Below, one piece after another: positions 1 to 64,000 of a DNA stretch of 64,000 bases. The position numbers and the translations under genes were made by a program. This stretch comes from Candidatus Undivivens industriae. GTDB taxonomy: Bacteria > Omnitrophota > Gorgyraeia > Gygaellales > Profunditerraquicolaceae. How positions within the stretch are numbered: position 1 is the stretch's first letter; each line of letters starts with the position of its first letter. The DNA lies in contig JAAYZR010000020.1 in the NCBI GenBank assembly GCA_012514745.1, forward strand, positions 13,293 to 77,292, given 5' to 3'. Below the pieces are notes generated by a model. The model saw nothing but the letters and a program-made list of their open reading frames with translations, did not search any database and was not told where the DNA came from.

Positions 1-214
1 TCGTCCAGAGGCATACCAAAGGCCTTGACGCTTCCCTGATCAGGAAATATGAGCGCGTCCAGCATGGATAACAACGTGGACTTACCGGTGCCGTTGGCCC
101 CGATCACGGCAGTCTTGGACCCCTGCATTATCGTCAAGTCGACGGAGCAGAGGGCGGGGAACCGTCCGAAGTACGAATAACCGGCCTGTTTCAGCTCGAA
201 CAATATGTTTGCCA
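1..214 (-). CDS. ECF/ABC transporter ATP-binding protein (CbiO/NikO/EcfA-like), N-terminal fragment; continues beyond window start
   Basis: Reverse-strand translation from ATG at 212-214 gives MANILFELKQAGYSYFGRF...GANGTGKSTLL (Walker A). Overlaps the stop of the upstream T-component gene, typical of cbiQO coupling. Confidence 0.7.
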
Positions 215-1030
215 TAGGACAAAAAAGAAGATGACCGCCGCGGCCGCCAGCATAAAAACATCTTTCACCCCGGCGCGGAATCCGCCGTACAAATAGGTCT
301 CCCCGGTGTACCCGCGCGAAAGCATGGCGTCATAAACCCTGTTCTGCATCTGGTATGAACGCTGCCAGAGAGTGGCGATATTCCAGGCCACTATCCTCTG
401 CCCCTTGACCGGAGAGACCGCGTATCCGCAGCGGCTTTTCATCGCCGTGTAGGTATCCTGTATTATGCCGATAAAAAGAAAGATATACCGGTAACACATC
501 CCCAGAGTCATCACGAATATCTGCGGCACCCGGAATACCCTCAATACCTTAAGCAGCGCGAAATGTTTTGTCGTCAGAGATAACAACACGCACAAGGAAA
601 CCGAAACGAGAACCCTGGAAAAGAAAATAAGCGCTCCGGCCGCCCCCTGCCGCGTTATTTGCAGAAGAAACCCGCCTATCCTGAACGATGCCAACGGTTC
701 TCCGGGAGTAAAAACGCTGAAGACAGAGGGGGCCGCGATGAAAAGCGCAAAAAACGGGATAAAAAACCATGTCCTGGAGAGAAAAAACACCGGGTTGATG
801 AAAGAGCAGCCGGCGGACAAGAGCGTTATAAGATAAATGACGGCGATCGCCGGGATGTCCCGCGAGAAAAGCACCGACAGAACTAAAAAAAACACCGCCG
901 CCGTTTTGAAACGCGGATCACGCGCCTGCAGGAAACCCTTCTTCGCGGCGTAATCATCGGCGAAGACCGACTCTCGTAGAAAAGCGACGGTTCCCATCAG
1001 GGATTTTTCTATAAAACGGCTTCTTTTCAT
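191..1030 (-). CDS. cbiQ: Energy-coupling factor transporter transmembrane (T) component, CbiQ/NikQ/EcfT family
   Basis: 279 aa polytopic membrane protein with CbiQ-like features, lying between cbiM/N and the ATPase. Confidence 0.75.
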   Translation of the reverse strand: MKRSRFIEKSLMGTVAFLRESVFADDYAAKKGFLQARDPRFKTAAVFFLVLSVLFSRDIPAIAVIYLITLLSAGCSFINPVFFLSRTWFFIPFFALFIAAPSVFSVFTPGEPLASFRIGGFLLQITRQGAAGALIFFSRVLVSVSLCVLLSLTTKHFALLKVLRVFRVPQIFVMTLGMCYRYIFLFIGIIQDTYTAMKSRCGYAVSPVKGQRIVAWNIATLWQRSYQMQNRVYDAMLSRGYTGETYLYGGFRAGVKDVFMLAAAAVIFFFVLWQTYCSS

Positions 1031-1072
1031 ATGATTGCAAACGCGGACACCGGTCGCAGATGGAATTGATAT

Positions 1073-2047
1073 CTATAGATATTCTCCTTTGCCCAGATAT
1101 GAAGCGTAATCTTTCACGCTCTCCTCGAGGGAAGCAAACTCGTGATCGCAGCCGGCGTTTCTCAATTTTGAGATATCTGCCTGCGTGAAATACTGATATC
1201 CCTGCCTTATATTCTCCGGCATATCTATATACTCGATCTTGGCCGCCTGGCCGGCGGCAGCGAAAACCGCGCGCGCCAGATCGTTCCAGCTCCTTGCCGC
1301 GCCTGTGCCGAGATTGAATATACCGCTCTTCCGCCGTTCCCGGAAGAAATAATACATCACCCCGACGGCGTCCTTGACGTAGACGAAATCCCTCTTTTGC
1401 CCGCCGTCCTGATAGGCGGGATTGTGAGACTTGAACAGCCGTATCGATCTGCCGGCGGCCGCCTCTTTGAAGTTCCGGCAAACCAGGCTCATCATCTCTG
1501 CCTTGTGATATTCATTAGGCCCGAACACGTTGAAAAACTTGAAGCCGGTGGCCTTCCTGAAACAGCCGTTACGCAGCAGCCAGAGATCAAAAAGATGTTT
1601 CGAGTAACCGTAAATATTGAGCGGTTTCAGACAAGGCAGCCTCTCCTCCTCGTCCCCGTAGCCGCTCTCGCCGGCGCCGTAAGTGGCGGCCGAAGAAGCG
1701 TAAATGAATTTCGCCGAATGGGCGAACGCCCACTCGGCGAGGCGCCTGGAATATTCGTAATTATTCTTCAGGTAATACGCGGCGTCGGTAAGAATGGTGG
1801 AACTGCAGGCGCCAAGATGGACTATCGTCCCGATACCGTCCAATTTCCCGGACTCAAGCAGTCCCGGGAGATCGTTTTTATGGACGTAATCCATAAAACG
1901 CTTCCCCCGCAGGTTCACCCATTTGGCGTCGCTGCCCAGATCGTCGACAACGATTATATCATATATACCTTCCCGGTTAAGTTTCCGGAGAAAACAACTG
2001 CCGATAAACCCTGCCCCTCCAGTGAGAATTATCTTTTTTTTAGCCAT
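1073..2047 (-). CDS. hldD: ADP-L-glycero-D-manno-heptose-6-epimerase
   Basis: 324 aa; N-terminal GGAGFIGS Rossmann motif and overall HldD/RfaD-like sequence (YASSAATYG, NVFGPNE). Confidence 0.85.
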   Translation of the reverse strand: MAKKKIILTGGAGFIGSCFLRKLNREGIYDIIVVDDLGSDAKWVNLRGKRFMDYVHKNDLPGLLESGKLDGIGTIVHLGACSSTILTDAAYYLKNNYEYSRRLAEWAFAHSAKFIYASSAATYGAGESGYGDEEERLPCLKPLNIYGYSKHLFDLWLLRNGCFRKATGFKFFNVFGPNEYHKAEMMSLVCRNFKEAAAGRSIRLFKSHNPAYQDGGQKRDFVYVKDAVGVMYYFFRERRKSGIFNLGTGAARSWNDLARAVFAAAGQAAKIEYIDMPENIRQGYQYFTQADISKLRNAGCDHEFASLEESVKDYASYLGKGEYL

Positions 2048-2086
2048 TCGAGGTAAGAAAAAAACGGCCCGCTGAGAAGACGCGCC

Positions 2087-2419
2087 TTAATCCTTCTTGA
2101 TCAGGAATTTTCCCAGCAGTATAACTACCGCCACGGTAATACCGATCCCGATAACCGCCGACGAGATATAGGCGAAGCTCAGATTACCCAACCCTTTCTC
2201 TTCCCATCCCTGGAAGGCGTAATCAGGAACGGGAGCGCTCCAGAGAGCCGAAAGCCTGGTAAATCCCTGCGGGACATATCCCACTAATTCCTGCAGAGTC
2301 TCCGCGCCCCACTCTCCCCAGGCGTCCCCCGCCTTGAAATATTCGGGAAGCAAAAGCCCCAGGGGGGAAAGAAACGCCAATAGAATCAATCCCAGCCAAA
2401 GTTTAGAAGTAGTTCTCAT
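2087..2419 (-). CDS. PDGLE-domain / CbiN-like small membrane component of the Ni/Co ECF transporter
   Basis: 110 aa with N-terminal TM, a PEYFKAGDAWGEWG segment (PDGLE-like) and a C-terminal TM; immediately downstream of cbiM. Confidence 0.55.
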   Translation of the reverse strand: MRTTSKLWLGLILLAFLSPLGLLLPEYFKAGDAWGEWGAETLQELVGYVPQGFTRLSALWSAPVPDYAFQGWEEKGLGNLSFAYISSAVIGIGITVAVVILLGKFLIKKD

Positions 2420-2423
2420 TTCC

Positions 2424-3107
2424 CTACCCCTCCTTTCCCGAAACGATCAATGAAGGATCCTGTTTCTGCAGGTATTTGACAACCAACGCGGTAATAAACG
2501 CCTCGACCCAGCCGAATACCAGCAAATGCTCTCCGAGCATCATCGGAACGGCGACATTAAGGCCGTAAGGACAATACAACGACTGGTCCGTCGGGGTTCT
2601 GTACAATAAAGGCTGTATGCCGAACATCAGCGCCGTAGTCAATGCGGCTATGTTCAACGCCAGGTAGCCGGCCGCGGCGGCGGCAAAAACCCTGCGGCCG
2701 GACGTTGAAGGCGAATTGCCGCTTATGAACTTGTAAATATAATAGCCGGTGAAGACCTCGACAAACGCCATATTGAAACAATTCGCGCCGACGGCGGTTA
2801 TGCCGCCGTCGCCGAAAAGCAGGGCTTGGACCACCAAGGCCACAGTGACCGCTATACAGGCGGCCCAGGGGCCGAGAAGTATAGCCGCCAGCACCGCGCC
2901 CACCGCGTGTCCGGTAGTCCCTCCGGGGATGGGGACGTTGAACATCATTATAACGAAACAGAAAGCGGCGCTGATGGCAAGCAGAGGGATTTGTTTGTTT
3001 TTAAGAGTTTTTTTAACCATCCGCGAAGCCAGCGCCCATACAGGCAACATCACCGCATACATCACTCCGCTCGTGGCGGGCCCCAAGTATCCGTCGGGTA
3101 TATGCAT
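2424..3107 (-). CDS. cbiM: ECF transporter substrate-specific component CbiM/NikM (nickel/cobalt)
   Basis: Starts MHIPDGYL, the hallmark N-terminus of CbiM/NikM; 227 aa polytopic. Confidence 0.9.
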   Translation of the reverse strand: MHIPDGYLGPATSGVMYAVMLPVWALASRMVKKTLKNKQIPLLAISAAFCFVIMMFNVPIPGGTTGHAVGAVLAAILLGPWAACIAVTVALVVQALLFGDGGITAVGANCFNMAFVEVFTGYYIYKFISGNSPSTSGRRVFAAAAAGYLALNIAALTTALMFGIQPLLYRTPTDQSLYCPYGLNVAVPMMLGEHLLVFGWVEAFITALVVKYLQKQDPSLIVSGKEG

Positions 3108-3155
3108 TTTTCTCTCCTGTGTTGATTGTTGTTCCTATCTCCAGGATATGTATGA

Positions 3156-3180
3156 TAGCACAAAAGCGATACTTGTGCTA
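3156..3180. promoter_or_regulatory. Perfect inverted repeat TAGCACAA-N9-TTGTGCTA between nikR and cbiM; candidate NikR operator
   Basis: 8-bp perfect arms separated by 9 bp, sitting in the 90-bp nikR-cbiM intergenic region; preceded by a GTATGA hexamer resembling the E. coli NikR half-site. Confidence 0.4.
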
Positions 3181-3197
3181 CTGAAAAACAAAATTTT

Positions 3198-3611
3198 TTA
3201 CACTCCTCTTCCGGTGGTCGCGGCGTTCAAGGATAAATGTTTCACGCCTTTTGTGGAACGCAGAAGATCGGCCAGCTCCTTAATCTCTGCGGCCTTCCCT
3301 TTTGCGGCGATCATCTCCAGACAATTGGAGTGGTCGAGATGAATATGCTGGGTGGAAATTATCAAATGCTGAAAATTATGCTGCACCGCCGTCAACTTGC
3401 TTAACAGTTCGCGTTTATGATGATCGTAAATAAGCGTGATAGCCCCGGCGACTACATTATCGTCGGCCCACTCTTGTTCCACCAGTTCCCGCCGGATAAG
3501 ATCCCTTATCGCTTCGGAACGGTTGCCGCACTTACGCTTCCGGATCAGGGCGTCGAACCCGGAAACCAGATTCTTTTCTATGGAGACGCCGAATCTTATG
3601 AGATTGCCCAT
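3198..3611 (-). CDS. nikR: Nickel-responsive transcriptional regulator NikR
   Basis: 137 aa; ribbon-helix-helix N-terminus (RSEAIRDLIRREL) and a C-terminal His/Cys metal site (HIHLDHSNC). Confidence 0.85.
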   Translation of the reverse strand: MGNLIRFGVSIEKNLVSGFDALIRKRKCGNRSEAIRDLIRRELVEQEWADDNVVAGAITLIYDHHKRELLSKLTAVQHNFQHLIISTQHIHLDHSNCLEMIAAKGKAAEIKELADLLRSTKGVKHLSLNAATTGRGV

Positions 3612-3767
3612 TTACACTGCCTTTGTCTGTAGTCCGTCTTTCAATAAGATAAACCCGTCCGGACAGTAGTAAATTTATAATAGGACATGGCGGGATATCT
3701 GTCAACTTTTATAAAAACAAGGTGTAACACAGCGATGTATACTTGACCTTCCGATTGACTGGGAACG

Positions 3768-5459
3768 TTAAGAGATTCCATTCCTCTCCGCGACACAATT
3801 TCCCATGACCAGGATATCCATCTCACTGCGCTTGAAGCAGTCTATTGCGTCTTCTGGACGGCAAACGATCGGTTCTCCCCTTAAATTGAACGAAGTATTT
3901 ATCAATAAAGGAATGCCGGTCAGATTTTCGAATTCCTTGAGCAATCCACGCAAGCGGGAATTAGTATCGTTATCAACTATCTGTACCCTCGCGGTATTAT
4001 CAATATGCGTAACCGCGGGGATAACACCCTTTTTCTCTTCCTTTACCCTTCCGGCTATCAGCATAAACGGAGACTGTTGCAGCACATCAAAAAACTCGGC
4101 GCACCGCTCTTCAAGCACCGCTGGAGCATACGGCCGGAAATCCTCTCGGCGTTTCACCTTCAAATTCAGCAAATCTTTCATCCGCGGATTGCAGGGATTC
4201 GCCAATATGGAACGATTCCCCAAGGCCCTGGGGCCGAACTCCATCCTTCCCTGAAACCAACCGACGATTCTATCCTGCGCGATCTGCCCGGCTATATATT
4301 TGAGTAATTCGTCATCGGCATACTCCCGGAAAACGATATCTCCGTTAATAAACGCCCTCTTGATCTCCCTATCGTAAAACTCCGGCCCAAGATATACGTC
4401 TTTCAGCGCCGTGCGGCGGTTATCCCGCGATAAATAGTGATATACATAAACTGCCGCGCCTAACGCCCCTCCGCTGTCTCCGGAGGCGGGCTGAATGAAT
4501 AACTCCTTAACCGGAGTATCTTCTAAGATTCTAGCGTTAGCTACACAATTCATAAATAATCCGCCTGCCAAGCAAAGCCTCTTCATTCCGGTTCCCTTGT
4601 GCACGTTCCGAACTATATTTATCAGAATGTCCTCGGTTATTTTCTGCAAGCTGGCAGCTACATCGCAATGTCTTTGTTCGACCTTGTCCTGCGGGCGGCG
4701 TTCCTTTCCCAGCGTCTGTATCAGTTTTTCGGTATACATTCTCCCGCCTTTATTAAATCCGAAATATCTCTGGTCCAACATAAAACTACCGTCTGGCCTG
4801 ACAATGACCATCTTTTTGAATTTATCTACATATACCGGGGATCCGTAACCTGCCAGTCCCATCACCTTACCTTCGCCGGTCAGAGCCTCGAATCCCAGAT
4901 AAGTGGTGATCGCGCTGTAGAACAGTCCCAGTGAATTCGGGAAATGCAACTCTTTAGCGATGCGAACATCCACGCCACTGCCGACACCGAAGCTAGTGCT
5001 CGCCCATTCCCCCACGCCGTCCGCAATCAATATTGCCGCCTCTTCGAACGGAGAAACGAGGAACGAACTTGCAGCATGAGACAAGTGATGGTTTATGAAT
5101 ACGATCCTCCCCTCGTAACAAAGCTCTTTTCGCAATATCAACGGAAGGAAAAGCCGTTCCTTCAGCCAACCAGGCAATGTCCGGCAGAAACTGCCGAAAG
5201 AGAACGGGTATGCCCTTGCGTGGCTCAATAGGACACGGTAGAACTTGAGAAACGGTTTCTCATAAAAACCCACCGCGTTAATTTCTTTCATCGTTAAGTC
5301 AGCGTGCTGAAGACAATAATTTATCGCGTTTAAGGGGAACGCTGGAGAGCATTTACTGCGGTTGAACCGTTCTTCGGAGGCGGCGGCCGTTATCCTGCCG
5401 TCCTGCACGAGACAGGCAGCGGAATCATGATAAAAACATGATATACCCAATATATTCAT
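3768..5459 (-). CDS. Carbamoyltransferase, NodU/CmcH/TobZ family
   Basis: N-terminus MNILGISCFYHDSAA..., HHLSHAASSF, PASGDSG, GNRSIL motifs typical of O-carbamoyltransferases. The track ORF uses an upstream TTG; the ATG at 5459 is the more likely start. Confidence 0.85.
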   Translation of the reverse strand: MNILGISCFYHDSAACLVQDGRITAAASEERFNRSKCSPAFPLNAINYCLQHADLTMKEINAVGFYEKPFLKFYRVLLSHARAYPFSFGSFCRTLPGWLKERLFLPLILRKELCYEGRIVFINHHLSHAASSFLVSPFEEAAILIADGVGEWASTSFGVGSGVDVRIAKELHFPNSLGLFYSAITTYLGFEALTGEGKVMGLAGYGSPVYVDKFKKMVIVRPDGSFMLDQRYFGFNKGGRMYTEKLIQTLGKERRPQDKVEQRHCDVAASLQKITEDILINIVRNVHKGTGMKRLCLAGGLFMNCVANARILEDTPVKELFIQPASGDSGGALGAAVYVYHYLSRDNRRTALKDVYLGPEFYDREIKRAFINGDIVFREYADDELLKYIAGQIAQDRIVGWFQGRMEFGPRALGNRSILANPCNPRMKDLLNLKVKRREDFRPYAPAVLEERCAEFFDVLQQSPFMLIAGRVKEEKKGVIPAVTHIDNTARVQIVDNDTNSRLRGLLKEFENLTGIPLLINTSFNLRGEPIVCRPEDAIDCFKRSEMDILVMGNCVAERNGIS

Positions 5460-5565
5460 AGTGTAACCCTGCAATAAAATACGAGAATCCTACCTTTTGC
5501 CGGAGGGGTCAAGGTCTTTACCGCAAACACGAGCTGTTATCCAGACCGGTTCTTTCTTTCGCCGG

Positions 5566-5823
5566 TTAAGACTGAAAGCGGCCGTTATCGAAAGTACCGT
5601 CTTGTTCGGCGGAATCGATCCAGAAAGTGCCGTCTGTTTTCGCGCATCCGGCAAGGACCTTTCGCTTGAATACCGCCATGATCAAAACCGTCAATCCCAT
5701 ACCCAGGAAATAAACCACTGGCAGGCATATGCTCAACAACACTTTCTGTATCAAGCTTGTCAGGTTACGTAGAAAGGTCTTCCACATAAAAACTCCGCCC
5801 CTCGCCTTGTCCGTCAAAAACAT
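5566..5823 (-). CDS. Small membrane protein of unknown function wedged between the amidotransferase and carbamoyltransferase (possible SxtJ/SxtK-like accessory protein)
   Basis: 85-aa ORF; the internal start MWKTFLRNLTSLIQKVLL... is followed by one TM helix. Its position inside the operon supports it being real. Confidence 0.35.
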   Translation of the reverse strand: MFLTDKARGGVFMWKTFLRNLTSLIQKVLLSICLPVVYFLGMGLTVLIMAVFKRKVLAGCAKTDGTFWIDSAEQDGTFDNGRFQS

Positions 5824-6830
5824 AAATCATCCGGCCTGCATCCCAGTCTATCCAGTACCGGAAGTATATCTCCTTCTCTGAAATTGATTTCAAGCCGCTT
5901 CAATGCCTCTTCCCTGGTCAAAATACCCCTCCTTATCATCCTGCTCATCTCCGCGTGGTAATGCGAATAACCGTAATGCTTCAGGGACAGGAGCACCGAA
6001 AGAAAGTTCAGCCGGCAGTTTGTCGATCCGGCAGGATAGCTTAACGCCGTTGGTTTCCAACCCAGTTCCCGTTTTATCATCCCGGAATATTCCTCCTGGT
6101 CAAAAGGCAGAAACCAATGGGGTGAGATAACCGTGCATGCCGATTTTTGCCGGCCGGCTCTTTTAATGACTTCCTCAACGCTCGCCGGAAAATCCCTGTA
6201 TTTTGGATTCTGCCTACGGAATCTTTCCAGGAAATCCGCCGTCCCTTTCGCCATGGAAGAAAATTCCGGATGCCTGATCCTGCCGCGGCTGAACTGCCCC
6301 TTCGTCCAGCCGCCGATTATCACAGGGATGGACAATCCCGCAGCTATCCGTAACACGATACCCATATACCAGATAGAACAGACGTGGCAGATGACGGCTT
6401 TTGCTCTCGACTTCACTATCGCAGCGAACATATCCAGCATAAAATCGCTCTTGAACATAAGCGAGTCTACGCCGAGCCGTTCCACCGTGTTCCGAACGTT
6501 CTCCAGGGCATCCGGGAGTTCAAACCCGTTGTCGAAAGTAAACGCAAGAGGTTCCAGTTTATATCGCTTTTTCATGTAGTATAAAGCGGCGGTACTGTCT
6601 TTCCCTCCGCTACACATTACCAGGCAATGATATCTGCCGCGTTTTTTATTGCGTGTCAGCATCTTGATGAGTTCCGTTTCCAGTAAAGGGCTTTCCTGCC
6701 GGCGATAGTTCGCGCCTTTATGTCCGGAGCATAAACTGCATTGCCCAGCGGCGTTAAAAGTGATATCTGATTTATACTCCGGCATCACGCATTTCACGCA
6801 CAATTTGCCGGATTCATTCTTCACTTCCAT
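5814..6830 (-). CDS. PP-loop ATP pyrophosphatase family protein, N-acetyl sugar amidotransferase-like
   Basis: N-terminal Cys4 zinc ribbon (CVKC...CSLC) followed by the SGGKDS PP-loop motif. Confidence 0.7.
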   Translation of the reverse strand: MEVKNESGKLCVKCVMPEYKSDITFNAAGQCSLCSGHKGANYRRQESPLLETELIKMLTRNKKRGRYHCLVMCSGGKDSTAALYYMKKRYKLEPLAFTFDNGFELPDALENVRNTVERLGVDSLMFKSDFMLDMFAAIVKSRAKAVICHVCSIWYMGIVLRIAAGLSIPVIIGGWTKGQFSRGRIRHPEFSSMAKGTADFLERFRRQNPKYRDFPASVEEVIKRAGRQKSACTVISPHWFLPFDQEEYSGMIKRELGWKPTALSYPAGSTNCRLNFLSVLLSLKHYGYSHYHAEMSRMIRRGILTREEALKRLEINFREGDILPVLDRLGCRPDDLCF

Positions 6831-8272
6831 ATCGCCTCTCTTCCTAAGAAATCCATCACATTATTCGCCGCGTTCTCGGCAATAAGCGCGTTTCCTTTTC
6901 GCCGACAGTGTCCGAAGTTGCCTCCAAACATGTCCAGAAAATAATCCCGGTACCTGCCGCGTTTCAAGGCTTTTTTGAAAACATTCTCGTTGTCGATAAT
7001 AAGGACTCCGGGATTGCCGCCGAAAACTGTCTTCAAAGGTTCGACGCTACGCATGGGATACCCCATACACGCAAGTTTGATACCCTTTTTATCCAATATC
7101 TCCTTCATCTTTTTATAATTATATACGGTCAGAGCGCTGTAGGAAGATGCTTGCGCCGTATCCATCTTTCCGGTAAAGACGTCTGCCAAATCCGGCCTGC
7201 CGGTTTCCCGGTAAAGAGTGGATAATGCCGCGTAAACTTTTGCGCTCCCCGGATTAAAAGACACATATTTCTTTAGGACTTCCTCCGAACGGGAATATTT
7301 GCCTGTCCGCATATAAACCCAGGCGAGTTCCACATATCCTTTCTCATCGTAAGGATCAGCTTCTATAAGCCTTTTAAATATCTCCTCTGCGCTGTGATAC
7401 GCGGTCCTTGAAGAACAGAATAGCCCGTACCCCAGCAATGCTCCCTTGTCGGAAGGATCAACGTTCAATGCCGCCACAAAGCTATCTTTCGCTTCCAGAT
7501 ACTTCTTGTTCTGCGTATATGTCCACCCCAGTTCCACGTATGTGGAAGGATTGGTCGGGTTAACCGCCAGGGCTTTTCTAAACGCTTCTTCAGCCTTGAG
7601 ATATTGTCCTTTTTCCCGGTAAAATCTCCCAAGTCGTATATAATCATTCTCTCCGTATTTCCCGGGATCAGCTTCACCGGACTGCTCTTCCGCTGCCGGT
7701 TGTCCACCTATATCCGCGCCGGAGACAGGGGGAACCTTCTTTTTCGACACGGATCGCACCTTAAATTTCCCTCGGATATCCAATGAAAGAAACTTTAAGA
7801 AACGGTACGCGGCGGAATACCTAAACAATATGGATTCAGTATCCTGAATACCCTCGTAATATTTAATGTGCCTGTCGTTTATACCCATCATGGCGATCAC
7901 CATGTCCGGTTTGTATTTTTCCACATTCTCTTCCAAATGCCTGATGATATAGTTACTATCGACTGTAGATACGCCTTTATTGATCACACGAAAACAGAAC
8001 CCGTTCCCCAAGCGGTTCAACATCGTCTCAAGCTGGCTCGGATAAGAATTCTCCCCTCCTATCGCGGTGGAAGATTCACCGACGCACATAATCTTATAAA
8101 CTCCCCTGTGTTCTATACCCTGCCTGTTCCGGCATTCCTGTAGAAAAGATATCATGCAGCAGCCGAGACGGAGAACAATCTCAAGGAATATCAGGGACAT
8201 GAACAGTCCGGATATTACAACTAACGCCCGGGTAATCCCCTCGGTGAACTTTCTTCCCCTCATCGATATCAT
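6821..8272 (-). CDS. Membrane-anchored SGNH/GDSL-like hydrolase with a large TPR-repeat insertion (divergent paralog)
   Basis: N-terminal TM; block I as CVGESST, block III GINDRH; TPR repeats (AEEAFRKALAVNP...); C-terminal FGHC where DGHC is expected. Confidence 0.6.
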   Translation of the reverse strand: MISMRGRKFTEGITRALVVISGLFMSLIFLEIVLRLGCCMISFLQECRNRQGIEHRGVYKIMCVGESSTAIGGENSYPSQLETMLNRLGNGFCFRVINKGVSTVDSNYIIRHLEENVEKYKPDMVIAMMGINDRHIKYYEGIQDTESILFRYSAAYRFLKFLSLDIRGKFKVRSVSKKKVPPVSGADIGGQPAAEEQSGEADPGKYGENDYIRLGRFYREKGQYLKAEEAFRKALAVNPTNPSTYVELGWTYTQNKKYLEAKDSFVAALNVDPSDKGALLGYGLFCSSRTAYHSAEEIFKRLIEADPYDEKGYVELAWVYMRTGKYSRSEEVLKKYVSFNPGSAKVYAALSTLYRETGRPDLADVFTGKMDTAQASSYSALTVYNYKKMKEILDKKGIKLACMGYPMRSVEPLKTVFGGNPGVLIIDNENVFKKALKRGRYRDYFLDMFGGNFGHCRRKGNALIAENAANNVMDFLGREAIWK

Positions 8273-9858
8273 TTCCCTTCCGCCTCCAGGAAATTCAATA
8301 AATTACGCGCTATAACGGCATACCCATCGGCGCTGCAGTGCCCGTCGGAGACAAAACAATTGCGGGAGACCGCCCTGTCCATAACCGAGAAAACACGGTA
8401 ATTGCTCACGAAAGGTATCGAATTATCCCCGGCGATTTTCGACATCAGCTCCGAGAAACTCTCGTCTCCGGGATAATCCATCAAGAGCATCCTGCTCTTA
8501 TGACGACGACAGATATCCGCGATCTCTCGTATATCCGAAATTATCCACTGTTTGACATCGTCGAAATAGGATATCTTTTTAAGTAATGCGGCTATTTTGG
8601 GGGGAAGAACGCTGCTATTCTTAGCGAGCGACTCCGAAATGGCGGAACGATCGCCGCCGAAGATGCGCACAAGGTCGGACCGGGTATCAATATCCTCCGG
8701 ATCAAGGCAGGCGGCCAGCAGTATGCATTCTCTCGACTTCGCGGTCTCGCCTTTATTCGCATACACGCCGGCAAGACATCTATAAAGATCCCCGTTCATC
8801 CGATCGACGGCGATACCCTTTTCCAGCCATGCCACAGCCTCATCATAAAGTGCCTGCCTCGCATAAGCCGTCCCGATGCTCAAATAACATATCCCCGATT
8901 TAGGATCTATCTCAAGCCCTTTCCTGTACCATTCTACCGCCTCATCATAAAAACGCTGCTGTAAATAAAACCATCCGGTTTCCACATAACATTCTATGTC
9001 CCCTGGTCCGGTTTTAAAAGACTGATCCAGCCATTTTTTTGCTTCTTCATAACGTCCCAGAGAAACACATAATCCTCCCATGCGCGCGTAGCCTTCGCTT
9101 GAGGAGGGCTCGATCTCTATCCCTTTCAGAAAACATTTCTCGGCTTCGGGGTATGAACCGCATTCGGCCAAGGCAACGCCGAGTTCGATATAAGCCTTAC
9201 TCCCATGATCTCCGCGGCGGAAGCGCGCTTTCACCTTTTCTAAGAATGTTGTCCGGCCGCCGACAGAGCCGTAATTGTACGTAGCCGGAATGTTGCCGAA
9301 TGTGTCTACAGGAGAACCGCCCCGTTTTCTTATCTTCCAGGAAATCAAAGCGGTAAATTTCCCGACTTTGGTACGAAAAAACCATTTGACCGGCAACGCT
9401 GTCATCCCGGATTGTCTCTCCCGGCCGTAAAAATTCCAGTAATTATTACCACCGCCCAGAAGAATTACCAGGTCCGGAGCTGTGCCTTCTCTCAAAGCCG
9501 CCTGAAAATCAGAAATGATCTGCGTGGTATTATAAGAACATCTCCCGCGGTTCATTACCTGAAATTTACCTTCTGGATACCTGGAACCGAGCATCCTTGC
9601 CAGCTGAGTCGGATAATCAAGATCATGCGCCGCGCCCAGGCCGTAAGTAAACGAATCTCCTATACATAGTATTCTGTAGCCGCTCTGGACCTGTTTGTAT
9701 TTATCAATACCCTGCCGATGGAAGATGAAGAATCCGCCGGCGCGCAGGATAATCTCCAAAACGAAGAAAACTAAAGCCCCGCCGATTAAGAATGCCGCCA
9801 TTTTCCGCATGATTGCTTTTTCGGACATATCATACCGGCCGATGCCGCCTCTGGTCAC
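8269..9858 (-). CDS. Membrane-anchored SGNH/GDSL hydrolase with a ~300 aa TPR-repeat insertion between blocks III and V
   Basis: Block I CIGDSFTYG, block II NRG, block III GGGNNY, then several TPRs, then block V SDGHC. Paralog of 6821..8272. Confidence 0.65.
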   Translation of the reverse strand: MTRGGIGRYDMSEKAIMRKMAAFLIGGALVFFVLEIILRAGGFFIFHRQGIDKYKQVQSGYRILCIGDSFTYGLGAAHDLDYPTQLARMLGSRYPEGKFQVMNRGRCSYNTTQIISDFQAALREGTAPDLVILLGGGNNYWNFYGRERQSGMTALPVKWFFRTKVGKFTALISWKIRKRGGSPVDTFGNIPATYNYGSVGGRTTFLEKVKARFRRGDHGSKAYIELGVALAECGSYPEAEKCFLKGIEIEPSSSEGYARMGGLCVSLGRYEEAKKWLDQSFKTGPGDIECYVETGWFYLQQRFYDEAVEWYRKGLEIDPKSGICYLSIGTAYARQALYDEAVAWLEKGIAVDRMNGDLYRCLAGVYANKGETAKSRECILLAACLDPEDIDTRSDLVRIFGGDRSAISESLAKNSSVLPPKIAALLKKISYFDDVKQWIISDIREIADICRRHKSRMLLMDYPGDESFSELMSKIAGDNSIPFVSNYRVFSVMDRAVSRNCFVSDGHCSADGYAVIARNLLNFLEAEGK

Positions 9859-9918
9859 AGCTAATTTAAGACGATTGCGTTTTATACCGCCGCCGCGGCG
9901 TTAAGAGGGAATTCCACA

Positions 9919-10080
9919 CTATATTCCGGCGTAAATAAAAGAGATTATCACGCTCGGTCCGACATAGAAAACAAGGAGGGCTAAAAGCGCAAATGTTATT
10001 AGGATCGGCGCAAGAAAATAGATCTTATGCGCCTTGATCAAGTGGAAGGTTTCTTTAAAAAGATATACTGCTTTATTCAT
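9919..10080 (-). CDS. Unannotated 53-aa membrane protein, DUF5989 / SxtK-like (family usually found beside carbamoyltransferases)
   Basis: Reverse-strand ORF MNKAVYLFKETFHLIKAHKIYFLAPILITFALLALLVFYVGPSVIISFIYAGI. Pattern F-KE-F-LIK--K-YFL-PI...G-S-I--FIY is as I recall it for SxtK-like proteins. Absent from the ORF track because it is under 60 aa. Confidence 0.5.
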   Translation of the reverse strand: MNKAVYLFKETFHLIKAHKIYFLAPILITFALLALLVFYVGPSVIISFIYAGI

Positions 10081-10304
10081 GCTGCCCACGCTCGTTTTTT
10101 CAGATCATGCGTCCGGTGAGATTTGTTTTTTATTATAATACCTTAGGGAAACACTAACAAGCAATAAAATTCAGATCCAGGAGAAGGATGAAGACGAAAG
10201 GAAGCTGACGGCACCGTCTGCCGCCGCTGTGGCCTATAAGATTGCCCGCTTGTCCCGCAGTCCGGCGAGAAACGCGTGGTCGGTAGCGTCGTTGATAAGC
10301 GGGG

Positions 10305-11015
10305 TCAGGGAGATGTAGCCGCGGCGCACGGTCTCGCTGTCGCTTTCCGCGTCCGGACTTCCGCCAAAAATTCCCCGCTGAGCCAGTAATATTCGCGGTT
10401 GCGCGGGTCGTGCCTTTTTTCGAACCTATCCTTGAAGAAACGCGTGCTCTGCTTTGTGAATTTCACGCCTTTTATCTTGCCTTCCGGGATATTGACGTTC
10501 AACAGACAGCCGGCCGGGATGAACCTGCCGGAGAGTATTCTGCGCGCCAGCCCCGCGGCAAAAAAGGCCGCGAATTCAAAGTCGGCGGAAACGGAACGGG
10601 TCACCAGCGAAACGGCCATAGCCGGTATCCCGCACATCGCTGCCTCCCGGGCCGCGGACACCGTCCCGGAATACAGCACGCTGAATCCTGTATTCGGCCC
10701 GGGATTGATGCCGGAAACCACCATATCCGGGGAATGTTTCAATACCGCGCTCAAACCGAGCTTCACACAATCCGCAGGCGTCCCGCTGGTGCAGAACCAT
10801 TTCTCGCCGTCTCTGAATTTCACTTTCTTCAAACGCAACGGCTGGTGCAGGGTGATGGCGTGGCTCGCCGCGCTGCGTTCGTTGTCCGGAGCAACCACCG
10901 TGACTTTCCCAAGCGGCGATAATGCCCGGTAAAGAGCGGCCAGGCCGGCGGACTGAATGCCGTCGTCATTGGTCAACAATATACGGGCCTTTCTCGCTCT
11001 CTTCTCGGTCATCAT
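10305..11015 (-). CDS. surE: 5'/3'-nucleotidase SurE, with an apparent frameshift near the C-terminus
   Basis: RILLTNDDGI N-terminus. The frame after ...GEFLAE decays into nonsense, while the -1 frame encodes the canonical C-terminus DAESDSETVRRGYISLTPLINDATDHAFL..., ending at 10234. Confidence 0.8.
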   Translation of the reverse strand: MMTEKRARKARILLTNDDGIQSAGLAALYRALSPLGKVTVVAPDNERSAASHAITLHQPLRLKKVKFRDGEKWFCTSGTPADCVKLGLSAVLKHSPDMVVSGINPGPNTGFSVLYSGTVSAAREAAMCGIPAMAVSLVTRSVSADFEFAAFFAAGLARRILSGRFIPAGCLLNVNIPEGKIKGVKFTKQSTRFFKDRFEKRHDPRNREYYWLSGEFLAEVRTRKATARPCAAATSP

Positions 11016-11052
11016 AGAGATACTCTTCCTTCTTCATGGAGGCTCTGAAAAG

Positions 11053-11096
11053 ACCGGCCCGGCCGCGCAGTTTTGAACTGGCGCGGCCGGGCCGGC
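11053..11096 (-). terminator. Rho-independent terminator downstream of groEL
   Basis: 15-bp perfect GC-rich stem (ACCGGCCCGGCCGCGC/GCGCGGCCGGGCCGG) with a 12-nt loop, followed on the minus strand by CTTTTC. Confidence 0.55.
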
Positions 11097-11135
11097 TGCA
11101 TCAACTAACTTTTTTACTACCGATTGCCCCCGGGA

Positions 11136-12764
<1,629 letters not shown>

Positions 12765-12778
12765 TTATATATTAAAAG

Positions 12779-13069
12779 TTAATCCTTCACTATCGCAAGA
12801 ATATCTTCCTCGCGGACGATCAAATGATCTTCTCCGTTGAGTTTGATCTCCGTGCCGGAATATTTGCCGTAAAGCACTTTGTCCCCGGCTTTGACTTCCA
12901 GGGCGACCAGCTTGCCGTCATCGGAAATTTTGCCCTTGCCGACTGAAACCACTTTCCCCTCCTGCGGCTTCTCTTTCGCCGTATCGGGAAGAATGATCCC
13001 CCCTTTGGTTTTTTCCTCGGCGTCCAAGGGTTTCACGAGTACCCTGTCTCCTAAAGGTGTGATCTGCAT
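12779..13069 (-). CDS. groS: Co-chaperonin GroES
   Basis: 96 aa; [29 protein letters not shown]... Confidence 0.95.
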
Positions 13070-13203
13070 ATACTCCCTCCTTCCTGTTTATTGTTAATTT
13101 GTATCTGTTCTTTTCGGCGCTGCAACGCAGCGATTTTTCCGCTGTTCTTTAACCCCCGGATATACCAGGAGTTTTATTCCTTCCGCAAATCCCTGCGCGA
13201 TAG

Positions 13204-13230
13204 CTGGCACTCTTTTATAAAGAGTGCTAA
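13204..13230. promoter_or_regulatory. CIRCE element (HrcA operator) upstream of groES
   Basis: CTGGCACTC-N9-GAGTGCTAA, a near-perfect match to the consensus TTAGCACTC-N9-GAGTGCTAA, about 135 nt upstream of the groES start. Confidence 0.85.
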
Positions 13231-13357
13231 GACAACGCGAAAAAAATGTTTTTTTGCTCCCCTTCCATAAGAAAATCCTGTTTTTATTCTTGAATGGAAT
13301 TGCTGCGGAAAGATATCGCCGGCGCACTGCGGAAAAACCGCTCACTTGCTCCAGGTT

Positions 13358-13942
13358 TCATTTTATAACACAAACTTTTTTTTCTGTCAAGAGGGTATTT
13401 TTTTTACCGGACGCGGAGCTTTTTCGCCTCAACTCTTCTATCTTCTCCTGCACGTACCAGGAAAAATATCCTTTATATTCCCTCTGCAGGGCCGGTTTCA
13501 TCCAGTCTTTGGTGGTGACCAGCCCGCGGCAGCGCGGAGAGCCGCAGCGGCACTTGAAAGAATAATCGAAATCCGCGTCGGTCATGCAGTAATCGTAGGT
13601 CACTTCTTCGCCGGGCGAGATATCGCGCATCGCCGCTATAATCAAATGCCCTTTGATCCCGGCGTTGGGGGAACAACTATGATTGAAAAAATCGTCATCC
13701 TCCAGCCCCCCTTTTTTACAGGAAACCAGGAAGAACCCGTCGGCCACCCGAGTGGCGTAATTTTCTATTTCTTTGAAACAGGTCTTTTCCAGCTTAACGA
13801 ACTCGGATTGCGAAATAATAAACCCTCCCCAGACCGCGATTATTTCGTTTTTCCTGATCGGCTCGACCGCGAAAACTCCGCGGTGATCGATCCCGGAACG
13901 GTTCACCTTGACTTTACCGCTGACGTAGGAATGCTTAAGCAT
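13358..13942 (-). CDS. SET-domain protein-lysine N-methyltransferase-like
   Basis: NHSCSPN motif, the catalytic Tyr region (TYDY) and a Cys-rich post-SET C-R-C-G-S-P-R-C. The start overlaps the upstream saccharopine-dehydrogenase-like gene by 8 nt. Confidence 0.75.
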   Translation of the reverse strand: MLKHSYVSGKVKVNRSGIDHRGVFAVEPIRKNEIIAVWGGFIISQSEFVKLEKTCFKEIENYATRVADGFFLVSCKKGGLEDDDFFNHSCSPNAGIKGHLIIAAMRDISPGEEVTYDYCMTDADFDYSFKCRCGSPRCRGLVTTKDWMKPALQREYKGYFSWYVQEKIEELRRKSSASGKKNTLLTEKKVCVIK

Positions 13943-14945
13943 TTCTTTTTTCCCGCCTGACGATCGTTACGCCTTGTTTTTTGACCCCGTCTATCAACGC
14001 CTGGAAAATCGTCTTGTCGGCGGCAAGGTCTTCCAGGAAAACCAGCCCTTTGCGCTCAATCTTTCCATCCAGCAAAAGCCTGCCGACTGCGGCCGGGACG
14101 CTGGCCGTTATTTTCTGCATCGAGTTCCACTTTTCCCTCGCAGCGGAAAAACTTTTCAAGAACCAGACGATGCGTTTGCCGGGGAAAACGACTTCCACCT
14201 CCCCAAGGGTATAATTTGCCCGCCTGATCCTCTCTAAAAAAGCCTTGCTTTCGGCCATGCGTTCCGGAGAAAACAATCCGTAGCTCTCGGAGAAACGGAA
14301 AAAGGCGGCGAACCCCGAGGGCCTGACCACGCGGCAGGTCAGGCTGCGCGCCCCTGTTTTATCCAGGATATTCTCGAATCCGCTGGCAGAATAATAACTT
14401 TCCGCCTCTATGCCGAAATACTTCTCCCTCCGGTAACCGGCAAATGCCGGGAACCTTTTCTTCCTGCCGGAAATGATCTGGCTGGATACGAGCCGGTGTT
14501 CGAGTATCAAATCCTCGAAACACCATAAAAAAGGGAAATAATCACCCTGCGGGGAGAGAGAGCCGGCCTTCACGTGGATCTCGAGCACTCGGACGGGAGA
14601 ACAGGTTTCCCTGCCGAGGAGAAAATTGACTATTCCGGGGCAGAAACCGCACCCCGGTATCACCGTTATCCCGCTTTTGCCGATCTCTTTTCCCCTGGCC
14701 TGGTATATTTCGGGATCGACATCCGAGACGTCGACGAGATCTTTACGGTATTTCAAAGCCAGGTCCAGACAGCGTTCACCGATCTCCCCGGCCAAAGCGC
14801 CGGTGATCAGATCGGCGTTCCGCAAATCTTTCTCGTTCTCGAGGGAGAAAGCGCGGATATCCCTGTTCTGCCTGTTGAAAAAATGCAGGACCGCGCGGCT
14901 TATACGGCCGTCTCCGGCAACCGCTACTTTGTAACGGAATTTCAT
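13935..14945 (-). CDS. Saccharopine dehydrogenase-family NAD(P)-binding protein (possible polyamine-modifying dehydrogenase)
   Basis: VAVAGDGRISR Rossmann start and ITVIPGCGFCPGIVN, typical of saccharopine / carboxy(nor)spermidine dehydrogenase-like enzymes. Downstream of speE. Confidence 0.65.
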   Translation of the reverse strand: MKFRYKVAVAGDGRISRAVLHFFNRQNRDIRAFSLENEKDLRNADLITGALAGEIGERCLDLALKYRKDLVDVSDVDPEIYQARGKEIGKSGITVIPGCGFCPGIVNFLLGRETCSPVRVLEIHVKAGSLSPQGDYFPFLWCFEDLILEHRLVSSQIISGRKKRFPAFAGYRREKYFGIEAESYYSASGFENILDKTGARSLTCRVVRPSGFAAFFRFSESYGLFSPERMAESKAFLERIRRANYTLGEVEVVFPGKRIVWFLKSFSAAREKWNSMQKITASVPAAVGRLLLDGKIERKGLVFLEDLAADKTIFQALIDGVKKQGVTIVRREKRNA

Positions 14946-15835
14946 CTCTTCTTGAGACGCCAGATCTTAGGCGTGACCAGGCTGGCCAGGTGCATTTCCG
15001 GGGAATAATACTTCAGGTCCGCGGCTTTGGCGCCCAGACGCTGCTGCAGCCTGCGCTTCAACACCGGAAGGGCAAGTTTTGCCGGATCGACCTTCTTGGA
15101 CGCCATCAGGAAGCAGTATTCGCATCCGCAGCTGTAGGAAGGCATCGGCAGCCTGACCGGATTAAGATAAGTGAACAGTTTGGAGAGTTTTTCCACCGTT
15201 CCCCTGATGATGATGTCGAAGTCCAGGAACGGCCCCAACTGGAATATGGCGATGCCGTCTTCCGTGAGAGCCTCGTGCACGCTCTTATAGAAATCCCCCT
15301 GGAACAGGGCTTTTCCCGGCCCCACGGGATCGGTGGAATCAACCACGATGATATCGAAATGATTCTTGTGCGCCTTGATGAATCTTCTGCCGTCCTGGAA
15401 GGCAAGAGTCAGTCTCTTGTCCGTGAAACTCCCCTGCGAGACGAAAGGCAGGTACTTCCTGGCCATCCCGACCACTTCCTCGTCGATATCTACCAAGCTC
15501 ATTTCCTTCAAAGGATGCTTGCGCGCCTCCCGCAGAACGCCGCCGTCCCCGCCCCCCACCACCAGCAGTCTTTTGGGATCCGGGTGCGTCATCAACGGCA
15601 CGTGGGCGATGATCTCGTGGTAAATAAACTCATCGCTCTGGGAAAATTGTATGATCCCGTCCAGGGCGAGCATCTTGCCGAACCCGAGGCTCTCGAATAT
15701 ATATATCTTTTGATATTTGGTCCTGCCGGCAAAGATTTCCTTTTCTACCCGGAAGGTATCTTTTTTGCATCGTCTGATGCCGGGAAAAGCGGCTTCCACA
15801 AACCATTTTTCTTTCTTCGCGGATATGGCTTTCAC
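14942..15835 (-). CDS. speE: Spermidine synthase (aminopropyltransferase)
   Basis: VVGGGDGGVLRE and DSTDPVGP motifs; 297 aa. Confidence 0.9.
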   Translation of the reverse strand: MKAISAKKEKWFVEAAFPGIRRCKKDTFRVEKEIFAGRTKYQKIYIFESLGFGKMLALDGIIQFSQSDEFIYHEIIAHVPLMTHPDPKRLLVVGGGDGGVLREARKHPLKEMSLVDIDEEVVGMARKYLPFVSQGSFTDKRLTLAFQDGRRFIKAHKNHFDIIVVDSTDPVGPGKALFQGDFYKSVHEALTEDGIAIFQLGPFLDFDIIIRGTVEKLSKLFTYLNPVRLPMPSYSCGCEYCFLMASKKVDPAKLALPVLKRRLQQRLGAKAADLKYYSPEMHLASLVTPKIWRLKKR

Positions 15836-15836
15836 T

Positions 15837-16202
15837 TTATAGTCCTCTTTTCAGCAATTTAACTCTTACTTTTGTAGGTTTGATTTTATTTTTAAGGAAT
15901 TCGAGGGCGGCGTAAGGGCGGGTATTTTCGCCGCAGGTAAAAATATCGAGGGCGATATGATTATGCTCGGGCCAGGTGTGAATGGCGATATGCGACTCCG
16001 CCAATATGACCACACCCGTAATCCCCTGCACGGGGAACTTGTACACGGAAGCTTTTAACGGCGTATTGTTGGCCGCTTTAGCCGCCCCCCAAAGCAATTT
16101 CTTCACCGCCGCGGGAGTCTCGTTCATCTTTTTAGGCGCTTCCAGATCGGCAATCAAATGGACAGTTCTAAAAGTCCCTTTTGTCTTAGAACAGCCTGTC
16201 AT
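15837..16202 (-). CDS. speH: S-adenosylmethionine decarboxylase proenzyme (SpeH type, pyruvoyl-dependent)
   Basis: 121 aa with the self-processing site ILAESHIAIHTWPE. Confidence 0.85.
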   Translation of the reverse strand: MTGCSKTKGTFRTVHLIADLEAPKKMNETPAAVKKLLWGAAKAANNTPLKASVYKFPVQGITGVVILAESHIAIHTWPEHNHIALDIFTCGENTRPYAALEFLKNKIKPTKVRVKLLKRGL

Positions 16203-16357
16203 CTCACCCCCCCCTATTTAAAGTTTCTCCGCCTTTTAAGCGGGTTTGTTGTAACGGTTTTAGAAGTAAACAACTCCCCTTATCTATTTAATTATATAAA
16301 TCCTTGGGAAAAAGCAAGTGTTTTTTGAATTTTTTTGGTTATTCCGGAGAATCTTTC

Positions 16358-16906
16358 TTATTTAAGATACGCCTTGCCGATCTTTATTTCCGAAACCGGC
16401 CTGTCCTGGGAGTCGGTGGCGGCACTCTCGATTTTCTGCACCACATCGTAACCGGAAACTACTTTGCCGAATATAGTATGTCGCATATTGAGCCAGGGGG
16501 TCTTGGCCGTGGTTATAAAAAACTGGCTTCCGTTTGTGCCGGGTCCGGCGTTGGCCATGGCCAGGATCCCAGGGGCGTCAAAAGTCGCCGCGGGCGAACA
16601 TTCGTCCTCGAACGGCTTGCCCCATATGGACTCCCCGCCGCGTCCGGTGCCGGTTGGGTCCCCTCCCTGAATCATGAAATTCTTGATCACCCGGTGAAAA
16701 ATCACTCCGTTATAATACCCCTTCTCAACCAACTTGCTGAAATTTTCGCTCGCCTTAGGAGCAACTTCCGGCATCAATTGCAGTTCTATATTCCCAAGAT
16801 TGGTCTCCAGCACTATGGTTTTCGCGTCCATGGCAAAAGCACCTCCGCAGATAATCGCACCGGTTAATAAAAAGACGAACGTTAAGGCCGCCGCAAACTT
16901 CCTCAT
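16358..16906 (-). CDS. Peptidyl-prolyl cis-trans isomerase, cyclophilin type, secreted
   Basis: Signal peptide, then cyclophilin motifs (FHRVIKNFMIQGGD, GSQFFIT). Confidence 0.9.
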   Translation of the reverse strand: MRKFAAALTFVFLLTGAIICGGAFAMDAKTIVLETNLGNIELQLMPEVAPKASENFSKLVEKGYYNGVIFHRVIKNFMIQGGDPTGTGRGGESIWGKPFEDECSPAATFDAPGILAMANAGPGTNGSQFFITTAKTPWLNMRHTIFGKVVSGYDVVQKIESAATDSQDRPVSEIKIGKAYLK

Positions 16907-17256
16907 TTTACGTCACCTCCGTTAGAAAACTTCTTTTTGAACTCCGCGTAAAGATATTTCAGTATACATCATCGCCGTCAAATATCAAGCCGCTGTGCAC
17001 AGTAAATTATTTCCCCCACCGGAAATTGTAGGATCTCTTTTAAAATTCATCCGGTACGAATTACGCCCGCTCTTTGCAAAACTCTTGTTACTCCGGGGGC
17101 ACTTTTCGGTAATTATCCGAAAACCAGAGCTGTTCCATCAGCGGCTTATTTTCAATATCTGTATGAAAGCGCGGTGAAGGCGGGATGGATGAATGCGGTG
17201 CCGGATATTCCTAACCGTCTGCAGGGCTTAGCTTTTTCTCTTTCATATTCTGGGAA

Positions 17257-18102
17257 TTATCTGTTCCTGCCCGCCCCGAACAGCGCCGAGACGGAGTAAC
17301 AGGCCGCGGCGAAAAGCACGATCGTCGCCCCGGACGCCGTTCCCCAATAGAAAGAAACGATCAAGCCGCTGATGCCGGAGAAAAGGCTGATCAACACCGC
17401 CCAGGCCGTGTAAGCGCGCATATTGCGGGAGATATTTCTGGCCGCCGCCGCCGGAAGCACAAGCAAGGAATTTATGATCAATATCCCGGCCAGTCTTATA
17501 GAAAGGATCACCACCAGCGCCAGCAGCAAGGTAAAACTAGTCTCCACCCAGAAAGTATTCACCTTGCGGCTGCGCGCCAGAGAAGAACTGATACTGGTGA
17601 AGATCATGGCATTACCGGCGGCGAGCCAATATACCATAACGGCCGCGGCGATCGCCAGCAGCCATCCTATCTGCGCGGGGGTAACGGTCAGGATATCCCC
17701 GATCAGGTAACCGGTGTATTTCGCGAAACCTCCCCGTCTGCTCAAGATAACTATTCCCAAGGCCACGATAAAAGCGAACAATACGCCCAGGACGGTATCC
17801 ATAGACGCCCGCGTCATGTTTTTCAAAAGGTTGACGCCTACGGAAAGCAGCACCGCCAGCAGAAGCATCGGCAATACCGGGTCCTGAAAGCCGAGCAGAA
17901 CGCCGATGGCGATACCGGTAAGCGCGGAATGCCCCAGGACATCGGTAAAGAAAACCATGCGGTTGCTGACCACCATCGTTCCCATCAAAGCGAACAGCGG
18001 GGTGACCAGCAAAACCGCCAGCAGGGCGTTTTTCATGAAGACATAATGCGCCCATTCAAAAGGCAGGGTGTTTACCAATTTGTACCAGAAGTCAATCAGC
18101 AT
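17257..18102 (-). CDS. znuB: Metal ABC transporter permease (ZnuB/TroCD family)
   Basis: 281 aa ABC-3 family polytopic permease, last gene of the zur-znuA-znuC-znuB block. Confidence 0.8.
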   Translation of the reverse strand: MLIDFWYKLVNTLPFEWAHYVFMKNALLAVLLVTPLFALMGTMVVSNRMVFFTDVLGHSALTGIAIGVLLGFQDPVLPMLLLAVLLSVGVNLLKNMTRASMDTVLGVLFAFIVALGIVILSRRGGFAKYTGYLIGDILTVTPAQIGWLLAIAAAVMVYWLAAGNAMIFTSISSSLARSRKVNTFWVETSFTLLLALVVILSIRLAGILIINSLLVLPAAAARNISRNMRAYTAWAVLISLFSGISGLIVSFYWGTASGATIVLFAAACYSVSALFGAGRNR

Positions 18103-18913
18103 TATCTCCGCCTTTGCCCTTATCCTTTACAATATCGGGCAGACAGGAAATATTCCACAAAGCCGCTCCGAATACCTCCACTAATTTACCGTCTGCCAGC
18201 ACCTCCTGCGGCGCGCCTTCAGCGATTACGCCGCGGTTAAGCAGCACCATCTTGTCCACGTAAGAATAGATCCCCGCAAGATCGTGCGTCACCAGAACGA
18301 CCGAGATATCATGCGTTTGCCGCAGACCGCGCACGATGCGGTAGAAAAGCGCCAATCCTTTCGCGTCCACTCCGCCGGCAGGCTCGTCGAGCAAAAGAAG
18401 ATCCGGGGCGGGCGTCATGGCGATCGCCAGCAGAACGCGCTGCAATTCCCCTCCGGAAAGATCGCCGACCTTTCTTTTGACAAGGTGCTCCGCGGAAAAC
18501 AGCGATAGGACCTCTTTGACCCTGCCGGCAGTGCTGCCGTCTATCCCGGCCCAAACCGGCCTGCGGGTTACCGCCGATGCCACCAAATCCGCGACGCTGA
18601 CGGGCGCCCCCTTTTCCAAATGCAGTTTCTGCGGAACATAACCTATTTGGGGCGTCTGGGAAGGATTACCGCCGACGCGGAAGGATATCCTCCCCTGGTA
18701 AGGCATCTCTCCCATCAAAGTGCGCAACAGAGTGGTCTTGCCCGCCCCGTTGGGCCCGACCACGCCGACGACCTCGCCGCAGTTAACGTGCAGATTGACT
18801 CTAGACAGTATAACGTTGCTGCCCAGTTTTACCGTCAGATCCTCCACCCTCGTGCAGCAATGTTCGCAGGTATTAAGCAATCCGTCTCCTCCGCCTTTAT
18901 TTCCGGAAGGCAT
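18092..18913 (-). CDS. znuC: Metal ABC transporter ATP-binding protein (ZnuC)
   Basis: Walker A GPNGAGKTTLL, signature LSGGELQRV, Walker B LLLDEP. Confidence 0.85.
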   Translation of the reverse strand: MPSGNKGGGDGLLNTCEHCCTRVEDLTVKLGSNVILSRVNLHVNCGEVVGVVGPNGAGKTTLLRTLMGEMPYQGRISFRVGGNPSQTPQIGYVPQKLHLEKGAPVSVADLVASAVTRRPVWAGIDGSTAGRVKEVLSLFSAEHLVKRKVGDLSGGELQRVLLAIAMTPAPDLLLLDEPAGGVDAKGLALFYRIVRGLRQTHDISVVLVTHDLAGIYSYVDKMVLLNRGVIAEGAPQEVLADGKLVEVFGAALWNISCLPDIVKDKGKGGDNAD

Positions 18914-19787
18914 TCTTCAAAACTTCCAGATTCTTTTCCATTATCTTAAAATAGGCGCCGTCTTCGTCCGGTCCGCTCACCGCCGGATCAAGCACATACA
19001 CTTTCAATCCTGTTTCCGCGGCGATGGTTTCGGCGGCTGAAGACGGATACTGGGGTTCGCTGAACAACACGCAGCCGTCTCCGCCCGAATTCTTGATCAG
19101 GTCTATCGTCTCCGCAAGTTCCTTCGCGCTGGGCTCGCTCCCCGGTTCTCGTTCCACCACGGCCGCGATCTCCAGTCCAAATTCCTCGGCGAAATACGGG
19201 AACGCCTCGTGAAAAGTGATAATCTTCCTGCCTTTATAGGACGACAGCTGCGCGTGCATTTGTTTCCGCAGAGAGTCCAGCTTCGCTGCGTAGTCGGCTG
19301 TATTCTGGGCGTAAAACTCTTTGTGCGCCGGATCCAGGCTTTGCATGGCCGCGCCGAGGTTCTTCACCTGTTTGACGGCGCCGGAAATGCCCACCCAGAT
19401 ATGAGGGTTTGCCTCATCACCGCTTTTTATCAAAGAAATCCCTTCCGATACGCCGATAATGCGCAAACCGGGATGCCGGGCCGCCACCTCTTCAAGAAAA
19501 GACTCCATGCCGGCGCCGTTAACGATCAACGCCTGGGCCCCGGCGAGCTTTTTCATGTCCGCGGCAGTAAGCGCGTAATCATGCAGGCACCCGGTGAACG
19601 GTGGAGTAAGATTTTCCAGCGACACTCCCGGCACGTCTTTTATCACGTTCCTGGCCATAATATACACCGGATAAAAAGAAGCGACTACCTTTATTTCCTT
19701 CTGCGCGGCGCACGCGCCGCGCGCGAACACACCGGTAAATACCGACAACAACACAACTCCCGTCACAAACCGTTTATATCCATTCAT
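18897..19787 (-). CDS. znuA: Periplasmic metal-binding lipoprotein/solute-binding protein (ZnuA/TroA family)
   Basis: Signal peptide; TroA-fold residues (HDY, HIW, H-E); 296 aa. Confidence 0.85.
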   Translation of the reverse strand: MNGYKRFVTGVVLLSVFTGVFARGACAAQKEIKVVASFYPVYIMARNVIKDVPGVSLENLTPPFTGCLHDYALTAADMKKLAGAQALIVNGAGMESFLEEVAARHPGLRIIGVSEGISLIKSGDEANPHIWVGISGAVKQVKNLGAAMQSLDPAHKEFYAQNTADYAAKLDSLRKQMHAQLSSYKGRKIITFHEAFPYFAEEFGLEIAAVVEREPGSEPSAKELAETIDLIKNSGGDGCVLFSEPQYPSSAAETIAAETGLKVYVLDPAVSGPDEDGAYFKIMEKNLEVLKNAFRK

Positions 19788-19815
19788 CTCCGCCTCCCTT
19801 AAGAATATTGTCCGG

Positions 19816-20247
19816 TTATGGGCTTTCCTTCCTCCGGCATTCCGAACACAACCCTTCTATACGCAGAAAATGATGCTGAACCTTGGCGTTAAGTTTTTCT
19901 TCTATGAAACTGGATATTTCCGGAAAATTGCAGAATTCCACCTCTTCGACTTTGTTGCACTTGCTGCAGACAAAATGATGGTGATCTATATGCGGCTTGC
20001 GGCAGAGACTGTAATAAAGCCGCCGGCTGCCGTGTTCTATTTTTGCCAGGATACCGGCCCCCTCCAGTTCTTCCAGGATACGGTAGATTGAAGGCAGACC
20101 TACCTCCAGAGACTCCTTCCCCAGCATCTGTTTGATCTCATAAGGGCCGAGATACCGTTTTTGCCGCAAGAACAACTCAAGCACCGCTTTTCTGCGCGGA
20201 GTTATCTTGAAATGATGTTCTTTTAATACCGCCAGATATTTTTCCAT
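19816..20247 (-). CDS. zur: Fur-family transcriptional regulator, likely Zur
   Basis: MEKYLAVLKEHHFKITPRRKAVLELF... wHTH and the C-terminal Cys pairs C-SKC...CSEC. The track ORF begins 13 codons upstream; the ATG at 20247 is the likely start. Confidence 0.8.
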   Translation of the reverse strand: MEKYLAVLKEHHFKITPRRKAVLELFLRQKRYLGPYEIKQMLGKESLEVGLPSIYRILEELEGAGILAKIEHGSRRLYYSLCRKPHIDHHHFVCSKCNKVEEVEFCNFPEISSFIEEKLNAKVQHHFLRIEGLCSECRRKESP

Positions 20248-20286
20248 TATGCTTTGCTCGCGAACCTCCGCAAAAACTCCGGGCAA

Positions 20287-20300
20287 CCGATAATTATCGG
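20287..20300. promoter_or_regulatory. Fur-box-like palindrome CCGATAATTATCGG immediately upstream of zur
   Basis: 14-bp perfect palindrome with a GATAATTATC core, ~40 nt upstream of the zur start. Confidence 0.45.
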
Positions 20301-20328
20301 TAAAAACGAAATTCCTTTCGCATCAACG

Positions 20329-20351
20329 TAAATAGAAATGATTTCTATTTA
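20329..20351. promoter_or_regulatory. Zur-box-like 23-bp perfect palindrome TAAATAGAAAT-G-ATTTCTATTTA
   Basis: 11-1-11 palindrome resembling the Firmicute-type Zur box (AAATCGTAAT-N-ATTACGATTT), upstream of zur-znuACB. Confidence 0.5.
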
Positions 20352-20433
20352 TAGCACAAAATAATACCGGCTGTCAACGGCGTAATGAAATTCAAACGGG
20401 CTAAAACGGAGAGTGTCGTTTAGAACGGAAGGG

Positions 20434-20712
20434 CTATTTCTTCTCTTTGCGCTCCCAGTAGTCGTTTTCCCAGCGTTTTTTCTCTTCTTCGTGAAGCTTA
20501 TTCTCCGGGTTGATTATATTTTTCTCCGCCCGGCGGCGCGAGGATTCCTCTTTATTCTTCTCTTCCGTTTCCTGGTTCTTAGTTTTATGCGACAGCGAAG
20601 AAAAAATGAAGAAAGCGATAATTATCATTACGATCCATAAGAAAATGGTCATATTCCCTCTCTGTCTGTTCTGTTTAAGGAGCCTTCCTGTTTTGGGATC
20701 TCCGCGCCGCAA
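20434..20712 (-). CDS. Hypothetical small membrane protein with a Lys/Glu-rich tail
   Basis: ORF only. The internal start MTIFLWIVMIIIAFFIF... gives one TM plus a low-complexity charged tail. Could be spurious. Confidence 0.25.
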   Translation of the reverse strand: MRRGDPKTGRLLKQNRQRGNMTIFLWIVMIIIAFFIFSSLSHKTKNQETEEKNKEESSRRRAEKNIINPENKLHEEEKKRWENDYWERKEKK

Positions 20713-20823
20713 GAGTAATTATACTCTTTTTTACCGGAAACCCTAATATTATTAGCCCGCCCGCGGTCAAAAATAGCCGTTCCTGCTCTTGAGAGAATCT
20801 AAAACAGGTGGTAAACTATAAAT

Positions 20824-21255
20824 GTGGAGGGGGGAATTCAAACTCACAAACCCGGGACGCGAATGCGGCAAAAAAGGAAAATACTCATAATTGACGACGA
20901 AAGCCATCTCGCCGCGCTGGTCAAGTTCAATCTGGAGCAAACCGGCAAATACGAGGTCTGCGTAGCCAAAGATGGAGAAGAAGGGCTGCAAAAAGCCCTG
21001 AAGGAACCTCCTCACTTGATCATCCTCGACTTGATACTGCCCAAGATCACCGGTGAAGAAGTCTGCAAGAAGATCCGCGGAGAGGAAAAGACGGAGAATA
21101 TCCCCATCATCATGGTCACCGCCAAGGCTTCCACCGTGGACGCTATCATCGGCAAAGTCATCGGCGCCAACCACTATATGACCAAGCCTTTCCAGATGGA
21201 CGAACTGCTGAAAAATATCGAAGAGGTCTTTGGGCGGCAGTGCGAAACTCTCTGA
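20824..21255 (+). CDS. Stand-alone response-regulator receiver (CheY-like) protein
   Basis: KILIIDDE ... phospho-acceptor Asp in ILDLILP ... conserved K in MTKPF. It is the only convincing plus-strand gene in the window. Confidence 0.8.
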   Translation: MEGGIQTHKPGTRMRQKRKILIIDDESHLAALVKFNLEQTGKYEVCVAKDGEEGLQKALKEPPHLIILDLILPKITGEEVCKKIRGEEKTENIPIIMVTAKASTVDAIIGKVIGANHYMTKPFQMDELLKNIEEVFGRQCETL

Positions 21256-21267
21256 AACCGGCCGGTT

Positions 21268-21867
21268 CTATAGCGGGCATTGCTCTACAAGCTCTTTGAT
21301 CCCGGATTCGATCTGTTCCCTGATCTCCAGGCAGGAAGACGGCAGGAATTCCAGCGCCTTTTTCAACGCCGCAAGCGCCTCGTTCTTCAATCCGAGATTA
21401 CGGTAAGCGTCCGCCAGATTCTCGTAAGTCACGGCCCGGCCGGGTTCGATCCCCAGCGCCTTCTCGAAAAGCGCCACCGCCTGCCGATGCTCGCCCATCT
21501 TGTTCAACAACCAGCCCTTATTATGGAAAATGGTGGCGTAGTCCGGCTCGCTCTCTATGCCCTTGTCGAAATACGGCAGGGCGGCGTCAATCATCCCCAA
21601 TTCCACCATACACAAGGCGCGGTCATTGTAAGCCGCCCCGTCCAAGGGATTGAGCTTGATCGCGGAATCCAGATACACGATGGCGTCGCCGAAATTACCT
21701 TCCAGCATTTCCCTCTGCGCCTTGAAATACATCTCTTCGGCCGGCATATTTCTTTCGCGTGAGAGCCGCAATCCCTCCTCCACCAACCTGCCGGCAGGCG
21801 CAGCCCCGGTATAAGTGATGGCATCGTCAAGTTGACGACGCAATCGGTATAGACCTATATCGGCCAT
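21268..21867 (-). CDS. TPR-repeat protein
   Basis: Three to four TPR units (AAYNDRALCMVELG..., ATIFHNKGWLL..., AVTYENLADAYRNLG...). Confidence 0.7.
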   Translation of the reverse strand: MADIGLYRLRRQLDDAITYTGAAPAGRLVEEGLRLSRERNMPAEEMYFKAQREMLEGNFGDAIVYLDSAIKLNPLDGAAYNDRALCMVELGMIDAALPYFDKGIESEPDYATIFHNKGWLLNKMGEHRQAVALFEKALGIEPGRAVTYENLADAYRNLGLKNEALAALKKALEFLPSSCLEIREQIESGIKELVEQCPL

Positions 21868-21980
21868 GATTCAAAGATTTGCCGGTTATTCATTATATAC
21901 CGGGATTTCACTGGATGAAAATTCCCCGGGCAGAAACCCGGGTGCTCCTCGAACATATTATTATACCCCCATCCGGAATT

Positions 21981-22499
21981 CTAAAGATAATATTCCTTGG
22001 CGGCTTCCGGTTGATACAATATTTTTTGAATCTTAAACTTCCTCAGTCCGGCCGGAACCTTCCATTCAATGATATCTCCTACTTTATATCCCAATATCGC
22101 CGTGCCGATAGGAGCGAGAATCGATATCTTATTCTGCTCGATATCAGCGTCCTCCGGATACACCAATTCATAGCTCTCTTCTTTGTTGGTATCGACGTCC
22201 TTAAGGCAGACTTTCGAATTCATGGTGATTATATCCGCCGCTACTTGATCCGGGGCTACGATAACGGCCCTGTTCAACTCGGCTTCGAGTTCTTCTATCC
22301 GCGTCCATTCCGCTTCATGCCCGGGATCATTCCGCCTTCTCGCTTCCTGCAGCCATGACGACACGGCGTCCGAGTCCAATAAACGGTTCATTTCATCCAA
22401 AGCCAATCTATCGGCCTCCCGGCCGAATATTCTTTTCTTTATCATTTCCCTGAGACGATAAAGATCCGATTGCGTGATATATATTTTCTTGTTCTTCAT
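21981..22499 (-). CDS. GreA/GreB-family (Rnk-like) transcription factor
   Basis: C-terminal FKBP-like GreA domain (ISILAPIGTAILGYKVGDIIEWKVPAGLRKFKIQKI) after a 90-aa helical N-terminal region. Confidence 0.55.
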   Translation of the reverse strand: MKNKKIYITQSDLYRLREMIKKRIFGREADRLALDEMNRLLDSDAVSSWLQEARRRNDPGHEAEWTRIEELEAELNRAVIVAPDQVAADIITMNSKVCLKDVDTNKEESYELVYPEDADIEQNKISILAPIGTAILGYKVGDIIEWKVPAGLRKFKIQKILYQPEAAKEYYL

Positions 22500-22566
22500 T
22501 ATACCCCCTTTTCCCGGTCATTGCACCGGTCATGACTGATAAGTAAACCGCTTTCGGCAGAAGAGG

Positions 22567-22615
22567 GCGGCCGGCTTCCCGCAGGTTGAAAGCGGGAAAA
22601 GGGACACCGGCCGCC
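22567..22615 (-). terminator. Strong nested hairpin downstream of the dual-receiver gene (terminator-like)
   Basis: GGCGGCCGG...CCGGCCGCC outer stem with an inner CTTCCCGC/GCGGGAA stem; the T tract is weak. Confidence 0.35.
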
Positions 22616-22621
22616 GTTATC

Positions 22622-23350
22622 CTACGCTCTGCTCTCGGCATACAACAACTTCTCTATCTTTTTTACCAGATCCCCGGCGTCTTCAGATTTGTCGTAATAT
22701 TCATCGGCATCCGGCAGCATGAGCTTCTGATAAGACTGATTGAATACGCTGGCGACCAGCACTTTCACCGACGGAAATTCTTTTTTTATTTTCTTATGGA
22801 TATCGAAACCGCTCTGGTTGGGCATGGCGATATCGAGAATGACCAAGCCGATATCCTTGTTTTTACTCAATACTTCCATACCGGCATAACCATCGTGAGC
22901 TTCTATAATACGATACCCGTGCTCCTGTAAATAGTGCCGGTATATCTTCCTGATACGCGGCTCATCGTCAATAACCAGGATGCTCTTATGCGGGGCGATG
23001 CTCCGTTCTATCACTTTTATCTTTTCCAGCAGCAAATCCAGCCCTTGAGATTTGTCATAATAATCGGCGGCGCCTTTCACCATCTCTTTTTGTTCTTCTA
23101 CCGGATAAACGCTTGCTACTATCACTTTCACTCCTTTATGAAACACCTTCATAATGTCGTAAAAGACACTGCCGTAGACCCGCGGCATTTTTATATCAAG
23201 AAGCATTATATCAACCGTTTCTTTATTCAAAATACACGAAGCCTGCATGGCATCGGAGGCATTGAGCACTTCAAAACCTTCGTTTACAAGCATGGCGTTA
23301 TACATATTTCTGACTTTTTCCTCATCGTCAACTATCAATATCCTGGTCAT
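22622..23350 (-). CDS. Response regulator with two tandem receiver (REC) domains and no output domain
   Basis: REC1 ILIVDDE...LLDIKMP; REC2 ILVIDDE...ILDIAMP; 242 aa. Confidence 0.8.
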   Translation of the reverse strand: MTRILIVDDEEKVRNMYNAMLVNEGFEVLNASDAMQASCILNKETVDIMLLDIKMPRVYGSVFYDIMKVFHKGVKVIVASVYPVEEQKEMVKGAADYYDKSQGLDLLLEKIKVIERSIAPHKSILVIDDEPRIRKIYRHYLQEHGYRIIEAHDGYAGMEVLSKNKDIGLVILDIAMPNQSGFDIHKKIKKEFPSVKVLVASVFNQSYQKLMLPDADEYYDKSEDAGDLVKKIEKLLYAESRA

Positions 23351-23547
23351 TTCTTCTCCTCCAATTAACCGGCCTGGACTTCTCTAAAAAGTATAACCCG
23401 GACCGGATTAAACGAGGATTAAAAAAATGTTAAATTTTTTAACATCCCCCCGCCCTAACGGGATTGGGCGAACGGAGAGCGGTAAAAGGATTCGAAGGGC
23501 TGTTATGCCCTAAGCTGCCGGAAGCAAGCAACCGTGGATGTGCGCGG

Positions 23548-24600
23548 TCAATCCGCGGCGAGGGGGAGGGCGACGGTAAACACGGAACCTTGCCCGGCGC
23601 GGCTGACCACGGAAATATCTCCCTGGTGCAATTGGGCTATCGACTGCGCGATGCTCAACCCCAGGCCGCTGCTGGGAGAACTATCTTTAATCTTTCCTTC
23701 AATGCGAAAAAACTTGTCGAAAAGCTTCGGGACATCGGATTCATCTATACCTATCCCGCTATCCATAATGGAAATCTCCGCTTTCCGTTCTCCGTATTTC
23801 AGGCATATCTTTATCGTGCCCCCGGGGGGAGTGAATTTTATCGCGTTGTCTATCAAATTGAAAAACAATCTTCGCAGATGCAGTTCGTCGCCATCGACGA
23901 ACCCGGTCTTTTCCGGTATTTCAGTATCAACTTTTATATTCTTCTTGGAGGCCAGCACCTTAGCCTGTTCATAGATTATACCTATGAACTGCGTCAGATC
24001 GGTCCGTTCGAATTTGAGGACTTCCGGCTGATAATTCATCCTGGTCAGCAAAAGCAGGTCTTCTATGATCTTAAGCATTCTTTTCGTTTCTTCCAGGCTG
24101 ACGCTGATGACCCTTTTGTATTCTTCCTTGTCCCGGTCTTTCTTCAAGGCGAACTCGGACTCCCCTCTGATAATGGCGATGGGGGTTTTTAATTCGTGGG
24201 CTATATAAGAGCTGGAATCGGTTATATATTCGAACGATTCCCCCAGTCTCGAAATCATGCCGTTAAAAGCCTCTATCAGGCTCCGCAGTTCTTCATCGGC
24301 ATTCTCCATCTTCACTCTAAAATTCAGGTCTTCGTGCGTAATATGATTGGCCGTGTCCGTGATCTCTTTTATCGGGAACAATATCCTCTTTTCGATCATG
24401 CGCCCCGCGTAATACCCCGCCAACGAAACCGGCAGAAACGGCGCCAGTATAAACAACAGCTTGTAATTATGTAAAATCCCGGGAGGCAGGCACAGCAGGA
24501 ATAATACATATAATGATAAGGATACCCCCAACAGAATAACGGATAATACGGTTATCTTCATACTGCCGGTTTCGAGACGCATCTTACCCCCGTAAAACAT
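23548..24600 (-). CDS. Sensor histidine kinase (TM-HAMP-HisKA-HATPase)
   Basis: Two N-terminal TMs, H-box AHELKTP, N/G boxes (LIDNAIKFT, GLGLSIA). Confidence 0.85.
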   Translation of the reverse strand: MFYGGKMRLETGSMKITVLSVILLGVSLSLYVLFLLCLPPGILHNYKLLFILAPFLPVSLAGYYAGRMIEKRILFPIKEITDTANHITHEDLNFRVKMENADEELRSLIEAFNGMISRLGESFEYITDSSSYIAHELKTPIAIIRGESEFALKKDRDKEEYKRVISVSLEETKRMLKIIEDLLLLTRMNYQPEVLKFERTDLTQFIGIIYEQAKVLASKKNIKVDTEIPEKTGFVDGDELHLRRLFFNLIDNAIKFTPPGGTIKICLKYGERKAEISIMDSGIGIDESDVPKLFDKFFRIEGKIKDSSPSSGLGLSIAQSIAQLHQGDISVVSRAGQGSVFTVALPLAAD

Positions 24601-25252
24601 ATCCTTTACCTTGAACGGTATGGATAAGCTGTTTACCCTTCCCTTTATCTATCTTATTGCGCAAAAAACTCACGTAAACATCGATAACGTTAGTGAAGCT
24701 GTCGAAATTCTCATGCCAAACGTGTTCCGAAATCATCGTCCTGCTGACCACGCAATCGGCGTTAAGCATCAAATACTCCAGCAGCGCGAACTCTTTGGCC
24801 GTCAACACAATCTCTTTACCGGCTCGCGTAACTTTATGCCGCGACGGATCCACCTCCAGGTCCGCGACCTTGAGAATGCCGGTTTTATCGGCTCTGCCTC
24901 TCCTTAATAAGGCGCCGACTCTGGCCAATAATTCCTCGAAAGCGAACGGCTTGGTTAAGTAATCGTCGGCTCCGGCGTTCAACCCCATCACCTTATCGCT
25001 TACCAGGTCTTTGGAAGTCAGCATCAGGACCGGCACGTTGATTTTTTTACGCCTAAGCTCTTTGCAGACGCTGATACCGTCTTTATGCGGCAGTATAATA
25101 TCGAGGATTATGAGGTCGTACGGATTTACTTCGGCCAGAAACAGCGCTTTTTCTCCGTCATCAGCGACATCGACCACGTAATTCTCTTCCTTCAGCCCCC
25201 GCGCGATAAAACCGGCTACTTTTATCTCGTCTTCTACCAATAGTACCCGCAA
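24584..25252 (-). CDS. OmpR-family DNA-binding response regulator (CusR/CopR-like)
   Basis: VLLVEDE...ILDIILP receiver plus a winged-helix C-terminus (GKGYVLRG). Confidence 0.9.
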   Translation of the reverse strand: MRVLLVEDEIKVAGFIARGLKEENYVVDVADDGEKALFLAEVNPYDLIILDIILPHKDGISVCKELRRKKINVPVLMLTSKDLVSDKVMGLNAGADDYLTKPFAFEELLARVGALLRRGRADKTGILKVADLEVDPSRHKVTRAGKEIVLTAKEFALLEYLMLNADCVVSRTMISEHVWHENFDSFTNVIDVYVSFLRNKIDKGKGKQLIHTVQGKGYVLRG

Positions 25253-25401
25253 CTCTCTCTCCTCTTCCGGAACGCCGGATGATACCTCCGGATAAAATAA
25301 ATTCCCCCGTTCATCTCGGATTATACGACACTTTGAGCGGTTCCGGAAATAATATATGAATGCGCCGATAGAATTATAACATAGCCCCGCAAGAACCGGT
25401 T

Positions 25402-26274
25402 TTATCTCCAGAGCGCCTTGACCGGCTTCCTGGAAGGAATGCGGCTGTAGCGGTATTTAGGGTAACCGAGCATCATAACCGCGCCGGCTGCGGCGCGGGG
25501 AGACAAGCCGGCGAATTTCTTTGCCGCCGGGGACTCATTGATCGCCATATTCACATATCCCGCCCAGCAGGCGCCGAGCCCCATCCCGAAAGCGGCAAGT
25601 TCAAGATAAGTTCCGGCGAGCAGACACGATTGAGCGGCCAGAAAGTCGTCTTTCAAACCGTAAGCTATGGCCAGACAGGGCGCGCCGCGGCAGATGCGGT
25701 CTTCGTTATTCTTCCACGCCTCCACCAGACGGTCAAAACGCAGCGACACGGCCATCGGAGACGCGGAATTCAACAAACCTTCCATCCAGGCCACAACCAG
25801 ACCGCCTATCTCCCGCACTTTCTCTTTACCTGAAAGCACCGCCCAGTTCACCGGCTGGCGGTTGGTCCCGGACGGCGCGTAACGAGCCATATCCAGAAGC
25901 TTCTCTATCGTCTCACGGGAAACCGGATCGTCTTTATAAGTCCGGATAGAACGTCTGCCTTTCAAAAGCAACTCCAGTTGAACAGCCCCGGGCAGTTGAG
26001 AATGATCCAGTCGCAAGGCGTCCGCGGCGCCCATTCCGGCGAGCCTGATGGAACCCGGCGGGCAGAAAGCGAAACAATGCCCGCAGTTTATGCACAGCTC
26101 CTCTCCCCCGGGAATGAACTCCGGCACGCGTTCCTTCTCATTCATTCTCAATATTCCCACCGGACAGATCTCCACGCACTTTCCGTCGCCCCTGCAGGTC
26201 TTTTTATCGACCTCGAAAATACTCATCCCCGCTCCTTCTGTCGCGCCCGGCTTATCCTGAAGCCAAGAGCCCAC
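25402..26274 (-). CDS. Ferredoxin-nitroreductase fusion protein (2x[4Fe-4S] + nitroreductase domain)
   Basis: CxxCxxCxxxCP motifs (CRGDGKCVEICP, CINCGHCFAFCP) followed by a nitroreductase-like domain (RRSIRTY). Confidence 0.7.
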   Translation of the reverse strand: MGSWLQDKPGATEGAGMSIFEVDKKTCRGDGKCVEICPVGILRMNEKERVPEFIPGGEELCINCGHCFAFCPPGSIRLAGMGAADALRLDHSQLPGAVQLELLLKGRRSIRTYKDDPVSRETIEKLLDMARYAPSGTNRQPVNWAVLSGKEKVREIGGLVVAWMEGLLNSASPMAVSLRFDRLVEAWKNNEDRICRGAPCLAIAYGLKDDFLAAQSCLLAGTYLELAAFGMGLGACWAGYVNMAINESPAAKKFAGLSPRAAAGAVMMLGYPKYRYSRIPSRKPVKALWR

Positions 26275-26291
26275 AACTCATGACCTGTTAT

Positions 26292-26759
26292 TTAATACAA
26301 CCTTTTATTCTCCCTTGCCGCCCAGTCGTTGAACAACTGCCGGCACTCATCCAACAGCACACCGCCGGTGATCTTGAGCTTTAATTTCCCCATAGACGCG
26401 AGTTCCGCGGCAGGGATATTCAATTCATTAAAACCGATCTTCCTGGCGTCGCTGGTTCTGGTTCCGAAAATGATCGTTTTTATCCTCGCCCAGTGTATCG
26501 CCGAGAAACACATTGGGCACGGCTCGGTGGTAGAATAGATCTGACAGCCAGAAAGATCATATCCCCCCAGTTTCCTGGAGGCCGCCCTTATGGCGTTCAC
26601 CTCGGCGTGGCATGTGGCGTCATTCTGCAATACGGTATTCCTGGCAACCGCGATCACCTTACCGTTCCTGACGATACAGGCGCCGAACGGGCCGCCGGTC
26701 ATAAACCGGATATTCTTCCTGGCCTCTGCCACAGCGAGTTTCATGAATTTATTATGCAT
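26292..26759 (-). CDS. guaD: Guanine deaminase (CDA-fold, GuaD-like)
   Basis: GGPFGA, HAEVNAIR, EPCPMC...AIHWAR and the C-terminal F-DW...K-Y resemble B. subtilis GuaD more than TadA. Confidence 0.7.
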   Translation of the reverse strand: MHNKFMKLAVAEARKNIRFMTGGPFGACIVRNGKVIAVARNTVLQNDATCHAEVNAIRAASRKLGGYDLSGCQIYSTTEPCPMCFSAIHWARIKTIIFGTRTSDARKIGFNELNIPAAELASMGKLKLKITGGVLLDECRQLFNDWAARENKRLY

Positions 26760-26826
26760 AGTGAAACCCTCGTCTTACCCGCCTTTTTCCCGGGACCTGT
26801 AACCCGGCTCCCGGGATCCGTCTTCA

Positions 26827-27327
26827 TTATTCAATCAAAACTATCCCGTAATAATTCCCCTTACACCCGGCAGAAGAAATCACCTTTATCGGATAACCAT
26901 TGGCGCGTACAGTAGAGTAGACGTCTATGCCGCAGGCTTCCATTGACGGACGGGTTTTGGCCGGATTACGACAGAACTTCCCGCATTTGCTGCATAACTG
27001 ACACGGCCCGGCCCCCATCCCGAACGCTTTATAATAACCGTCCAGGAATATCTCCCGCTCCAAAGCCGGGATCAAGGCGTGGATATCCGTGTATTCGTCG
27101 CCGTGCACCAGCAGGGCTTTCCTATAGAAACTTATAACCCGCCGCGTCACCTCCGGCGCCGGCGAATATGGAGGACAGGTCAGACTCTGTCCATAGCCGT
27201 CGCAGCCGAACTGGCACTTCATCCTCACCCAATCGGCAACCACGATGCTCCTCGCGGAGATCGTCTTTGCGTCTCTTGCCCCCATCTCCTTCGCGCGTTT
27301 TATGTATTTAGTGTATTTCCGCATCAT
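26827..27327 (-). CDS. DUF2284-like predicted metal-binding protein (Cys-rich)
   Basis: CQFGCDGYGQSLTCPP and CQLCSKCGKFC motifs; 166 aa. Confidence 0.5.
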   Translation of the reverse strand: MMRKYTKYIKRAKEMGARDAKTISARSIVVADWVRMKCQFGCDGYGQSLTCPPYSPAPEVTRRVISFYRKALLVHGDEYTDIHALIPALEREIFLDGYYKAFGMGAGPCQLCSKCGKFCRNPAKTRPSMEACGIDVYSTVRANGYPIKVISSAGCKGNYYGIVLIE

Positions 27328-27829
27328 GTATTATGTCACCCGGGTTACGTTCTGTATCCGTATCCCATTGTTCGTGATTATTCACAATATATTCGCGTAT
27401 ACGGCTCAATGAAGATTCATCCCGGATGATGTGATCATAAAACGATTTTTGCCAATGGAATTTGTCCCCGGATTTAATCATTTCATTTATGCGCCGTGAC
27501 GAAAATGTCTTTAACGCGCGGATGATTTCCGGCAATCCATGATTTTTTGTAGGGAACGGTTTCAAACCGTTCCCTGTGTTGTCAATTACAACGATCCCAT
27601 GCACGTGATTCGGCATTACGATAAATTCATCCAATTCGATATTCCGATAATGATTGGACAAATCAACCCAGCACGTCGATACAAAACGGCCGTTTTCATT
27701 TAATTCCATGACGCCGTTTTCTATGCTGCCAAACCATTCCCGCCTGCCCTGCGTGCAAATGGTAACGAAATAACACCCGTTCTGCGAATAATCGTAATTC
27801 TTTAAACGATTCGCTTTGCGCTGATCCAT
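27308..27829 (-). mobile_element. REP-associated tyrosine transposase (RAYT / TnpA-REP, IS200-like Y1 HUH)
   Basis: HUH motif NHVHGIVV and the catalytic Tyr motif WQKSFYDHIIRDE; 173 aa. REP-like hairpins lie inside and just upstream. Confidence 0.8.
27552..27574. repeat. REP-like perfect hairpin GGGAACGGTTT-C-AAACCGTTCCC embedded in the RAYT coding sequence
   Basis: 11-bp perfect inverted repeat; it encodes residues NGLKPFP in frame. Confidence 0.7.
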
Positions 27830-27836
27830 AATTACC

Positions 27837-27857
27837 GGAACGGTTATAAACCGTTCC
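27837..27857. repeat. REP-like hairpin GGAACGGTT-ATA-AACCGTTCC 8 nt upstream of the RAYT start codon
   Basis: 9-bp perfect arms with the same core as the intragenic copy. Confidence 0.7.
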
Positions 27858-27865
27858 CTACTGGT

Positions 27866-28129
27866 TCATTTCTTCTGAAATTTATATTTAATGAACAAAA
27901 CTAACCCGGCGACGAGGATCAGAAGCGTAACGCTGTTGGCCAGGATAATGGCAAAGTTTCTCAAATGTATCCCATACACCAGCCAGAGAAAGATCCCGGC
28001 CATGAACTGCACGATGGTCACAATACTTATATCGTTCACCGACTTGGTGCGGTATATCTTGATCACCTGCGGTAAGAAACCAAACATAGTCAGGAACGCC
28101 GCCGATAATCCTATAATATTCCAGAACAT
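27866..28129 (-). CDS. SemiSWEET / PQ-loop sugar transporter (3-TM)
   Basis: 87 aa, three TMs, PQ motif in TM1 (FLPQVIKIYRTKS). Confidence 0.7.
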   Translation of the reverse strand: MFWNIIGLSAAFLTMFGFLPQVIKIYRTKSVNDISIVTIVQFMAGIFLWLVYGIHLRNFAIILANSVTLLILVAGLVLFIKYKFQKK

Positions 28130-28188
28130 AGCTATTTTGCCTCCTTAATAAAGATGTGCGGTAAAGAAATAAAGCTCCCGACAAATGA

Positions 28189-28216
28189 AACTCCCCGGCT
28201 TTCAAGCCGGGGAGTT
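28189..28216 (-). terminator. Hairpin terminator downstream of the lipoprotein gene
   Basis: AACTCCCCGGC-TTTCAA-GCCGGGGAGTT, an 11-bp stem, followed on the minus strand by TTCATTTGTC. Confidence 0.45.
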
Positions 28217-28227
28217 CTGCGGTTTGA

Positions 28228-29013
28228 TTAATTGTTGGAGCGCATAAGCTTACGTAATTCCTGGGCCGGTATTGACTGGACTTTCAGCTTCCCGTTGCCG
28301 CCCTGAAGCGGAAAATCTATGTTTTTGACGGTGTATGCTCCGCCTTTTTCAATAATCCTGCCGACCTTGTAACCCAGAAAACAAGGGCGGCCGATAACAA
28401 GACTGCTTTGCTCGTTGGCCTTCCATTCGATGCTCAAGCTGCTTTTTACGATCTTTTCTATCTCGCTTCCCGGAGCGATCTCAATCTTTTTATCGTTCTC
28501 ATCGATCAGCTCATATTCCAGGCTCGAGACCTGAAGCAGGGCCAATACGATATATCTGTCTTTGAGGTTCAAATGGGGTTTCCGGCTTCTTATTGCCGGT
28601 AATATCACGTTTTCAAGCCGGTCCTCGGTAAGATCATATTGATAAACATCTCCCAGTTTGAGCTTGAACTTTTTCACGCGTAAAGCTTTGAGCGTCCCTT
28701 CAACTTTACCTATAACATCCGCTTTCGCCGACAGTGAAAATGTCTTCTCGCCTGAAGACGCGGGCAGATAGACCTTCCGTTTCAAATCCGCCATCGTTTT
28801 CTCGTTCTCTTCTTTGGTAAAAATATCATCTATGAAAACTACCGGGAGAGAATTCAAAGAATAGGTGCGGTAAATATTCCCCAGTTCCTGTTTTTCGGGA
28901 ATCGGAAGAATAGGGCAAAAGCCGTTTGTCTTCAATGCCCTCGTAAGCGGATCGGTCGCGCACCCGGCAAGGAAAACGAATCCCAAAATGAAAATGCATT
29001 TGATTTTCTTCAT
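28228..29013 (-). CDS. Lipoprotein of unknown function
   Basis: Signal peptide with the lipobox FLAGC; 261 aa; no recognisable domain. Confidence 0.6.
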   Translation of the reverse strand: MKKIKCIFILGFVFLAGCATDPLTRALKTNGFCPILPIPEKQELGNIYRTYSLNSLPVVFIDDIFTKEENEKTMADLKRKVYLPASSGEKTFSLSAKADVIGKVEGTLKALRVKKFKLKLGDVYQYDLTEDRLENVILPAIRSRKPHLNLKDRYIVLALLQVSSLEYELIDENDKKIEIAPGSEIEKIVKSSLSIEWKANEQSSLVIGRPCFLGYKVGRIIEKGGAYTVKNIDFPLQGGNGKLKVQSIPAQELRKLMRSNN

Positions 29014-29034
29014 CCCGCCCCCTTTAATAATTTG

Positions 29035-29559
29035 TTAGGCTTCCACCAGAGAGACCAGGAAAATATAAACCGGCAGCCCTAACACCCCGTAAATCGCGTT
29101 ATACCAGGTTAAAGACGCGAAAGGCCCGCCGACGGCGAAGACCCATACGAAAAAGGAGATCGTCGAGATCAATAACTGTAATTTCTTGCTCACCTTCTCC
29201 TTGCGCCATAAATACAGCGGCGTGGCCAGGAAACAAAAGGTAAAAACAGACCAATACAGCGTCTCGTTCTGGGGCAGGGAGCGGACGACCGTTTCCAGAT
29301 AGATGTACAGGGCTATTATCTCCCCTGGGATGTATTTGATGAGACGGGACATGTATTTGTCCGGTTCCTTCGCGGCGTCCGCCTCTATACCGGCCGCTAA
29401 CACCCCCGCTTTGCCCCCTGCTCCGAGAACCTGACAACTGCTTTTCTTCTGCACATCCCTTCTGCTTATTACCGTTCTTCCCATACAATCCTCCTCGCTT
29501 TGAGTGTATCCTGTTTCGATAAAAGAACGTTGTTCACCGAGATGCTCCCGGCCCGGCAA
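29035..29559 (-). CDS. Small polytopic membrane protein of unknown function (likely starts at the internal MSRLIKYIPGE...)
   Basis: The C-terminal ~105 aa contain three hydrophobic helices; the N-terminal extension of the track ORF is probably untranslated. Confidence 0.4.
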   Translation of the reverse strand: MPGREHLGEQRSFIETGYTQSEEDCMGRTVISRRDVQKKSSCQVLGAGGKAGVLAAGIEADAAKEPDKYMSRLIKYIPGEIIALYIYLETVVRSLPQNETLYWSVFTFCFLATPLYLWRKEKVSKKLQLLISTISFFVWVFAVGGPFASLTWYNAIYGVLGLPVYIFLVSLVEA

Positions 29560-29979
29560 TCACTCCCCGATCATCTGCAGCACGACCTGGCGGTCGCGGG
29601 GGCGGTTATCGAACTCCGCCAGCACTATCTGCTGCCAGGTACCGAGGATCAGCTTTCCGTTCTCGAAAGGCACGGTCAGCGACGGACCCTGCAGGGCGGC
29701 GCGAAGATGGCTGAATCCGTTGGCATCTCCCCAGGTCTCATCATGGGCATAATGCCTGCCCTGCGGGGCGATACTATTATACAGCTCCTGCATATCGGTG
29801 ATCAATCCCGATTCGTACTCAAAGGTGGTGATCCCGGCTGTCGAGCCTACCACGAACACCGTGACATTCCCTCTCTGCAATCCGGCGCTCTCCAGGCTCT
29901 TCTGCGCCTTGACGGTAATATCTATCAAATCCCCTGCTCCCCGGGTCTCCAGTTCGATACGCTTGGTGACGATCTTCAT
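29560..29979 (-). CDS. yjbQ: YjbQ/UPF0047 family protein (secondary thiamine-phosphate synthase-like)
   Basis: 139 aa; GLITDMQELYNSIAPQG...HDETWGDANG pattern characteristic of YjbQ. Confidence 0.75.
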   Translation of the reverse strand: MKIVTKRIELETRGAGDLIDITVKAQKSLESAGLQRGNVTVFVVGSTAGITTFEYESGLITDMQELYNSIAPQGRHYAHDETWGDANGFSHLRAALQGPSLTVPFENGKLILGTWQQIVLAEFDNRPRDRQVVLQMIGE

Positions 29980-30000
29980 TTTAATCCCCTCCGCTGCCCC

Positions 30001-30270
30001 TTAACGGAAATTATAATGCTTGCGCACCGGCTTCTTGATCTCCCAGACGCAAGAGAGCCCCTCGGGAAAAATGACAAAATCCCCCTTCCCGAAACTCACC
30101 TTTTCCCCGTCTTGAGTAGTAACCTCCACATCACCTTCCAGAAAATAGCATTCCTCCACCGACTCATACTGCCAGTCAAAACGCGAGATCTCTTTGGTCC
30201 ATATCGGCCAGCAGAAGACTCCCTTCTTCTTCAACTCCTCCTGCGTCAATTTGCGCACCATGATCTCCAT
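30001..30270 (-). CDS. Small cupin-domain protein (DUF861/cupin_3-like)
   Basis: 89 aa; cupin core ECYFLEGDVEVTTQDGEKVSFGKGDFVIFPEG. Confidence 0.55.
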   Translation of the reverse strand: MEIMVRKLTQEELKKKGVFCWPIWTKEISRFDWQYESVEECYFLEGDVEVTTQDGEKVSFGKGDFVIFPEGLSCVWEIKKPVRKHYNFR

Positions 30271-30450
30271 GCCAACGCCTCCTCAAAATCCTGAAAAAGC
30301 AATAATGAATCTCCGGAATTAAGTATCGTGTCCCCGGAACACAAGGCAACAATTTAGGTTATTGTAGCACCGAAACGGAGGTTTTGGAATCAAAATGCAA
30401 GGGAAGGATTGTTGCGTAGTTAGATATATCCAACATTCACTCAAAAAATT

Positions 30451-31356
30451 TTACATCAGGCTAAAAACGTATCCGGCCAGCAGGGATGCCGCGCATATAA
30501 ACGCCAGATATATCACCAGGATTTTTGTGCCGAATTCCTTTCTTAAAACAAGGATTGTCCCATAACTGGTGATCGGCCCGGCCAGAAGCAGGGTAAACCC
30601 GGCCCCTTTGCTCAACCCCTGCCTAATCAAGGCATCCACCACCGGAACGCCCATGGTGGCGCAGAAATATACCGACAGCCCGAACACAAGCGCAAAGACA
30701 TACCCGGCCGCGCCTTTAAGGTAATTCTTAACAAGATACCCCACCGGCATCAACGACTCTATTATTGCCGCCAGGCATATACCGAAGAGGAGCTCTTTCC
30801 CGATGTCCCTCGGCATATCGATGAAGGCGTATTTGAGGATAGACTTGAACCTGGAACCCAGATGTTTCCCGGCCGCGCCCCCGCAATTACGGCATTTTCT
30901 GTCTCCACAGCTGCATTCTTCAGCCGCCGGGATCTTCCCTCTACCCACCGCCCCGATCCTGTTCCCGATAAATCCGGCGGTTATGCCCATCAAGAGCACG
31001 GTGCAGAAAAGGAAAACCGCAAATTTAATCCCAAGCAGCCCCGCGGTAACGATCAGGGCGTTAATGGAAGTGGCGGGGGTGACGATCAGGACGGCAAGGA
31101 TCGGCCCCAGAGACGCGCCTTTCCTGCGAAAGCTCACCGCTATGGGAAGAGCTCCCCAGCAGCATACGGGTGCGAGCGTCCCGGCCAGGGTAGACCAAAA
31201 TACGCCCTTCATACCTCTTCCTCCCAGGTGCTTCTCTATCCACTCGTCGGGGACAAACTCATGGATGATCCCGCTTAGGATGAAGCCGACGAACAAAGCC
31301 GGGACTATTTCTACGAGATAGCGCAGGAAAGAAGCGCTTAAGCCTTCCAATATCAT
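30451..31356 (-). CDS. Permease, DUF318/ArsP-like family with a Cys-rich cytoplasmic loop
   Basis: 301 aa polytopic; CSCGDRKCRNCGG loop; resembles the predicted-permease PF03773 family. Confidence 0.65.
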   Translation of the reverse strand: MILEGLSASFLRYLVEIVPALFVGFILSGIIHEFVPDEWIEKHLGGRGMKGVFWSTLAGTLAPVCCWGALPIAVSFRRKGASLGPILAVLIVTPATSINALIVTAGLLGIKFAVFLFCTVLLMGITAGFIGNRIGAVGRGKIPAAEECSCGDRKCRNCGGAAGKHLGSRFKSILKYAFIDMPRDIGKELLFGICLAAIIESLMPVGYLVKNYLKGAAGYVFALVFGLSVYFCATMGVPVVDALIRQGLSKGAGFTLLLAGPITSYGTILVLRKEFGTKILVIYLAFICAASLLAGYVFSLM

Positions 31357-31511
31357 AAACGCCTTCCCTTATCTTCTCTCGAGATGTTATTGAGAGCCAA
31401 CGCCCACATGAAGAAATTTTCCATAATATCACCTTTCCCTATGCCCGACCCCTTTGCTTCTTTTCACGTGAGAGAGGAGGGGCAAAAAGGATTAAAGGAA
31501 AAAACCGCGGT

Positions 31512-32630
31512 TCAGAAAGAATCCAGGAAGCCGGACAGGTCTGCTTTCAGCCTTTTACCCGCCAGGAAACTGCGCGCGATCCTGAAAGATTTTATGGCGA
31601 GTTTGCGGCGCCTGTTCTTGTGGGTGATCAGATATTCCAGCCGGGAAGAGAATTCTCCGCCGCCCGCCTCCTGGCTTGAGAAAAACAGGGCCGCTTCTTT
31701 AAATTTCTCGAAAACAGGCAGTCTATTGAGTAAAAGGGCGTTCTTGCACAAAGCCCCTTCGTGGGTGGAAAGAGAGAACGACTCACTTAAAGAAGGGTTG
31801 ATATAAATGTCGCTCAGGTAATACAACTGAAACAGCCTTTCTTTTTCCAGGTATCTTATGTAAAAAAGCTGGCCGGGGAATTTACGCAATACCCGAAGAA
31901 GCTTTTTGTGAAGGTCTTTTTCCAGGGATTTACCGATTATAAAGAATTTGAAGTTCTTATGCCTCCCCAGAAGTTTAGGAAGATGACGGATGATCATCTC
32001 TATCCCTTTTATCTGCTCGAGCCGCCCGACGTATAGGCCGGTAACATCGCCTTCTCTTATGCCGTATTTCTGCCTGATGCCGGACATTATTTCCTTCGAA
32101 GCGGGAAAGGTTTCTATTGTGTTCTCTATCATTGTCAGTTTCCCGGCGAACTTGGGGAAATACCTGCAGAAATTGTCGTATTCGTAATTGGAAGGGCAGA
32201 TAATCTTGTCCGCGAGCTCTATCATTTTCTCCTGATTCCGCAGGAAATAATTAAGCGTTCTGAACCCCGATTCCCTCTCCCGCCGCAGGATACTGTGGAA
32301 ATGATAAATTATCTTCGGGCGGGGATGAGCGCCGTTCTTGACCCCGCGCAATTCACCAGTCCAGTTCACGAAATGCTGAATTATGTAGTCGAACCCGTTC
32401 CAGCCGTGCTCTCTTTCGAAACCGGAAAGATTATTGTATTGCGTAATGGTTCCGTCGGGATTGAACAACTTTGCCGGGTATTTCTTGCGAAACTCTGCGC
32501 TTATCAGGACATGGACCCTGTGCCCCAGGTCAATCAAGGCGTCCCTGCACTGTTTGACGACCTGACCTACCCCGCCGCAATACCCTTTGCCTATGGGGAA
32601 TTCAAAAGTGAGCAGCAGTATTTTTTTCAT
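31512..32630 (-). CDS. Glycosyltransferase family 4 (GT-B)
   Basis: N-terminus MKKILLLTFEFPIGKGYCGGVGQVV and a C-terminal EGF/EAA-type motif region (SESFSLSTHEGALCKNALL). The likely ATG at 32630 is preceded by GAGGAA. Confidence 0.8.
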   Translation of the reverse strand: MKKILLLTFEFPIGKGYCGGVGQVVKQCRDALIDLGHRVHVLISAEFRKKYPAKLFNPDGTITQYNNLSGFEREHGWNGFDYIIQHFVNWTGELRGVKNGAHPRPKIIYHFHSILRRERESGFRTLNYFLRNQEKMIELADKIICPSNYEYDNFCRYFPKFAGKLTMIENTIETFPASKEIMSGIRQKYGIREGDVTGLYVGRLEQIKGIEMIIRHLPKLLGRHKNFKFFIIGKSLEKDLHKKLLRVLRKFPGQLFYIRYLEKERLFQLYYLSDIYINPSLSESFSLSTHEGALCKNALLLNRLPVFEKFKEAALFFSSQEAGGGEFSSRLEYLITHKNRRRKLAIKSFRIARSFLAGKRLKADLSGFLDSF

Positions 32631-32980
32631 TACGATTCCTCGCTCTCCGGCCGTTGGCTTAAAAGGAAAAAACGTCTCGTCCGGCGTCAATCGACAGACC
32701 GATACCTTGGTCGGAGCAATACGATTATAAGTGATATAAGTCCGGGTCTATACCTGTGGATAAGACGCAGAAGAATAAAAGCGGCTGTGCTTACTTTGAC
32801 ATCATCAAAACTGTTCCGCTCCGGGATACACTCCGTCGCTATCGCCGTTAGAGTATTTTTATTATACACTCTAACGGTCGCATACGCAACGGGTAATTTT
32901 GCAAGGTATGCAAGGTAAAAGGGCACGCCGGAGATTATTACTTCGTTGTCTAAATAAGGCTCGCGCTAAGAATCTTAGCA

Positions 32981-33919
32981 TCAGAACGAATATCTCAATG
33001 TGGAGATAAAACGGGAATCGTTCTTCTTGGCCGGCTCTGCGGGATCGGAATAATAGTCGTCAATGAAGCTAAAACATAAGGATAACTTTTCATTGAGCGG
33101 ATTCACCAGGGAGGTTTCGGAATGCAACCTGTATTCTCCGGACTCGGTCAAAGAGGGATAAACCGATATGTCCTGCGTGACCTTGGACCTGCTGAAAACT
33201 TTCTTTTCTAGGAACGCCCTGGGGATCAGTACCGTTTCATTCTGATCCGGCTCTTCCTTCCTGAATTTCGTGTGCTCAAAACCCACGCCGAATTCCGCCA
33301 GCGCCTTGAAACCCGGGGTATCGAAAAACCAGTATCCTAAGCCCGTCGAAGGAATAATCCTGTATTCAATATTGGCGAACCTGTCATGATCGTTCTCTAT
33401 TTTATAAAAGTTATACCAGGCTTTTTCCCGGAAACGGTAAGCGTAACGCAGCATCCCCGACCATTTCTGCGCGTCCATTTTGTTGTTTGCAGAAGAATAA
33501 TAGACGTCGCTTTTCATGGAAAAATCATCGGCATCGGTCTTTCTGTTCACCAGCAGGCGAACGGAGAAATTGGAACTCTTGGTGTTGCCGTTGGACTTAT
33601 TGTATCCGGCGGATATGCTTCTCGTCCATTTTGCCGGCTTTTCCTTTTCTTTGACTGCCGACGCTGTAACGGGCTTCGCGTAAAGTATCTCCTTAATCTC
33701 TCCCCTGGGAACCTCGACGCTCCCGATCACCGGGCTTTCCAGTTTCAACCGTTCCCCTTTATCGGAGAAGATCCTGCCGCTGATCCTGTCGCCGTTGTTC
33801 AGATATACTTCCACTTGCCCGTCCGCCGGGGCGGCGTGAAGCGGGACTACGCAAGACAATATCGACAGAACGGTAATCCAAAATGATATAAAAAGATGTG
33901 GATACATACGAATTATCAT
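32981..33919 (-). CDS. DUF481/YdiY-like outer-membrane beta-barrel protein
   Basis: Signal peptide, alternating beta-strand pattern, C-terminal ...TLRYSF aromatic terminus. Confidence 0.6.
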   Translation of the reverse strand: MIIRMYPHLFISFWITVLSILSCVVPLHAAPADGQVEVYLNNGDRISGRIFSDKGERLKLESPVIGSVEVPRGEIKEILYAKPVTASAVKEKEKPAKWTRSISAGYNKSNGNTKSSNFSVRLLVNRKTDADDFSMKSDVYYSSANNKMDAQKWSGMLRYAYRFREKAWYNFYKIENDHDRFANIEYRIIPSTGLGYWFFDTPGFKALAEFGVGFEHTKFRKEEPDQNETVLIPRAFLEKKVFSRSKVTQDISVYPSLTESGEYRLHSETSLVNPLNEKLSLCFSFIDDYYSDPAEPAKKNDSRFISTLRYSF

Positions 33920-34313
33920 CTTTTGCGGGTATTTCGCCGAAACAGTTATTCTGCCTTATTATACGGGTTTTGCGGAGGAGAGACAAGGGGGAGAAGGAAG
34001 AAAATGGAACTACGCGAGTGGATCCTTCGGTCATTCGCGAGAGGAGCGGCGCCTAAGCGGTTCCGACACTAACGAAATATAAAAAGCGCAAGGATGACCT
34101 CTTGCGCGAGAAATGTTGCAGACAATAGAACGCAAGTTCTCAAGCTAAGCTTTATATCAAGAACGGCTTTTGAAATTTCCTTGTATGCAACAAGCTGTTC
34201 CTCCAAAATCCGGCATCTCGTTTCATGCTTGTTGTTGAATATATTGACTGCGATCGTTATTGCCCCACCAACAACTGCTCCGCAAAGCCAGTTATTGCAT
34301 TAAAATTCATTAT

Positions 34314-34724
34314 TCATATCTCCTCGATTGTTTCCCTTGCCCATTGATAAACTCTCGCAGTTACTTTAACCATCTCATCCGCAAAGGATTTGTTGATGCT
34401 GCGGCATTCGTATTGGACAAGGTTTTTGCGGGCGATGATTTTACGTAACTGCTTTGATTTCTCCTCAGTGCTTTCAAGCGTCAATCCAGCTACTAAGTCG
34501 CAAACATCAAAGTGGTCTTGCGAAATCGAACGCACGCCCTTTCCATAGACGCAAACCGCATCTGCGGATGAAATCGCACATTGAACAGCCAAGGTTGCTG
34601 CCGCATTCCAGTTTGAAGCATTAAATGCGGCTAACATCTGCTCATAATTATCGGCGGCCTTCTTTAAATATTCTGAAGCTGCCGACCTATCCTCTTGCCT
34701 TATTTTTATCTCGCGAGCAGTCAT
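34314..34724 (-). CDS. HEPN-domain protein (putative toxin of a HEPN/MNT pair)
   Basis: 136 aa alpha-helical; R-x5-H motif (RSISQDH). It lies 2 nt downstream of the nucleotidyltransferase gene. Confidence 0.55.
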   Translation of the reverse strand: MTAREIKIRQEDRSAASEYLKKAADNYEQMLAAFNASNWNAAATLAVQCAISSADAVCVYGKGVRSISQDHFDVCDLVAGLTLESTEEKSKQLRKIIARKNLVQYECRSINKSFADEMVKVTARVYQWARETIEEI

Positions 34725-34726
34725 AT

Positions 34727-35356
34727 CTAAATCTCCAATGGTTCTTTCCCATATAAAACGGAATAAGATTTCATTAAGGTTGAAACCGGAGGCTGATTCT
34801 TTTTAAGTCGCTGCCTAAAGTCGGCGGATGACTTTATATATGAATCTAGCTGAACGCCGAAATAGGCCTTAAATCTGGGGGCAATTTCAGAAAGGAAGAC
34901 ATTTTCAACTGAATTAAGATCCACGGCCCTAGAGACTACCACCGCAACGTCAATATCGCTTCCCTTTTTAGCTGTTTCTGTCTGCATGCTTCCATAAAGG
35001 ATTAAAGATGCAATTTTGGCTTTAATCTTAATTCGTTTGAATTCTTTCAAAAGAAAGTTACGGATTTCGCTTTTAATATTACTTTCAGCGGCAAACATCG
35101 GATGAATAATTTTTTTAACAATCCGATCTTCCTCATTTAAAGTATAAATATGTTGCTTGCCAATAATATCTAATTTTAAGATGTTACGGCTATGCAGATC
35201 TTTTAATGAGTCATGTGTTGAGGGAGCTGAATAACCAATGAGCTTAGCAATTTGGCGGCCTGTAGTTTTGAAGTTCTTTCGGGCAGTTAAAAGCCGCAAA
35301 ATAGCTACTTTGGAAGGAGAATCAACGATTTCTTCAATTTGGAATGCTTTAATCAT
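34727..35356 (-). CDS. Nucleotidyltransferase (MNT, GS-x-DxD) with N-terminal winged-HTH; putative antitoxin
   Basis: LILYGSMQTETAKKGSDIDVAVVV pol-beta-type NTase motif; N-terminal HTH (VAILRLL...GRQIAKLIGYS). Confidence 0.65.
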   Translation of the reverse strand: MIKAFQIEEIVDSPSKVAILRLLTARKNFKTTGRQIAKLIGYSAPSTHDSLKDLHSRNILKLDIIGKQHIYTLNEEDRIVKKIIHPMFAAESNIKSEIRNFLLKEFKRIKIKAKIASLILYGSMQTETAKKGSDIDVAVVVSRAVDLNSVENVFLSEIAPRFKAYFGVQLDSYIKSSADFRQRLKKNQPPVSTLMKSYSVLYGKEPLEI

Positions 35357-35896
35357 AATACAAACCTAACATATGTAAGGTTAACCTTACATTAATATAA
35401 CATCTCAAAAGAAATTGTCAACTGAAAAATGAGCTTCATATTACTACGGAATGCAAGGCGTGATCCGTCTACTCAAATAACTATTTTCGCCACATACACA
35501 AGAGATAACGATTGCAAAGAATCGTTTTGAATCGGTTCGAGAAGGGCTAACTAAAACTCATTTACTAAATTGCGATTCAGAAAGAGATAGCTAAGCTATA
35601 TTTATTGGGCTTTTTTAGCGAACCCGGGACGGGATTATAATTTGAAAAGTGGGGGTTAATAACAGCTGAAAAACAAAATAAATAATGCCCTGGCCAATGC
35701 CGCTAATCAGGGCGGTCTTTATCTCTTCATTTGGAATTTGAGAGGTTTAACTGGTTGCCCGAACTGGACGCCAGACGAACTTCAAGACTCCAGGAAATTC
35801 CGTTACTTGTAAAAATTTATGTCCGTAAGGACAAAAGCGGATTTATTATTTTTTACTAGCCGACATTTCATTGGGCTAATTCAATTTTGTTCTTAG

Positions 35897-36460
35897 TTAT
35901 ATATATTTCACCTCTGCTGCTTTTTTCTCTGGCGCATTAGGAAAACCGTCTTTGGGGTAGCCGAGTAAAATAGGTCCGTACACCTTTTCGCCTTCTTTCA
36001 GGGCAAGCGCTTCTCTAACCTTAGCATCGTCCAACACCAGCTGGCCAAAATAAACCCAACAGCTGCCTATCCCCAAAGAACGGGCTGCCAGCATTATATT
36101 TTGACAGACCATAGGGCAATCTAAATCTGCGGTCATTCCCGAGCCAATAATAAAAAGCACAACCGGAGCACCGTAATAAACCGGGTCGCTGACCTTACTA
36201 TCTATATCTTTTCGCATTTCTCTTAATGTTTCATTGGATTTTTCCATCCATTTTTTATAACGCGGTAGGGCAATCTCTGAAAGTCTCTTCCTGAATGCTT
36301 TATCCGTAACAACAGCGAACCTCCACCCTTGCGCATTGCATCCGCTCGGAGCCATGTTACCGGCGTCGATTATCGTCTGAAGCGCATCCTTCGCGATCTC
36401 TATTGAATCGTAGCTTCTAACCGATCTTCTTGTCATGATATTTTCGATAACCGGGTTCAT
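35897..36460 (-). CDS. Nitroreductase family protein
   Basis: RRSVRSY, APSGCNAQGWRF; 187 aa. Confidence 0.8.
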   Translation of the reverse strand: MNPVIENIMTRRSVRSYDSIEIAKDALQTIIDAGNMAPSGCNAQGWRFAVVTDKAFRKRLSEIALPRYKKWMEKSNETLREMRKDIDSKVSDPVYYGAPVVLFIIGSGMTADLDCPMVCQNIMLAARSLGIGSCWVYFGQLVLDDAKVREALALKEGEKVYGPILLGYPKDGFPNAPEKKAAEVKYI

Positions 36461-36507
36461 TGTTTTACAATCTCCTGATTTATGGCTGCCGATTATGGCT
36501 TAGGGAT

Positions 36508-36993
36508 TCATTCCCTATATCTAAATCTCGGGAAAAATCTTCCCGTTTTTCTCTGATATTCAATATATGCCTCTCCAAACCTGTTGACCATCATTCTTTC
36601 TTCGTATCTTACGATGTAATGAGATACCGGATGCAAAAGCACTGCCCACAAAACAAAAATGCAGCTATTGAGATAAACAGCCAATCCAAAGTTAAATATC
36701 GATAAAAATGCGGCGTAGAGCGGATGACGGACATATTTAAACGCACCGCTGGTGCATAGCTTATCACCTCTATCAGAGGCGGGTAATGATTTAACGCTCC
36801 AAACGATTACCGCCAGCGTCATCAGGATCGAAATGATAAATATTGAATTAAGAAGGGGCCGACTATTTGATAAGAGCGGAAGATATATTCTTTTGCTAAA
36901 CCAGTTCGCAACGAAAAAAAACACAAGGCTGATCGATAGTCCGGCAGGACCGCTGCCAAAAATTTTACCAAACCTCGTAGATTGCTTGTTCAT
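36508..36993 (-). CDS. Isoprenylcysteine carboxyl methyltransferase (ICMT)/phospholipid methyltransferase family membrane protein
   Basis: Polytopic; RHPLY motif and C-terminal ...EERMMVNRFGEAYIEYQRKTGRF. Confidence 0.65.
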   Translation of the reverse strand: MNKQSTRFGKIFGSGPAGLSISLVFFFVANWFSKRIYLPLLSNSRPLLNSIFIISILMTLAVIVWSVKSLPASDRGDKLCTSGAFKYVRHPLYAAFLSIFNFGLAVYLNSCIFVLWAVLLHPVSHYIVRYEERMMVNRFGEAYIEYQRKTGRFFPRFRYRE

Positions 36994-37088
36994 CGAGGGT
37001 TTCCGGAGAATATAATTTACGGTTTAATATTCCTACCTTTCCATCTTGTTGTATTTTATCACCCAGTTTCGAATAGTTGTCAATATAG

Positions 37089-37160
37089 CTGCCCCGCATG
37101 GACTCGAACCATGATAGTCAGATCCAGAATCTGAAGTCCTACCGATTAGACGACAGGGCA
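37089..37160 (-). tRNA. tRNA-Gln (anticodon CUG)
   Basis: Hand-folded cloverleaf: acceptor UGCCCUG/CGGGGCA (U1:A72, as in bacterial tRNA-Gln), D-stem GUCU/GGAC, anticodon loop UUCUGGA, T-arm CAUGG-UUCGAGU-CCAUG. CCA is not encoded. Confidence 0.85.
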
Positions 37161-37298
37161 ATAATCATATAAATCTTTTAGTAGAAAATGCCGCGCGCGC
37201 CGAAGCATAGCCGCGACAATTCACGGCTTTTTATTTTATTACAGGGCCCCGGTCGTGACAAGTGTAATTTTTCCGCCCGCGCCTCCGGAGAATACCTT

Positions 37299-38636
37299 TT
37301 ATAACTGCTTCACCCAGGCCATCAATCTACGGCTTACGCGTTCTTTGCCAAGATAGTAGATGACCTCGAACAGACCGGGGCCGATGGTCTTACCGGTGAG
37401 CGCCACCCTGACCGGGTGTATCAGCTCTCTCGACTGCAAGCCCAGTTCCACGAGCAGGCCGCGAAAGCATTCTTCGATGGTAACGATGTCAAACGGTTCA
37501 AGCACTTGCAGGCGGTCAGCGAACAATTTGAACTCGCGGGAGAAGTCTCTGGTTAAATGTTTCTCCTTCGCCTGGGGATCAATGGCGAAGTCATCCTTGA
37601 AGAGAAAATCCGCCCAAGCGGGAAAATCCTGAAGCGTGCCCAGCCTGCCCTGAAAGAGTTTGACCACGGAAAGCAGGTAATCTTTGCTGAATTCCGAAAC
37701 ATCGAGCCCTTGTTCTTTAAGGAACGGTTCCAGCGCCGCTGACAGGTCCAGCGTATCGGCGGTCTTGATATACTGGTTATTGATCCAGTTGAGTTTACCC
37801 ATATCGAAAGTGGCCGCGGTCTTGTTGGCGTTCTTGATGTCAAACTTCTTGATCGCGTCCCTTATGCCGATTATCTCCTGGTTCCCTCCGGGCGACCAGC
37901 CCAGCAGAAGCAGGTAGTTCACCAGCGCCTCCGGCAGGTATCCCATGCGGCGATAATCGCTGATGGCGGTAGCGCCGGTACGTTTGGAGAGGCGTCCGCC
38001 GTCGGATCCGAGAATCAACGGCAGGTGTGCGTATTCCGGTACCGAGAAATTCAACGCCTGGTAGAGCAATATCTGTTTCGGCGTGTTCGAAATGTGATCA
38101 TCCCCCCGGATGACGTGGTTGATGTTCATCGCCGCGTCATCCACCACGCAGGCAAAGTTGTAAGTCGGGGTACCGTCGGACTTGATGAGCACCTGGTCCT
38201 TGATCACTCCGGTGTCGAAGGAAATCTCTCCGTGGATCAGATCATTGAAGACGACCTTCTGCTGCGCGACCTTGAATATTATGGCGTCCTGTTTTTTCTC
38301 TATCTCCGTTCCGTCCTCCTCTCCCTCGGCGTTCGTCCCGGACGGGGAAGCCCGGTAAGCTTTGCCTTCCTGAAGGAGCCGTTCGGCGATCTCACGGTAT
38401 ATGTCAAATCGTTTACTCTGATAGTATATTTCATCCCAGTTGAAGCCCATCCAGGAAAGGCTGTCAAGTATCTCTTCGAGATACTCCGGTCTGGAGCGCT
38501 TAACGTCGGTATCCTCTATGCGCAGGATGAACTTCCCTCCCTTGGCGCGCGCGTAAAGCCAGTTGAACAACGCCGTGCGCGAACCTCCAATATGCAAAAA
38601 CCCGGTGGGACTGGGCGCGAACCTTACTCTGACCAT
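37299..38636 (-). CDS. gltX: Glutamyl-tRNA synthetase
   Basis: MVRVRFAPSPTGFLHIGG (HIGH) ... KLSKR; the ATG at 38636 is preceded by AAAGGAAAA. Confidence 0.95.
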   Translation of the reverse strand: MVRVRFAPSPTGFLHIGGSRTALFNWLYARAKGGKFILRIEDTDVKRSRPEYLEEILDSLSWMGFNWDEIYYQSKRFDIYREIAERLLQEGKAYRASPSGTNAEGEEDGTEIEKKQDAIIFKVAQQKVVFNDLIHGEISFDTGVIKDQVLIKSDGTPTYNFACVVDDAAMNINHVIRGDDHISNTPKQILLYQALNFSVPEYAHLPLILGSDGGRLSKRTGATAISDYRRMGYLPEALVNYLLLLGWSPGGNQEIIGIRDAIKKFDIKNANKTAATFDMGKLNWINNQYIKTADTLDLSAALEPFLKEQGLDVSEFSKDYLLSVVKLFQGRLGTLQDFPAWADFLFKDDFAIDPQAKEKHLTRDFSREFKLFADRLQVLEPFDIVTIEECFRGLLVELGLQSRELIHPVRVALTGKTIGPGLFEVIYYLGKERVSRRLMAWVKQL

Positions 38637-38758
38637 CTTCTTTTTCCTTTCTTGACTTAAATCAATTAGACGCACAACGGCTTAAAGGCCGTGGTTTGCT
38701 CATGATTTTAATACTGAGCGGCGCCTGTTTAGCGCCGTCGATAAACCGGGCGTTCCGG

Positions 38759-39310
38759 CTATCTTGCCAAAGCTATGCCTGCAAGCAGCGCTTTCCTGTT
38801 CATCTCCAGCAAGTCACGTTTCTGCTCTTTGATTATCTCAAGTATCTCTTCCACGGAGAACATCTTTTTGACCGCGATATAGGCGCCGAGCGCCACCATA
38901 TTGGCGGCCTTCAGAGAACCGGCGGCCGCGGCCGCGGTCTCTGTGAAAGGATACCCGCGGACATCGATAGCGGTTTGAACCGGAGCCTTTGCCAGCGAGG
39001 AATTATATAACAACAACCCTCCCTGTCTGAGCCGCGGGAGAAATCTTCCGAGAGAAGGCTGGTTCATCACGATCAAGGTATCGGCTTTTTCCACGTAAGG
39101 AGATCCCTGTTCCGACTTGGAGATCACCACCATGCAATTGGCGGTGCCGCCGCGGACTTCGGCTCCGTAAGAAGGCAGCCACGTAACCCGGAGGCCGGCG
39201 CGCATGCCGGCCTCGGCCAACAGTTTCCCCAGAAGCATTATCCCCTGCCCCCCGGAACCGGCGGCGATTATTTTCTCGTCCTGCCCCAATATTTTGGCTG
39301 ATTTAACCAT
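38759..39310 (-). CDS. 2-oxoacid:ferredoxin oxidoreductase, gamma subunit
   Basis: IIAAGSGGQG motif. The start overlaps the beta-subunit stop by 1 nt. Confidence 0.8.
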   Translation of the reverse strand: MVKSAKILGQDEKIIAAGSGGQGIMLLGKLLAEAGMRAGLRVTWLPSYGAEVRGGTANCMVVISKSEQGSPYVEKADTLIVMNQPSLGRFLPRLRQGGLLLYNSSLAKAPVQTAIDVRGYPFTETAAAAAGSLKAANMVALGAYIAVKKMFSVEEILEIIKEQKRDLLEMNRKALLAGIALAR

Positions 39311-40038
39311 TACTTTATCCTGCCTAACGGGAATTCTTTCACCATTGTATCCCTTATCCAGTCCATCGCCGACGCCGGGGACATTCCCCAGTAAGTCGGA
39401 CACGGAGAAAGCAGCTCCACCAGCGAAAAGCCTCCGCCTCTAAGCTGATTGTCGAACGCCAAATGCAGGGCCGCCTTGGCCTTGATTATCTCCTGGGGAC
39501 AGAATAGCCCGCGGCGCTCGACGTATTTCACGCCGGGAAGCATTGCCAGCATTTCGGATATTTTGAGCGGGTAGCCCTGGACTTCCGCTCGTCTGCCGCC
39601 GGGAGTGGTGCTGGTTACCTGGCCCAGCAGAGTGGTCGGAGCCATCTGTCCTCCGGTCATCCCATAGATGGCGTTGTTCACGAATACGACCGTCAGATTC
39701 TCCCCGCGGTTGGCGGCGTGTATAGTCTCGTTGGTCCCGATAGCGGCAAGATCTCCGTCTCCCTGATAAGTGAATACGACCCTGTCCGGGCGGCAGCGTT
39801 TAATCCCGGTGGCGACCGCCAGCGCCCTGCCGTGCGCCGCCTCGCAACAGTCGAAATTCCAGTAATCGTAGGCCACCACAGCGCACCCTACCGGCGCCAC
39901 GGCGATCACCTTTCCCCTCACTCCCAGAAGATCTATCACTTCCGTCACCAGGCGGTGCGCTATGCCGTGCCCGCAGCCCGGGCAGTAGTGGGTCGTGATG
40001 TCGCGTAAAGATTCCGGGCGAGAGAATATCTTTTTCAT
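39310..40038 (-). CDS. 2-oxoacid:ferredoxin oxidoreductase, beta (TPP-binding) subunit
   Basis: CPGCGHG, GDGD...NN TPP-binding motifs; true start MKKIFSRPE. Confidence 0.85.
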   Translation of the reverse strand: MKKIFSRPESLRDITTHYCPGCGHGIAHRLVTEVIDLLGVRGKVIAVAPVGCAVVAYDYWNFDCCEAAHGRALAVATGIKRCRPDRVVFTYQGDGDLAAIGTNETIHAANRGENLTVVFVNNAIYGMTGGQMAPTTLLGQVTSTTPGGRRAEVQGYPLKISEMLAMLPGVKYVERRGLFCPQEIIKAKAALHLAFDNQLRGGGFSLVELLSPCPTYWGMSPASAMDWIRDTMVKEFPLGRIK

Positions 40039-41100
40039 AGTTTGCGCGCCTCCGCGGCTATCACTTCTTCCAGCGGAAAGCCTCCGCCCGCTCTGCCGAT
40101 AAAATTTACTTGGGCCCTTCCGTCGAGCGCCAGCTTCACGTCCTCCAGCATCTGCCCGTAAGACATCTCCGCCACCAGGAAATTGCGCGCCGGAGACGTT
40201 TTCGGCAAAAAGGCCTGTACCGGAAAAGGCCAGAGCGTCACCGGCCTGATCAATCCGACTTTCTTCCCTTCTTTGCGCAGGCGGCGCACCACCGCCGAAC
40301 ATATTCTGGCCATAGTCCCGTAAGCGACCAGCACCAGGTCGGCGTCTTTAAGCATTGTGCCTTCGTAACGAGCCTCTTTTTTCAGCATCACGGCATATTT
40401 CTTCTGCAGGCGCAGATTAAAATCCTCGAGGTCTCCGTCCCTTAGATAAAAAGATTTGACCACATTCGGTTCCCTGCCGGCGCATCCGGTCAACGCCCAC
40501 GGTTTAGAGATGTTCACCGCCTTTTTTGCGGTGAAGGCGGCGGGGACGCGCACGCTGAAAGGTTCCATAACCTGGCCAAGCATCCCGTCTCCCAGAATAA
40601 TGGCCGGAACACGGTATTTGTCGGCCAAAGAAAAGGCGGAGAACATGGTATCGAAGGACTCCTGCACGCGGGAAGGCGCCAGCACCAGACAATGATAATC
40701 GCCGTGGCCTCCGCCTTTGGTCGCCTGGAAATAATCCGATTGCGAAGGCAGGATATTACCCAGCCCGGGCCCGCCTCGCATCATGTTCACGATCACCGCC
40801 GGGAGTTCCGCGCCGGCCAGATAAGATATCCCCTCCTGCTTCAGACTTATTCCCGGGCTGGAAGAGGAAGTCATCGCCCTGATCCCGCTTGCGGCCGCGC
40901 CCATGACCATGTTGATCGCCGCGATCTCCGATTCCGCCTGGATGAAGACGCCTCCGGCCTCCGGCATGCGCCTGGCCATGTAAGCGGTCAGTTCGTTCTG
41001 CGGGGTGATCGGGTATCCGGCGTAGAAACGGCAGCCTGCCTGTATGGCTCCCTCAGCGATCGCTTCATTTCCGCTCAGCAGAATTTTCTTTTCCTTGTTC
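40035..41100 (-). CDS. 2-oxoacid:ferredoxin oxidoreductase, alpha subunit
   Basis: LSGNEAIAEGAIQAGCRFYAGYPITP; likely GTG start at 41100 preceded by GAGGTG. Confidence 0.85.
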
Positions 41101-41305
41101 ACTTTTGCACCTCTATACAGCATTCCGGACAGACCAGGGCGCAGAAACAGCACCCTCCGCAGATATTCGTATCTTCGTCAAACTCCACATACACGGCGCC
41201 CAGCGCGTTCAGCTTTCCGGATTTCTTCAGCAGCCCCTTATGGCAAAATTTAATGCACAACCCGCAGCCTTTGCACTTCTCCGCGTCTATGACCGGTTTA
41301 GCCAT
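41099..41305 (-). CDS. 2-oxoacid:ferredoxin oxidoreductase, delta subunit (2x[4Fe-4S] ferredoxin)
   Basis: 68 aa with CKGCGLCIKFC and CGGCCFCALVCP. Confidence 0.8.
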   Translation of the reverse strand: MAKPVIDAEKCKGCGLCIKFCHKGLLKKSGKLNALGAVYVEFDEDTNICGGCCFCALVCPECCIEVQK

Positions 41306-41307
41306 CC

Positions 41308-43179
41308 CTATCTCCTCACTTCCACGGCTATCCTGCCGGCGATTCCAGCGGCATCCAGACCGTACCGTTCCAATAATTCCCGCCTCTTGGCGCAGGGAGG
41401 AAATTCCTCCGGCACTCCGAGTTTGATCACCGGCACTCCCAGGATTTCTTCCACCGCCGAGCCGAATCCGCCCTCGACGATACCTTCTTCCACCGTAAAG
41501 ACCGTTTTTCCCCGCGCCGCGATTTCTTTTATCAAGCCGTTGTCCAGCGGCTTGACGAACCTGGCGTTGACCACGTTTCCGGATAAACCTTTTTCTTCCA
41601 GCATGGCCGCGGCTTCCTCAGCGGCCGACACGGCGCCGCCCAGGGCAAATATCGTGAAATCATTTCCTTCTTTCAAAACTTCCGCCCCGGAGAGCTTCAC
41701 CGGAACGGCCATCCCGCCCGTCAGCCTGCGGCGCAGTAAACAAGAAGCCGTCTTGGGATACCTCAGCGAAACCGGCCCTTTCAACGACAACGAAAACTCC
41801 AACATCATCTCCAGGTCGTGCGCGTCCGCAGGGGCCATTATCGTCATATTAGGGATGTGGCGAAGAAAACTTATGTCGAAAATCCCCTGGTGCGTAGGCC
41901 CGTCGTCGCCGACGAGCCCCGCCCGGTCGAGAGCGAAGATTACGTGCAGTCCCTGTAAAGCCACACACTCTATTATCTGATCATACGCCCTCTGTAAAAA
42001 AGTGGAGTATATCGCCGCCACCGGGATCAACCCTTGCCTGGCCAGGCCGGCGGCGAAGCAAACAGCGTGTTCCTCCGCTATTCCGACATCGAAGAACCTT
42101 TGCGGATACTTATCCCGGAAGGCGCCCAAACCGGTGCCCTCGGCCATAGCCGCGGTTATCGCCGTCAGCCTTTTCTCCCGAGCGGCGAGATCGACTATTT
42201 TCCGCCCGAAAACCGAAGTGTAGGTAGCTGCCGAGAGCGGCGCCGGCTCCTGTTTTTTGCCGGCGGACAGATCGAACGGCCCCGTGCTGTGAAAACGCAC
42301 AGGGTCTTTCTCCGCGGGGACAAACCCCTTCCCTTTCTTAGTAATCACGTGCATGAACAAAGGGCCCTTGACCGCGAGTATCTTCTTCATCGCCGGGATC
42401 AGCTGGGCGAGATTGTTGCCGTCGAAAGGGCCGAAATACCGAAAACCCAGTTCCTCGAAAAAAACACCGGGGATAAAAAGGCCTTTTAACCCTTCCTCGA
42501 ATTTGTTGGCCAGCTTGAGAAGTCTTTTGCCTCGCGGCACACGGGAATTAAGAAAAGACTCCAGCGAGCTGCGAAAACGGTTGTAAACCGGCAGAGAGAT
42601 TATCTTGTTGATATAAGTGCTCACCGACCCCACGTTGGGAGCTATGCTCATTTCATTGGTATTCAACACCACCAGCAGGTCTTTTTTCAGGTGACCGGCG
42701 TTATTTAACCCCTCGAAACAGAGTCCGCCGCTCAAAGAGCCGTCGCCGATCACCGCGGCGGCCTTGAATTTCTTTTCCCCTGCTTCGAGATCCCCGGCGC
42801 AGGCGAGGCCGAGGGCCAGGGATACCGCGGTCGAGCTGTGCCCGGTGGTAAAAAGATCGTATTCCGATTCCTCTTTGCAGGGGAAGCCGCTCAGGCCGCC
42901 GTATTTACGCAGCCCGGCGAATCCGGCATTCCTGCCGGTTATGATTTTATGGGCGTAGGTCTGGTGGCCGACATCCCAGACGATCTTGTCCCGCGGGGTG
43001 TCGAGGCAGTAGTGTAGGGCGATCGCGAGTTCCACGGCCCCGAGGCTGGAAGCCAAATGTCCGCCGTTTACGGAGACTACCTCCAGTATACGGCGGCGTA
43101 TTTCACCGGCGAGTTCCGGCAACTTGTCCATGGGCAGCCCGCGCAGGTCGGCGGGAGAATTAACACGTTCCAGCAGCAT
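41308..43179 (-). CDS. dxs: 1-deoxy-D-xylulose-5-phosphate synthase
   Basis: 623 aa; GGHLASSLG, DVGHQTYAHKI, GDG motifs. Confidence 0.95.
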   Translation of the reverse strand: MLLERVNSPADLRGLPMDKLPELAGEIRRRILEVVSVNGGHLASSLGAVELAIALHYCLDTPRDKIVWDVGHQTYAHKIITGRNAGFAGLRKYGGLSGFPCKEESEYDLFTTGHSSTAVSLALGLACAGDLEAGEKKFKAAAVIGDGSLSGGLCFEGLNNAGHLKKDLLVVLNTNEMSIAPNVGSVSTYINKIISLPVYNRFRSSLESFLNSRVPRGKRLLKLANKFEEGLKGLFIPGVFFEELGFRYFGPFDGNNLAQLIPAMKKILAVKGPLFMHVITKKGKGFVPAEKDPVRFHSTGPFDLSAGKKQEPAPLSAATYTSVFGRKIVDLAAREKRLTAITAAMAEGTGLGAFRDKYPQRFFDVGIAEEHAVCFAAGLARQGLIPVAAIYSTFLQRAYDQIIECVALQGLHVIFALDRAGLVGDDGPTHQGIFDISFLRHIPNMTIMAPADAHDLEMMLEFSLSLKGPVSLRYPKTASCLLRRRLTGGMAVPVKLSGAEVLKEGNDFTIFALGGAVSAAEEAAAMLEEKGLSGNVVNARFVKPLDNGLIKEIAARGKTVFTVEEGIVEGGFGSAVEEILGVPVIKLGVPEEFPPCAKRRELLERYGLDAAGIAGRIAVEVRR

Positions 43180-43418
43180 TATTCCTCTTCATCCTTCCCG
43201 TCCTCAAAGGGCTTAAGGTCGAAATCGCCTTTCCTGTTCTTCGAGAGGACTTCTATCTTCTTGCGCGCGCTTTCCAGACGCGAAGAACAGGCGCGCGATA
43301 ATTCTATTCCTTCCTGGTATTTCTTAAGCGCCTCGTCCAAAGTCAATTCGCCCTTTTCCAGGTCTTCGACTATCTTTTCCAGTTTTTTCAACGCCTCTTC
43401 GAATTTAATCTCCGCCAT
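43179..43418 (-). CDS. xseB: Exodeoxyribonuclease VII small subunit
   Basis: 79 aa; FEEALKKLEKIVEDLEKGELTLDEAL. Confidence 0.85.
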   Translation of the reverse strand: MAEIKFEEALKKLEKIVEDLEKGELTLDEALKKYQEGIELSRACSSRLESARKKIEVLSKNRKGDFDLKPFEDGKDEEE

Positions 43419-44751
43419 TTCCGCGCACCTCCGTTACCTGACCGGTTATTTCGCCGTCGTGTAATTTTATCCTTATCTCCTCTCCGGCGGAAACATCCCC
43501 CGCGTTCCTGATCACCCCGCCTGCGGCGGAAAAAGTGATGCTATACCCCCTGGAAAGGACTTTTAAAGGGCTCAATCCGTTAAGATTGGCGGCGGCCGAC
43601 CTCAAAACCGCGGTTTTGATCTGCACTAAATGCGCCCAGGCCGTTGAAGCCCTGCCGGACAGTTCGGAAACTCTCCGGCGGAACTGCTCAAGCATAGCCT
43701 TCGGATTCAACAGCCGCAGTTTCTTGGCGGCGGAGTCCATGCGGCTTGCGCCGATCTCCAGGTAATGCGCCGCGCTCATCTGCATGCGGTGCGCCAGAGC
43801 ATCCAGATCTTCCCTCGATGAACGCGTAAAATCCTGCAATCCCGCCCGCAGAGAAGCTGTAAGCCGGGAAAGTTTCTGTCTCAACTCTTCTTTGTCCGGG
43901 ACTACCAGTTCCGCGGCCGCCGAAGGAGTCGGCGCCCGCAGGTCCGCCGCCAGATCACAGAGGGTCCAGTCTCGCTCGTGCCCCACGGCCGAGATCACCG
44001 GGATCTCCGAATCATAAACCGCCCTCGCCACCGGCTCTTCGTTGAAAGCCCAGAGATCCTCGATACTGCCGCCGCCGCGCCCGACAATTAAAACCTCTAC
44101 GCGCTCATTTTTCCGCGCGCGCGCGTTGTAAACGTTAAACTCCCTGACCGCGGAAGCGATCTCTCCGGCCGCCCCTTCTCCCTGCACCTTGACCGGATAC
44201 AAAATCATATGCATCCCGCTGAAACGCCCGGCCGCCACCTTCAAGATATCTTTAAAGGCGGCGCCGGAGGCGGAAGTGACGACGCCGATGCGAGACGGCA
44301 AATAAGGGATCTTACGCTTATGCTCCGAAGCAAAAAGCCCCTCCTTCTCCAGTCTCTTTTTCAACTGCTCCAGGGCCAGCTGCAGGCTTCCGAGCCCTTT
44401 AGGCTCCAGGCTGCGCACGTAAAGCTGATAGCGGCCGTCCCTCTCATAAACGCTGACGCCTCCGCGGCAAATCAGCTTGTCGCCGTCTTTCAACTCGAAC
44501 TTTATGCCGCGCGCCGTCTGCGGAAAAATGACGCATTTCAACAGGCCGGAGGCGTCCTTCAAATTAAAGAATACGGTGCCTGTGGCTATCCTCGTCGCCC
44601 CGGAAACCTCCCCTTCCACCCACACATCCGGAAACCCCGCCTCCATCAGTTCCTTTATCCGGCGGTTGACCTCCGAGACGGTAAAAATCTTCCGTCCATC
44701 TTCCGGGCGCCCGGTAAAAAAATCGTCTTCATCTTCCGGAAAGTTCTTCAT
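43405..44751 (-). CDS. xseA: Exodeoxyribonuclease VII large subunit
   Basis: OB-fold N-terminus (FTVSEVNRRIKEL...VWVEGEVS) and catalytic core. The track ORF extends to 44802; the ATG at 44751 avoids overlap with the upstream gene. Confidence 0.85.
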   Translation of the reverse strand: MKNFPEDEDDFFTGRPEDGRKIFTVSEVNRRIKELMEAGFPDVWVEGEVSGATRIATGTVFFNLKDASGLLKCVIFPQTARGIKFELKDGDKLICRGGVSVYERDGRYQLYVRSLEPKGLGSLQLALEQLKKRLEKEGLFASEHKRKIPYLPSRIGVVTSASGAAFKDILKVAAGRFSGMHMILYPVKVQGEGAAGEIASAVREFNVYNARARKNERVEVLIVGRGGGSIEDLWAFNEEPVARAVYDSEIPVISAVGHERDWTLCDLAADLRAPTPSAAAELVVPDKEELRQKLSRLTASLRAGLQDFTRSSREDLDALAHRMQMSAAHYLEIGASRMDSAAKKLRLLNPKAMLEQFRRRVSELSGRASTAWAHLVQIKTAVLRSAAANLNGLSPLKVLSRGYSITFSAAGGVIRNAGDVSAGEEIRIKLHDGEITGQVTEVRGNGGD

Positions 44752-44755
44752 CCGT

Positions 44756-46576
44756 CTAAGAAACGTTCTTCTTCTCCTGAACCGGCTGCGTCTCCGGGGC
44801 AACCGGGGACTCCGCCGGCTTGGGCTGTCCGTCCTGCTCAGCCGCGGGAGCAGCGGGCGGTTCCGCGGGTTTCGGCTCGAAGGAGAACAACATCACGGAA
44901 TATGCCGGCAGTTCCGCCGTCTCTTCCAATGTCCCGGAACAGGAAACCGTTCTTTCCTGGGCCGGAGAAAAAACGCAATCTTTAACGCAAGAAAAATCCA
45001 CCACGTATTTACGCGTCAGGTAGTTACCTTTGATGTTCTTCAACGTGATCCTGAGCGGCTGGACGGACGATTTTTTCTTTTCAATCTCATCGTTGCGCGC
45101 AACCGCGTCGGCTAACAGCGAACGCAATCTCTTCGTGACCCCCCAGAGTGACTGCACGTCAGTCTGCCTGGAAAGTAGTCGTCCGTAAGTGCCGTCTTTT
45201 ATCATGCGCAAAAGGATCTTTCTCTCCGCGGCGTTAAGCGATCCCACGCTTCTGGAAAGCATATCCCTGGCTGCTTCGGGATTAACGTAATTATAAACCA
45301 GCACGTTCACCCTCTGGCCGTCCCTGCCGGCCAGCATACCGACATCCCCTTTGCCGGCGGCCGGAGGAGGGAGTTGATAAAAATTGTCCCCGAGTGACTG
45401 GAGCATACGAAAGACACTGTAAGCCGCCTTCGGGCCGCCCTTACCCCGCGAATCGAACCAGAAGGCTCCGATATTGCGGGTGACATGCTTTTTGTTGGAA
45501 TGAAAATCCTCCAAACAGTAATAAATCTGCCCGTCCACCCCGCAGGATTGCATTCCCTTCAGCCGGGCCGGGATGTAACTGGCGGCAATATTGCCTCTTT
45601 CCGAACGCTCCTGCGGCAGGTTCAAACCGTTGTCGTAATTCCACTCGTCTATGATCAACGGCGTGTCCTTGCTGAGGTTGAAATAAGAAAGCCATTCCCG
45701 GATCAGATCCACCGGCAGCTTATTGTAAGCGGTGTTATACTGCTCGGCGAAAGGGTCGGTGGAATAGGCATGCCAGGTGATGAAATCCAGCGGCAGGCCG
45801 TATCGCGAACAATACCGGATCAACTCGTAGATCAAGCTCTTCTCCGGAGCCGCCACGGTGTTGCCCTCTGGATTCTGGTACCACCAACTGGTTCCGGGGC
45901 CGCCGAGATATACCTGCACCTTGTCCTCGTTTTCGACCTCCTTCACCGCCTCGGCCACGCTGCGGTAAAGCAACAGATAATCCTGGGTGCTTCCGAGAAA
46001 AAAATCGTCAAGGTCGGGGGCGCTCCAGACCTCAAACCAGACTTTGTCGTTCCTGAATTCCCTGATGTATTTCTTGACCAGCTTCCTGAATTCCTGCGCA
46101 TCCAACAACTGGCTTCGTTTGTCCAGCACGTTCCCCATTCCGGCGGGGGTGCCGAAAAAAGTCATGATCACCGTTCCGCCGGAAGAGCATATTTTGTCGA
46201 TGATGCCGCGATAATAAGCCGTCTGCTTCTCCCTCTCTTCGCTATTGTCCTTCAACTGGGCAGTCTCCCAGAGGTCGAACTGCAGGCGGTAATAACCGGG
46301 GAATCCGATCTCTTCGCTCCATCTCCTGAACGGCTCGTCCCCGGCTGCCGACTGCGGACGTGAAGGATCAAAATCGCCGCCCCTTCCGCTAAGGTCTATC
46401 GAAGGCGCGAATATTTTCGGACGCGGCAGCGTCTGCCCGGAAATATCAAGAGAGAATTCGATTTGAGCCGGCGTTTCTTTTTTCTCTTCCTGCGCAGAAG
46501 ACGGCCGGCAGAAAAAAGGAGAAGCCGTCAACACGGCCGCCGTCAGCATATATACCGGTAAAAAGGATCTCTTCAT
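44756..46576 (-). CDS. Secreted GH39-like (TIM-barrel glycoside-hydrolase fold) protein with a Pro-rich C-terminal tail; acid/base motif altered
   Basis: Signal peptide; KVWFEVWSAPDL aligns to the GH39/GH5 FEIWNEP acid/base motif with NE replaced by SA; the nucleophile-like IIDEWN is retained; PAEPPAAPAAE... tail. Confidence 0.55.
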   Translation of the reverse strand: MKRSFLPVYMLTAAVLTASPFFCRPSSAQEEKKETPAQIEFSLDISGQTLPRPKIFAPSIDLSGRGGDFDPSRPQSAAGDEPFRRWSEEIGFPGYYRLQFDLWETAQLKDNSEEREKQTAYYRGIIDKICSSGGTVIMTFFGTPAGMGNVLDKRSQLLDAQEFRKLVKKYIREFRNDKVWFEVWSAPDLDDFFLGSTQDYLLLYRSVAEAVKEVENEDKVQVYLGGPGTSWWYQNPEGNTVAAPEKSLIYELIRYCSRYGLPLDFITWHAYSTDPFAEQYNTAYNKLPVDLIREWLSYFNLSKDTPLIIDEWNYDNGLNLPQERSERGNIAASYIPARLKGMQSCGVDGQIYYCLEDFHSNKKHVTRNIGAFWFDSRGKGGPKAAYSVFRMLQSLGDNFYQLPPPAAGKGDVGMLAGRDGQRVNVLVYNYVNPEAARDMLSRSVGSLNAAERKILLRMIKDGTYGRLLSRQTDVQSLWGVTKRLRSLLADAVARNDEIEKKKSSVQPLRITLKNIKGNYLTRKYVVDFSCVKDCVFSPAQERTVSCSGTLEETAELPAYSVMLFSFEPKPAEPPAAPAAEQDGQPKPAESPVAPETQPVQEKKNVS

Positions 46577-46588
46577 TTGTCCCCTTCG

Positions 46589-47368
46589 TCAAGCGGCCGC
46601 GTTGACACGCGTGATCGCCGCGGCCCTGCCGCTTTCCTCATCTATTTCCACCACCACTCCCTGGACCCTGACGTTGTCTTCGGCAACCTCGAAACGCACC
46701 GGCATCCCGGTAACGAACCTGTGCAGGACATGCTCTATCTTTCTGCCGATGACCGAATCATGCGGCCCGCACATCCCTACGTCTGTAATATAAGCCGTGC
46801 CGCGGGGAAGGATACGCTCATCGGCGGTCTGGACGTGCGTATGCGTGCCGAGAACGGCCGAAACCTTGCCGTCCAGGAACCAGCCCATAGCCACTTTTTC
46901 CGAAGTCGCTTCCGCGTGCATATCCACGATTATTATTTTAGCGCGGGAGGAAAGCTCCTGCAGAGCATCCTGCGCGGCCTTGAACGGACATTCTGACGGT
47001 TCCATAAAAACCCTTCCCTGCAGGTTCAACACCCCCACCCGCCTGCCGCCGGGGAGTTCGAAAACCTCTGCGCCGCGGCCCGGGGCCTGGACCGCCGCGT
47101 TCGCCGGCCTCAAAATGCGCCTCTCCTTGTCTATAAGCGGGACTATCTCGCTTTTTTTCCAGATGTGATCCCCTGAAGTGAGCGCGTCGGCGCCGGCGGA
47201 AAACAGGTCCTCCGCCGTCTTCTCGGTTATCCCGGAGCCGCCGGCGGAATTCTCGGCGTTGGCGATCACGAAATCGACTCCGAATTCCTGCTTTATCCCC
47301 GGCAGCGCCTTACGGAAACCGTTCCTCCCGGGGCTGCCGACTATGTCTCCTATGAAAAGTATCTTCAT
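46589..47368 (-). CDS. ymdB: YmdB-like metallophosphoesterase (2',3'-cyclic-nucleotide phosphodiesterase)
   Basis: MKILFIGDIVG...GDH...GTHTHV metallophosphatase motifs; classic position after rny. Confidence 0.85.
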   Translation of the reverse strand: MKILFIGDIVGSPGRNGFRKALPGIKQEFGVDFVIANAENSAGGSGITEKTAEDLFSAGADALTSGDHIWKKSEIVPLIDKERRILRPANAAVQAPGRGAEVFELPGGRRVGVLNLQGRVFMEPSECPFKAAQDALQELSSRAKIIIVDMHAEATSEKVAMGWFLDGKVSAVLGTHTHVQTADERILPRGTAYITDVGMCGPHDSVIGRKIEHVLHRFVTGMPVRFEVAEDNVRVQGVVVEIDEESGRAAAITRVNAAA

Positions 47369-47369
47369 C

Positions 47370-48923
47370 TTATTTCGCGTACTCTATGGCCCTGGTCTCG
47401 CGGATCACGGTTACCTTGATCTGACCGGGATATTCCATGCCCTCTTCTATTTTCTTGCGTATCTCGCGCGCCATGTTAACGGCCTCCGCGTCGGATATCT
47501 TCTCCGGCTGGACGACTACCCGGATTTCCCTGCCCGCCTGAATGGCAAAAGATTTCTCCACTCCCTTGAAAAGGTTGGCTATCGATTCCAGTTTATCCAG
47601 GCGCTTGATATACGTCTCGAGCGTTTCCCTGCGCGCACCCGGACGCGCGGCGCTGATGGCGTCCGCGGCCACGGTAAGCACCGCATAAAAACTGCGTTGC
47701 TCCGCCTCCTCGTGATGCGCCTCTATCGCCCCCACCGTCTCCGGCGATTCGCCGTATTTCCTGGCGAGCTCGGCGCCTATCGTGGCGTGGGTACCCTCGA
47801 CCTGATGATCGATGGCCTTGCCGATGTCGTGCAGCAGCCCTATTCTTCTGGCCAATTTAAAATCAAGACCAAGCTCGGAGGCCATAACGCCGAGAAGATA
47901 AGAAACCTCCTTGGAATGCTGGAGCGCGTTTTGTCCGAAGCTGGTGCGGTATTTCAGGCGGCCGAGCAGTTTTATCAATTCCGGGTGGAGATTCTCCACC
48001 CCGGACTCGAAGGATACCTTTTCCCCTTCCTCCTTGATCTTTGCCTCCATCTCCTTCTTGGTCTTCTCCACAATCTCTTCTATCCTGCCGGGATGGATGC
48101 GTCCGTCGCTGATAAGCTTTTCCAGGCTCAGACGAGCTATCTCCCTGCGCACCGTGTCGAAACAAGAGATGGTCACCGCCTCGGGGGTATCGTCTATGAT
48201 CACATCCACGCCCGTAGCCATCTCGAAAGCCCTGATGTTGCGCCCTTCCCTGCCGATGACCCGCCCTTTCATTTCGTCGCTGGGCAAGGTGACCACGCTG
48301 ACCGTGGATTCGACCGTATGCTCCACCGCGCAGCGTTGTATGGAAAGACTCAATATCTCCTGGGCCTTCTTGGCGGAAGCTTCCTTCAACTCCTCTTCCT
48401 GCTTCTTTATCAACTGCGCTTTCTCGGAGCTTAATTCATCGTTGAGCCTGTTCAGGAGTATCTGCTTGGCCTCGTCGGCGGACAGAGAAGCGATCTTCTG
48501 CAGCCTGTCCTTTTCCTCGTTTATCAAAGACACCAGATGGGCGTCCCTGGCTTTCAGAGAATCTTCCTGTTTCCGCACATTTTCATGGCGGGTTTCTATC
48601 TCTTTCTCTTTTTTCTCCAGCAGATCCAGCCGGCGGTCGATATTCTCCTCTTTCTGAGAGAGCCTTTTCTCCAGAGAGATCAATTCCTGCCTGCGCTCCT
48701 GGGTCTGCTTGTCAAAATCCTGGCGCATGCGGTAAAGCAAATCCTTGGATTCCAGCTCTGCTTCCCTGCGCTTGTCCTGTGCCTCTTTCTTAGCATGTTC
48801 TATAATGGCCTTAACCTGGGCCTCGGCGTCTTTTACTTTCCTTTCCGCGATATAACGGCGCAATAAATAGCCGCAAAGCAGCGCTGCCGCTGCAGTGACG
48901 GGCATCAATAATGCTAACAACAT
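47370..48923 (-). CDS. rny: Ribonuclease Y
   Basis: N-terminal TM, coiled-coil, KH domain ([13 protein letters not shown]), HD domain (HSKEV...LLHDIGK). Confidence 0.9.
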
Positions 48924-49005
48924 GGTTTCCCCCTTCCCGAAAAAACGAAGTTATTGTGAAATGTCGGCTGAACACGTCCGCCTATAACTACCCCGGACGC
49001 GGATT

Positions 49006-49575
49006 TCAGGCAAAGATTACTTTTGTCAGAGCGGTATCGTGTTCTGCGGAAGGGATTCTCGGAACGACCTGGAAATCATAGGCCAGGCCCACGGAAGGAA
49101 CCGTTGAAGGAAGTCTTTTCAAGAAGTTATCGTAATACCCTTTGCCTCTGCCGAGGCGGTTTCCGGCCTTGTCAAAAGCCACTCCGGGTACGATTATCAA
49201 GTCTATATCATCACATCCGATAAACTTCCTATTCACGGGCTCGCCGATGCCGTAAAGGCCTTTCTTGAGTTTCCCGTCTTCCGGAAAAACACAAGGTTTC
49301 ATTCTCCTGTTGCAGCCGCAAACCGGTACGGCAACGATTTTCCCGAGTTGTCTTGCTTCCTTTATCAATTCCTGCGTTCTGACTTCCCCGCCAAAAGACA
49401 CATAACACATTACCGTTCTTGCCCTTCTAAACAACAAACTGCGAAAAAGCTCCTCCTTTATTTGTTGGCTTTTCCTGCAACGGATCTCTTCTCTCTGGGC
49501 TTTCAGAAGGGATAAAATCCTTCTGCGAAGCTTGCTTTTTAAAGACTCTATATTATCCTTCCGCGACTCTGTCAT
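49006..49575 (-). CDS. 5-formyltetrahydrofolate cyclo-ligase
   Basis: 189 aa; conserved ...GEPVN..., GRGKGYYD motif. Confidence 0.85.
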   Translation of the reverse strand: MTESRKDNIESLKSKLRRRILSLLKAQREEIRCRKSQQIKEELFRSLLFRRARTVMCYVSFGGEVRTQELIKEARQLGKIVAVPVCGCNRRMKPCVFPEDGKLKKGLYGIGEPVNRKFIGCDDIDLIIVPGVAFDKAGNRLGRGKGYYDNFLKRLPSTVPSVGLAYDFQVVPRIPSAEHDTALTKVIFA

Positions 49576-49587
49576 AATATTATTATT

Positions 49588-50262
49588 TTAATGTAATCCG
49601 GCCGGATGGTCAACACCTTTACCCGCCTTTAAAGAGGCGAAGCCGAGCGAATAGTCGCGCGGCTTGCGTATCTCATTCAGAAATCTAAAGTTACCTCTTT
49701 CCTTTAATTCAGCGTATATCAAACTCCAGACACAATCTTTTTCCGGATCGACCTCGCATTTGCCTCCGGTCATCCCGCCGCATGGTCCGTTCAGCATGCC
49801 CTTGGGACATAGAGAAAGCGGACAGACCGTGCCGCTTGCCTCCAGCAGACAGTCGCCGCACAACACGCAGTTCTGCCTGAAGCCGCCTTTGGCGTCTAGC
49901 GAAGCCGGGAACATACTGTTGCAGCAGGGAACGACCACGGCATTCACGCGAAGGTTCTCCTTGACGGTCTGCGCCCCCATCCCGCAGGCCATTACCAGCA
50001 CCGCGCCGCTGCGCTTCAATTCTTCCGCGAAACCGGCAAGGGCATTTTTGACGTTTACGGCCACACACGGAGATTCCGGAACGCAGTGCCCGCTCACCGG
50101 AATACCCTGCTCCTCAAGTATCCCCTTCATCTGCCGCACCTCTTCTTCTCCTCCGGTATGGCAGGCGGTCGCGCACTCCGAGCATCCCACGATAAAAACC
50201 GGACCGCGCCCTTTTAAAAAGCCGAGAATCTCTTCCCGCGGTTTTTGTTCTGTGAAAATCAT
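49588..50262 (-). CDS. Methylene-THF reductase C-terminal-domain-like Cys-rich protein (MetV-like)
   Basis: Multiple Cys clusters (CSECATAC, CGMG, CVLCGDC, CPKGMLNGPCGG) reminiscent of the acetogen MetV / MTHFR_C family. Confidence 0.55.
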   Translation of the reverse strand: MIFTEQKPREEILGFLKGRGPVFIVGCSECATACHTGGEEEVRQMKGILEEQGIPVSGHCVPESPCVAVNVKNALAGFAEELKRSGAVLVMACGMGAQTVKENLRVNAVVVPCCNSMFPASLDAKGGFRQNCVLCGDCLLEASGTVCPLSLCPKGMLNGPCGGMTGGKCEVDPEKDCVWSLIYAELKERGNFRFLNEIRKPRDYSLGFASLKAGKGVDHPAGLH

Positions 50263-50266
50263 TTCC

Positions 50267-50431
50267 TTACCAAAGCTCCTGCCTCATCTTGGCGTCCAGT
50301 TCTTTGGCGTTATGCCAATCTTTCTTGGCTCCTTCTACGGCCCCGCCGCCCGCCCCTTTTACGGTTTCGCATCCCACGATCGTTGTAAACGCCAGTAAAA
50401 AGACCGCGATGAACATTTTTTTGAAGATCAT
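50267..50431 (-). CDS. Unannotated small lipoprotein, entericidin-like (54 aa)
   Basis: Reverse-strand ORF MIFKKMFIAVFLLAFTTIVGCETVKGAGGGAVEGAKKDWHNAKELDAKMRQELW: signal peptide plus lipobox (IVGC), Gly-rich mature part. Confidence 0.35.
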   Translation of the reverse strand: MIFKKMFIAVFLLAFTTIVGCETVKGAGGGAVEGAKKDWHNAKELDAKMRQELW

Positions 50432-50446
50432 CCTGCCCCTCCCGAA

Positions 50447-50797
50447 TTAATCACAACAGCCGCATTGTTTGTCCTTACCGCCGTTATCCAGATATTTACC
50501 GCTGTTCCTGCCGAATTCTTCTTTACATTCAAGCGAACAGAAGAAAAAAGTCCTGCCGGACATGCTGATTTTCGCCGCCGCTTTATCGGGATCCACCTCT
50601 TTTCCGCAAACAGGATCCTTCTGTTTCCCCCCTGGATTCTTACCGTTGTCCTCCCAACCGCAGCAACAGCCGTTGCTGGCCTTTCTGGCGAACACGAAAA
50701 GAATTAACGCCATCGCGGCTACGGCCAAGATCACCAAAATTCCCATAAGACACCTCCTGTTCCAGGGCTTCTTTCTCGGATAACCCAATACGAACAA
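50447..50797 (-). CDS. YHS-domain (TRASH-like) metal-binding membrane protein
   Basis: N-terminal TM, CCCGW, YHS core DPVCGKEVD...FFFCSLECKEEF, C-terminal CGCCD. Confidence 0.55.
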   Translation of the reverse strand: MFVLGYPRKKPWNRRCLMGILVILAVAAMALILFVFARKASNGCCCGWEDNGKNPGGKQKDPVCGKEVDPDKAAAKISMSGRTFFFCSLECKEEFGRNSGKYLDNGGKDKQCGCCD

Positions 50798-51123
50798 CTA
50801 CCGGGGGGTTTCCGCATCTTGATTAAGCCGCTCTATCTATAGTTACAGACTCCAGTGACACAGGGAAATCCGCTTCAGAAATAATATCGAACGAAAATCA
50901 GCTGTTTCTGCACGCCCGGAGTAGAGCCCCCTCGGGTTAAAGCCCGGGGATGAATGGGCGAGAGGATTTCTGCGGTTTGATTAAACGGCGGACCCCGGCC
51001 GCCAAAAGATAATTTTTTCTTTTACATCTTACCATTGCGGCAGGCGGAAATCAACTATAAAACAAGAAAGCAGAGCGGAGAAAAGGAGGGCTCGAAAAAG
51101 CGTCTTTCGTCCTTCGGCGCGCA

Positions 51124-52476
51124 TCATTTCCCCGAACGAATCTTATCCAGACGCTGTTTTATCCTGGCCTCGTGCCCGATATCGGTGGGTTCGTAAAAAC
51201 GCACTTTGCGGCGGGTATAATCCTGTTGAATGAAATGGCCGGGATAATCGTGGCTGTATTTGTAATCTTTTCCCCTGCCCAGAGAAGCGGCGGCCTTGTA
51301 AGAGGCGTCTTTCAGATGATCGGGGACCTCCTGAACAGTTTCGTTCTCAACTTCGGTATAAGCCTTCTCCAGGGCCAGATAGGCGGCGTTGGACTTCGGC
51401 GCGCAGGCGATATACACCGCGGCCTGTGCCAGAGGGATGCGCGCTTCCGGCATCCCCACGAATTCCGATATCTGCAGGGCGGACGCGGCCAGCACCGACG
51501 CCAGCGGATCGGCGTTGCCGACGTCTTCGGCGGCGCAGATGCAAATTCTGCGCGCTATGAAACGCGGGTCCTCGCCGGCATAAAGCATCTTGGCCATCCA
51601 GTAAAGCGCGGCGTCGGGATCGGAACCGCGCATGGACTTGATAAAAGCCGAAATGGTATCGTAATGCCCGTCTCCGTCCCGATCGTAAAGCACGACCTTT
51701 TTCTGTATTGATTCGGAGGCGGCGGCCAGATCGAACTTTATGCTGCCGTCCGGGGAAGGCGGCGTAGTTAAAACTCCGATCTCCAAAGCGCTGAGGGCGC
51801 GCCTGGCGTCTCCCTCGCAGGAGCGCGCCAGGAATTCCACCGCTTCCGTAGCGGCATGCACATTAAGCGCTCCCAAGCCTCTTTCTTTGTCGGAAATCGC
51901 GCGCCCGATTATACCCTTTATATCCTCTACGCTCAAACTCTTCAACTCGCAGACCAGCGAACGGGAAAGGATCGGGGAGACGAGAGAGAAAAACGGGTTC
52001 TGCACGGTGGCGCCGATCAGCACCACGTTGCGTTCCTCCACGTCCGGCAGAAGCACATCCTGCTGCGCCTTGTTGAAACGGTGTATCTCATCGATGAAAA
52101 GGATGGTCCTTTCCCCGGCCGCCTTTGCCGCTCTTGCCGCCGCGATCTCCTTACGCATCTGCTCGACGTTGGAAGTGGTGGCGTTCAGTGCTACGTAGCG
52201 CGCCTTGGTGATCCTGGAAATGCACCAGGCGAGGGAGGTTTTACCCGTCCCGGGCGGGCCGAAAAGGATCAGGGATGTCAGCCTGTCGGCTTCGATCGCC
52301 CTGCGCAGGAGCTTTCCTTTACCGAGCAGATGCGACTGGCCGGCGTATTCTTCCAGGTCGCGGGGACGCATGCGCACAGCCAGCGGAACGTCCGGATAAC
52401 CGCCCGGGCGGACTTCACCGCCGGTGGCAGAACGTTTTTCATCATCGGGGATTTTCTTTTTATCTTGGGAAGACAT
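51124..52476 (-). CDS. rarA: Replication-associated recombination protein A (AAA+ ATPase RarA/MgsA)
   Basis: GPPGTGKTSLA Walker A, DEIHRFNK Walker B/sensor; the likely start MSSQDKKK is at 52476. Confidence 0.9.
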   Translation of the reverse strand: MSSQDKKKIPDDEKRSATGGEVRPGGYPDVPLAVRMRPRDLEEYAGQSHLLGKGKLLRRAIEADRLTSLILFGPPGTGKTSLAWCISRITKARYVALNATTSNVEQMRKEIAAARAAKAAGERTILFIDEIHRFNKAQQDVLLPDVEERNVVLIGATVQNPFFSLVSPILSRSLVCELKSLSVEDIKGIIGRAISDKERGLGALNVHAATEAVEFLARSCEGDARRALSALEIGVLTTPPSPDGSIKFDLAAASESIQKKVVLYDRDGDGHYDTISAFIKSMRGSDPDAALYWMAKMLYAGEDPRFIARRICICAAEDVGNADPLASVLAASALQISEFVGMPEARIPLAQAAVYIACAPKSNAAYLALEKAYTEVENETVQEVPDHLKDASYKAAASLGRGKDYKYSHDYPGHFIQQDYTRRKVRFYEPTDIGHEARIKQRLDKIRSGK

Positions 52477-52725
52477 GTTTTCGGTCCGAAAAAGGCATAA
52501 AAAAACCCCGCCTTGTGCCGTTGGACAAATGACGGGTTGAACCCATTTTCCAGGTTGGGAGCGATCCTTCCGGCGCCAAGGCGTCGAAAGAGCAAGACTC
52601 CCGTGTTCTTGGTATTGGTTCACCAAACATCATTCATCCTAACGAGCACGGCAGGGAATCTAACGCTGCAAAAGTAAGTATACCACGGCATCCTGCCGTT
52701 GTCAATTCCCGCCGGGGGGACTTCT

Positions 52726-54765
52726 TCAACGCAGAGAAATACCGGGGTGGCCGGAAAGGGCCTGGACGACGGCCGCATGCGCGGGCGCGACCTCCGCTTC
52801 GGTCAACGTTTTCTCTTTCGAGCGGTAAACGCAGGATACCGTCAACCCTTTATAGCCGGCGGATATCTGCTCCCCTTTATAAACATCGGACAACTTCAGT
52901 TCTTTCAATAATCCGCCGCCCGCCCGCCCGGCGAGCTCGAAGACATCCCGCAGTGATATCTCCTCTTTCAACAACAGGCTGATATCGCGGGTCACCGCCG
53001 GATAAAGAGCCATTTTGCGAAAACTCTTGCGCCGAGCCAGGCGCGAACGTACAACCGGTTCCAACCTTATCTCGGCGGCCGCCGCGCTCCGGTTTTTTAT
53101 GTCGAATGCCGCGGACTGCTTCTTGTCCAAAACAATAACTTCTCCCAGCTTTTCGTCTCCCGCGTATACGGAGATATTCCCGCCTACGGAATGCTGCCTG
53201 AAAGAATAATCCTGTACTCCCGCCCAGGAAAAGAGTTCCTCAAGCGCACCCTTTATGTGCAGGGGGCCGAATTCTTCCTCGCAGAACGAACTGCCGTTAA
53301 AATACCTGCGCGTGCCGCAGACCGTCAGAGCCAGTACTTTTTCTTCCCTGTGCCCGGAAGAAGGAGTCATATAATAAATGTCCGCGACCTCGAAAAACCG
53401 CAGGTCTTCCTGTTTTTGATTAATGTTATACGCCAGACAGCGCAGTAGTCCCGGCACGACCGAGGTGCGCAGGACTTCCTGTTCGCGGCTCAAAGGGTTT
53501 AAAACCTCTATCGCCTCGCCCGGTTTCTCCGAAATTACTTCCAGTGAAGTTTTCTCCACAAGACCGTAGGTTACGGTTTCATGGAATCCCTGTCCGGCGA
53601 TAAGTCTTTTAATCCCGGAAACGCACTGCCAGGAGGACAACCCGGACGGATCGGCCGAGACGAAAGGGAGAGTGGGGACTATCCTGTCGTATCCGTATAT
53701 GCGCGCGATCTCCTCCTCCAGGTCGGCCTGCTGTCCGACGTCTTTCCTGAAAAGAGGGACTTCCACTTTGAGCGTGGACGAGGAGACTTTCTTCACTTTA
53801 AATCCCAGGCCGGAGAGAATACGGTAAGCCTTTCCTGTGGCCAGCTTGATATTCAAAAGTTTCTCGGCCCCGGTAACGGAAAATTCGATCTGCTTGCGTC
53901 CGGCGGCCCCGGAGCCCTTGCGGATAAAAGCCTGCGCTTTCCCGCCGCAGAGAGAAACAATAAGCATCACCGCGCGCTCCACCGATAATTTGACCCTTTC
54001 GGCGTCCACCCCTCTTTCGAAACGGTAGGACGCTTCTGTCTGCGCGGCCATCAAACGACAGCCTTTTCTTACCAACACAGGGTCGAAAATCGCGCCTTCC
54101 AGCAGAACGTTGACTGTACCCGAAGAAACCTCGCTCGCTTCCCCGCCCATGATTCCGGCCGCGGCCACCGGCTTACCGCTGTCGGCGATGATCAGTATTT
54201 CGGGCGTCAAAAGATGGGTTTTCCCGTCTATGGTGGTCAGGCTCTCTCCCTGTCCGGCCCGGCGCACGATTATCCGGCCTCCGGATATCTTGTCCAGATC
54301 AAAGGCGTGCAAGGGCGCGCCCCATTCAAAAAGGGCGTAATTGGTTATGTCCACTATGTTATTTACGCTCCTGCAGCCGACACTTTCCAGCCTCCTGCGC
54401 AGCCATTCCGGCGAAGGCCCGACCTTTACGCCTTTTATGACCGTAGCGGTATACAAAGGGCAGTCCCGGACGCTCTCCAGGGAAACGGAAACCCCGGCAA
54501 CCTTGCTCTTACCGGGAACGCTCTTGAAGAATCCGGCGGGAGCCTTGAATTTTTTACCGAGGATCGCGGAAGCCTCTCTTGCCATGCCGGTCATGCAAAA
54601 ACAGTCGGAGCGGTTGGAAGTGATCTCGGCGTCGAATATGAAATCCCCGTCCTGCTGAATAACGGAACCGATCTCGTGCCCGGCCATGGTGAATTTATGC
54701 GCCAGGGTCTCCGCGTCCACTGTTATCTTGACGAAATCTTTCATCCAGTTATAACTGAATTTCAT
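52726..54765 (-). CDS. pheT: Phenylalanyl-tRNA synthetase beta subunit
   Basis: MKFSYNWMKDFVKI N-terminus; 679 aa. Confidence 0.93.
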   Translation of the reverse strand: MKFSYNWMKDFVKITVDAETLAHKFTMAGHEIGSVIQQDGDFIFDAEITSNRSDCFCMTGMAREASAILGKKFKAPAGFFKSVPGKSKVAGVSVSLESVRDCPLYTATVIKGVKVGPSPEWLRRRLESVGCRSVNNIVDITNYALFEWGAPLHAFDLDKISGGRIIVRRAGQGESLTTIDGKTHLLTPEILIIADSGKPVAAAGIMGGEASEVSSGTVNVLLEGAIFDPVLVRKGCRLMAAQTEASYRFERGVDAERVKLSVERAVMLIVSLCGGKAQAFIRKGSGAAGRKQIEFSVTGAEKLLNIKLATGKAYRILSGLGFKVKKVSSSTLKVEVPLFRKDVGQQADLEEEIARIYGYDRIVPTLPFVSADPSGLSSWQCVSGIKRLIAGQGFHETVTYGLVEKTSLEVISEKPGEAIEVLNPLSREQEVLRTSVVPGLLRCLAYNINQKQEDLRFFEVADIYYMTPSSGHREEKVLALTVCGTRRYFNGSSFCEEEFGPLHIKGALEELFSWAGVQDYSFRQHSVGGNISVYAGDEKLGEVIVLDKKQSAAFDIKNRSAAAAEIRLEPVVRSRLARRKSFRKMALYPAVTRDISLLLKEEISLRDVFELAGRAGGGLLKELKLSDVYKGEQISAGYKGLTVSCVYRSKEKTLTEAEVAPAHAAVVQALSGHPGISLR

Positions 54766-54774
54766 ATCTCCCCT

Positions 54775-55827
54775 TTAAAATTGTTTCAGGAACCTGACGT
54801 CATTCTGGAACAACAATCTTATATCGTCTATGCCGTATTTTAGCAGGGCTATCCGGTCCACCCCCATGCCGAAAGCAAACCCGCTGTATTTGGAGGGTTC
54901 GTAGCCTACATTCCTGAAAACGTTGGGATGTATCATCCCCGCCCCGAGGATCTCCAGCCAACCCTTCCTGCCGCAAAGCGGGCATCCTTTGCCCTTGCAT
55001 ATGATGCAGGAAACGTCCAGTTCTACAGACGGCTCCGTGAACGGAAAGAAGTGGGGACGGAAACGCATGCTGATTTCTTCCCCGAATATGCCGCGTGCGA
55101 AAGATTCCAGAACTCCCTTCAGGTGCGAAAAGTTCACGTTCCTGTCCACCAGGAAGCCTTCGATTTGATTGAACATGAAGGAATGGCTGGCGTCCACGGC
55201 GTCCGGACGATAGACCCTGCCTGGCACAACGACCGCCACCGGCGGCCTGCGTGAACGCATTACCCTTATTTGCATCGGAGAGGTATGGCTTCTCAAAAGG
55301 AGCTTGCCGTCTTTCTCTTCCAGGATACCGCCGCCGGGAGCCTTGAGATAGAATGTGTCGAAATTGTCGCGCGAAGGGTGTTCCAGCGGTATATTCAGCC
55401 CGCTGAAATTATTGAATTCGTTTTCTATCTCCGGGCCTTCCTCCACGGAAAACCCCATTCTGGCGAAGAGACCGGTGACCTCCTCCGCCACCTGGGTGAT
55501 CAGATGAATGCTCCCCGCGGGCTGTCCAACGCCGGGCATACTGATGTCAACTCCCGCCGCGGCTCCCCCGGCGGAAGAGGACGCGGTTCCGGAAGCCTGT
55601 TTCCGCTCGAACGCGGCGAGCAGGGCGCCTTTCAGGGCGTTGACCTTTTTACCGAAAGCCGCGCGTTCTTCCGGCGCAAGAGAAGGGATCTCGGAGGTAA
55701 GGCCGGCGAGAACCCCCTTCCTGCCCAGATATTTATTGCGCAGTTCTTCCAACGCCTGTCCGGAAGAAACGACGGTTATCTCTTCTTCCGCAGTCTTCCG
55801 TAAAGCATCGATATCAATAGCAGACAT
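54775..55827 (-). CDS. pheS: Phenylalanyl-tRNA synthetase alpha subunit
   Basis: Class II motifs (HPSRD, FRPHFFPFTEPS, GAGMIHP). Confidence 0.95.
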   Translation of the reverse strand: MSAIDIDALRKTAEEEITVVSSGQALEELRNKYLGRKGVLAGLTSEIPSLAPEERAAFGKKVNALKGALLAAFERKQASGTASSSAGGAAAGVDISMPGVGQPAGSIHLITQVAEEVTGLFARMGFSVEEGPEIENEFNNFSGLNIPLEHPSRDNFDTFYLKAPGGGILEEKDGKLLLRSHTSPMQIRVMRSRRPPVAVVVPGRVYRPDAVDASHSFMFNQIEGFLVDRNVNFSHLKGVLESFARGIFGEEISMRFRPHFFPFTEPSVELDVSCIICKGKGCPLCGRKGWLEILGAGMIHPNVFRNVGYEPSKYSGFAFGMGVDRIALLKYGIDDIRLLFQNDVRFLKQF

Positions 55828-56285
55828 ATTGCCCCCGCTAACAAAACAGCCATTTTCTTCGCGGCAGGGCAGATTGATTCTTCCCTGGCCGCGCTCTTAA
55901 TTATCACGGTCACGCTGCCGGCGTGAATATCCATGTCGCCGCCGTGTCCAGGACAAGCCCGGTGGAATTCTCCGCTGACCCTTATTATATCTCCCTGTCT
56001 TTTATAGCCGCCGGCGGACAGGCCGGCGACATTCTCTGCGGCGGTAAAGACGCCTATGGCGGAGCGGCCGTCATTGACGTTAATCCAGGCGTAACGGCCC
56101 CGTTTCATTATATCACCGATGACCTCCCCTTCAAACGATATTGTGCGCCCGTCATAAAGCCCGGGATCGGAAAACAGGGCGGAAGAAGACACCGCCTCCG
56201 GACCGGCGCAGGCGCCCCGGCAAGGCGCGGCAAGTGCGGCCGAAAGAAAAAACAACACCGTCAGCGTTCTCAACGTAATCCGCAC
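55776..56285 (-). CDS. Secreted OB-fold (BOF/YgiW-like) protein with a C-terminal TM anchor and basic tail
   Basis: Signal peptide; TISFEGEVIGDI...WINVNDGRSAIGVF...GDIIRVSGEF...MDIHAGSVTVI resembles the YgiW OB-fold; it ends in a TM helix plus RLRKKR. Overlaps the pheS start by ~50 nt. Confidence 0.35.
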   Translation of the reverse strand: MRITLRTLTVLFFLSAALAAPCRGACAGPEAVSSSALFSDPGLYDGRTISFEGEVIGDIMKRGRYAWINVNDGRSAIGVFTAAENVAGLSAGGYKRQGDIIRVSGEFHRACPGHGGDMDIHAGSVTVIIKSAAREESICPAAKKMAVLLAGAICLLLISMLYGRLRKKR

Positions 56286-56286
56286 G

Positions 56287-57846
56287 TCATTTCCCCTTTA
56301 TCGCCGCCAGAAGGAAACCGGCCAGGGTAAAAACGGCAATAAACTCCAGCCTCCCGGCCCACATCTGGAAAATATAAACCACCTTGAGCGCCGCCGGCAT
56401 CCCGACGGATGTTATGCCGCAGGAAAGCCCGACGTTCGCCGCCGCCGAGGTCGATTCGAACAGCGACGGGATAAACCCAAATCCGCAAAGCATGCCGGCC
56501 AGCGTCCCGATACCGTAAAGAATAATATATGCCAGGGTGACCATCAGGGCGGCCCGCACGGTCTTGTCTTCCAGAAAAACCTCCTTGATATGATGGAACT
56601 TCTGCTCGACCATCGCCCTGGAAGGAAAGATGACTTTCTTTATGTCCTGAACGAACGCCTCGGCGATTATGCCGATGCGCAGCATCTTGATGCCGCCGGT
56701 GGTGGAAGAAACGGCGCCGCCCAGGGCCATGGCGCAGATCATGCCTACGAGAGCCAGGTCGCTCCATTCCTTGCCGATCTGCTCGGCGCAAACGGTCATG
56801 AACCCGGTGCCTGTATGCCCGGAGAGAAGTTGATAAAATCCTTTTCTTAACAAGAGCGGCGCTCCGGAAGCATAGGACGAACCGCCTACCTTAAGCCCGA
56901 CGGCGGTGACGGCAAAAGTTATCATGACGCTGATGAATAATACCCTCATCTCGATATTGCGCAGCAGTTCGCGGCGGTTCCCGGTCCACAAGTGATAATG
57001 CAGCCTGAAGTTGATCGCGCCCAGAACCATCAAAACCGCGGTGATTATCTCCATGCCGTAATTATGGTAATACAGCATGTTCTGGCTCTGGGGAGCGAAG
57101 CCTCCGGTGTCGAAGGCGGCCATGAAGATGCAGGCCCCGTGAAACAATGCGCGGCCGGGGTCCATGCCGTTTTTCATCCCAACGGCCCAGAGCGCGGCGG
57201 TGCCCAGCGCAAGATAAGTGAAGCTGACTCCCCAGATGAACCGCGCGGTATTGATCACGTTCGGCAGGACCCTTTCGTCGCGCGCCTCCCCGACATACAT
57301 GCGAAAAGCCCCGGAAAACCCTTTCACGAAGAAAGAAAGCGCGACGACCACTATCCCCTGCCCGCCGATGAACATTGTCAAATGCCGCCAGAGATTATGC
57401 GTGAGGGAAAGATGATCCAGGTCCTGCGCCAGAGATAATCCGGTGGTCGCGAAACCGGACATGCTCTCGAAACAGGCGTCGAGAAAAGAAATCCAGTGCC
57501 CGCTCAACCATAAAGGGATCGCGCCCAGGATCATCGCCGCCAGCCAGGACAAAGCCACCATGATCATTCCGTGCATCCAGTTCGGATCCAGGGAATCGAT
57601 GTTTTTTTCGTATGCCGGAGCTTTTTTCTTCCCCGATTCGTAGACGGCGCGGCAGACCTGCATCATAATCAGGCCGGAAACAAAAATTATCTCGATAGTT
57701 ATGAGAAAATCAAAGAAGGGGCCGCGTTCCCCGCAGAGGAACGAATATCCCAGCGGCAGCAGCATGGTCAGGCCGAGACCGAGTATTATCCTGGAGAGAT
57801 GATACCCGATAACCGCAATATCTTCGGCTCGCGGACGCAGTATCAT
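56287..57846 (-). CDS. trkH: Trk/Ktr-type potassium uptake protein, membrane subunit (TrkH)
   Basis: Polytopic with repeated selectivity-filter-like GxG segments; the likely start MILRPRAEDIAVIGY at 57846 is preceded by GGTGAAG. Confidence 0.85.
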   Translation of the reverse strand: MILRPRAEDIAVIGYHLSRIILGLGLTMLLPLGYSFLCGERGPFFDFLITIEIIFVSGLIMMQVCRAVYESGKKKAPAYEKNIDSLDPNWMHGMIMVALSWLAAMILGAIPLWLSGHWISFLDACFESMSGFATTGLSLAQDLDHLSLTHNLWRHLTMFIGGQGIVVVALSFFVKGFSGAFRMYVGEARDERVLPNVINTARFIWGVSFTYLALGTAALWAVGMKNGMDPGRALFHGACIFMAAFDTGGFAPQSQNMLYYHNYGMEIITAVLMVLGAINFRLHYHLWTGNRRELLRNIEMRVLFISVMITFAVTAVGLKVGGSSYASGAPLLLRKGFYQLLSGHTGTGFMTVCAEQIGKEWSDLALVGMICAMALGGAVSSTTGGIKMLRIGIIAEAFVQDIKKVIFPSRAMVEQKFHHIKEVFLEDKTVRAALMVTLAYIILYGIGTLAGMLCGFGFIPSLFESTSAAANVGLSCGITSVGMPAALKVVYIFQMWAGRLEFIAVFTLAGFLLAAIKGK

Positions 57847-57986
57847 ATCTTCACCAGCAGAACGATCACGCAGATAACCGCCGCGGCCAGCATAAGGGCG
57901 AAGGCGTAGGAAACCTCCCAAACGATACCCAGCATACTGTTAAAGATTTTATTCTTACTTTCCATACGAACGAATGCCTCCCGTTC

Positions 57987-58649
57987 TCAGAGCTTACCGG
58001 CAAGGAGCCTCAGCAATTGAGGTTCGTTCCCTATCGCGGTGATAGCGATCACGTCGTCCCCCGGCTGCAGAACGGTGGTCCCTCTGGGAACGATAACTTC
58101 CTCTTTTCTCAATATGGAAACCAGGACGGAATCGGCGGGCAGTTGGAGCTGGCTGACCTGTTTATTGATGACGGGAGAATCGCCCGGCAGGTCGACGCGC
58201 ACAAGAGCGAGCTTGCCGCGTTTGAAGCTCATCAGGTTCACGAAATCGGAAAAGGAGACCTCTTCCTCGATAATCTTGGCTATTATTTTCGTCGCGTCCA
58301 CCGGGACGTCAACGCCCAGCTTGAAAAAAGTGGACTCGTTGTCCGGATCGTTGATCCTGCCGACGGTGCGGTTTACTCCGAAACGTTCTTTGGCCAACTG
58401 GCAAATGACAAGGTTGTCCTCATCGTCGCCGGTGACCGCGGCCACGACGTCGGCGCGGGATATCCCCGCTTCCGACAGTATTTCCTGGTCGCAGCCGTCG
58501 CCGTTGATCGCCAGCACTTCCAGGCTCCGAGCCGTTTCCTCGCAAATATCCCGGTCGCTATCCACGATGGAAACGGTATGTCCGCTTTCGGAAAGCCTCC
58601 TGGCGAGGAAGTATCCTACTTTTCCGGCGCCTACTATAAGGATATACAT
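57987..58649 (-). CDS. trkA: Trk system NAD-binding regulatory subunit TrkA (RCK N+C)
   Basis: MYILIVGAGKVGYFLA Rossmann plus a TrkA-C domain. Confidence 0.85.
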   Translation of the reverse strand: MYILIVGAGKVGYFLARRLSESGHTVSIVDSDRDICEETARSLEVLAINGDGCDQEILSEAGISRADVVAAVTGDDEDNLVICQLAKERFGVNRTVGRINDPDNESTFFKLGVDVPVDATKIIAKIIEEEVSFSDFVNLMSFKRGKLALVRVDLPGDSPVINKQVSQLQLPADSVLVSILRKEEVIVPRGTTVLQPGDDVIAITAIGNEPQLLRLLAGKL

Positions 58650-58670
58650 AACTTTCTCCGGAAGAAAAGA

Positions 58671-59315
58671 CTAAAGCCCGAATTTCTCCTTGATGCTCTT
58701 AAGGCTGGCGACTTTTACCACCCCCGTGAGCGTATCGGTCTCATTCAGCACCAAAGACGGCTCTGGAATAACCACGCCTTCAAGATTGCGCAGAGCCACG
58801 ACCATGAACTCACCGGGGATGTTTATTTCCTTTATCGTCTTTCCGGCAAGGCCGTTCTTGGCCTCCAGTTCAAGCACGCCGAGTTCTTTTGTCTCTATCA
58901 AATAACTGGAGAAGCGGCTTTCTATTATTTTGTCGCGGAGCATCGCCGCAAAAAGCACGGTGCCGCTGATGATGTCCATCCCCAGCGCGGTGTAGATGTG
59001 CGCGCGCTGCGGGTCGTAAATCCTGGCGAGGACCTTCGGAACGTTGAAAATGCGTTTGGCCACCTGCGCGGCGATCAAATTGGTATTATCGCCGTTGGTC
59101 ACGGAACAGAAGGCATCGGCTTTTTCGATCCCGGCCTGCTTAAGCAAAGCCTGGTTGAAGCCGTTTCCGGAAAGTGTAAGGCCGTTGAAGGCGTCTCCCA
59201 GCCGGGAAAAAGCGGACTTGTTCTTGTCGATGATGACGACATTGTGCCCTTCTCCCGAAAGAAGCCTGGCCAACTCCGCGCCTACCCTGCCGCAACCGAC
59301 TATGATCACGTACAT
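58671..59315 (-). CDS. trkA: Trk system NAD-binding regulatory subunit TrkA, second paralog
   Basis: MYVIIVGCGRVGAELA plus a TrkA-C domain. Confidence 0.85.
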   Translation of the reverse strand: MYVIIVGCGRVGAELARLLSGEGHNVVIIDKNKSAFSRLGDAFNGLTLSGNGFNQALLKQAGIEKADAFCSVTNGDNTNLIAAQVAKRIFNVPKVLARIYDPQRAHIYTALGMDIISGTVLFAAMLRDKIIESRFSSYLIETKELGVLELEAKNGLAGKTIKEINIPGEFMVVALRNLEGVVIPEPSLVLNETDTLTGVVKVASLKSIKEKFGL

Positions 59316-59348
59316 TTTCTATCCCGGTAGTGGACTGAAAACGGATAC

Positions 59349-59696
59349 TTATGCTTTGGCGATTTTTATCAGTTCCTCAAAGGCCTTGGGATCGCGTATT
59401 GCCAGGTCTGAAAGGACTTTTCTGTCCAGTCCCACCTGCGCTTTTTTAAGGCCGTTTATGAATTCGTTGTATTTCATGCCGCAGGAACGGCAGGCGGCGT
59501 TAAGCCTGCTGATCCAGAGCCTTCGGAAATCGCGTTTGCGATTCTTCCTGTCGCGGTATTCATAGACCAGCGCGTGCATCACCGCCCGGCGGGCCTGTTG
59601 AAACTGCTTGCTGCGGTCTCCCCAATATCCTTCCGCCTGTTTTAATACTCTCTTTTTTCTTCTTCTTGTAGCAACACTGTGTTTCACTTTTGCCAT
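59349..59696 (-). CDS. rplT: 50S ribosomal protein L20
   Basis: MAKVKHSVATRRRKKRVLKQAEGYWG... Confidence 0.95.
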   Translation of the reverse strand: MAKVKHSVATRRRKKRVLKQAEGYWGDRSKQFQQARRAVMHALVYEYRDRKNRKRDFRRLWISRLNAACRSCGMKYNEFINGLKKAQVGLDRKVLSDLAIRDPKAFEELIKIAKA

Positions 59697-59762
59697 GACT
59701 AACCTCTCTCTTTTTACTGATATCCCGGTGCGACTCGCGGGAAAAACGCGCGCTGCCGGCCT

Positions 59763-59963
59763 CTATGCGTAAGGCAGCAGCCTTTTAAGATACTTCTCGT
59801 GCTTTCCCAGGCTTACGGTGTCCGACTCTCTGAGCTTCCGGACCCTGGACCTTTTCTTGTTTGTCAAAAGATGGCTCTTGTTGCACGGGGCGTATTTGAC
59901 CTTGCCCTTGGCGGTAACCTTGAACCTTTTGGCCACGCCCTTTTTAGTCTTTAATTTTGGCAT
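59763..59963 (-). CDS. rpmI: 50S ribosomal protein L35
   Basis: MPKLKTKKGVAKRFKVTAKGKVKY...; the track ORF carries a spurious N-terminal extension. Confidence 0.9.
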   Translation of the reverse strand: MPKLKTKKGVAKRFKVTAKGKVKYAPCNKSHLLTNKKRSRVRKLRESDTVSLGKHEKYLKRLLPYA

Positions 59964-60055
59964 TTCTCTTTCTCTCCTCATATTTACTTCCCGGACAAAA
60001 GACAAAAAGGCTTCTTGCCGTCCCGTCCTTGCCGGTGCTGCCCGTGTCACGCGGT

Positions 60056-60562
60056 CTATTTCGGGGCGATCACCATAGAAATAATCCTGCCTTCCATGGC
60101 AGCGCCTTTCTCCACTATACCGTCGTTCTGAGTGTCAACTACGAACTTATCGAGCAGTTTCCTGCCGATATCTATGTGTTCCATCTGCCTGCCGCGGAAA
60201 AAAAGATTGATCCTGACTTTGTTCTTGTCTTTCAGGAAATCCACCACTTGCTTCAGCTTGGTCTTGTAATCATGCTGGTCAATGTTCGGCTTAAGGCGGA
60301 TCTCCTTGAGACGGACCATCTTTTGATGTTTTTTCGCTTCCCGTTCTTTCTTCTCCTGGTCATATTTGAATTTGCTGAAATCTAAGATGCGGCAGACCGG
60401 AGGAACGGCGCCTGAAGCGACCTCTACCAGATCCAGCTCGCTTTGAGCGGCCAATTCCAGGGCTTTTTGTATCGAAACTATCCCGAGCTGATTCCCTTCC
60501 GGGCCTATCAGACGAACCTGCGAAGATCTTATTTTCTCGTTGATTCTGATGAACTTTTTTAT
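60056..60562 (-). CDS. infC: Translation initiation factor IF-3 with a probable non-canonical AUA start codon
   Basis: The reading frame continues upstream of the track ORF as (AUA)KKFIRINEKIRSSQVRLIGPEGNQLGIVSIQKALELAAQSELDLVEV...; AGGAGG lies 9 nt before the AUA; there is no in-frame ATG. Confidence 0.8.
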   Translation of the reverse strand: MKKFIRINEKIRSSQVRLIGPEGNQLGIVSIQKALELAAQSELDLVEVASGAVPPVCRILDFSKFKYDQEKKEREAKKHQKMVRLKEIRLKPNIDQHDYKTKLKQVVDFLKDKNKVRINLFFRGRQMEHIDIGRKLLDKFVVDTQNDGIVEKGAAMEGRIISMVIAPK

Positions 60563-60656
60563 TTTACCATCCCTCCTTCCCGCGGCCGTTGCGCGCCGGT
60601 TTCATGCCGCGCCCGACGACCACGCTGAATGTTTGGTTCCGCGCACCCGCGCGGAT

Positions 60657-62384
<1,728 letters not shown>

Positions 62385-62390
62385 AAATGA

Positions 62391-62467
62391 TGGTGGGCCC
62401 AAAGGGACTCGAACCCCTGACCTTCACGATGTCAACGTGACGCTCTAACCAACTGAGCTATGAGCCC
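62391..62467 (-). tRNA. tRNA-Val (anticodon GAC), CCA encoded
   Basis: GGGCUCAUAGCUCAGUUGGUUAGAGCGUCACGUUGACAUCGUGAAGGUCAGGGGUUCGAGUCCCUUUGGGCCCACCA; cloverleaf folded by hand. Confidence 0.9.
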
Positions 62468-62573
62468 GACTAAATTTGTTTCCCGCCGTGGATCTGATAA
62501 TCGAGAACTTCCAGCGAATCAAATCTCGATTGCTCCGTGCGCTGTTTAAAGAACGTATTTAACAGCGCACTAC

Positions 62574-62657
62574 TGCCGAGGAAGGGAGTTGAACCCTTAA
62601 GACCTTGCGGTCGCGGGATTTTAAGTCCCGTGCGTATGCCAATTTCGCCACCCCGGC
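62574..62657 (-). tRNA. tRNA-Leu (anticodon UAA), long variable arm, CCA not encoded
   Basis: GCCGGGGUGGCGAAAUUGGCAUACGCACGGGACUUAAAAUCCCG...GGUUCAACUCCCUUCCUCGGCA. Confidence 0.9.
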
Positions 62658-62676
62658 CCGGTACATTTGTTAAACC

Positions 62677-62751
62677 TGGAGGCGGCAAGCGGATTCGAAC
62701 CGCTGAATAGTGGTTTTGCAGACCACTGCCTTACCACTTGGCTATGCCGCC
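62677..62751 (-). tRNA. tRNA-Cys (anticodon GCA), CCA encoded
   Basis: GGCGGCAUAGCCAAGUGGUAAGGCAGUGGUCUGCAAAACCACUAUUCAGCGGUUCGAAUCCGCUUGCCGCCUCCA. Confidence 0.9.
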
Positions 62752-62771
62752 GCAATCTTCCGGGCGCCGTC

Positions 62772-63323
62772 TTAGCGGCTGGACAACAGACCGGCCTTGA
62801 CCTTCCCGACGATAACATCCACGTCCTCAAGGCAGCCGGTCCCTTTTTTCCCGCAGGCGAGCATGCCTTTTTTGGGCCCGATGAATTTATACCCGCATTC
62901 CTTCAGCCTGGCGATGTTCCCCTGCGTAATCCTATTCAAATACATATTCTCGTTCATCGCCGGGCAGAAAAAAACCGGAGCCCTGCTGGCGGCGATAACG
63001 CAACTTAACAGATCGTCGCAAATCCCGGCGGCTATCTTCCCGAGCAGATTGGCGGTCGCCGGCGCCACGAGTATTATGTCGGCTTTGTCCGCGAGGGAAA
63101 CGTGCTCGATCTCCCAGTCCTCCCCCCCGTCGAAAAGTTTATAATATACCTTATTCCCGCTTAAAGCCCGGAATAACAGCGGATTGATCAATCCGGCTGC
63201 CTCTTCGGTAAGCACCGGGATAACGTTGAAACCGGCTTCTTTCAGCCTGCGCACGATCTCGCATGCCTTATAGATTGCCGCGCCGGCCGTTATACCGAGA
63301 ATGACGTTCTTCCTACCCGCCAT
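62772..63323 (-). CDS. coaC: Phosphopantothenoylcysteine decarboxylase (stand-alone flavoprotein CoaC)
   Basis: ILGITAGAAIYK flavin-binding start, PAMN, conserved Cys (GMLACG); 183 aa with no CoaB domain attached. Confidence 0.8.
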   Translation of the reverse strand: MAGRKNVILGITAGAAIYKACEIVRRLKEAGFNVIPVLTEEAAGLINPLLFRALSGNKVYYKLFDGGEDWEIEHVSLADKADIILVAPATANLLGKIAAGICDDLLSCVIAASRAPVFFCPAMNENMYLNRITQGNIARLKECGYKFIGPKKGMLACGKKGTGCLEDVDVIVGKVKAGLLSSR

Positions 63324-63525
63324 TTTTTTCCGTCGCTACCTGTATTTTGCCGGCGGAGATCTCGGCCAGGGCTATGATGGAAGGCTTCAGATTGGCTGAA
63401 GTGACTTGTACCAGTTTCGGCTGGCCCTCGGAGATCTCAAGGGCCCTTTTGGAAGCCAGCACAACGAGCTTATATATCGAATTGTCTGTTTTCGCAACCA
63501 TACTCTGCACATCAAGATGTTCCAT
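63313..63525 (-). CDS. rpoZ: DNA-directed RNA polymerase subunit omega
   Basis: NSIYKLVVLASKRALEI. Confidence 0.8.
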   Translation of the reverse strand: MEHLDVQSMVAKTDNSIYKLVVLASKRALEISEGQPKLVQVTSANLKPSIIALAEISAGKIQVATEKNGG

Positions 63526-63528
63526 TCG

Positions 63529-64000
63529 TTAAACCTCTCCTTTTGCGCGCGTTACGCTGTTGCCGATGATCTTTTTTAAATCCTTTAACGCGTGTTCTAA
63601 ATCTCCGTTCACCACGCAATGGTCGTACCTGCCGCACAGCCGCATTTCGCGCTTCGCTTTCAGCATCCTCTTTCTTATCTCTTCTTCAGAGGTGCTGCTG
63701 CACCGGCCGCGGATCCTGCGCTCCAGCACCTGCAGGGAAGGCGGCCGGAGGAACACGCTCACGCTGCGGCGCGGATACGCCTTCTTCACCCGCATCGCGC
63801 CTTTGTGATCCAGGCACATCAAAAGATACTTACCCTTGTCTAAACAGCTCTCTACGAACTCTTTAGGCGTGCCGTAATAATACTCCAAATATTTTGTCCA
63901 TTCAAGGACTTTTTTATCCCTGCGCAGCCGCAAAAACTCTTCTCTGCCGACAAAAAAATAGTCTCTGCCGGGTTTTTCCGCCGAACGCGGCCTGCGGGTG
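63529..64000 (-). CDS. gmk: Guanylate kinase (C-terminal ~155 aa; N-terminus beyond window end)
   Basis: YYYGTPKEFVE...LDID-like KGA...PPS...LERR-R-R...E-I-KR; the frame stays open to the window edge (..YFFVGREEF). Confidence 0.85.
   Translation of the reverse strand, partial: TRRPRSAEKPGRDYFFVGREEFLRLRRDKKVLEWTKYLEYYYGTPKEFVESCLDKGKYLLMCLDHKGAMRVKKAYPRRSVSVFLRPPSLQVLERRIRGRCSSTSEEEIRKRMLKAKREMRLCGRYDHCVVNGDLEHALKDLKKIIGNSVTRAKGEV

Follow-up and report, generated by a model that had tools for sequence, protein, structure and literature searches.

A conserved bacterial gene cassette combining a carbamoyltransferase with a PP-loop enzyme, and its candidate role in tailoring envelope molecules

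The genes described here reside within a 64,000-nucleotide stretch of Candidatus Undivivens industriae DNA (the window), where six ORFs are located on the minus strand between nikR (3198-3611) and surE (10305-11015). An earlier sequence-only reading had proposed an operon-like block in this place, and its ORF positions, its flanking genes and its domain assignments for all six products agree with our profile and motif searches. The ORFs are co-directional and closely spaced, with overlaps of 4 nt and 10 nt and other gaps of approximately 26 to 106 nt, and they probably form a single accessory cassette transcribed as one operon. A promoter-like sequence upstream of the DUF5989 gene (TTGTTA-17-TATAAT, 10132..10160, minus strand) is a candidate start for a six-gene transcript, and a terminator-like hairpin after surE (10207..10225, minus strand) is a candidate element that would part surE from the cassette; both are matches to consensus only. 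The cassette stands alone amid housekeeping DNA.

Relatives of the PP-loop gene of this cassette were sought among 185,579 species, each represented by one genome, and 180 were found, every one of them in a metagenome-assembled genome. Counts below refer either to a non-redundant set of approximately 80 loci or to the 40 fully flanked loci that have at least 6 kb on either side of the PP-loop gene.

The ORF at 3768..5474 (minus strand) encodes a NodU/CmcH/TobZ-type carbamoyltransferase (CT), probably starting at the ATG at position 5459 to yield 563 amino acids. Its product matches Pfam Carbam_trans_N (241.9 bits, cut-off 24) and Carbam_trans_C (242.7 bits, cut-off 27), carries an HHLSH motif, and shows weak matches to HypF/TsaD-type domains. 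Given a score of 176.7 bits against the NodU equivalog model NF041651, whose cut-off is 1000, we assign it to the NodU/CmcH/TobZ family and not to the NodU orthologues.

Two ORFs encode small membrane proteins. The first, which we call sm (5566..5823, minus strand), is an 85-amino-acid ORF whose homologues suggest a start at Met13, which would give a protein of approximately 73 amino acids. Alignment reveals a single hydrophobic segment with a Y..GFG.T motif at its centre and a conserved FW..A.GY......RQS tail. When 25 members were searched against Pfam and NCBIfam, nothing above noise was recovered at E<=1, and the 51 relatives recovered from databases are all labelled 'hypothetical', with the name SxtJ on none of them. 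We consider sm to be a new small-protein family, which is set apart from SxtJ by models and names only. The second small protein (9919..10089, minus strand) belongs to DUF5989 (PF19451; 33.0 bits, gathering score 27) and probably starts at the ATG at position 10080, for a length of 53 amino acids. Homologues are present at 61 of the 80 loci. Among 68 homologues, Lys and Arg residues average 3.8 ahead of the membrane segment and 0.07 behind it, and the N-terminus is predicted to be cytoplasmic.

Two further products were described in the earlier reading as membrane-anchored SGNH hydrolases of unusual, TPR-split architecture, and both proteins indeed exhibit this arrangement. SGNH-TPR protein A (6821..8272, minus strand; 483 amino acids) has an N-terminal membrane anchor and the GES, NxG and GxND blocks; an inserted TPR region separates these from a C-terminal half that holds the His of block V. 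Protein B (8269..9858, minus strand) has the same architecture with GDS as block I; its ORF opens at a GTG at position 9858, and gene callers prefer the ATG at 9828 (519 amino acids). The proteins are 25% identical. Against Lipase_GDSL_2 (cut-off 32.9), B scores 52.6 bits and A falls below the threshold at 25.2 bits, and HMMs that we built for the N- and C-terminal halves both match A. Several TPR models of Pfam exceed their cut-offs in these proteins. The SGNH fold and its blocks I (Ser), II (Gly), III (Asn) and V (His) are present in the family, with the Ser retained by 75 of 78 members, the Gly by 73 of 78 and the His by 77 of 79. The Asp of block V is not conserved, and thus the active site appears to be a Ser-His dyad. 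An N-terminal membrane segment with an N-in charge bias occurs in 72 of 78 proteins, which by the positive-inside rule only would mean that the enzymes probably face outward. An SGNH fold that is split by a TPR array represents a new domain architecture.

The remaining ORF (5814..6830, minus strand) encodes a PP-loop ATP pyrophosphatase (PPL) with the fold of the N-acetyl-sugar amidotransferases (NASATs), a group that includes WbuX, WbpG, PseA and LpNASAT. Members of the latter group are recognized by a CxxCxn[GN]xCxxC tetracysteine and an SGGxDS PP-loop (PMC10607449), and PPL carries the corresponding zinc-ribbon sequence CVKC...GQCSLC and SGGKDS, both invariant in the family alignment. Its best structural match is an amidotransferase, and its overall fold agrees with that of LpNASAT. 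TIGR03573 is the top family match; however, the score of 140.8 bits lies below the cut-off of 203.2. PPL also contains a triad of cysteines (Cys148, Cys151 and Cys272) that is invariant in 80 of 80 loci and is missing from both the solved NASAT 8WEX and one of two annotated, plasmid-borne NASATs that we inspected (L090). The other of these (L088) does have the triad and is linked to HisH/HisF; sulfur enzymes are therefore not alone in carrying it.

The cassette is kept as a unit across many phyla. Its core consists of the PP-loop enzyme, sm (approximately 75 amino acids), the DUF5989 protein and CT. At the fully flanked loci, genes near the PP-loop gene include CT in 35 of 40 cases, sm in 34 and DUF5989 in 33; all three occur together in 33, and in 27 they are joined by an SGNH-TPR gene. 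The latter accompany CT in one to six copies per locus, being found at 29 of 35 CT-positive loci versus none of five CT-negative loci (p=7e-4). The 80 loci derive from Omnitrophota, Elusimicrobia, Bacteroidota, Bdellovibrionota, Desulfobacterota, Myxococcota and Patescibacteria, among others, for a spread of at least eight phylum-level, mostly uncultured bacterial groups. The earlier reading also held that the combination is not a described system, and in keeping with this our literature search found no paper on it.

One might suppose that these genes serve separate pathways and are neighbours by chance or through descent in a single lineage, since three genes lie between the DUF5989 and CT genes of the window and the PP-loop gene is unaccompanied at a few loci. 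This supposition hardly remains tenable, and is effectively refuted by the synteny analysis: the core co-occurs at 33 of 40 fully flanked loci, spanning eight or more phylum-level groups with 11 distinct gene orders, and the clustering of the cassette families is far above chance expectation.

Further neighbours of the PP-loop gene bear on its chemistry. A gene for a NifS-type desulfurase adjoins it at 31 of 80 loci (457 bits to TIGR03402, passing NF002806, with the HK and GSAC motifs kept), and at 38 of 80 it lies directly next to a TusA-like ORF whose product has an invariant Cys. Most PPL family members carry a Cys-x-Cys loop, which is present in all 38 of the TusA-linked enzymes; conversely, TusA accompanies none of the 23 loop-less enzymes (p=7e-9). 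At certain elusimicrobial loci, NifS, TusA and PPL genes are found in the absence of CT, and thus a carbamoyl substrate is not strictly needed by the PP-loop enzyme. No NifS or TusA gene exists anywhere in the 64 kb of the window, where the Cys-x-Cys loop of PPL is deleted as well. With all three elements gone from the window's lineage, the nucleophile used by its enzyme is less certain.

These observations have consequences for the amidation function that the sequence-only reading had assigned. In a model built on that reading, PPL is a true NASAT that forms acetamidino or amidino groups as part of a system for O-carbamoylation and O-acyl editing of surface polysaccharide. The NASAT signature and the first rank of TIGR03573 favour this model, as does the loss of the relay and the loop from the window's lineage, and free ammonia could be the nucleophile. 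However, PPL falls short of the TIGR03573 cut-off, the invariant triad of its family is lacking in two of the NASATs compared, and orthologues at 50-60% identity are linked to NifS and TusA. Moreover, hisH/hisF flank both of the inspected NASAT genes, whereas none was seen among the recurrent neighbours of PPL at the 80 loci. Given the NifS/TusA coupling, the CtaC-like triad discussed below, the shortfall against TIGR03573 and the missing HisH/HisF partners, sulfur insertion is the better reading for the family, and it is more likely that these enzymes insert sulfur than that they amidate. We consider the amidotransferase model unlikely overall, and because the relay is absent from the window's lineage, the enzyme encoded there may use ammonia.

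Precedents for sulfur insertion come from the closthioamide enzyme CtaC and the tRNA thiolases TtuA and NcsA, which like PPL combine a PP-loop with three conserved cysteines. These enzymes perform an ATP-dependent exchange of oxygen for sulfur, a reaction that PPL would share. CtaC is a [4Fe-4S] thioamide synthetase in which D77/S78 and C154/C157/C284 are experimentally important (PMC6772006). PPL residues D78/S79 and C148/C151/C272 parallel these positions, a comparison that uses residue numbering and a homologue from a thiotemplated cluster (L089) in place of an alignment to CtaC; in a weak alignment, the CxxC of PPL falls near Cys142 of NcsA. All seven cysteines are kept by 105 of the 150 cluster representatives closest to PPL, and 33 of these 105 lie within NRPS proteins with C-A-T domains, a setting that resembles that of CtaC. 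The cta cluster, as in the window, contains no sulfur-mobilising gene, and sulfide is active in vitro (PMC6772006). On the other hand, the substrates of CtaC are peptides bound to carrier proteins and those of TtuA/NcsA are tRNAs, whereas the cassette encodes no carrier protein. The 6-thioguanine pair YcfA-YcfC differs in design, having another architecture without a zinc ribbon and, in place of a NifS persulfide relay, the C-S lyase YcfC, which cleaves a Cys adduct.

We therefore propose, with evenly divided confidence, that the cassette as a whole carries out carbamoyl and thio-carbonyl tailoring of envelope molecules with PPL as the sulfur inserter. In the cytoplasm, CT would act as TobZ/NodU-type enzymes do, converting carbamoyl phosphate and ATP to carbamoyl-AMP and then transferring the carbamoyl group to an amine or hydroxyl on the substrate, while DUF5989 and sm would tether it to the membrane. 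Like CtaC, TtuA and NcsA, PPL would likely ligate a [4Fe-4S] cluster, in its case through the three-Cys site. It would adenylate the carbonyl of an amide-type group, be it the freshly added carbamoyl or an N-acyl, and swap the oxygen for sulfur to give a thiocarbamate or thioamide. Sulfur would, in roughly half of the lineages, pass from NifS through the TusA-like carrier to the Cys-x-Cys loop of PPL; the window's lineage may instead draw on sulfide or housekeeping donors, as with CtaC, or have switched to ammonia. The two SGNH enzymes are probably outward-facing esterases or acyl/carbamoyl transferases that act on the same product, with the TPR insert as a would-be docking surface. The more specific proposal that a thiocarbamoyl or related thio-carbonyl group is installed on a membrane-proximal acceptor, with PPL as an Fe-S enzyme that turns C=O into C=S and with the SGNH-TPR and small proteins handing over or editing the product outside the cytoplasmic membrane, is speculative and rather unlikely. 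To our knowledge, thiocarbamoyl or thio-carbonyl chemistry has no counterpart in cell-envelope biology.

PPL might alternatively use ATP to dehydrate the carbamoyl group to a cyanate- or cyanamide-type group, comparable to the HypF/HypE conversion of carbamoyl to thiocyanate and to the nitrile synthetases QueC and ArtA. Such a reaction requires no external nucleophile, which suits the relay-less lineages, and CT has the HypF/TsaD-type matches noted above. We regard it as highly improbable, given that the coupling to NifS/TusA and the co-loss of the Cys-x-Cys loop are left unexplained, that the fold of PPL is far nearer to NASAT than to QueC, and that we know of no biological precedent for stable O-cyanates.

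The closest known analogue of the cassette is the sxtI-sxtJ-sxtK-sxtL set of cyanobacterial saxitoxin clusters, with which it has in common an O-carbamoyltransferase, two small proteins and a GDSL/SGNH enzyme. SxtK is presumably of the same size class as the DUF5989 protein. The four sxt genes are tabulated together, and their small proteins are said to act 'in conjunction' with the carbamoyltransferase (PMC2679770, PMC2684587); sxtI, sxtJ and sxtK likewise provide a precedent for the recurrent pairing of a carbamoyltransferase with an SxtK-like peptide that the earlier reading had noted (PMC2679770). Unlike the cassette, however, the sxt set lacks a PP-loop enzyme and a sulfur relay and serves a small alkaloid within a large cluster, and sm has no detectable similarity to named families. 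This analogy could mean that the cassette is a general form of the sxt unit, one that carbamoylates and thionates a diffusible compound, with the SGNH proteins removing carbamoyl or acyl groups, the role suggested for SxtL. The tabulation of sxtL as a 'decarbamoylation' GDSL lipase and the occurrence of these sxt genes also in non-toxic cyanobacteria (PMC2679770; PMC2684587) are consistent with this view, as are the NRPS tailoring domains among the nearest relatives of PPL and the B12-radical-SAM genes that are frequent neighbours of PP-loop loci. We judge it quite unlikely, though. The window cassette is isolated in housekeeping DNA, and neither the window nor most loci contain NRPS, PKS or amidinotransferase scaffold genes. 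Furthermore, no homology between sm and SxtJ was detected, and membrane-anchored, TPR-bearing SGNH proteins in up to six copies fit a polymer or envelope target better.

Periplasmic SGNH O-acyltransferases and esterases such as PatB and AlgX/AlgJ are membrane-anchored, use a Ser-His active site and modify glycans, and the TPR scaffolds of exopolysaccharide export dock partners or polymers. The SGNH-TPR proteins resemble both in their anchors, their Ser-His site and their TPR docking modules. They differ in that the TPR array sits inside the SGNH fold, between blocks III and V, and the cassette encodes no MBOAT or AT3 acyl shuttle and carries up to six SGNH-TPR paralogues per locus. We consider the glycan/lipid tailoring role suggested in the earlier reading to be plausible, and the target is most likely an envelope glycoconjugate or, more broadly, a membrane-associated or exported molecule.

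If sulfur-based tailoring is correct, the NASAT fold, whose only role recognized to date is the synthesis of acetamidino sugars, has become coupled to a sulfur relay and to CT in approximately 0.1% of the sampled species; these are spread over numerous, largely uncultured phyla that include Omnitrophota, Elusimicrobia and CPR. Envelope molecules would then bear a natural thiocarbamate or thioamide modification that has so far been overlooked. Accessory genes of the SxtJ/SxtK/SxtL type, without a function since 2008, would gain a testable context, and a new small-protein family (sm) and the TPR-split SGNH architecture would be defined. That TusA, NifS and the Cys-x-Cys loop have disappeared together more than once would, in addition, constitute a clean natural experiment on the sulfur supply of PP-loop insertases.

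Some PP-loop loci also include glycan-related genes, among them GT1, GT2, Wzy_C, epimerase and sulfatase-family genes.

The gene cassette between surE and nikR is a real, widespread and uncharacterised system whose enzymes are of known kinds, newly combined and of novel architecture. Six consecutive open reading frames on the minus strand were identified by ORF listing and translation between surE (10305-11015) and nikR (3198-3611). Read from the surE side, these encode a DUF5989 protein (9919-10089), SGNH-TPR proteins B (8269-9858) and A (6821-8272), a PP-loop protein (5814-6830), an 85-amino-acid membrane protein that we call sm (5566-5823) and a carbamoyltransferase of the NodU/CmcH/TobZ type (3768-5474). 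Two junctions overlap, by 4 and 10 nt; the small gene either overlaps its neighbour or lies a short gap away, and the remaining intervals measure approximately 90 and 106 nt. Upstream of the first cassette gene is a promoter-like site (10160-10132), and 3' of surE a terminator-like hairpin (10225-10207); both are consensus matches only. The G+C content of the cassette (window 3000-10000) is 0.46-0.50 versus 0.52-0.57 in the flanking housekeeping DNA, which is compatible with horizontal acquisition.

The sequence-only reading had described this six-gene block, and both the ORFs and their domains are as it proposed. Each domain call was confirmed by Pfam and NCBIfam searches with two qualifications: the PP-loop protein scores 140.8 with TIGR03573, the N-acetyl sugar amidotransferase (NASAT) model, and thus falls below the cut-off of 203.2, and no curated model from either collection matched the 85-amino-acid protein.

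To assess conservation, 185,579 species were scanned, each represented by a single genome; this gave 180 relatives of the PP-loop protein, of which the best 80 loci were analysed. The family is tight, with 50-60% identity across phyla, and the 80 loci derive from Omnitrophota (28, plus 9 MAGs labelled Planctomycetes), Elusimicrobia (8), Bacteroidota (8), Desulfobacterota and other 'Delta' lineages (7), Bacteriovoracaceae and relatives (6), Myxococcota (3), Patescibacteria (2) and others. HMMs built from the window proteins were mapped on all loci, and co-occurrence was counted in a non-redundant set of 40 loci in which the PP-loop gene has 6 kb or more on either side. Among these fully flanked loci, the carbamoyltransferase is present in 35, sm in 34 and DUF5989 in 33; all three occur together in 33, and 27 carry the three plus at least one SGNH-TPR protein. 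The core of four genes is arranged in 11 different orders and orientations, and selection, not descent alone, therefore keeps the association intact. Moreover, SGNH-TPR proteins are found in 29 of the 35 carbamoyltransferase-positive loci versus 0 of the 5 negative ones (p = 7e-4), which refutes chance adjacency. Thus, on the two points by which the earlier proposal was to be judged, HMM thresholds are passed save for the qualifications already mentioned, and synteny is evident in relatives.

Some loci depart from the common layout. The PP-loop gene is tandemly duplicated inside the cassette in L021 (8505-10564) and in L091/L092 (4859-6969). In L062 and L070, two Myxococcota loci, apparent fusions of carbamoyltransferase and SGNH genes proved to be over-extended ORFs in high-GC DNA, and were dropped as Rosetta-stone evidence.

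Recurrent partners of the PP-loop gene were found by clustering all neighbouring genes. A class-V aminotransferase gene adjoins it in 31 of the 80 loci; the protein scores 457 bits with NifS (TIGR03402), also passes the IscS-subfamily model, and these desulfurases retain both the PLP lysine (HK) and the active-site GSAC. Directly upstream of the PP-loop gene in 38 of the 80 loci is a TusA-family ORF, whose products retain the cysteine within an LDLxGxPCPxN motif. Genes of the hisH/hisF type are not recurrent among the neighbours in the 80 loci. Downstream of each of two plasmid genes annotated as NASAT lies hisH, accompanied by hisF or by an 'acetamidino modification' gene of the HisF2 family; these neighbours are ammonia-delivery partners. 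Our own HMMs detected neither NifS nor TusA in the whole 64-kb window.

Five fully flanked loci from Elusimicrobia and others (L044, L045, L051, L083 and L085) lack carbamoyltransferase, sm, DUF5989 and SGNH-TPR genes within 6 kb; three of these carry NifS and TusA with the PP-loop gene, one has TusA only and one has neither, and large TPR-only proteins are encoded nearby. The duplicated locus L091 has the order NifS-DUF5989-PPL-PPL-sm-CT-TusA (PPL, PP-loop enzyme; CT, carbamoyltransferase), followed by a sulfatase-family gene. In L062 (8596-9975) and L070 (8593-9975), of Myxococcota/'Delta' origin, NifS and TusA form a single ORF of approximately 460 codons, which may be a real fusion or a high-GC read-through.

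In most members of the PP-loop family, the loop that joins G178-Q179 to P188-E189 contains a Cys-x-Cys motif (SKCGCN), and this loop would serve as a persulfide-accepting site. The motif is present in all 38 TusA-linked enzymes, and TusA accompanies none of the 23 enzymes that lack it (Fisher p = 7e-9); judging from a neighbour-joining tree, the two seem to have disappeared jointly many times. In the clade of the window the loop is deleted (QFSRGRIRHPE). A carbamoyltransferase gene lies near 22 of the 23 loop-less enzymes, and the lone exception (L012) has an upstream flank of merely 676 bases.

Besides four zinc-ribbon cysteines, residues C148, C151 and C272 of the PP-loop protein are invariant in all 80 loci. 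CtaC, the Fe-S-dependent thioamide synthetase of closthioamide biosynthesis, belongs to the same superfamily and is impaired by mutations of D77/S78 (ATP site) and C154/C157/C284 (cluster site) (PMC6772006). When compared by residue numbers, these positions are nearly identical to D78/S79 and C148/C151/C272 of the window protein. The closthioamide cluster does not encode a sulfur-mobilising enzyme, and sulfide was the in vitro donor for CtaC (PMC6772006).

An exhaustive profile search with the PP-loop enzyme returned 4,727 representative relatives, of which 477 had E < 1e-30. All seven cysteines are kept in 105 of the best 150 representatives, and 33 of those 105 are domains in NRPS proteins that also contain condensation, adenylation and carrier domains (for example P0278, P0283, P0289 and P0297); these are probably in-line backbone-tailoring domains, perhaps for thioamide formation. 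A 28%-identical homologue on Bacillus thuringiensis plasmid NZ_CP009349.1 (L089, 6998-7969) is annotated as '7-cyano-7-deazaguanine synthase'. Its neighbours encode acyl/peptidyl carrier proteins, adenylate-forming enzymes, ketosynthases and a thioesterase, and the annotation is likely wrong, the protein being rather a CtaC-like enzyme. Omnitrophota PP-loop proteins bear the same mistaken QueC name.

Overall, we judge that the chemistry of the family is most likely sulfur insertion, converting C=O to C=S after adenylation, a reading that we favour with some reserve. For the relay-less variant in the window this assignment is somewhat less certain, and we consider its chances about even. The main alternative is that ammonia serves as the nucleophile. 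By fold, the nearest relatives of the PP-loop protein are the NASATs; by cofactor signature and partner genes they are CtaC, TtuA and NcsA, and in logic YcfA-YcfC, where a PP-loop enzyme is paired with a PLP-dependent sulfur supplier (PMC12494993). The cysteine triad failed as a discriminator between sulfur and ammonia: it is missing from the NASAT structure 8WEX and from the HisH/HisF-linked NASAT L090, and present in L088, another NASAT so linked. The sequence-only interpretation is partly borne out, with glycan or lipid tailoring a plausible role; for its 'amidotransferase', sulfur insertion is the more probable function on the basis of NifS/TusA partners, rather than hisH/hisF, and the CtaC-like triad.

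The SGNH-TPR set comprises 78 proteins with both SGNH halves, distributed over 47 loci at one to six per locus, in which the halves are separated by an insert with a median of 246 residues. The block I serine is kept in 75/78 and the block V histidine in 77/79; the block V aspartate is not conserved, and the active site is therefore a Ser-His dyad. A hydrophobic N-terminal segment is present in 72/78, and the charge bias suggests an N-in orientation with the catalytic part outside. Because a database search with the full protein was dominated by generic TPR proteins and gave only 4 true full-length relatives, the structure model relies on a shallow alignment and is of only moderate confidence. 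In L052, L063 and L071, the carbamoyltransferase gene is followed downstream by four to six paralogues in tandem.

DUF5989 homologues have a K+R value of 3.8 before the hydrophobic segment versus 0.07 after it, and this basic N-terminus with near-zero charge beyond the segment places the N-terminus probably in the cytoplasm. Members of the sm family share a basic amphipathic N-terminus (alignment A2), a hydrophobic stretch of approximately 25 residues with a central Y..GFG.T motif, and a conserved tail, FW..A.GY......RQS. Since both flanks of the stretch are basic, sm may form a hairpin whose two ends lie in the cytoplasm. The sm proteins have no curated family and no named relatives, and a link to SxtJ sought by Pfam, NCBIfam and profile search was not found. 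We propose that sm and DUF5989 act as membrane tethers or adaptors. In three Bacteroidota loci the two accompany the PP-loop gene with no carbamoyltransferase in reach, and so they may serve both enzymes.

The closest described gene set is sxtI-J-K-L, which encodes a carbamoyltransferase, two small proteins of unknown function that are said to work alongside this enzyme, and a GDSL lipase for which a decarbamoylase role has been proposed; these four genes also occur in non-toxic cyanobacteria (PMC2679770, PMC2684587). The cassette looks like a wider relative of this unit with a PP-loop enzyme added. Literature searches on DUF5989, on carbamoyltransferase with thiocarbamate, and on TusA with carbamoyltransferase and PP-loop proteins did not find the system described. 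A thiocarbamate is an attractive but unproven product.

An Omnitrophota bacterium is the most likely origin of the window. Three metagenome contigs on which the gene order is identical encode the same PP-loop protein, and among genome records the best matches are MAGs with 99%, 95% and 93% identity. Those at 95% and 93% bear the label Candidatus Omnitrophota, and the one at 99% (L008, CAZGNT010000026.1) is labelled 'uncultured Sulfurovum sp.'; L011, L017-L019 and other relatives are labelled Planctomycetales yet group with Omnitrophota sequences. These Sulfurovum and Planctomycetales labels are probably binning or taxonomy-label errors. The surE...nikR-cbiM setting is kept in an 83% relative (L004), whose SurE is intact (259 amino acids). 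In the window surE looks frameshifted: its 236-codon ORF ends in ATARPCAAATSP and a stop, and the usual C-terminus (RRGYISLTPLINDATDHAFLAGLRDKRAIL, then a stop) runs on in another frame (10233-10424, minus strand). The same short SurE (235 amino acids) is called on the independent contig L001, and the short gene is either an assembly error or a pseudogene. Elsewhere on the minus strand are a 6S RNA gene (52501-52660; 56.4 bits) and four tRNA genes (37089-37160 and 62394-62751), three of which cluster at 62.4-62.75 kb.

Follow-up and report, generated by a model that had tools for sequence, protein, structure and literature searches.

Enzymes of the SGNH/GDSL superfamily (PF13472), such as those of the CE2/CE3 families, PatB, OatA and Ape1, share a five-stranded alpha/beta/alpha fold in which the Ser of block I, the Gly of block II, the Asn of block III and the His of block V are conserved. 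The term TPR does not appear in a 2022 review of 16 SGNH families. In TviD, the O-acetyltransferase of the Vi antigen in S. Typhi and Bordetella, an SGNH-type domain and TPR repeats are carried by one polypeptide; the TPR domain is needed for membrane association and for binding of a partner, the glycosyltransferase TviE, and the block V Asp is dispensable, as the D250A mutant retains activity (PMC8760489). In alginate acetylation, the periplasmic SGNH-like acetyltransferase AlgX forms a complex with a TPR scaffold protein, AlgK (PMC9734138). Finally, the saxitoxin genes sxtI-J-K-L include SxtL, a GDSL protein with a proposed role in decarbamoylation (PMC2679770, PMC2885083).

Two adjacent genes encoding SGNH-TPR proteins were analysed in a 64-kb stretch of DNA from Candidatus Undivivens industriae (hereafter the window). 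Both genes, like the other operon genes and the promoter-like site described below, are located on the minus strand. ORF A (6821-8272) codes for a protein of 483 aa of the 'GES(T)T' subtype and ORF B (8269-9858) for one of 529 aa of the 'GDSFT' subtype. The start codon of ORF B is ambiguous (GTG at 9858 or ATG at 9828), and the JGI gene call P0001 begins at Met11. The ATG of ORF A and the stop codon of ORF B share the sequence ATGA, and a GGAGG motif is located 13 nt upstream of that ATG; the two genes are translationally coupled. BLASTP aligned the two proteins across their full length with 23% identity (E 8e-29), which confirms that they are tandem paralogs, as proposed in the preliminary description. 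The motifs quoted there were also recovered, namely GDSFTYG, GGGNNY and SDGHC in ORF B, and GESST, GINDRH and NFGHC in ORF A.

Both proteins display the same layout. An N-terminal membrane helix precedes SGNH blocks I-III; next comes a basic amphipathic helix that leads through a flexible linker into 5-6 TPR repeats, and the rest of the SGNH domain with block V follows. In ORF B, the membrane helix (approximately aa 20-46; 9721-9801) has a Kyte-Doolittle 19-mer maximum of 2.55 at residue 20 and is covered by a helix at 13-53 in the structural model. The N-terminal half of the SGNH domain (9421-9687) contains strands 1-3 (61-67, 99-105 and 130-135 in the model) with blocks I (GDSFT), II (NRG) and III (GGGNN), and is matched by PF13472 at residues 65-180. 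The basic amphipathic helix and the disordered linker (aa 147-217; 9208-9420) were modelled with helices at 155-180 and a pLDDT below 50 at 177-199. They lead to an array of 5-6 TPR repeats (aa 218-413; 8620-9207; paired helices at 220-413), while helix alpha-3, strands 4-5 and block V (SDGHC) form the C-terminal half (8272-8619). The corresponding elements of ORF A are a membrane helix (approximately aa 13-44; 8141-8236; Kyte-Doolittle maximum 2.57 at residue 16; model helix at 2-51), in which E31 and R35 are conserved across the family, the SGNH N-terminal half (7868-8107) with blocks I (GESST), II (NKG) and III (GIND) and model strands at 58-65, 93-98 and 124-128, and the amphipathic helix with its disordered linker (aa 144-207; 7652-7843; helices at 148-170, pLDDT below 50 at 169-203). 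An array of five TPR repeats (aa 208-377; 7142-7651; ten helices at 208-373) and a C-terminal half with helix alpha-3, strands 4-5, the invariant D447 and block V (NFGHC) (6824-7141) complete the protein.

The TPR assignment is well founded. Tandem 34-residue helix-turn-helix repeats matched Pfam profiles in both proteins (TPR_1, TPR_2 and TPR_8 in ORF B, E 1e-19 to 4e-22; TPR_8, TPR_17 and TPR_2 in ORF A, E 6e-22 to 2e-19), and consensus-TPR proteins of the PDB matched ORF B at E 1e-103. In intact ORF A and ORF B, only the N-terminal half was matched by the Lipase_GDSL_2 profile (PF13472, gathering cutoff 32.9 bits). Removal of residues 147-428 from ORF B resulted in a match over the whole profile (positions 1-178 of 178) with 58.9 bits, compared with 52.6 bits for the intact protein, already above the cutoff. 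ORF A scored 25.2 bits intact and 29.8 bits after excision of the TPR array, both under the cutoff. The AlphaFold models (pLDDT 82.9 and 83.3; pTM 0.73 and 0.69) display the alpha/beta/alpha fold with a five-stranded parallel sheet, and the structures nearest to them are carbohydrate acetylesterases, PatB, OatA and Ape1. From the models and the excision, the TPR array is located between block III and the helix preceding strand 4 in both proteins, in line with the insertion into the middle of the SGNH domain that had been proposed. The segment carrying Ser, Gly and Asn and the one carrying His, approximately 250-290 residues apart, belong to one SGNH fold and therefore form one active site. The TPR array is variable; some members of the family naturally lack it (P0203, 310 aa; P0263, 323 aa), and the spacing from Ser to His ranges from 207 to 667 aa among family members.

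This architecture had been called unusual; it is so when compared with the SGNH families described to date, though not rare in nature. The SGNH-TPR family comprises 1,614 clusters (50% identity) at E<=1e-10, and at least 464 loci were found in species-representative genomes. Among the best 80 of these loci, the majority are labelled Ca. Omnitrophota/Omnitrophica, about 20 Planctomycetales/Planctomycetia or 'uncultured bacterium', and a few Elusimicrobia, Patescibacteria or Rickettsiales; we read the non-Omnitrophota labels as mislabelled bins. The family is large, unstudied and almost entirely restricted to Omnitrophota, its members being annotated as 'tetratricopeptide repeat protein' only. 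Tandem copies (2-3) occur in 30 of the best 80 loci, and arrays reach approximately 10 copies.

ORF B and ORF A are the second and third genes of a six-gene operon (10089-3768). A promoter-like site (TTGTTA-17-TATAAT, 10132-10160) was located upstream by a consensus scan (10/12 matches, pattern only), and a terminator-like hairpin after surE (10207-10225) is likewise a pattern match only. The first gene (9919-10089) codes for a small membrane protein of 56 aa belonging to DUF5989 (PF19451, E 6.4e-8, 33 bits for a cutoff of 27; custom HMM, E 3.7e-27), a gene that immediately precedes SGNH-TPR genes at many loci. Downstream of ORF A, and overlapping its end by 10 nt, a WbuX-like PP-loop ATP pyrophosphatase of 338 aa with an N-terminal Cys4 motif is encoded (5814-6830; TIGR03573, E 7e-41, under the family cutoff; 48% identity to the cassette gene of locus L003). 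It is followed by a small single-helix membrane protein of 85 aa (5566-5823), whose T-F-W tail is conserved and which has homologs in loci L001, L003 and L008. This protein gave no Pfam match at E<=10, SxtJ (PF19588) included, and no NCBIfam match; in hhalign with SxtJ-like proteins the T-[FY]-W tail alone aligned (probability 1.4%). The last gene (3768-5474) codes for a NodU/CmcH/SxtI-type carbamoyltransferase of 568 aa (Carbam_trans_N and Carbam_trans_C, each E 2e-72). The cassette recurs in loci L001, L003-5, L008 and L011-14, among others. Within the best 80 loci, the carbamoyltransferase was found in 23, DUF5989 in 23 and the PP-loop gene in 15. Only approximately 30% of the family members are encoded close to the carbamoyltransferase cassette, so the whole family need not act on carbamoylated substrates.

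On balance, we favour the view that ORF A and ORF B are diverged but catalytically competent, membrane-anchored SGNH esterases or transferases of this Omnitrophota family, with a nested TPR array and a putative role in the cell envelope. They are likely to face the periplasm and to act on an envelope glycoconjugate that is carbamoylated or acylated. In a type II signal-anchor topology, each protein would have its body in the periplasm, and its active site would be kept at the surface of the membrane by the membrane helix together with the amphipathic helix. A partner protein or polymer may be docked by the TPR superhelix, in the way that AlgK binds AlgX and TviD binds TviE through their TPRs. 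By a Ser-His(-Asp447/505) mechanism, the enzymes would cleave off an O-acyl or O-carbamoyl group, or transfer it, on an envelope glycoconjugate or a lipid-linked intermediate. This substrate could come from the carbamoyltransferase and the PP-loop enzyme, both cytoplasmic; the role is the one proposed for SxtL beside SxtI-J-K. No MBOAT or AT3 acyl translocase was found in the 64-kb window, and besides L001 only 2 of 80 related loci have an MBOAT within 10 kb. A periplasmic transferase would need another donor route, and a hydrolase is therefore favoured over a transferase.

The orientation of the proteins was predicted from the charges flanking the membrane helix. [quoted passage not shown] DltD, an N-terminally anchored SGNH protein, is also extracytoplasmic. 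The same holds for AlgJ with its N-terminal membrane anchor (PMC4148444). The charge difference is small in ORF A and ORF B themselves, which leaves some room for O-acyltransferases facing the cytoplasm in the manner of TviD: the SGNH domain would modify a nascent glycan at the inner face of the membrane and the TPR array would recruit a cytoplasmic partner, for instance a glycosyltransferase or one of the two ATP-dependent cytoplasmic enzymes of the same operon, the carbamoyltransferase and the PP-loop enzyme. In L008 the pair is followed by a GT4 gene, and the function of the TPR in TviD offers a precedent. However, TviD lacks a membrane helix and carries its TPR at the C-terminus instead of within the SGNH domain; together with the charge bias across the family and the location of AlgJ and DltD, this makes a cytoplasmic orientation unlikely.

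More doubtful is a role of the pair as tailoring hydrolases of peptides or natural products: the TPR groove would bind a peptide, and the SGNH domain would serve as esterase or protease in a pathway to a small molecule or RiPP-type product with a carbamoylation step, on the model of CgnD with CgnI (crocagin) or SxtL with SxtI (saxitoxin). CgnD is an SGNH-type leader peptidase and its cluster includes a carbamoyltransferase; its similarity to the present proteins is marginal, however, and no better than that of many carbohydrate esterases. In L001 the cassette is flanked by genes for radical-SAM enzymes, carrier proteins and adenylating enzymes, L006 and L008 also contain radical-SAM genes, and the parallel to sxtIJKL is apparent. 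Within the window operon, however, neither a gene for a precursor peptide nor a core biosynthetic gene was found. The membrane anchor, the more than 1,600 clusters and the long arrays are easier to reconcile with functions in the envelope than with one single pathway.

In the preliminary description, ORF A was said to have degenerate catalytic motifs, and the pair was suggested to be possibly an enzyme plus a pseudo-enzyme or scaffold. Each catalytic position was counted in 73 family sequences. The block I Ser is present in all of them and corresponds to Ser67 in ORF A (8072-8074) and Ser69 in ORF B (9652-9654). It is preceded by Glu in 63 sequences, by Asp in 9 and by Gly in one, so that the GES of ORF A represents the family consensus and not a degenerate motif. 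The block II Gly is kept in 72/73 and the block III Asn in 67/73, providing the oxyanion-hole residues G100 and N132 in ORF A, and G105 and N138 in ORF B. The block V His (72/73) is His455 in ORF A (6908-6910) and His507 in ORF B (8338-8340). Apart from GES, the sole departure of ORF A is Asn452 at position His-3, where Asp is found in 53 sequences, Asn in 9, Glu in 4, and Tyr, Val or Gly in others. Asn at this position recurs among several non-orthologous members. An invariant Asp of the family, D447 in ORF A and D505 in ORF B, is located at His-8 and His-2, respectively. The canonical DxxH of block V is present in neither protein (N-F-G-H in ORF A, D-G-H in ORF B), which still allows membership of the superfamily because known SGNH enzymes are active without that Asp, such as CE2 esterases and SsEst with a Ser-His dyad (PMC9487903), besides the TviD mutant. 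Purifying selection is at least as strong on ORF A (dN/dS 0.16-0.18) as on ORF B (0.20-0.23), and A+A or B+B+B sets replace B+A in the cassettes of other genomes. Judged by these residues, both proteins look catalytically active, and the paralogs probably differ in substrate or partner rather than as an active and a dead copy. An ORF A devoid of catalysis, acting as TPR scaffold or regulator of an active esterase B, would be suggested by Asn452, by its score under the Pfam cutoff and by a translational coupling compatible with a heteromer, but in view of the above it is the least probable of the alternatives.

In its gene context the operon parallels sxtI-J-K-L, as the carbamoyltransferase adjoins an ORF of the size of DUF5989, a further small membrane protein and a protein of the GDSL/SGNH type; sxtK (54 aa, beside sxtI) is the same kind of gene as the 56-aa DUF5989 of the window. 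According to annotation, an SGNH/GDSL gene, an SxtJ-like gene, DUF5989 and a carbamoyltransferase are also found together on pSymB of S. meliloti. In BLASTP, neither ORF B nor P0203 had significant pairwise similarity to the SGNH protein of this S. meliloti cassette, and the link to SxtL-type proteins is therefore one of context and fold, not of demonstrated orthology. The window differs from these cassettes by its duplicated SGNH component with nested TPRs, the additional WbuX-like PP-loop enzyme, and a second small protein of 85 aa which does not match the Pfam profile of SxtJ. With the alginate system the pair shares the combination of SGNH and TPR, and with AlgJ the N-terminal anchor. In AlgK-AlgX, however, TPR and SGNH are located on separate proteins, AlgX and AlgJ depend on the MBOAT protein AlgI, which has no counterpart in the window, and neither ORF matched Pfam ALGX (PF16822) or DltD at E<=1, which places both outside the AlgX/AlgJ/DltD type. 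TviD, compared by its described features, is a cytoplasmic protein without membrane helix, with a Cys18 nucleophile and with its TPR located C-terminally to a complete SGNH domain, whereas ORF A and ORF B have an N-terminal membrane helix, a Ser nucleophile and a nested TPR. Both retain the fold and the catalytic blocks of the SGNH superfamily, ORF B above the Pfam cutoff. They differ from it by a TPR array of 170-200 residues, with amphipathic helix and linker, nested between block III and alpha-3, by the GES of block I in the A subtype, by the displacement of the acid from the canonical His-3, and by a conserved Cys following the block V His (GHC) in their family.

The two adjoining minus-strand ORFs, ORF B (8269-9858, 529 aa) and ORF A (6821-8272, 483 aa), contain at these coordinates all the SGNH motifs quoted in the preliminary description. 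Pairwise alignment showed that they are full-length paralogs (23% identity, E 8e-29), and a tblastn search of the window detected no further SGNH-TPR paralog. The start of ORF A overlaps the stop of ORF B in an ATGA, with GGAGG located 13 nt upstream, and the 3' end of ORF A is overlapped by 10 nt by the next gene. For the start of ORF B there are two candidates, GTG at 9858 and ATG at 9828, of which the JGI gene call (519 aa) uses the ATG; no clear ribosome-binding site was found at either.

Pfam analysis of both ORFs gave TPR matches in the middle of the protein (E 1e-15 to 6e-22). In the intact ORFs, Lipase_GDSL_2 was matched at the N-terminus by only the first half of its profile, with 52.6 bits for ORF B (above the cutoff) and 25.2 bits for ORF A (below it). 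When residues 147-428 were removed from ORF B, this half-profile match was extended to positions 1-178 of 178 of PF13472 (58.9 bits). AlphaFold models of ORF A and ORF B, built on a family alignment of 72-73 sequences, reached pLDDT values of 82.9 and 83.3 and pTM values of 0.73 and 0.69. The elements follow one another identically in both models. A long N-terminal helix leads to strands 1-3, a helix and a low-confidence linker of about 30 residues; 10-12 paired TPR helices come next, and the protein ends with a helix, strands 4-5 and a C-terminal helix. As the N-terminal catalytic segment comprises only about 80-110 residues, the rest of the SGNH fold must come from the C-terminal segment. 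Natural members devoid of TPRs were also identified, namely P0203 (310 aa) and P0263 (323 aa), which keep the N- and C-terminal segments as well as the amphipathic helix and the linker. Across 202 complete family proteins, the distance from the catalytic Ser to the His ranges from 207 to 667 residues (median 423), which corresponds roughly to 0 to 13 TPR repeats at a single insertion site. That site, the loop following block III, borders the substrate cleft in SGNH structures such as E. coli TAP. When intact ORF B was compared with PDB sequences, TPR proteins, both designed and natural, dominated the matches, and nothing was learned about the catalytic domain. Taken together, the models, the match of TPR-excised ORF B and the TPR-less members show that the architecture, a single SGNH fold split by TPRs, is real; the preliminary description was largely correct. 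With 0 to about 13 TPRs at one loop, the family offers a natural series in which a repeat scaffold has been grafted into an enzyme without breaking it.

One of the two copies, ORF A, had been considered to carry degenerate catalytic motifs. In the family alignment of 73 sequences, block I reads G (73), E (63) or D (9), S (73), T (61) and T (73), and the 'GES' of ORF A is therefore the family norm. ORF A also retains the block II Gly (72/73), the block III Asn (67/73) and the block V His (72/73). Its sole departure is found three residues before this His, a position occupied in the family by D (53), N (9), E (4) and also Y, V and G, with Asn present in several non-orthologous members. An invariant Asp (73/73) is located elsewhere, at D447 in ORF A and D505 in ORF B, and block V of ORF B itself reads D-G-H without the canonical DxxH. 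Activity without the block V Asp has been described for many CE2 esterases, SsEst and the D250A variant of TviD (PMC9487903, PMC8760489). Compared with orthologs at 57-93% identity, dN/dS was 0.09-0.18 for ORF A and 0.16-0.23 for ORF B. On this evidence, the reading of ORF A as a degenerate copy is wrong. Two subtypes can be distinguished, a B type with GDSFT and a short block V, and an A type with GES(T)T and DMFxG[D/N]FGHC. The same cassette combines them differently from genome to genome: L001 shares the B+A pair of the window, whereas L003 has B+B+B and L008 has A+A. A requirement for one 'GDS' and one 'GES' paralog per cassette was rejected, given the three GDS-type copies of L003 and the two GES-type copies of L008. 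What is conserved is the multiplicity of SGNH-TPR genes per cassette, not an active-plus-dead pairing.

The family was searched with ORF A as query. With ORF B, the candidates of a word-index search were taken up by TPR words and no more than 4 full-length relatives emerged, and the TPR-excised ORF B chimera retrieved only 5 weak GDSL or AlgX-like proteins (330-400 aa) with uninformative genomic contexts. At least 349 homologs of ORF A were obtained, most of them 450-680 aa long and 30-40% identical over about 95% of their length; nearly all belong to Candidatus Omnitrophota, and their only name is 'tetratricopeptide repeat protein'. Residues 1-170 of ORF A, a region without TPRs, served as query for an exhaustive HMMER search, which delivered 1,614 clusters at 50% identity (E<=1e-10), the best matches lying mostly at the N-terminus of 400-680-aa proteins. 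At least 464 SGNH-TPR loci are present in species-representative genomes. Among the best 80 of these, most bear the label Candidatus Omnitrophota or Omnitrophica, about 20 Planctomycetales/Planctomycetia or 'uncultured bacterium', and single or few loci Elusimicrobia, Patescibacteria or Rickettsiales, with a Sulfurovum label for the window's own species. The non-Omnitrophota labels among these 80 are considered doubtful. The locus deposited as 'uncultured Sulfurovum sp.' (L011, CAZGNT010000026.1) gave a 100% identical match to an 85-residue ORF A query and contains the six cassette genes in the same order as the window; its label is probably a binning or labelling error, since its nearest relatives are MAGs assigned to Candidatus Omnitrophota. 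A similar error seems to underlie several 'Planctomycetales' and 'Elusimicrobia' labels. One Omnitrophota genome (L006, GCA_028711865.1, JAQTRK010000010.1, 1-16000) harbours about ten head-to-tail SGNH-TPR paralogs of 549-686 aa each, followed by a sulfatase-family gene, a PMT_2 glycosyltransferase, a B12-radical-SAM gene and a DegT aminotransferase.

The literature searched (SGNH with TPR and Omnitrophota; DUF5989) contained no description of the SGNH-TPR family, nor does the term TPR appear in a 2022 review covering 16 SGNH families. SGNH enzymes with a nested TPR array of variable length are a large unannotated family of Omnitrophota, now defined by a repeat array inside the catalytic domain despite the TPR-only label in databases. 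Omnitrophota are uncultured, often ultra-small and possibly host-dependent or predatory bacteria. The family is almost confined to them.

ORF B and ORF A belong to a six-gene operon on the minus strand. A promoter-like site, recognized by pattern match, lies ahead of it (10160-10132, minus strand), and a DUF5989 membrane protein of 56 aa (9919-10089, minus strand; 33 bits, above the Pfam cutoff of 27) is encoded directly upstream of ORF B. ORF A is followed on the same strand by a WbuX-like PP-loop enzyme (5814-6830; TIGR03573 E 7e-41, below cutoff), an 85-aa membrane protein (5566-5823) and, as last gene, a NodU/CmcH-type carbamoyltransferase (3768-5474). At the operon boundary a strong promoter-like site (11/12 matches) was noticed at 3705-3677. 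The region directly downstream (191-3611, minus strand) was read by eye as a NikR-like regulator, CbiM/CbiN/CbiQ-type cobalt/nickel uptake and an ADP-heptose-epimerase-like gene.

The same gene set, in varying order, was found in the distant relatives L003-5 and L008. The ortholog locus L001 (GCA_049293575.1, 1198-9970), 51-58% identical, contains the PP-loop, small-protein and B+A genes, and no carbamoyltransferase was detected from 10 kb upstream to about 8 kb downstream of its B gene. Ahead of B+A, L001 encodes an MBOAT and three radical-SAM enzymes that bind B12, together with a carrier protein plus an adenylating enzyme (Dlt-like parts); between these and the pair lie its PP-loop and small-protein genes. 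Within 10 kb of the best 80 of the at least 464 loci, a carbamoyltransferase was found in 23, DUF5989 in 23, the PP-loop enzyme in 15, the small protein in 14 and MBOAT in 2. Two or three tandem SGNH-TPR copies occur in 30 of these 80, and DUF5989 directly precedes the SGNH-TPR gene in about 12 of the 23 with DUF5989. By our own estimate, a gene with one or two copies per genome would show such linkage far less often by chance.

Two further regions of the window were noted. A GC dip at 34-36 kb (0.40 against about 0.50-0.55) includes, at 34314-35356 on the minus strand, a 209-aa nucleotidyltransferase-domain protein (NTP_transf_2, E 3e-8) adjoining a 136-aa protein without Pfam match. The layout of this pair resembles MNT/HEPN-type toxin-antitoxin systems, and it was possibly acquired horizontally. 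A 194-aa bacterial SET-domain protein (Pfam SET, E 2e-15) is encoded at 13358-16202 (minus strand), where three more genes adjoin it: one for a saccharopine-dehydrogenase-like protein, weakly matched in Pfam, and, by eye, spermidine-synthase-like and S-adenosylmethionine-decarboxylase-like ORFs (polyamine cluster).

A parallel to the cassette exists in the saxitoxin cluster, where sxtI, sxtJ and sxtK are followed by sxtL, which encodes a GDSL-lipase homolog proposed to decarbamoylate (PMC2679770, PMC2885083). On pSymB of S. meliloti, an annotated SGNH/GDSL hydrolase (442 aa), an SxtJ-like protein, DUF5989 (E 1e-24) and a carbamoyltransferase are encoded together, and an exosortase/EPS locus on a Planctomyces plasmid combines a carbamoyltransferase and a sugar O-acetyltransferase with SxtJ and DUF5989. 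BLASTP detected no similarity between the S. meliloti SGNH protein and ORF B or P0203, and the 85-aa protein of the window gave no Pfam SxtJ match, only the T-[FY]-W tail being alignable. The parallel therefore concerns cassette and fold and not established orthology. Through its conserved linkage with the widespread carbamoyltransferase/DUF5989 cassette, the family is tied to sxtJ, sxtK and sxtL, which have long been unexplained, and to similar rhizobial and planctomycete cassettes, and one tractable experiment could bear on the many genomes carrying it.

Each of the two proteins has one hydrophobic N-terminal helix, whose N-terminal flank is the more positive one in 68 of 73 family members. 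This positive-inside bias suggests a type II topology in which, as is the case for AlgJ and DltD, the SGNH-TPR body would face the periplasm. The anchor and a conserved basic/aromatic amphipathic helix after block III would hold the active site near the membrane surface. In the models, the C-terminal end of the TPR array joins helix alpha-3 at moderate confidence (pLDDT 70-90), and its N-terminal end is tethered by the disordered linker. The array could dock a partner protein or a polymer; TPRs of AlgK dock the SGNH protein AlgX (PMC9734138) and those of TviD dock TviE (PMC8760489). As the topology is a prediction, some weight is left to a cytoplasm-facing, TviD-like arrangement, which the positive-inside bias does not favour.

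In the best reading, ORF A and ORF B would both be Ser-His(-Asp) esterases or transferases, trimming or moving O-acyl or O-carbamoyl groups carried by an envelope glycoconjugate or a lipid-linked intermediate, a putative substrate made with the cytoplasmic carbamoyltransferase and PP-loop enzyme. Given that no acyl translocase is encoded in the window, hydrolysis is somewhat likelier than transfer. Among known structures, those nearest to both proteins belong to carbohydrate acetylesterases and to peptidoglycan O-acetyl enzymes (PatB, OatA and Ape1). A role in tailoring peptides or natural products is a less likely alternative with marginal support, namely CgnD as the best PDB sequence match (E 0.003) and the radical-SAM genes that neighbour some loci. 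The enzyme plus pseudo-enzyme or scaffold envisaged in the preliminary description is unlikely in view of the GES consensus, the kept catalytic residues, purifying selection and the A+A and B+B+B sets.

A bolder extension of the esterase or transferase reading, and an improbable one in our estimation, is that the carbamoyltransferase, DUF5989, the small membrane protein and the SGNH-TPR proteins form a trans-envelope group-transfer machine. Carbamoyl or acyl groups would be activated in the cytoplasm, passed through the membrane with the help of the small membrane proteins, bound covalently, as an intermediate, by the SGNH serine in the periplasm and then transferred to a polymer running along the nested TPR groove; the tandem paralogs would set site or substrate specificity. 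If true, this would represent a new route for extracytoplasmic glycan carbamoylation and provide a function for SxtJ, SxtK/DUF5989 and SxtL-type genes across bacteria. Membership of the SGNH-TPR proteins in the AlgX/AlgJ or DltD families was rejected, with no profile matches and no MBOAT in the window. The proposed machine would be analogous to the MBOAT/SGNH systems of O-acetylation, namely AlgI/J/X, PatA/B and DltB/D.

Follow-up and report, generated by a model that had tools for sequence, protein, structure and literature searches.

A SET-domain gene coupled to an aminopropyltransferase-dehydrogenase cassette in Omnitrophota is a candidate polyamine N-methyltransferase gene

Described relatives of the cassette enzymes

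SET domains are nearly synonymous with protein-lysine methylation, and polyamine-directed counterparts exist for amine oxidases (LSD1/polyamine oxidase), deacetylases (HDAC10) and acetyltransferases. The only characterised bacterial small-molecule SET enzyme that we found in the literature is BurB from Burkholderia thailandensis (PDB 9l4t and 9l4v), whose methyl acceptor is the methionine sulfur instead of an amine and which has no connection to polyamine genes. The characterised polyamine N-methyltransferases found in the literature are the plant enzymes PMT and coca SPMT only, which carry out SAM-dependent methylation of a polyamine primary amine (PMC9894180; PMC10407285). These are plant alkaloid enzymes of the class I Rossmann fold that evolved from spermidine synthase, and not SET-domain proteins. 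No report of N-methylated polyamines from Omnitrophota or CPR bacteria was found in the literature searched.

A predicted precedent comes from diatoms. As relayed in PMC3820600, fusions of AdoMetDC with an aminopropyltransferase, some of them with an added histone-methyltransferase domain, were predicted to produce long-chain polyamines with N-methyl groups (Michael 2011, FEBS Lett 585:2627). The passages on them in PMC3820600 and PMC6356823 describe their polyamine domains as bacterially derived. The stretch of DNA analysed here (the window) comprises 64,000 nucleotides of contig JAAYZR010000020.1 from Candidatus Undivivens industriae. Compared by description only, the diatom fusions and a gene cassette in the window share an AdoMetDC, an aminopropyltransferase and a histone-type methyltransferase, and a logic in which the polyamine is made first and N-methylated after; the diatom proteins are uncharacterised eukaryotic multi-domain fusions, whereas the window has separate, coupled bacterial genes and an extra dehydrogenase. 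A sequence-only reading of this DNA had considered that the SET protein was either a small-molecule or a protein-lysine methyltransferase and that neither had, to its knowledge, been characterised. For bacteria this is consistent with our literature searches, but it passes over the diatom prediction.

Gene content and layout of the cassette

Four genes, speH, speE, a saccharopine-dehydrogenase-like gene (SDHL) and SET, lie back to back on the minus strand in this order of transcription, as read from their open reading frames. HMM, profile and fold evidence bears out the four identifications of the sequence-only reading at superfamily level, and the motifs that it quoted were located (ESHIAIHTWPE in speH, NHSCSPN in SET, and the post-SET Cys cluster). 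Its overlaps of 1-8 nt hold at two junctions. The speE stop and SDHL start overlap by 4 nt in the sequence ATGA (14942..14945, minus strand), and the SET start codon lies within the end of SDHL in an 8-nt overlap, ATGCTTAA (13935..13942, minus strand), which we read as translational coupling. The speH/speE junction is instead a 1-nt gap on the minus strand, with the speH TAA followed by one base and then the speE GTG.

A 155-bp AT-rich spacer (16203..16357, minus strand) separates the upstream peptidyl-prolyl isomerase gene from speH and, from its position, is presumed to be the promoter region of the cassette. Between 12.7 and 17.0 kb, scans for promoter and terminator consensus sequences did no better than expected from shuffled sequence, so the operon boundaries rest on gene spacing and the CIRCE site. 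The GC content of SET (0.49, with GC3 0.62) lies within the spread of its neighbours (GC 0.48-0.58, GC3 0.54-0.72), and a foreign origin is therefore unsupported. The window contains no second copy of speH, speE, BpsA or SDHL.

The first gene, speH (or speD; 15837..16202, minus strand), encodes a predicted class 1b pyruvoyl S-adenosylmethionine decarboxylase of 121 residues, which matches PF02675 (109 bits) and TIGR03330 (113.8 bits, cut-off 75.65) and has the AdoMetDC proenzymes 2iii and 1tlu as its best solved relatives. It carries the canonical ES/H..H..C pattern, AESHIAIHTWPE...FTCG, with the Glu-Ser self-cleavage site, the catalytic His and the Cys. Some Omnitrophota have SpeDC and SpeDA, neofunctionalised ornithine and arginine decarboxylases; the residues diagnostic of SpeDC are Gln, Thr, Phe and Tyr (PMC10407285). 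The ETS..GHF pattern of the domain fused to SET in protein P0291 (see below) is absent from the window speH, which suggests a bona fide AdoMetDC. The second gene, speE (14942..15835, minus strand; GTG start), encodes a polyamine aminopropyltransferase of the spermidine-synthase type (297 residues), with matches to NF002010 (288 bits, cut-off 260) and TIGR00417 (260 bits, cut-off 249.55), the tetramerisation and catalytic domains PF17284 and PF01564, and the motifs GGGDGG and DSTDP; its nearest solved structures are spermidine synthases.

SDHL (13935..14945, minus strand; 336 residues) is predicted to be an amine dehydrogenase of the NAD(P) type and falls in the saccharopine-dehydrogenase superfamily. 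In Pfam it matched PF16653 alone, at 24.9 bits and under the cut-off of 31, with no match to an N-terminal domain, and an NCBIfam scan gave no match. The SDHL family profile aligned to PDB 3ABI over nearly its full length (E 4e-36, positions 4-329), and Foldseek searches with the AF2 model (pLDDT 92.8) ranked 3abi (TM 0.82) ahead of the saccharopine dehydrogenase domain of AASS and carboxyspermidine dehydrogenase. Judged by modelled fold and full-length homology, the nearest described enzyme is archaeal L-lysine 6-dehydrogenase, represented by PH1688 of Pyrococcus horikoshii (3ABI), with which SDHL has in common a two-domain fold and a GxGxxG-type motif. By the gaps in its alignment to 3ABI, SDHL lacks about 22 residues of the Rossmann domain, and it has motifs of its own, FPFLWCFEDL and NSMQKITA, which are conserved in the family together with PGCGFSPGLVN and the dinucleotide-binding motif GDGRIA, where G11 and G13 are invariant. 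With 22% identity to 3ABI, specificity for the lysine epsilon-amine is not inferable.

The sequence-only reading had placed SDHL with dehydrogenases of the carboxyspermidine/homospermidine type. CASDH/CAPADH and bacterial homospermidine synthase work on C-N bonds of polyamines, the latter by NAD-dependent aminobutyl transfer (PMC13625781), and do fall within the structural superfamily of SDHL (E about 1e-18 for 8deb/8h4z in Foldseek). The likeness is at the fold level only, however, as 8deb matches the SDHL profile at an insignificant E of 0.07, and the assignment gives way to 3ABI. SDHL is also about 60-130 residues shorter than these enzymes, and the usual partner of CASDH, carboxyspermidine decarboxylase, is absent beside it; the partner here is a dcSAM-dependent aminopropyltransferase, and the cassette contains no PLP decarboxylase gene. 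A scheme with SDHL as carboxyspermidine dehydrogenase and speH as a pyruvoyl carboxyspermidine decarboxylase was rejected as unparsimonious because the invariant partner of SDHL is speE, not speH. A PLP-free ornithine-forming dehydrogenase was also set aside; it is possible, but leaves the strict adjacency to speE unexplained.

The final gene, SET (13358..13942, minus strand), encodes a methyltransferase of the SET-domain class that carries a post-SET zinc cluster and, at its C-terminus, a conserved helix. Failure to match SET HMMs had been set beforehand as grounds for abandoning the idea; the open reading frame matches PF00856 at 57.5 bits (cut-off 22.4) over residues 21-118, and the SET fold is present by fold comparison. 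Residues N87, H88, C90 and Y118 of the catalytic and SAM-binding motifs are invariant among 38 homologues, and the NHSC motif and the stretch E112-E113-x-T-Y116-D117-Y118 align with NHSC and ELTYDY of MLL1. The putative zinc site consists of C90, from NHSC, and C131-x-C133-x4-C138, all four cysteines being invariant; by sequence, the catalytic and zinc-binding apparatus is intact. The Phe/Tyr-switch position holds a Tyr, the residue typical of protein-lysine methyltransferases (KMTs), and the product would accordingly be mono-methylated. Clade-specific changes fall within the SET-I insert (residues 54-57) and the acidic pre-NHSC loop (LEDDDF, D83), and a C-terminal extension, DW..LQ..Y.GYFS.Y.Q.KI, is specific to the family.

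The closest sequence and fold matches of SET are histone and protein KMTs. MLL1-type SET domains lie closer to it than BurB does, and its post-SET CxCx4C cluster and C-terminal helix set it apart from BurB. Relative to MLL1/KMT2 and ASH1L it is small (only 194 residues), has no WDR5/RbBP5/ASH2L-type partners and no pre-SET or AWS domain, and carries the C-terminal extension in a genomic context of polyamine biosynthesis. Fold comparison had no power to split protein from small-molecule SET enzymes, as MLL1 and BurB both scored high.

Conservation and alternative architectures

Linkage was assessed in 80 genome loci retrieved via the SET protein and 65 metagenome loci retrieved via SDHL. In all 19 genome loci whose SET is at least 48% identical to the window SET, the genes run speE-SDHL-SET with order and strand unchanged. 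Profile searches of the other 61 for SpeE, SpeH, BpsA and SDHL gave matches in L020 and L021 only, where the start of SET is overlapped 4 nt by a gene for a BpsA aminopropyltransferase (PF01861, about 85 bits) and SDHL is absent; the remaining 59 have no polyamine gene within 8 kb. The SET clade of the cassette, defined by identity and average-linkage clustering, separates cleanly only with these two loci included. An aminopropyltransferase gene adjoins SET in 21 of 21 genome loci inside this clade and 0 of 59 outside it, so that profiling of the family against polyamine-gene neighbourhoods, as the sequence-only reading had proposed, gives a linkage that tracks the clade. The window SET is like BurB in that its gene sits inside a cluster for small-molecule biosynthesis and is inherited together with it.

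The earlier claim that SET proteins are uncommon in bacteria was not borne out: a search at E<=1e-3 gave 16,308 cluster representatives of this family. Some of its other proteins are fusions with an LPG_synthase_C (lysyl-lipid) domain or with class I methyltransferases, which suggests diverse non-protein substrates. As 59 of the 61 loci outside the cassette are without a polyamine neighbour, the ancestral substrate of the family may differ. The neighbours of these 59 distant homologues were uninformative, with guaB, guaA, rsmB and rlmE recurring only among related Hyphomicrobium-type genomes.

In the metagenome set speE lies directly 5' of SDHL in every one of the 58 evaluable loci, and the SDHL substrate may accordingly be a polyamine and not lysine. 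SET is directly 3' of SDHL in 33 of 55 loci and absent from the other 22, and is thus non-essential to the module; the tightest pair is speE-SDHL, with SET a frequent but dispensable third member. Spacing is close at both junctions: SDHL and SET are at most 25 nt apart in 44 of 48 distinct loci and overlap (-8 or -4) in 28 of 48, while speE and SDHL are at most 25 nt apart in 72 of 74 and overlap in 44 of 74. This linkage is kept across deep divergence, with SDHL identity down to ~40% and SET-bearing cassettes scattered over the SDHL tree, and the genes flanking the cassette are not conserved among related loci. Of the three proteins, SET varies least across related cassettes (mean identity 64%, against 50% for SDHL). 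The other ground set beforehand for abandoning the idea, an arrangement confined to one genome with a separately acquired SET gene, also falls away, as dozens of loci from Omnitrophota and some CPR bacteria share the arrangement and SET shows no compositional anomaly. Within Omnitrophota the co-occurrence is largely vertical inheritance, and the evidence amounts to ~3 or 4 independent architectures, not dozens of independent events.

A further architecture is BpsA-speE-SDHL-SET. SpeE and BpsA represent different aminopropyltransferase families; they have in common a polyamine product, not a protein surface. In four SET-less loci a GNAT acetyltransferase gene stands immediately 3' of SDHL, and branched polyamine is known to occur naturally in acetylated form (PMC12979288). 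One continuous open reading frame (P0291), which follows a canonical SpeD without an intervening gene on a lone 5.6-kb contig of one sample, joins a SET domain (residues 12-171) to an AdoMetDC-like AdoMet_dc domain (residues 196-302). No SpeE-SET fusion occurs among the best 150 of the 16,308 representatives, and an SDHL-SET fusion was looked for but not found; P0203 (541 residues), considered as one, was rejected as SDHL with an unrelated lipoprotein-like tail. The long multi-SET proteins P0259, P0268, P0273 and P0287 contain no polyamine domains.

Proposed function and competing explanations

We propose that SpeH would supply decarboxylated SAM, with which SpeE would aminopropylate an amine acceptor, and that SDHL would oxidise or form a C-N bond, with NAD(P), in the SpeE polyamine or its acceptor. 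SET would then use SAM to N-methylate a primary amino group, resembling a lysine side chain, at the polyamine end, so capping the product or tuning its charge, a job for which the GNAT acetyltransferase of the sister cassettes appears to be an equivalent. That the methyl acceptor is a polyamine, and that SDHL acts in this way, we infer from the comparative evidence. Between the two functions raised by the sequence-only reading, N-methylation of the polyamine made by the partner aminopropyltransferase is favoured by the coupling to both SpeE and BpsA, the GNAT replacement and the AdoMetDC-like fusion; these are not proof, and we hold this reading at slightly better than even. SET is the best bacterial candidate so far for SET-type methylation of polyamines and not proteins.

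The other function, a conventional protein-lysine methyltransferase merely co-expressed with polyamine synthesis, we consider unlikely. Possible targets are nucleoid or ribosomal proteins charge-balanced against polyamine levels, or the aminopropyltransferase itself. This function agrees with the KMT-like sequence and fold, the intact zinc cluster and switch residue, the NCBI name of the homologues ('protein-lysine N-methyltransferase') and the mostly orphan state of the wider family. BurB, however, shows that a KMT-like fold need not mean a protein substrate, no candidate substrate gene co-travels with SET, and the pairing of one SET clade with the non-orthologous SpeE and BpsA disfavours a specific protein partner; the GNAT in place of SET and the fusion to an AdoMetDC homologue also count against it. 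Quite unlikely, in our estimate, is methylation of another small molecule of the pathway, such as free lysine or ornithine, a lysine attached to a lipid or peptide, or an amine or amino-aldehyde on which SDHL acts. The channel of SET enzymes accommodates a lysine side chain, SDHL is most like lysine 6-dehydrogenase, and the LPG_synthase_C and class I methyltransferase fusions fit such a role, but the cassette has no conserved gene of a lysine or ornithine pathway and the BpsA-SET pairs that lack SDHL make the SET substrate independent of SDHL chemistry.

The synteny might also carry no functional meaning, with SET a passenger captured once and inherited vertically. Most loci are indeed from Omnitrophota related by descent, and SET has been lost from cassettes that keep speE-SDHL; against this, start/stop overlaps are retained over deep divergence, BpsA-SET, BpsA-speE-SDHL-SET and SpeD followed by the SET fusion are independent architectures, and SET is the best conserved of the three proteins while the flanking genes are not conserved, all of which makes a passenger very unlikely. 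A hypusine-like system, in which SDHL moves part of the SpeE polyamine onto a protein lysine and SET methylates the new terminal amine, is speculation and less likely still. The diatom prediction, which reportedly included polyamine transfer to protein, did join this to an aminopropyltransferase and a methyltransferase, and SDHL shares a structural superfamily with bacterial homospermidine synthase (PMC13625781). SDHL is nonetheless nearer to lysine dehydrogenase than to that enzyme, no target protein gene is conserved, and BpsA-SET occurs without SDHL.

Polyamine N-methylation by SET can be extended to a joint reading of the whole cassette, which in this fuller form is unlikely. Aminopropyl units would be added by SpeE, the aminobutyl end would be cleaved off by SDHL as an NAD-dependent polyamine dehydrogenase in a reaction of the thermospermine-to-norspermidine type, and SET would become the first known polyamine N-methyltransferase of the SET class, the products being N-methylated, possibly nor- or long-chain, polyamines. 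The enzyme for a step of the thermospermine-to-norspermidine type is listed as unidentified (PMC12979288).

Even with SET left aside, the invariant speE-SDHL pair makes up a polyamine module that is undescribed, and it is a concrete candidate for this missing polyamine dehydrogenase step. If the SET clade does track polyamine aminopropyltransferases across Omnitrophota and CPR bacteria, SET chemistry would extend to free polyamines, and the SET class would gain a polyamine-directed counterpart as amine oxidases, deacetylases and acetyltransferases have. N-methylated polyamines would then be predicted in both groups, which are large, mostly uncultured and PLP-poor lineages. The cassette would be a simple, expressible bacterial system that bears on the 2011 prediction linking histone-methyltransferase-type domains to long-chain polyamines in diatoms and, if the reading is true, would serve as a prokaryotic model of their predicted silica-forming polyamine machinery and might also be a source of it.

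Organisation of the cassette and identity of its genes

The cassette comprises speH (15837..16202, 121 aa), speE (14942..15835, 297 aa, GTG start), SDHL, encoding a saccharopine-dehydrogenase-like protein (13935..14945, 336 aa), and SET, encoding a SET-domain methyltransferase (13358..13942, 194 aa), all on the minus strand and exactly where the sequence-only reading had placed them. The overlaps of 1-8 nt that it described are present at two junctions in the window sequence, speE/SDHL (ATGA, 4 nt) and SDHL/SET (ATGCTTAA, 8 nt), but speH and speE are separated by a 1-nt spacer (TAA-A-GTG). Upstream, the cassette is bounded by a 155-bp AT-rich spacer that follows a peptidyl-prolyl isomerase gene; downstream, a 288-bp spacer lies between SET and groES-groEL. 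This second spacer carries a CIRCE (HrcA operator) inverted repeat, CTGGCACTC-N9-GAGTGCTAA, at 13204-13230, with two mismatches to the consensus and no such match expected by chance. SET is therefore the last gene of the polyamine cassette, and groESL a heat-shock unit of its own. Promoter and terminator consensus scans around the cassette were uninformative. On the minus strand upstream of the cassette (17257-20286), translations inspected by eye gave an apparent metal (Zn/Mn-type) ABC transporter, with permease (17257-18102), ATPase (18092-18913) and binding protein (18897-19787), and an apparent Fur-family regulator with CxxC pairs (19816-20286).

SpeH passes the AdoMetDC equivalog TIGR03330, shows the canonical AESHIAIHTWPE...FTCG pattern and has AdoMetDC proenzymes as its closest solved relatives. 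SpeE passes two aminopropyltransferase equivalogs and most resembles ordinary spermidine synthases. SDHL falls below its Pfam threshold (PF16653, 24.9 bits versus 31), and its family is marked by the motifs GDGRIA, PGCGFSPGLVN, FPFLWCFEDL and NSMQKITA. A profile built from 40 members of the family matches the L-lysine 6-dehydrogenase of P. horikoshii (3ABI) over almost its whole length with an E-value of 4e-36, and an AF2 model (pLDDT 92.8) superposes on 3ABI with a TM-score of 0.82, followed in the fold ranking by the saccharopine dehydrogenase domain of AASS and by carboxyspermidine dehydrogenases. These matches identify SDHL as a predicted amine dehydrogenase that resembles lysine dehydrogenase but has a shorter Rossmann domain, and not as the carboxyspermidine/homospermidine type proposed earlier; by sequence, the comparison with carboxyspermidine dehydrogenase gave an E-value of 0.07, below significance. 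The SET protein passes PF00856 (57.5 bits versus 22.4), where failure against SET models would have refuted the sequence-only reading, and no NCBIfam model was found for it. Its gene has a GC content of 0.49 and a GC3 of 0.62, inside the range of the neighbouring genes, where separate acquisition might have left a different composition.

Conservation and variants of the cassette

Nearly all close homologues belong to Candidatus Omnitrophota MAGs, and the same region is found at 94.5% DNA identity in WOZK01000007.1 (Omnitrophota isolate WOFB22). With the SET alignment as query, a scan limited to a single genome for each species gave 80 loci. In all 19 of these with a SET at least 48% identical to that of the window, speE-SDHL-SET keeps its order and lies on a single strand, and speH is also present in 16, so that the arrangement is not peculiar to this genome. 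These loci (L001-L018 and L040) are from Omnitrophota bins, one Saccharibacteria bin and one Paceibacterota bin. The genes flanking the cassette showed no conservation across the loci compared. The remaining 61 loci, translated in six frames and searched with SpeE, SpeH, BpsA and SDHL profile HMMs, gave only two matches, both to BpsA, a branched-chain polyamine synthase that belongs to a different aminopropyltransferase family. In these two loci (L020, 6832-7956; L021, 6796-7953) the BpsA homologue (PF01861, about 85 bits) overlaps the start of SET by 4 nt. They are also the only loci outside the 19 whose SET clusters in the cassette clade, and their SET proteins carry the marks of that clade (an insert at residues 54-57, L80, D83 and Tyr at 116). 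The SET clade thus follows aminopropyltransferases of two different families, with such a gene adjoining SET in 21/21 polyamine-linked clade loci and in none of the 59 in the rest of the family.

When metagenomes were scanned with the SDHL alignment, 65 loci were retrieved, part of them redundant with the genome set. In all 58 evaluable loci speE immediately precedes SDHL, and the two genes usually overlap by 4 nt; SET immediately follows SDHL in 33 of 55 evaluable loci and is absent from 22. The SET-less cassettes fall in a few clades of the SDHL tree. One type, seen in 15 loci, is speH-BpsA-speE-SDHL with secA as the next gene or, in four cases, with a GNAT acetyltransferase of about 150 residues encoded directly after SDHL, in the slot occupied elsewhere by SET (L119 7066-7512, L120 6259-6756, L129 1993-2484 and L131 5355-5822). 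The other has a second, divergently transcribed speH-speE pair. BpsA and SET occur together in L015 (BpsA at 5004-6155) and L017 (1265-2401), and BpsA homologues also occur in 15 metagenome loci, for example L098, L119 and L131. The BpsA homologues are from CPR/Patescibacteria-labelled bins and assorted metagenomes; branched polyamines are mainly a thermophile trait according to a 2026 review.

Several individual loci depart from these layouts. In L117 speE is duplicated in tandem, and in L040 a single 413-aa ORF (5498-6739) with AdoMet_dc and spermidine synthase domains is an apparent speH-speE fusion, as reported from marine bacteria and diatoms, or may be due to a sequencing frameshift. Two Omnitrophota cassettes, L008 and L013, lack speH; just upstream of speE, and divergently transcribed, each has a gene (3969-5891 and 3987-5954) for a 640-655-aa protein with a multi-pass membrane N-terminus, B12-binding and radical SAM domains. 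L107 encodes a PEMT/ICMT-family methyltransferase (2413-3165) about 230 bp downstream of SDHL. In L140 SET is followed by a divergent AdoMetDC homologue (7738-8160; LVESSIVIHT..DIYCC, 37 bits against the speH profile), which may be a neofunctionalised decarboxylase.

The spacing between SDHL and SET is at most 25 nt in 44 of 48 distinct loci, with 28 overlaps, and that between speE and SDHL in 72 of 74. Across 43 non-identical cassettes, SET averages 64% identity to its counterpart in the window, SpeE 63% and SDHL 50%, and the three identities are correlated (r 0.72-0.85), as expected for a jointly inherited unit. The loci are partly kin by descent and represent roughly three or four distinct architectures. 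The speH-speE-SDHL-SET cassette is a co-inherited, translationally coupled unit.

The SET protein and its wider family

As judged from the family alignment, the catalytic apparatus of SET is intact: N87, H88, C90 and Y118 do not vary, nor do the zinc ligands C131, C133 and C138. Tyr116 aligns with MLL1 Y3942, known from SET enzymology as the Phe/Tyr switch, which restricts how many methyl groups are transferred. This position is Tyr in 20 of 21 cassette-clade members, and most of the remaining family has Phe there, suggesting a mono-methylated product. Clade-specific residues are located in the SET-I segment (the insert at 54-57) and in an acidic loop just before NHSC (LEDDDF), both of which border the substrate site in known SET enzymes.

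An exhaustive profile search gave 16,308 representatives at E<=1e-3. The family is therefore not rare, contrary to the sequence-only reading, although most of the wider family is orphan as that reading had held. A tandem pair of SET domains in a protein of about 350 aa is common among the best representatives (P0241-P0262 and others). Among the longer matches, P0291 has a SET domain (residues 12-171) fused to AdoMet_dc (196-302); this candidate fusion comes from one short contig (L146, Logan SRR31660265), on which a canonical 138-aa SpeD and, directly after it, the continuous ORF of the fusion occupy 1142-2490. The fused domain (..VQLIETS..GHF..SCAYY..) resembles the signature of SpeD-derived ornithine decarboxylases, for which PMC10407285 gives Gln, Thr, Phe and Tyr as diagnostic, and from this likeness we infer that it is of that type. 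In other proteins SET is fused to MFS, LPG_synthase_C (lysyl-lipid synthase), class I methyltransferase or Kdo-transferase domains (P0386, P0373, P0375, P0357, P0289). The tandem and fused proteins hint that other members of the family may act on non-protein substrates. Among the best 150 of the 16,308 representatives, none joins SpeE to SET.

Proposed function and alternatives

SpeH would supply dcSAM and SpeE would build a polyamine, whose terminal primary amine, a mimic of the lysine side chain, would be methylated by SET. The GNATs of the sister cassettes would carry out an equivalent acetylation; an acetylated branched polyamine is known from Thermococcus (PMC12979288). The SDHL reaction is the weakest step of this mechanism. 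By homology SDHL would interconvert an amine and an aldehyde or imine in an NAD(P)-dependent reaction. Saccharopine dehydrogenase, carboxyspermidine dehydrogenase and homospermidine synthase, enzymes of the same superfamily, cleave or form secondary amines (PMC13625781), chemistry which favours SDHL as a putative polyamine dehydrogenase with the product of SpeE as its substrate. No enzyme has yet been assigned to the conversion of thermospermine to norspermidine (PMC12979288), making the SDHL class a candidate. In Omnitrophota PLP synthesis is largely absent and pyruvoyl decarboxylases are used (PMC10407285); a cofactor-economical NAD enzyme would fit such a PLP-poor lifestyle.

That SET instead methylates protein lysines, the other role proposed from sequence alone, agrees with its closest solved relatives being KMTs and with the largely orphan state of the wider family. 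It does not account for a SET clade coupled to aminopropyltransferases of two families, for the GNAT in the place of SET or for the AdoMetDC-like fusion, and we consider it unlikely. Action of SET on some other small-molecule acceptor is more doubtful again, an arrangement of genes with no functional meaning is a little less probable than that, and a hypusine-like system of protein modification is the least probable of all. The two nearest precedents are BurB, a small-molecule SET enzyme of Burkholderia thailandensis, and uncharacterised diatom AdoMetDC-aminopropyltransferase fusions, sometimes with a histone-methyltransferase domain (PMC3820600, PMC6356823). The characterised polyamine N-methyltransferases, plant PMT and coca SPMT, are derived from spermidine synthase and fall outside the SET class (PMC9894180, PMC10407285).

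No paper joining a SET domain, a polyamine and an aminopropyltransferase was found in the literature searched, in keeping with the earlier statement that neither role had been characterised, and no description of the speE-SDHL pair was found in the polyamine literature searched. The cassette SET would thus represent a new and conserved biosynthetic use of a SET methyltransferase, within an undescribed polyamine module. The speE-SDHL pair, as a candidate source of a polyamine dehydrogenase, may be of wider interest than SET itself.

Follow-up and report, generated by a model that had tools for sequence, protein, structure and literature searches.

A REP-associated tyrosine transposase gene containing an in-frame copy of its presumed cognate REP

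Why would a gene encoding a REP-associated tyrosine transposase (RAYT) contain, within its own reading frame, the DNA hairpin that its product is presumed to recognise? The question arises from a locus in the window, by which we refer to the entire stretch of 64,000 nucleotides analysed here, where a preliminary description had noticed a REP-like hairpin in frame inside a RAYT gene and a second copy ahead of its start codon. Both observations are borne out, the former by a match of the encoded protein to the Y1_Tnp family, by its fold, by the GTAG at the foot of the hairpin and by the cognate copies that flank the genes of relatives, the latter by a stem-loop at 27837-27857. The locus comprises the following features:

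27308..27829, (-) strand: RAYT or tnpA_REP-like gene of the TnpA_Y1 subclass 2.4 type, an ORF of 173 aa (Pfam, NCBIfam, AF2, Foldseek).
27377..27391, (-) strand: catalytic Tyr motif Y147-IVN-N151 (YIVNN followed by H), aligning to DYIYINP of the E. coli protein, with Y147 and N151 invariant.
27422..27454, (-) strand: W126-Q127...D132-H133..R136, corresponding to the residues by which E. coli TnpA_REP contacts GTAG (alignment with 4ER8; PMC6006769).
27548..27577, (-) strand: peptide T85-GNGLKPFP-T94 encoded by the internal REP, located in the loop that joins the HUH strand to the following helix (coil in the AF2 model, with indel-rich flanks in relatives).
27549..27575, foot on the (+) strand, which is antisense to the gene: internal REP with a GTAG foot at 27549-27552, a perfect 12-bp stem and a 1-nt loop (hairpin scan).
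27599..27607, (-) strand: HUH motif H75-V-H77 of N74-HVH, aligning to HMH of the E. coli protein, with N74, H75 and H77 invariant in 47 homologs.
27837..27861, (-) strand, foot on the sense strand: upstream REP with a 9-bp stem, a 3-nt loop and a GTAG foot at 27861-27858 (pattern and foot scans).

The identity of the gene is supported by the sequence and the predicted fold of its product. The 173-residue protein scores 34.9 bits against the Pfam family PF01797 (Y1_Tnp), which is above the gathering threshold of 23. The top-scoring NCBIfam model is NF047646, the equivalog for REP-associated tyrosine transposases, with 68.2 bits and thus under its curated cutoff of 80, and the score for the IS200/IS605 TnpA model NF033573 amounts to 22.2 bits, below its cutoff of 55. 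A search of the PDB with the window protein as single sequence yielded no match, and a profile of 47 family members reached the structure of E. coli TnpA_REP (4ER8) at an E-value of 5.7e-4, a similarity that is detectable by profile only. An AF2 model built on the 47 homologs has a mean pLDDT of 85 and was matched by Foldseek to the TnpA proteins of IS608, ISDra2 and IS200 and to 4ER8 (2XQC, 2A6M, 4ER8; E-values of about 1e-6, probability of 1.00), the top matches being those to the Y1 HUH fold of the IS608, ISDra2 and IS200 enzymes. For 4ER8, the TM-score is 0.55 at an rmsd of 4.6 A. The RAYT gene is the only one of its kind at this place, where it forms part of an array of genes on the same strand, and its 3' end overlaps with the next ORF.

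The arrangement of functional residues follows that of the E. coli enzyme. W126 and Q127, which are invariant in the 47 homologs, correspond to W94-Q95 in 4ER8. The sequence WQKSFYDHIIR, initially taken as the Tyr motif, is placed by the alignment with 4ER8 in the W-Q...E/D-H..R region, which in E. coli TnpA_REP was assigned to the recognition of GTAG (Quentin et al., 2018; PMC6006769), and the catalytic motif is YIVNNH instead. Latter fits the consensus YIxNNP of the homologs in five out of six positions, with H in place of P, and retains both the catalytic tyrosine and the asparagine four residues further on. The location of the hairpin between the HUH and Tyr motifs holds also with Y147 as the true catalytic residue. 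In the AF2 model, its translation falls into a coil extending from residue 83 to 98, between a strand (75-82) and a helix (99-117), which contains the minimum in pLDDT (<50) at residues 91-93.

Both hairpins carry the hallmark of REPs, a GTAG at the foot of a stable stem-loop. In case of the internal copy, GTAGGGAACGGTTTCAAACCGTTCCCT on the (+) strand at 27549-27575, two arms of 12 bp (27551-27562 and 27564-27575) pair perfectly, so that the palindrome noticed earlier is real and larger in extent than the 11-bp arms at 27552-27574 ascribed to it. In relatives, the equivalent element has a foot on both strands (GTAGGGAACGGTTTNAAACCGTTCCCTAC). The sense-strand foot of the copy in the window has changed to ACAG instead of GTAG (GTA to ACA, replacing V by T), a feature found only in the lineage that comprises the window and the metagenome copies L081 and L082, and with this foot mutated, the internal copy may be a poorer substrate on the sense strand. 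The upstream copy consists of the stem-loop GGAACGGTT-ATA-AACCGTTCC at 27837-27857 and resides in a gap of 36 nt between the preceding PQ-loop ORF and the RAYT start codon. It begins 4 nt past the stop codon of the former and ends 7 nt (and not 8 nt, as had been counted) before the ATG at 27829, and it is kept at the same position in L081 (98% identical) and L082 (95%). A downstream flanking copy was not found at the window gene, the 3' end of which overlaps with the next ORF, thus accounting for its absence.

In statistical terms, the two elements stand out from their surroundings. The pattern GGAACGGTTNNNAACCGTTCC, when tolerating up to three mismatches, has exactly two matches in the window compared to 0.04 expected, and none of 100 shuffled sequences contained it two or more times. 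Similarly, hairpins with a GT[AG]G foot and a stem of 7 bp or more are confined to these two in 64 kb. On the level of the mRNA, whose structure had been singled out for modelling in the preliminary description, both fold stably, with energies of –17.4 kcal/mol (z –4.4) for the internal hairpin and –18.6 kcal/mol (z –3.5) for the upstream region.

An architecture of this kind is part of the TnpA_Y1 classification of Quentin, Siguier, Chandler and Fichant (2018; BMC Genomics 19:475, PMC6006769), whose subclass 2.4 is equivalent to RAYT group 4 of Bertels et al., 2017 (PMC5581495). Within class 2, which is defined by the signature Y---NP, subclass 2.4 displays the motifs NH[IFV]H at the HuH site, WQ and YIxNNP, an insertion between beta3 and alphaC that varies in length and sequence, an 8-aa insertion at the end of alphaB and REPs described as 'long' and 'double foot' with the form GT[AG]G...C[TC]AC (PMC6006769). 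Its members are scattered over many phyla at low copy number, and REPs in frame within the gene constitute their predominant and unique feature (PMC6006769). The expectation that RAYTs are not interrupted by their own REPs, from which the locus had appeared exceptional, is thus untrue of this subclass. The gene in the window, with its cognate REP in frame and another one at its flank, is a member of TnpA_Y1 subclass 2.4, or RAYT group 4. Its architecture was already published in 2018 (PMC6006769), and the window provides one more metagenomic example. REPs inside RAYT genes are not mentioned in Nunvar 2010, Di Nocera 2013, Bertels 2017 and Corneloup 2021, leaving Quentin 2018 as the only one of these sources to do so, and we found no later functional work on them in the literature. 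Beyond the published account (PMC6006769), we add nucleotide-level conservation, compensatory residue pairs, the usage of reading frames and statistics on the match between internal and flanking copies.

To characterize the element across the family, we have assembled 160 homologous loci from genomes and metagenomes, plus four loci picked for variant residue pairs, with statistics referring to the 152 distinct genes whose motifs could be recognised. Of these, 118 (78%), from many phyla, contain a perfectly paired hairpin of 9 bp or more between the HUH and WQ motifs, a share that has to be viewed in light of the six peptide words used to seed the locus sets, one of which (KPFPTKNH) is REP-encoded and could enrich hairpin-bearing close relatives. 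Among random segments of the same length from the same loci, 13 out of 435 contain a perfect hairpin. The internal hairpins of the homologs contain 65 different loop-proximal stem cores, and in 93 out of 118 cases they share a conserved GT[AG]GG and/or CC[CT]AC end, usually in the form GTAGGG...CCCTAC. With respect to the codon register, 56 genes have the GTAG in frame 0 and 22 have it in frame 1, and the frame that would read TAG is never used. The encoded peptides vary, as illustrated by the distant homologs with GTAGGGGCAATTCATGAATTGCCCCTAC, GTAGGGGCACGGCATGCCGTGCCCCTAC and GTAGGGAACAAAAATTTTTGTTCCCTAC, which translate into VGAIHELPL, GRGTACRAPT and VGNKNFCSLP, respectively, and by another hairpin-encoded peptide, VGNGFKPFPT.

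Closer to the window protein, the best 120 protein matches, which share 57-99% identity and originate from many phyla, contain VGNG[LF]KPFPT at the hairpin site in almost all cases. In the exceptions, two residues change jointly, with D..S, E..S, T..V, A..A and V..T replacing the typical N..F. These joint changes fit the pairing of stem positions 4-6 with positions 18-20, and all variant pairs are encoded by perfect double-foot palindromes in the DNA. The question whether relatives would contain the same residues without palindromic DNA, in which case the hairpin would be coincidental, is answered in the negative, as the same residues come with palindromic DNA and with frozen codons. The suspicion that the segment is inserted relative to E. 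coli RayT is confirmed by a segment of about 27 residues that separates the HUH strand from the FSSR helix, compared to about 6 in the E. coli protein, and, in the comparison of orthologs, by homologs without hairpin, whose spacer is shorter by about 12 aa and which otherwise look intact. Some relatives contain tandem duplications or second copies in the same loop. The location of the hairpin-encoded peptide in a low-confidence coil together with the shorter spacer in hairpin-free genes implies that the protein tolerates arbitrary sequence at this site. The conserved entity is the DNA hairpin, with GNGLKPFP merely constituting its translation.

The degree of nucleotide conservation is most evident in the clade of the window gene, for which we have compared eight lineages encoding GNGxKPFP that were chosen by peptide and not by DNA. 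In all of them, the hairpin codons are identical (GGG AAC GGT TTN AAA CCG TTC CCT), including those that are fourfold-degenerate, with a second in-gene copy in L085 showing the single deviation, a synonymous and compensated pair (AAT..CCA). At other conserved residues of the same genes the codons are mixed, a comparison that in its initial form was partly circular, since the genes had been chosen by their DNA core, and that was therefore redone on peptide-chosen genes and complemented with identities in a sliding window. Across the eight lineages, the 26-nt hairpin is 97% identical, with the loop base as sole difference, compared to 67% for the remainder of the gene. No other stretch of 26 nt in the gene is as well conserved, the next being one in the catalytic region with 88%, and indels are found on either side of the hairpin. 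Since relatives of 50-75% identity carry the hairpin at the same site, a recent insertion into this particular gene is rejected; of the initial proposal of a REP that had inserted in frame into its own transposase, the embedded REP thus stands and a recent event in this gene does not. Judging from these alignments, the embedded copy appears to be actively maintained, either by direct selection or by repeated correction from other copies, and both argue against its simple neutral persistence.

Related copies are also encountered outside of the gene. For their detection we have relied on two-arm hairpins with foreign cores as control, as searches with a single 9-nt arm and one mismatch were too noisy. 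In flanks of ±300 nt, the core of the own internal hairpin is found as complete hairpin in 30 out of 61 loci, compared to 32 out of 2940 tests with foreign cores, and in a larger set, the own core is present in the flanks of 49 out of 118 loci. The distance between upstream copies in relatives and the start of the protein match ranges from 8 to 268 nt (median 64), which places the copy in the window at the close end. Outside of the gene region, the flanking DNA of relatives contains about 2.4 further copies per 100 kb, and in the closest genome relatives (L001, L002, L004 and L041) no other copy is present within 20 kb. The REP family of the window, represented by GGAACGGTT, is present as four-copy arrays to both sides of the RAYT gene in the genome of a Thiodubiliella symbiont (L003), it is dispersed in L085 and, in L163, it resides in frame within an EF-G-like gene adjoining the RAYT gene, where it encodes IGNGFKPFPT. 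The arrays and the in-frame copy in the EF-G-like gene indicate that in these relatives the family behaves as a dispersed, mobile REP.

Taken together, we consider it probable, with a likelihood of roughly 0.82, that the gene encodes a domesticated HUH/Tyr single-stranded DNA endonuclease of subclass 2.4 and that both hairpins are copies of its cognate REP, the inner one residing in a tolerant surface loop, with binding and cleavage as predicted activities. Against this assignment weigh the two copies only in 64 kb, by which a repetitive character is presumptive for this organism, the lack of further copies within 20 kb in the closest genome relatives, the mutated sense-strand foot of the internal copy, the H at the end of the Y motif and the score under the NCBIfam cutoff for RAYTs. 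The recognition of GTAG-footed hairpins in single-stranded DNA and cleavage in their vicinity were established for the enzymes of E. coli, Stenotrophomonas and Marinomonas (PMC8266576). The protein is expected, by analogy to E. coli TnpA_REP, to bind the REP hairpin when extruded in single-stranded DNA, for example at a replication fork, its W-Q...D-H..R residues would read the GTAG foot, and the enzyme would cut or rejoin the strand near the hairpin. The embedded copy would keep one target physically linked to the gene of the enzyme, which might be of benefit, and the upstream copy at the ribosome-binding region would be positioned to damp translation. Such damping is plausible for the gene in the window, as the stem ends shortly ahead of the ATG of a gene with neither a visible Shine-Dalgarno sequence nor a promoter of its own.

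Why the embedded copy has remained perfect is a separate matter. One possible, although tentative answer would be that it is a selected cis-element, whose integrity is kept since the enzyme must act on the copy inside its own gene. If this were true, the gene would contain a linked 'seed' or master copy, with enzyme and target being inherited, transferred and co-evolving together, or, in an alternative role, a self-limiting feedback site, and its coding sequence would be constrained more by a recognised DNA structure than by its own catalytic motifs. Alternatively, the internal copy could owe its strong nucleotide conservation to repeated copying of other REPs into it and not to selection. A rival proposal, implied in Quentin et al., 2018 (PMC6006769), where little impact of in-gene REP insertions on the protein was suggested, is that a mobile REP has landed in a permissive loop, where it persists as a harmless passenger whose uniform sequence would reflect sporadic copying from other genomic REPs and no function of the internal copy. 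The low-confidence coil that harbours the peptide, the otherwise intact appearance of some homologs that lack the hairpin and about 12 aa, the same REP in frame in an unrelated EF-G-like gene and the duplications and second copies in the loop, which are more suggestive of a hot spot than of a tuned element, would all be in line with such a passenger. A neutral insert should decay, yet the hairpin has retained its high identity, frozen codons and compensatory changes, it is kept in 78% of the 152 homologs across many phyla, and several relatives offer no other copy within 20 kb as source for copying. We thus regard a neutral passenger as unlikely.

Less probable still appears an explanation in which both hairpins control expression on the level of RNA. 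Here, the upstream stem would hide the ribosome-binding region and the inner one would slow ribosomes or attract RNases, thereby keeping the amount of a potentially harmful nuclease low, with the protein possibly binding to them. A down-regulation of RAYTs by REP hairpins, as in IS200, was proposed by Di Nocera et al., 2013 (PMC3733652). The described stability of both elements as RNA is consistent with this role, as is the lack of a visible Shine-Dalgarno-like sequence in the stretch from the upstream stem to the ATG. Moreover, a promoter-like site was not found between the upstream ORF and the RAYT gene, which is thus probably read through from upstream. Other properties point in a different direction. 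In relatives, the distance of the upstream copy is variable and half of the loci do not contain a flanking copy, so that the family as a whole does not share an occluded start site. In addition, the feet are conserved on both strands as GTAG and CTAC, which is explained by the recognition of DNA and not by an RNA hairpin, and the substrate of HUH enzymes is single-stranded DNA.

Two further explanations were rejected. That the hairpins would act as intrinsic transcription terminator or attenuator, in or ahead of the gene, is very improbable: although the stem-loops contain G+C and the upstream one is located right behind the stop codon of the preceding gene, no T-run follows them on either strand (the internal one continuing with CTACAAAAAA and the upstream one with GGTAATTATG) and neither is among the matches of a terminator scan, and a function as promoter is rejected likewise, as there is no promoter-like site upstream of the gene. 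Finally, the view that VGNGLKPFPT is a functional peptide, whose palindromic coding would be accidental, accounts for its near invariance among the best 120 protein matches and is otherwise barely tenable in light of the unrelated peptides that perfect palindromes encode at the same site of distant homologs in two reading frames, the freezing of all stem codons including fourfold-degenerate ones, the residue pairs that change jointly as base pairing predicts, and the non-coding copy upstream of the gene.

For annotation, a practical consequence is that recurrent peptides such as VGNGLKPFPT, VGAGLKPAPT, VGAIHELPL and GRGTACRAPT are translations of REPs and not protein motifs. With an internal hairpin that is conserved best within its gene, that changes solely by compensatory pairs altering two residues at once and that matches the copies outside, subclass 2.4 offers a convenient system to study how REPs and their enzymes stay matched, and it allows to test whether a gene can carry the recognition site of its own product as a heritable 'address label'.

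When compared to known systems, the window gene most closely resembles described members of subclass 2.4, with NHVH fitting NH[IFV]H, the WQ pair, a Y motif of the YIxNN type, an insertion between beta3 and alphaC and a REP in frame. It differs from them by the sequence YIVNNH in place of YIxNNP, by an internal REP that has lost one of its two feet and by an upstream REP that abuts the start codon. E. coli TnpA_REP (RayT, YafM; 4ER8), a member of subclass 2.2, shares the HUH/Tyr fold and the aligned residues of the HUH, W-Q...H..R and Y---N motifs, and the E. coli REPtron shares the GTAG-footed hairpin as target and cognate REPs flanking the gene. In contrast, the E. coli protein contains the motifs DHLH, WE and YIHYNP, it connects the HUH strand to the next helix by about 6 residues instead of the approximately 27 of the window family, its gene does not harbour a REP, and its REPs are bulged and imperfect (PMC6006769). 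REPs within coding genes were also reported by Di Nocera et al., 2013 (PMC3733652), as palindromes with a GTAG tag that are equally tolerated in frame, whereas in the window the host gene encodes the presumed enzyme of the REP itself and the insertion is conserved and near-universal in the subclass rather than sporadic. The TnpA enzymes of IS200/IS605 elements have the Y1 HUH fold in common with the window protein. They recognise subterminal hairpins in single-stranded DNA via a 5' guide tetranucleotide. Unlike these transposases, the window protein contains Y---N and not Y---Q, and its gene is devoid of IS ends, tnpB and multiple identical copies.

The RAYT gene of the window lies within an array of genes on the same strand, in the order lipoprotein-like ORF, PQ-loop, RAYT, DUF2284, cytidine/CMP deaminase and nitroreductase-like protein. 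The neighbouring features are:

26827-27327, same strand as RAYT: ORF of a DUF2284 predicted metal-binding protein, the next ORF after RAYT
27866-28129, same strand as RAYT: PQ-loop ORF, upstream of RAYT
28189-28216: perfect 13-bp inverted repeat with a 2-nt loop, arms AACTCCCCGGCTT / AAGCCGGGGAGTT

The RAYT is tightly packed in this array, since its 3' end overlaps the start of the DUF2284 ORF by 20 nt (27308-27327) and the gap to the upstream PQ-loop ORF amounts to just 36 nt, which are occupied by the REP. No promoter-like site belonging to the RAYT itself was found in the window.

The inverted repeat at 28189-28216, located between a 261-aa ORF (28228-29013) and the PQ-loop ORF, has no sequence relation to the REP and was not among the sites reported in a terminator scan of the window. 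An inverted-repeat scan of the window also gave, among its longest hits, several imperfect palindromes centred on GCGGCCGC / CCGCGG (232-249, 38910-38947, 43909-43924 and 53063-53094), which may merely reflect G+C-rich coding sequence.

Among the homologous loci, L163 (contig JBGGHH010004871.1 of GCA_041643075.1) contains an EF-G-like gene (1241-3307) adjoining the RAYT. This EF-G-like gene carries an in-frame REP of the same family as that of the window (1778-1806; ATAGGGAACGGTTTCAAACCGTTCCCTAC, translated as IGNGFKPFPT). The internal REP of the L163 RAYT differs slightly from this copy (GGGGACGGTTT), and a third variant, GGGGAGGGTTT, is found 29 nt upstream of the RAYT. In the described region of L003 (Candidatus Thiodubiliella sp., OY821614.1; 5700-10900), the RAYT is flanked by four copies of GTAGGGAACGGTTTGTAACCGTTCC upstream and four downstream, which appear terminator-like because each is followed by a T-rich run. 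Its internal REP copy is degenerate (GAATGGTTATAAACCATTC). At 3-4 kb upstream there are also arrays of another REP family, GGAAGGGTTACAAACCCTTCCCTAC, with regular spacing.

In some homologs, at least two REP copies or tandem partial duplications reside in the same RAYT loop (L085 at 10250-10410 and proteins P0072, P0088, P0014, P0016, P0080, P0116, P0120 and P0100), as illustrated by VGNGLKPFPTEGDLKPFPT and by repeated GLKPFQNTDDDSK units; the second in-gene copy of L085 shows compensated synonymous changes (AAT..CCA). It appears that REP-associated duplication has a hot spot in this loop. A minority of homologs (L016, L025, L051, L061, L020 and L006) contain no hairpin between the HUH and WQ motifs and have a spacer that is about 12 aa shorter. 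These homologs appear otherwise intact and would constitute natural 'empty-site' controls on whether the embedded REP matters.
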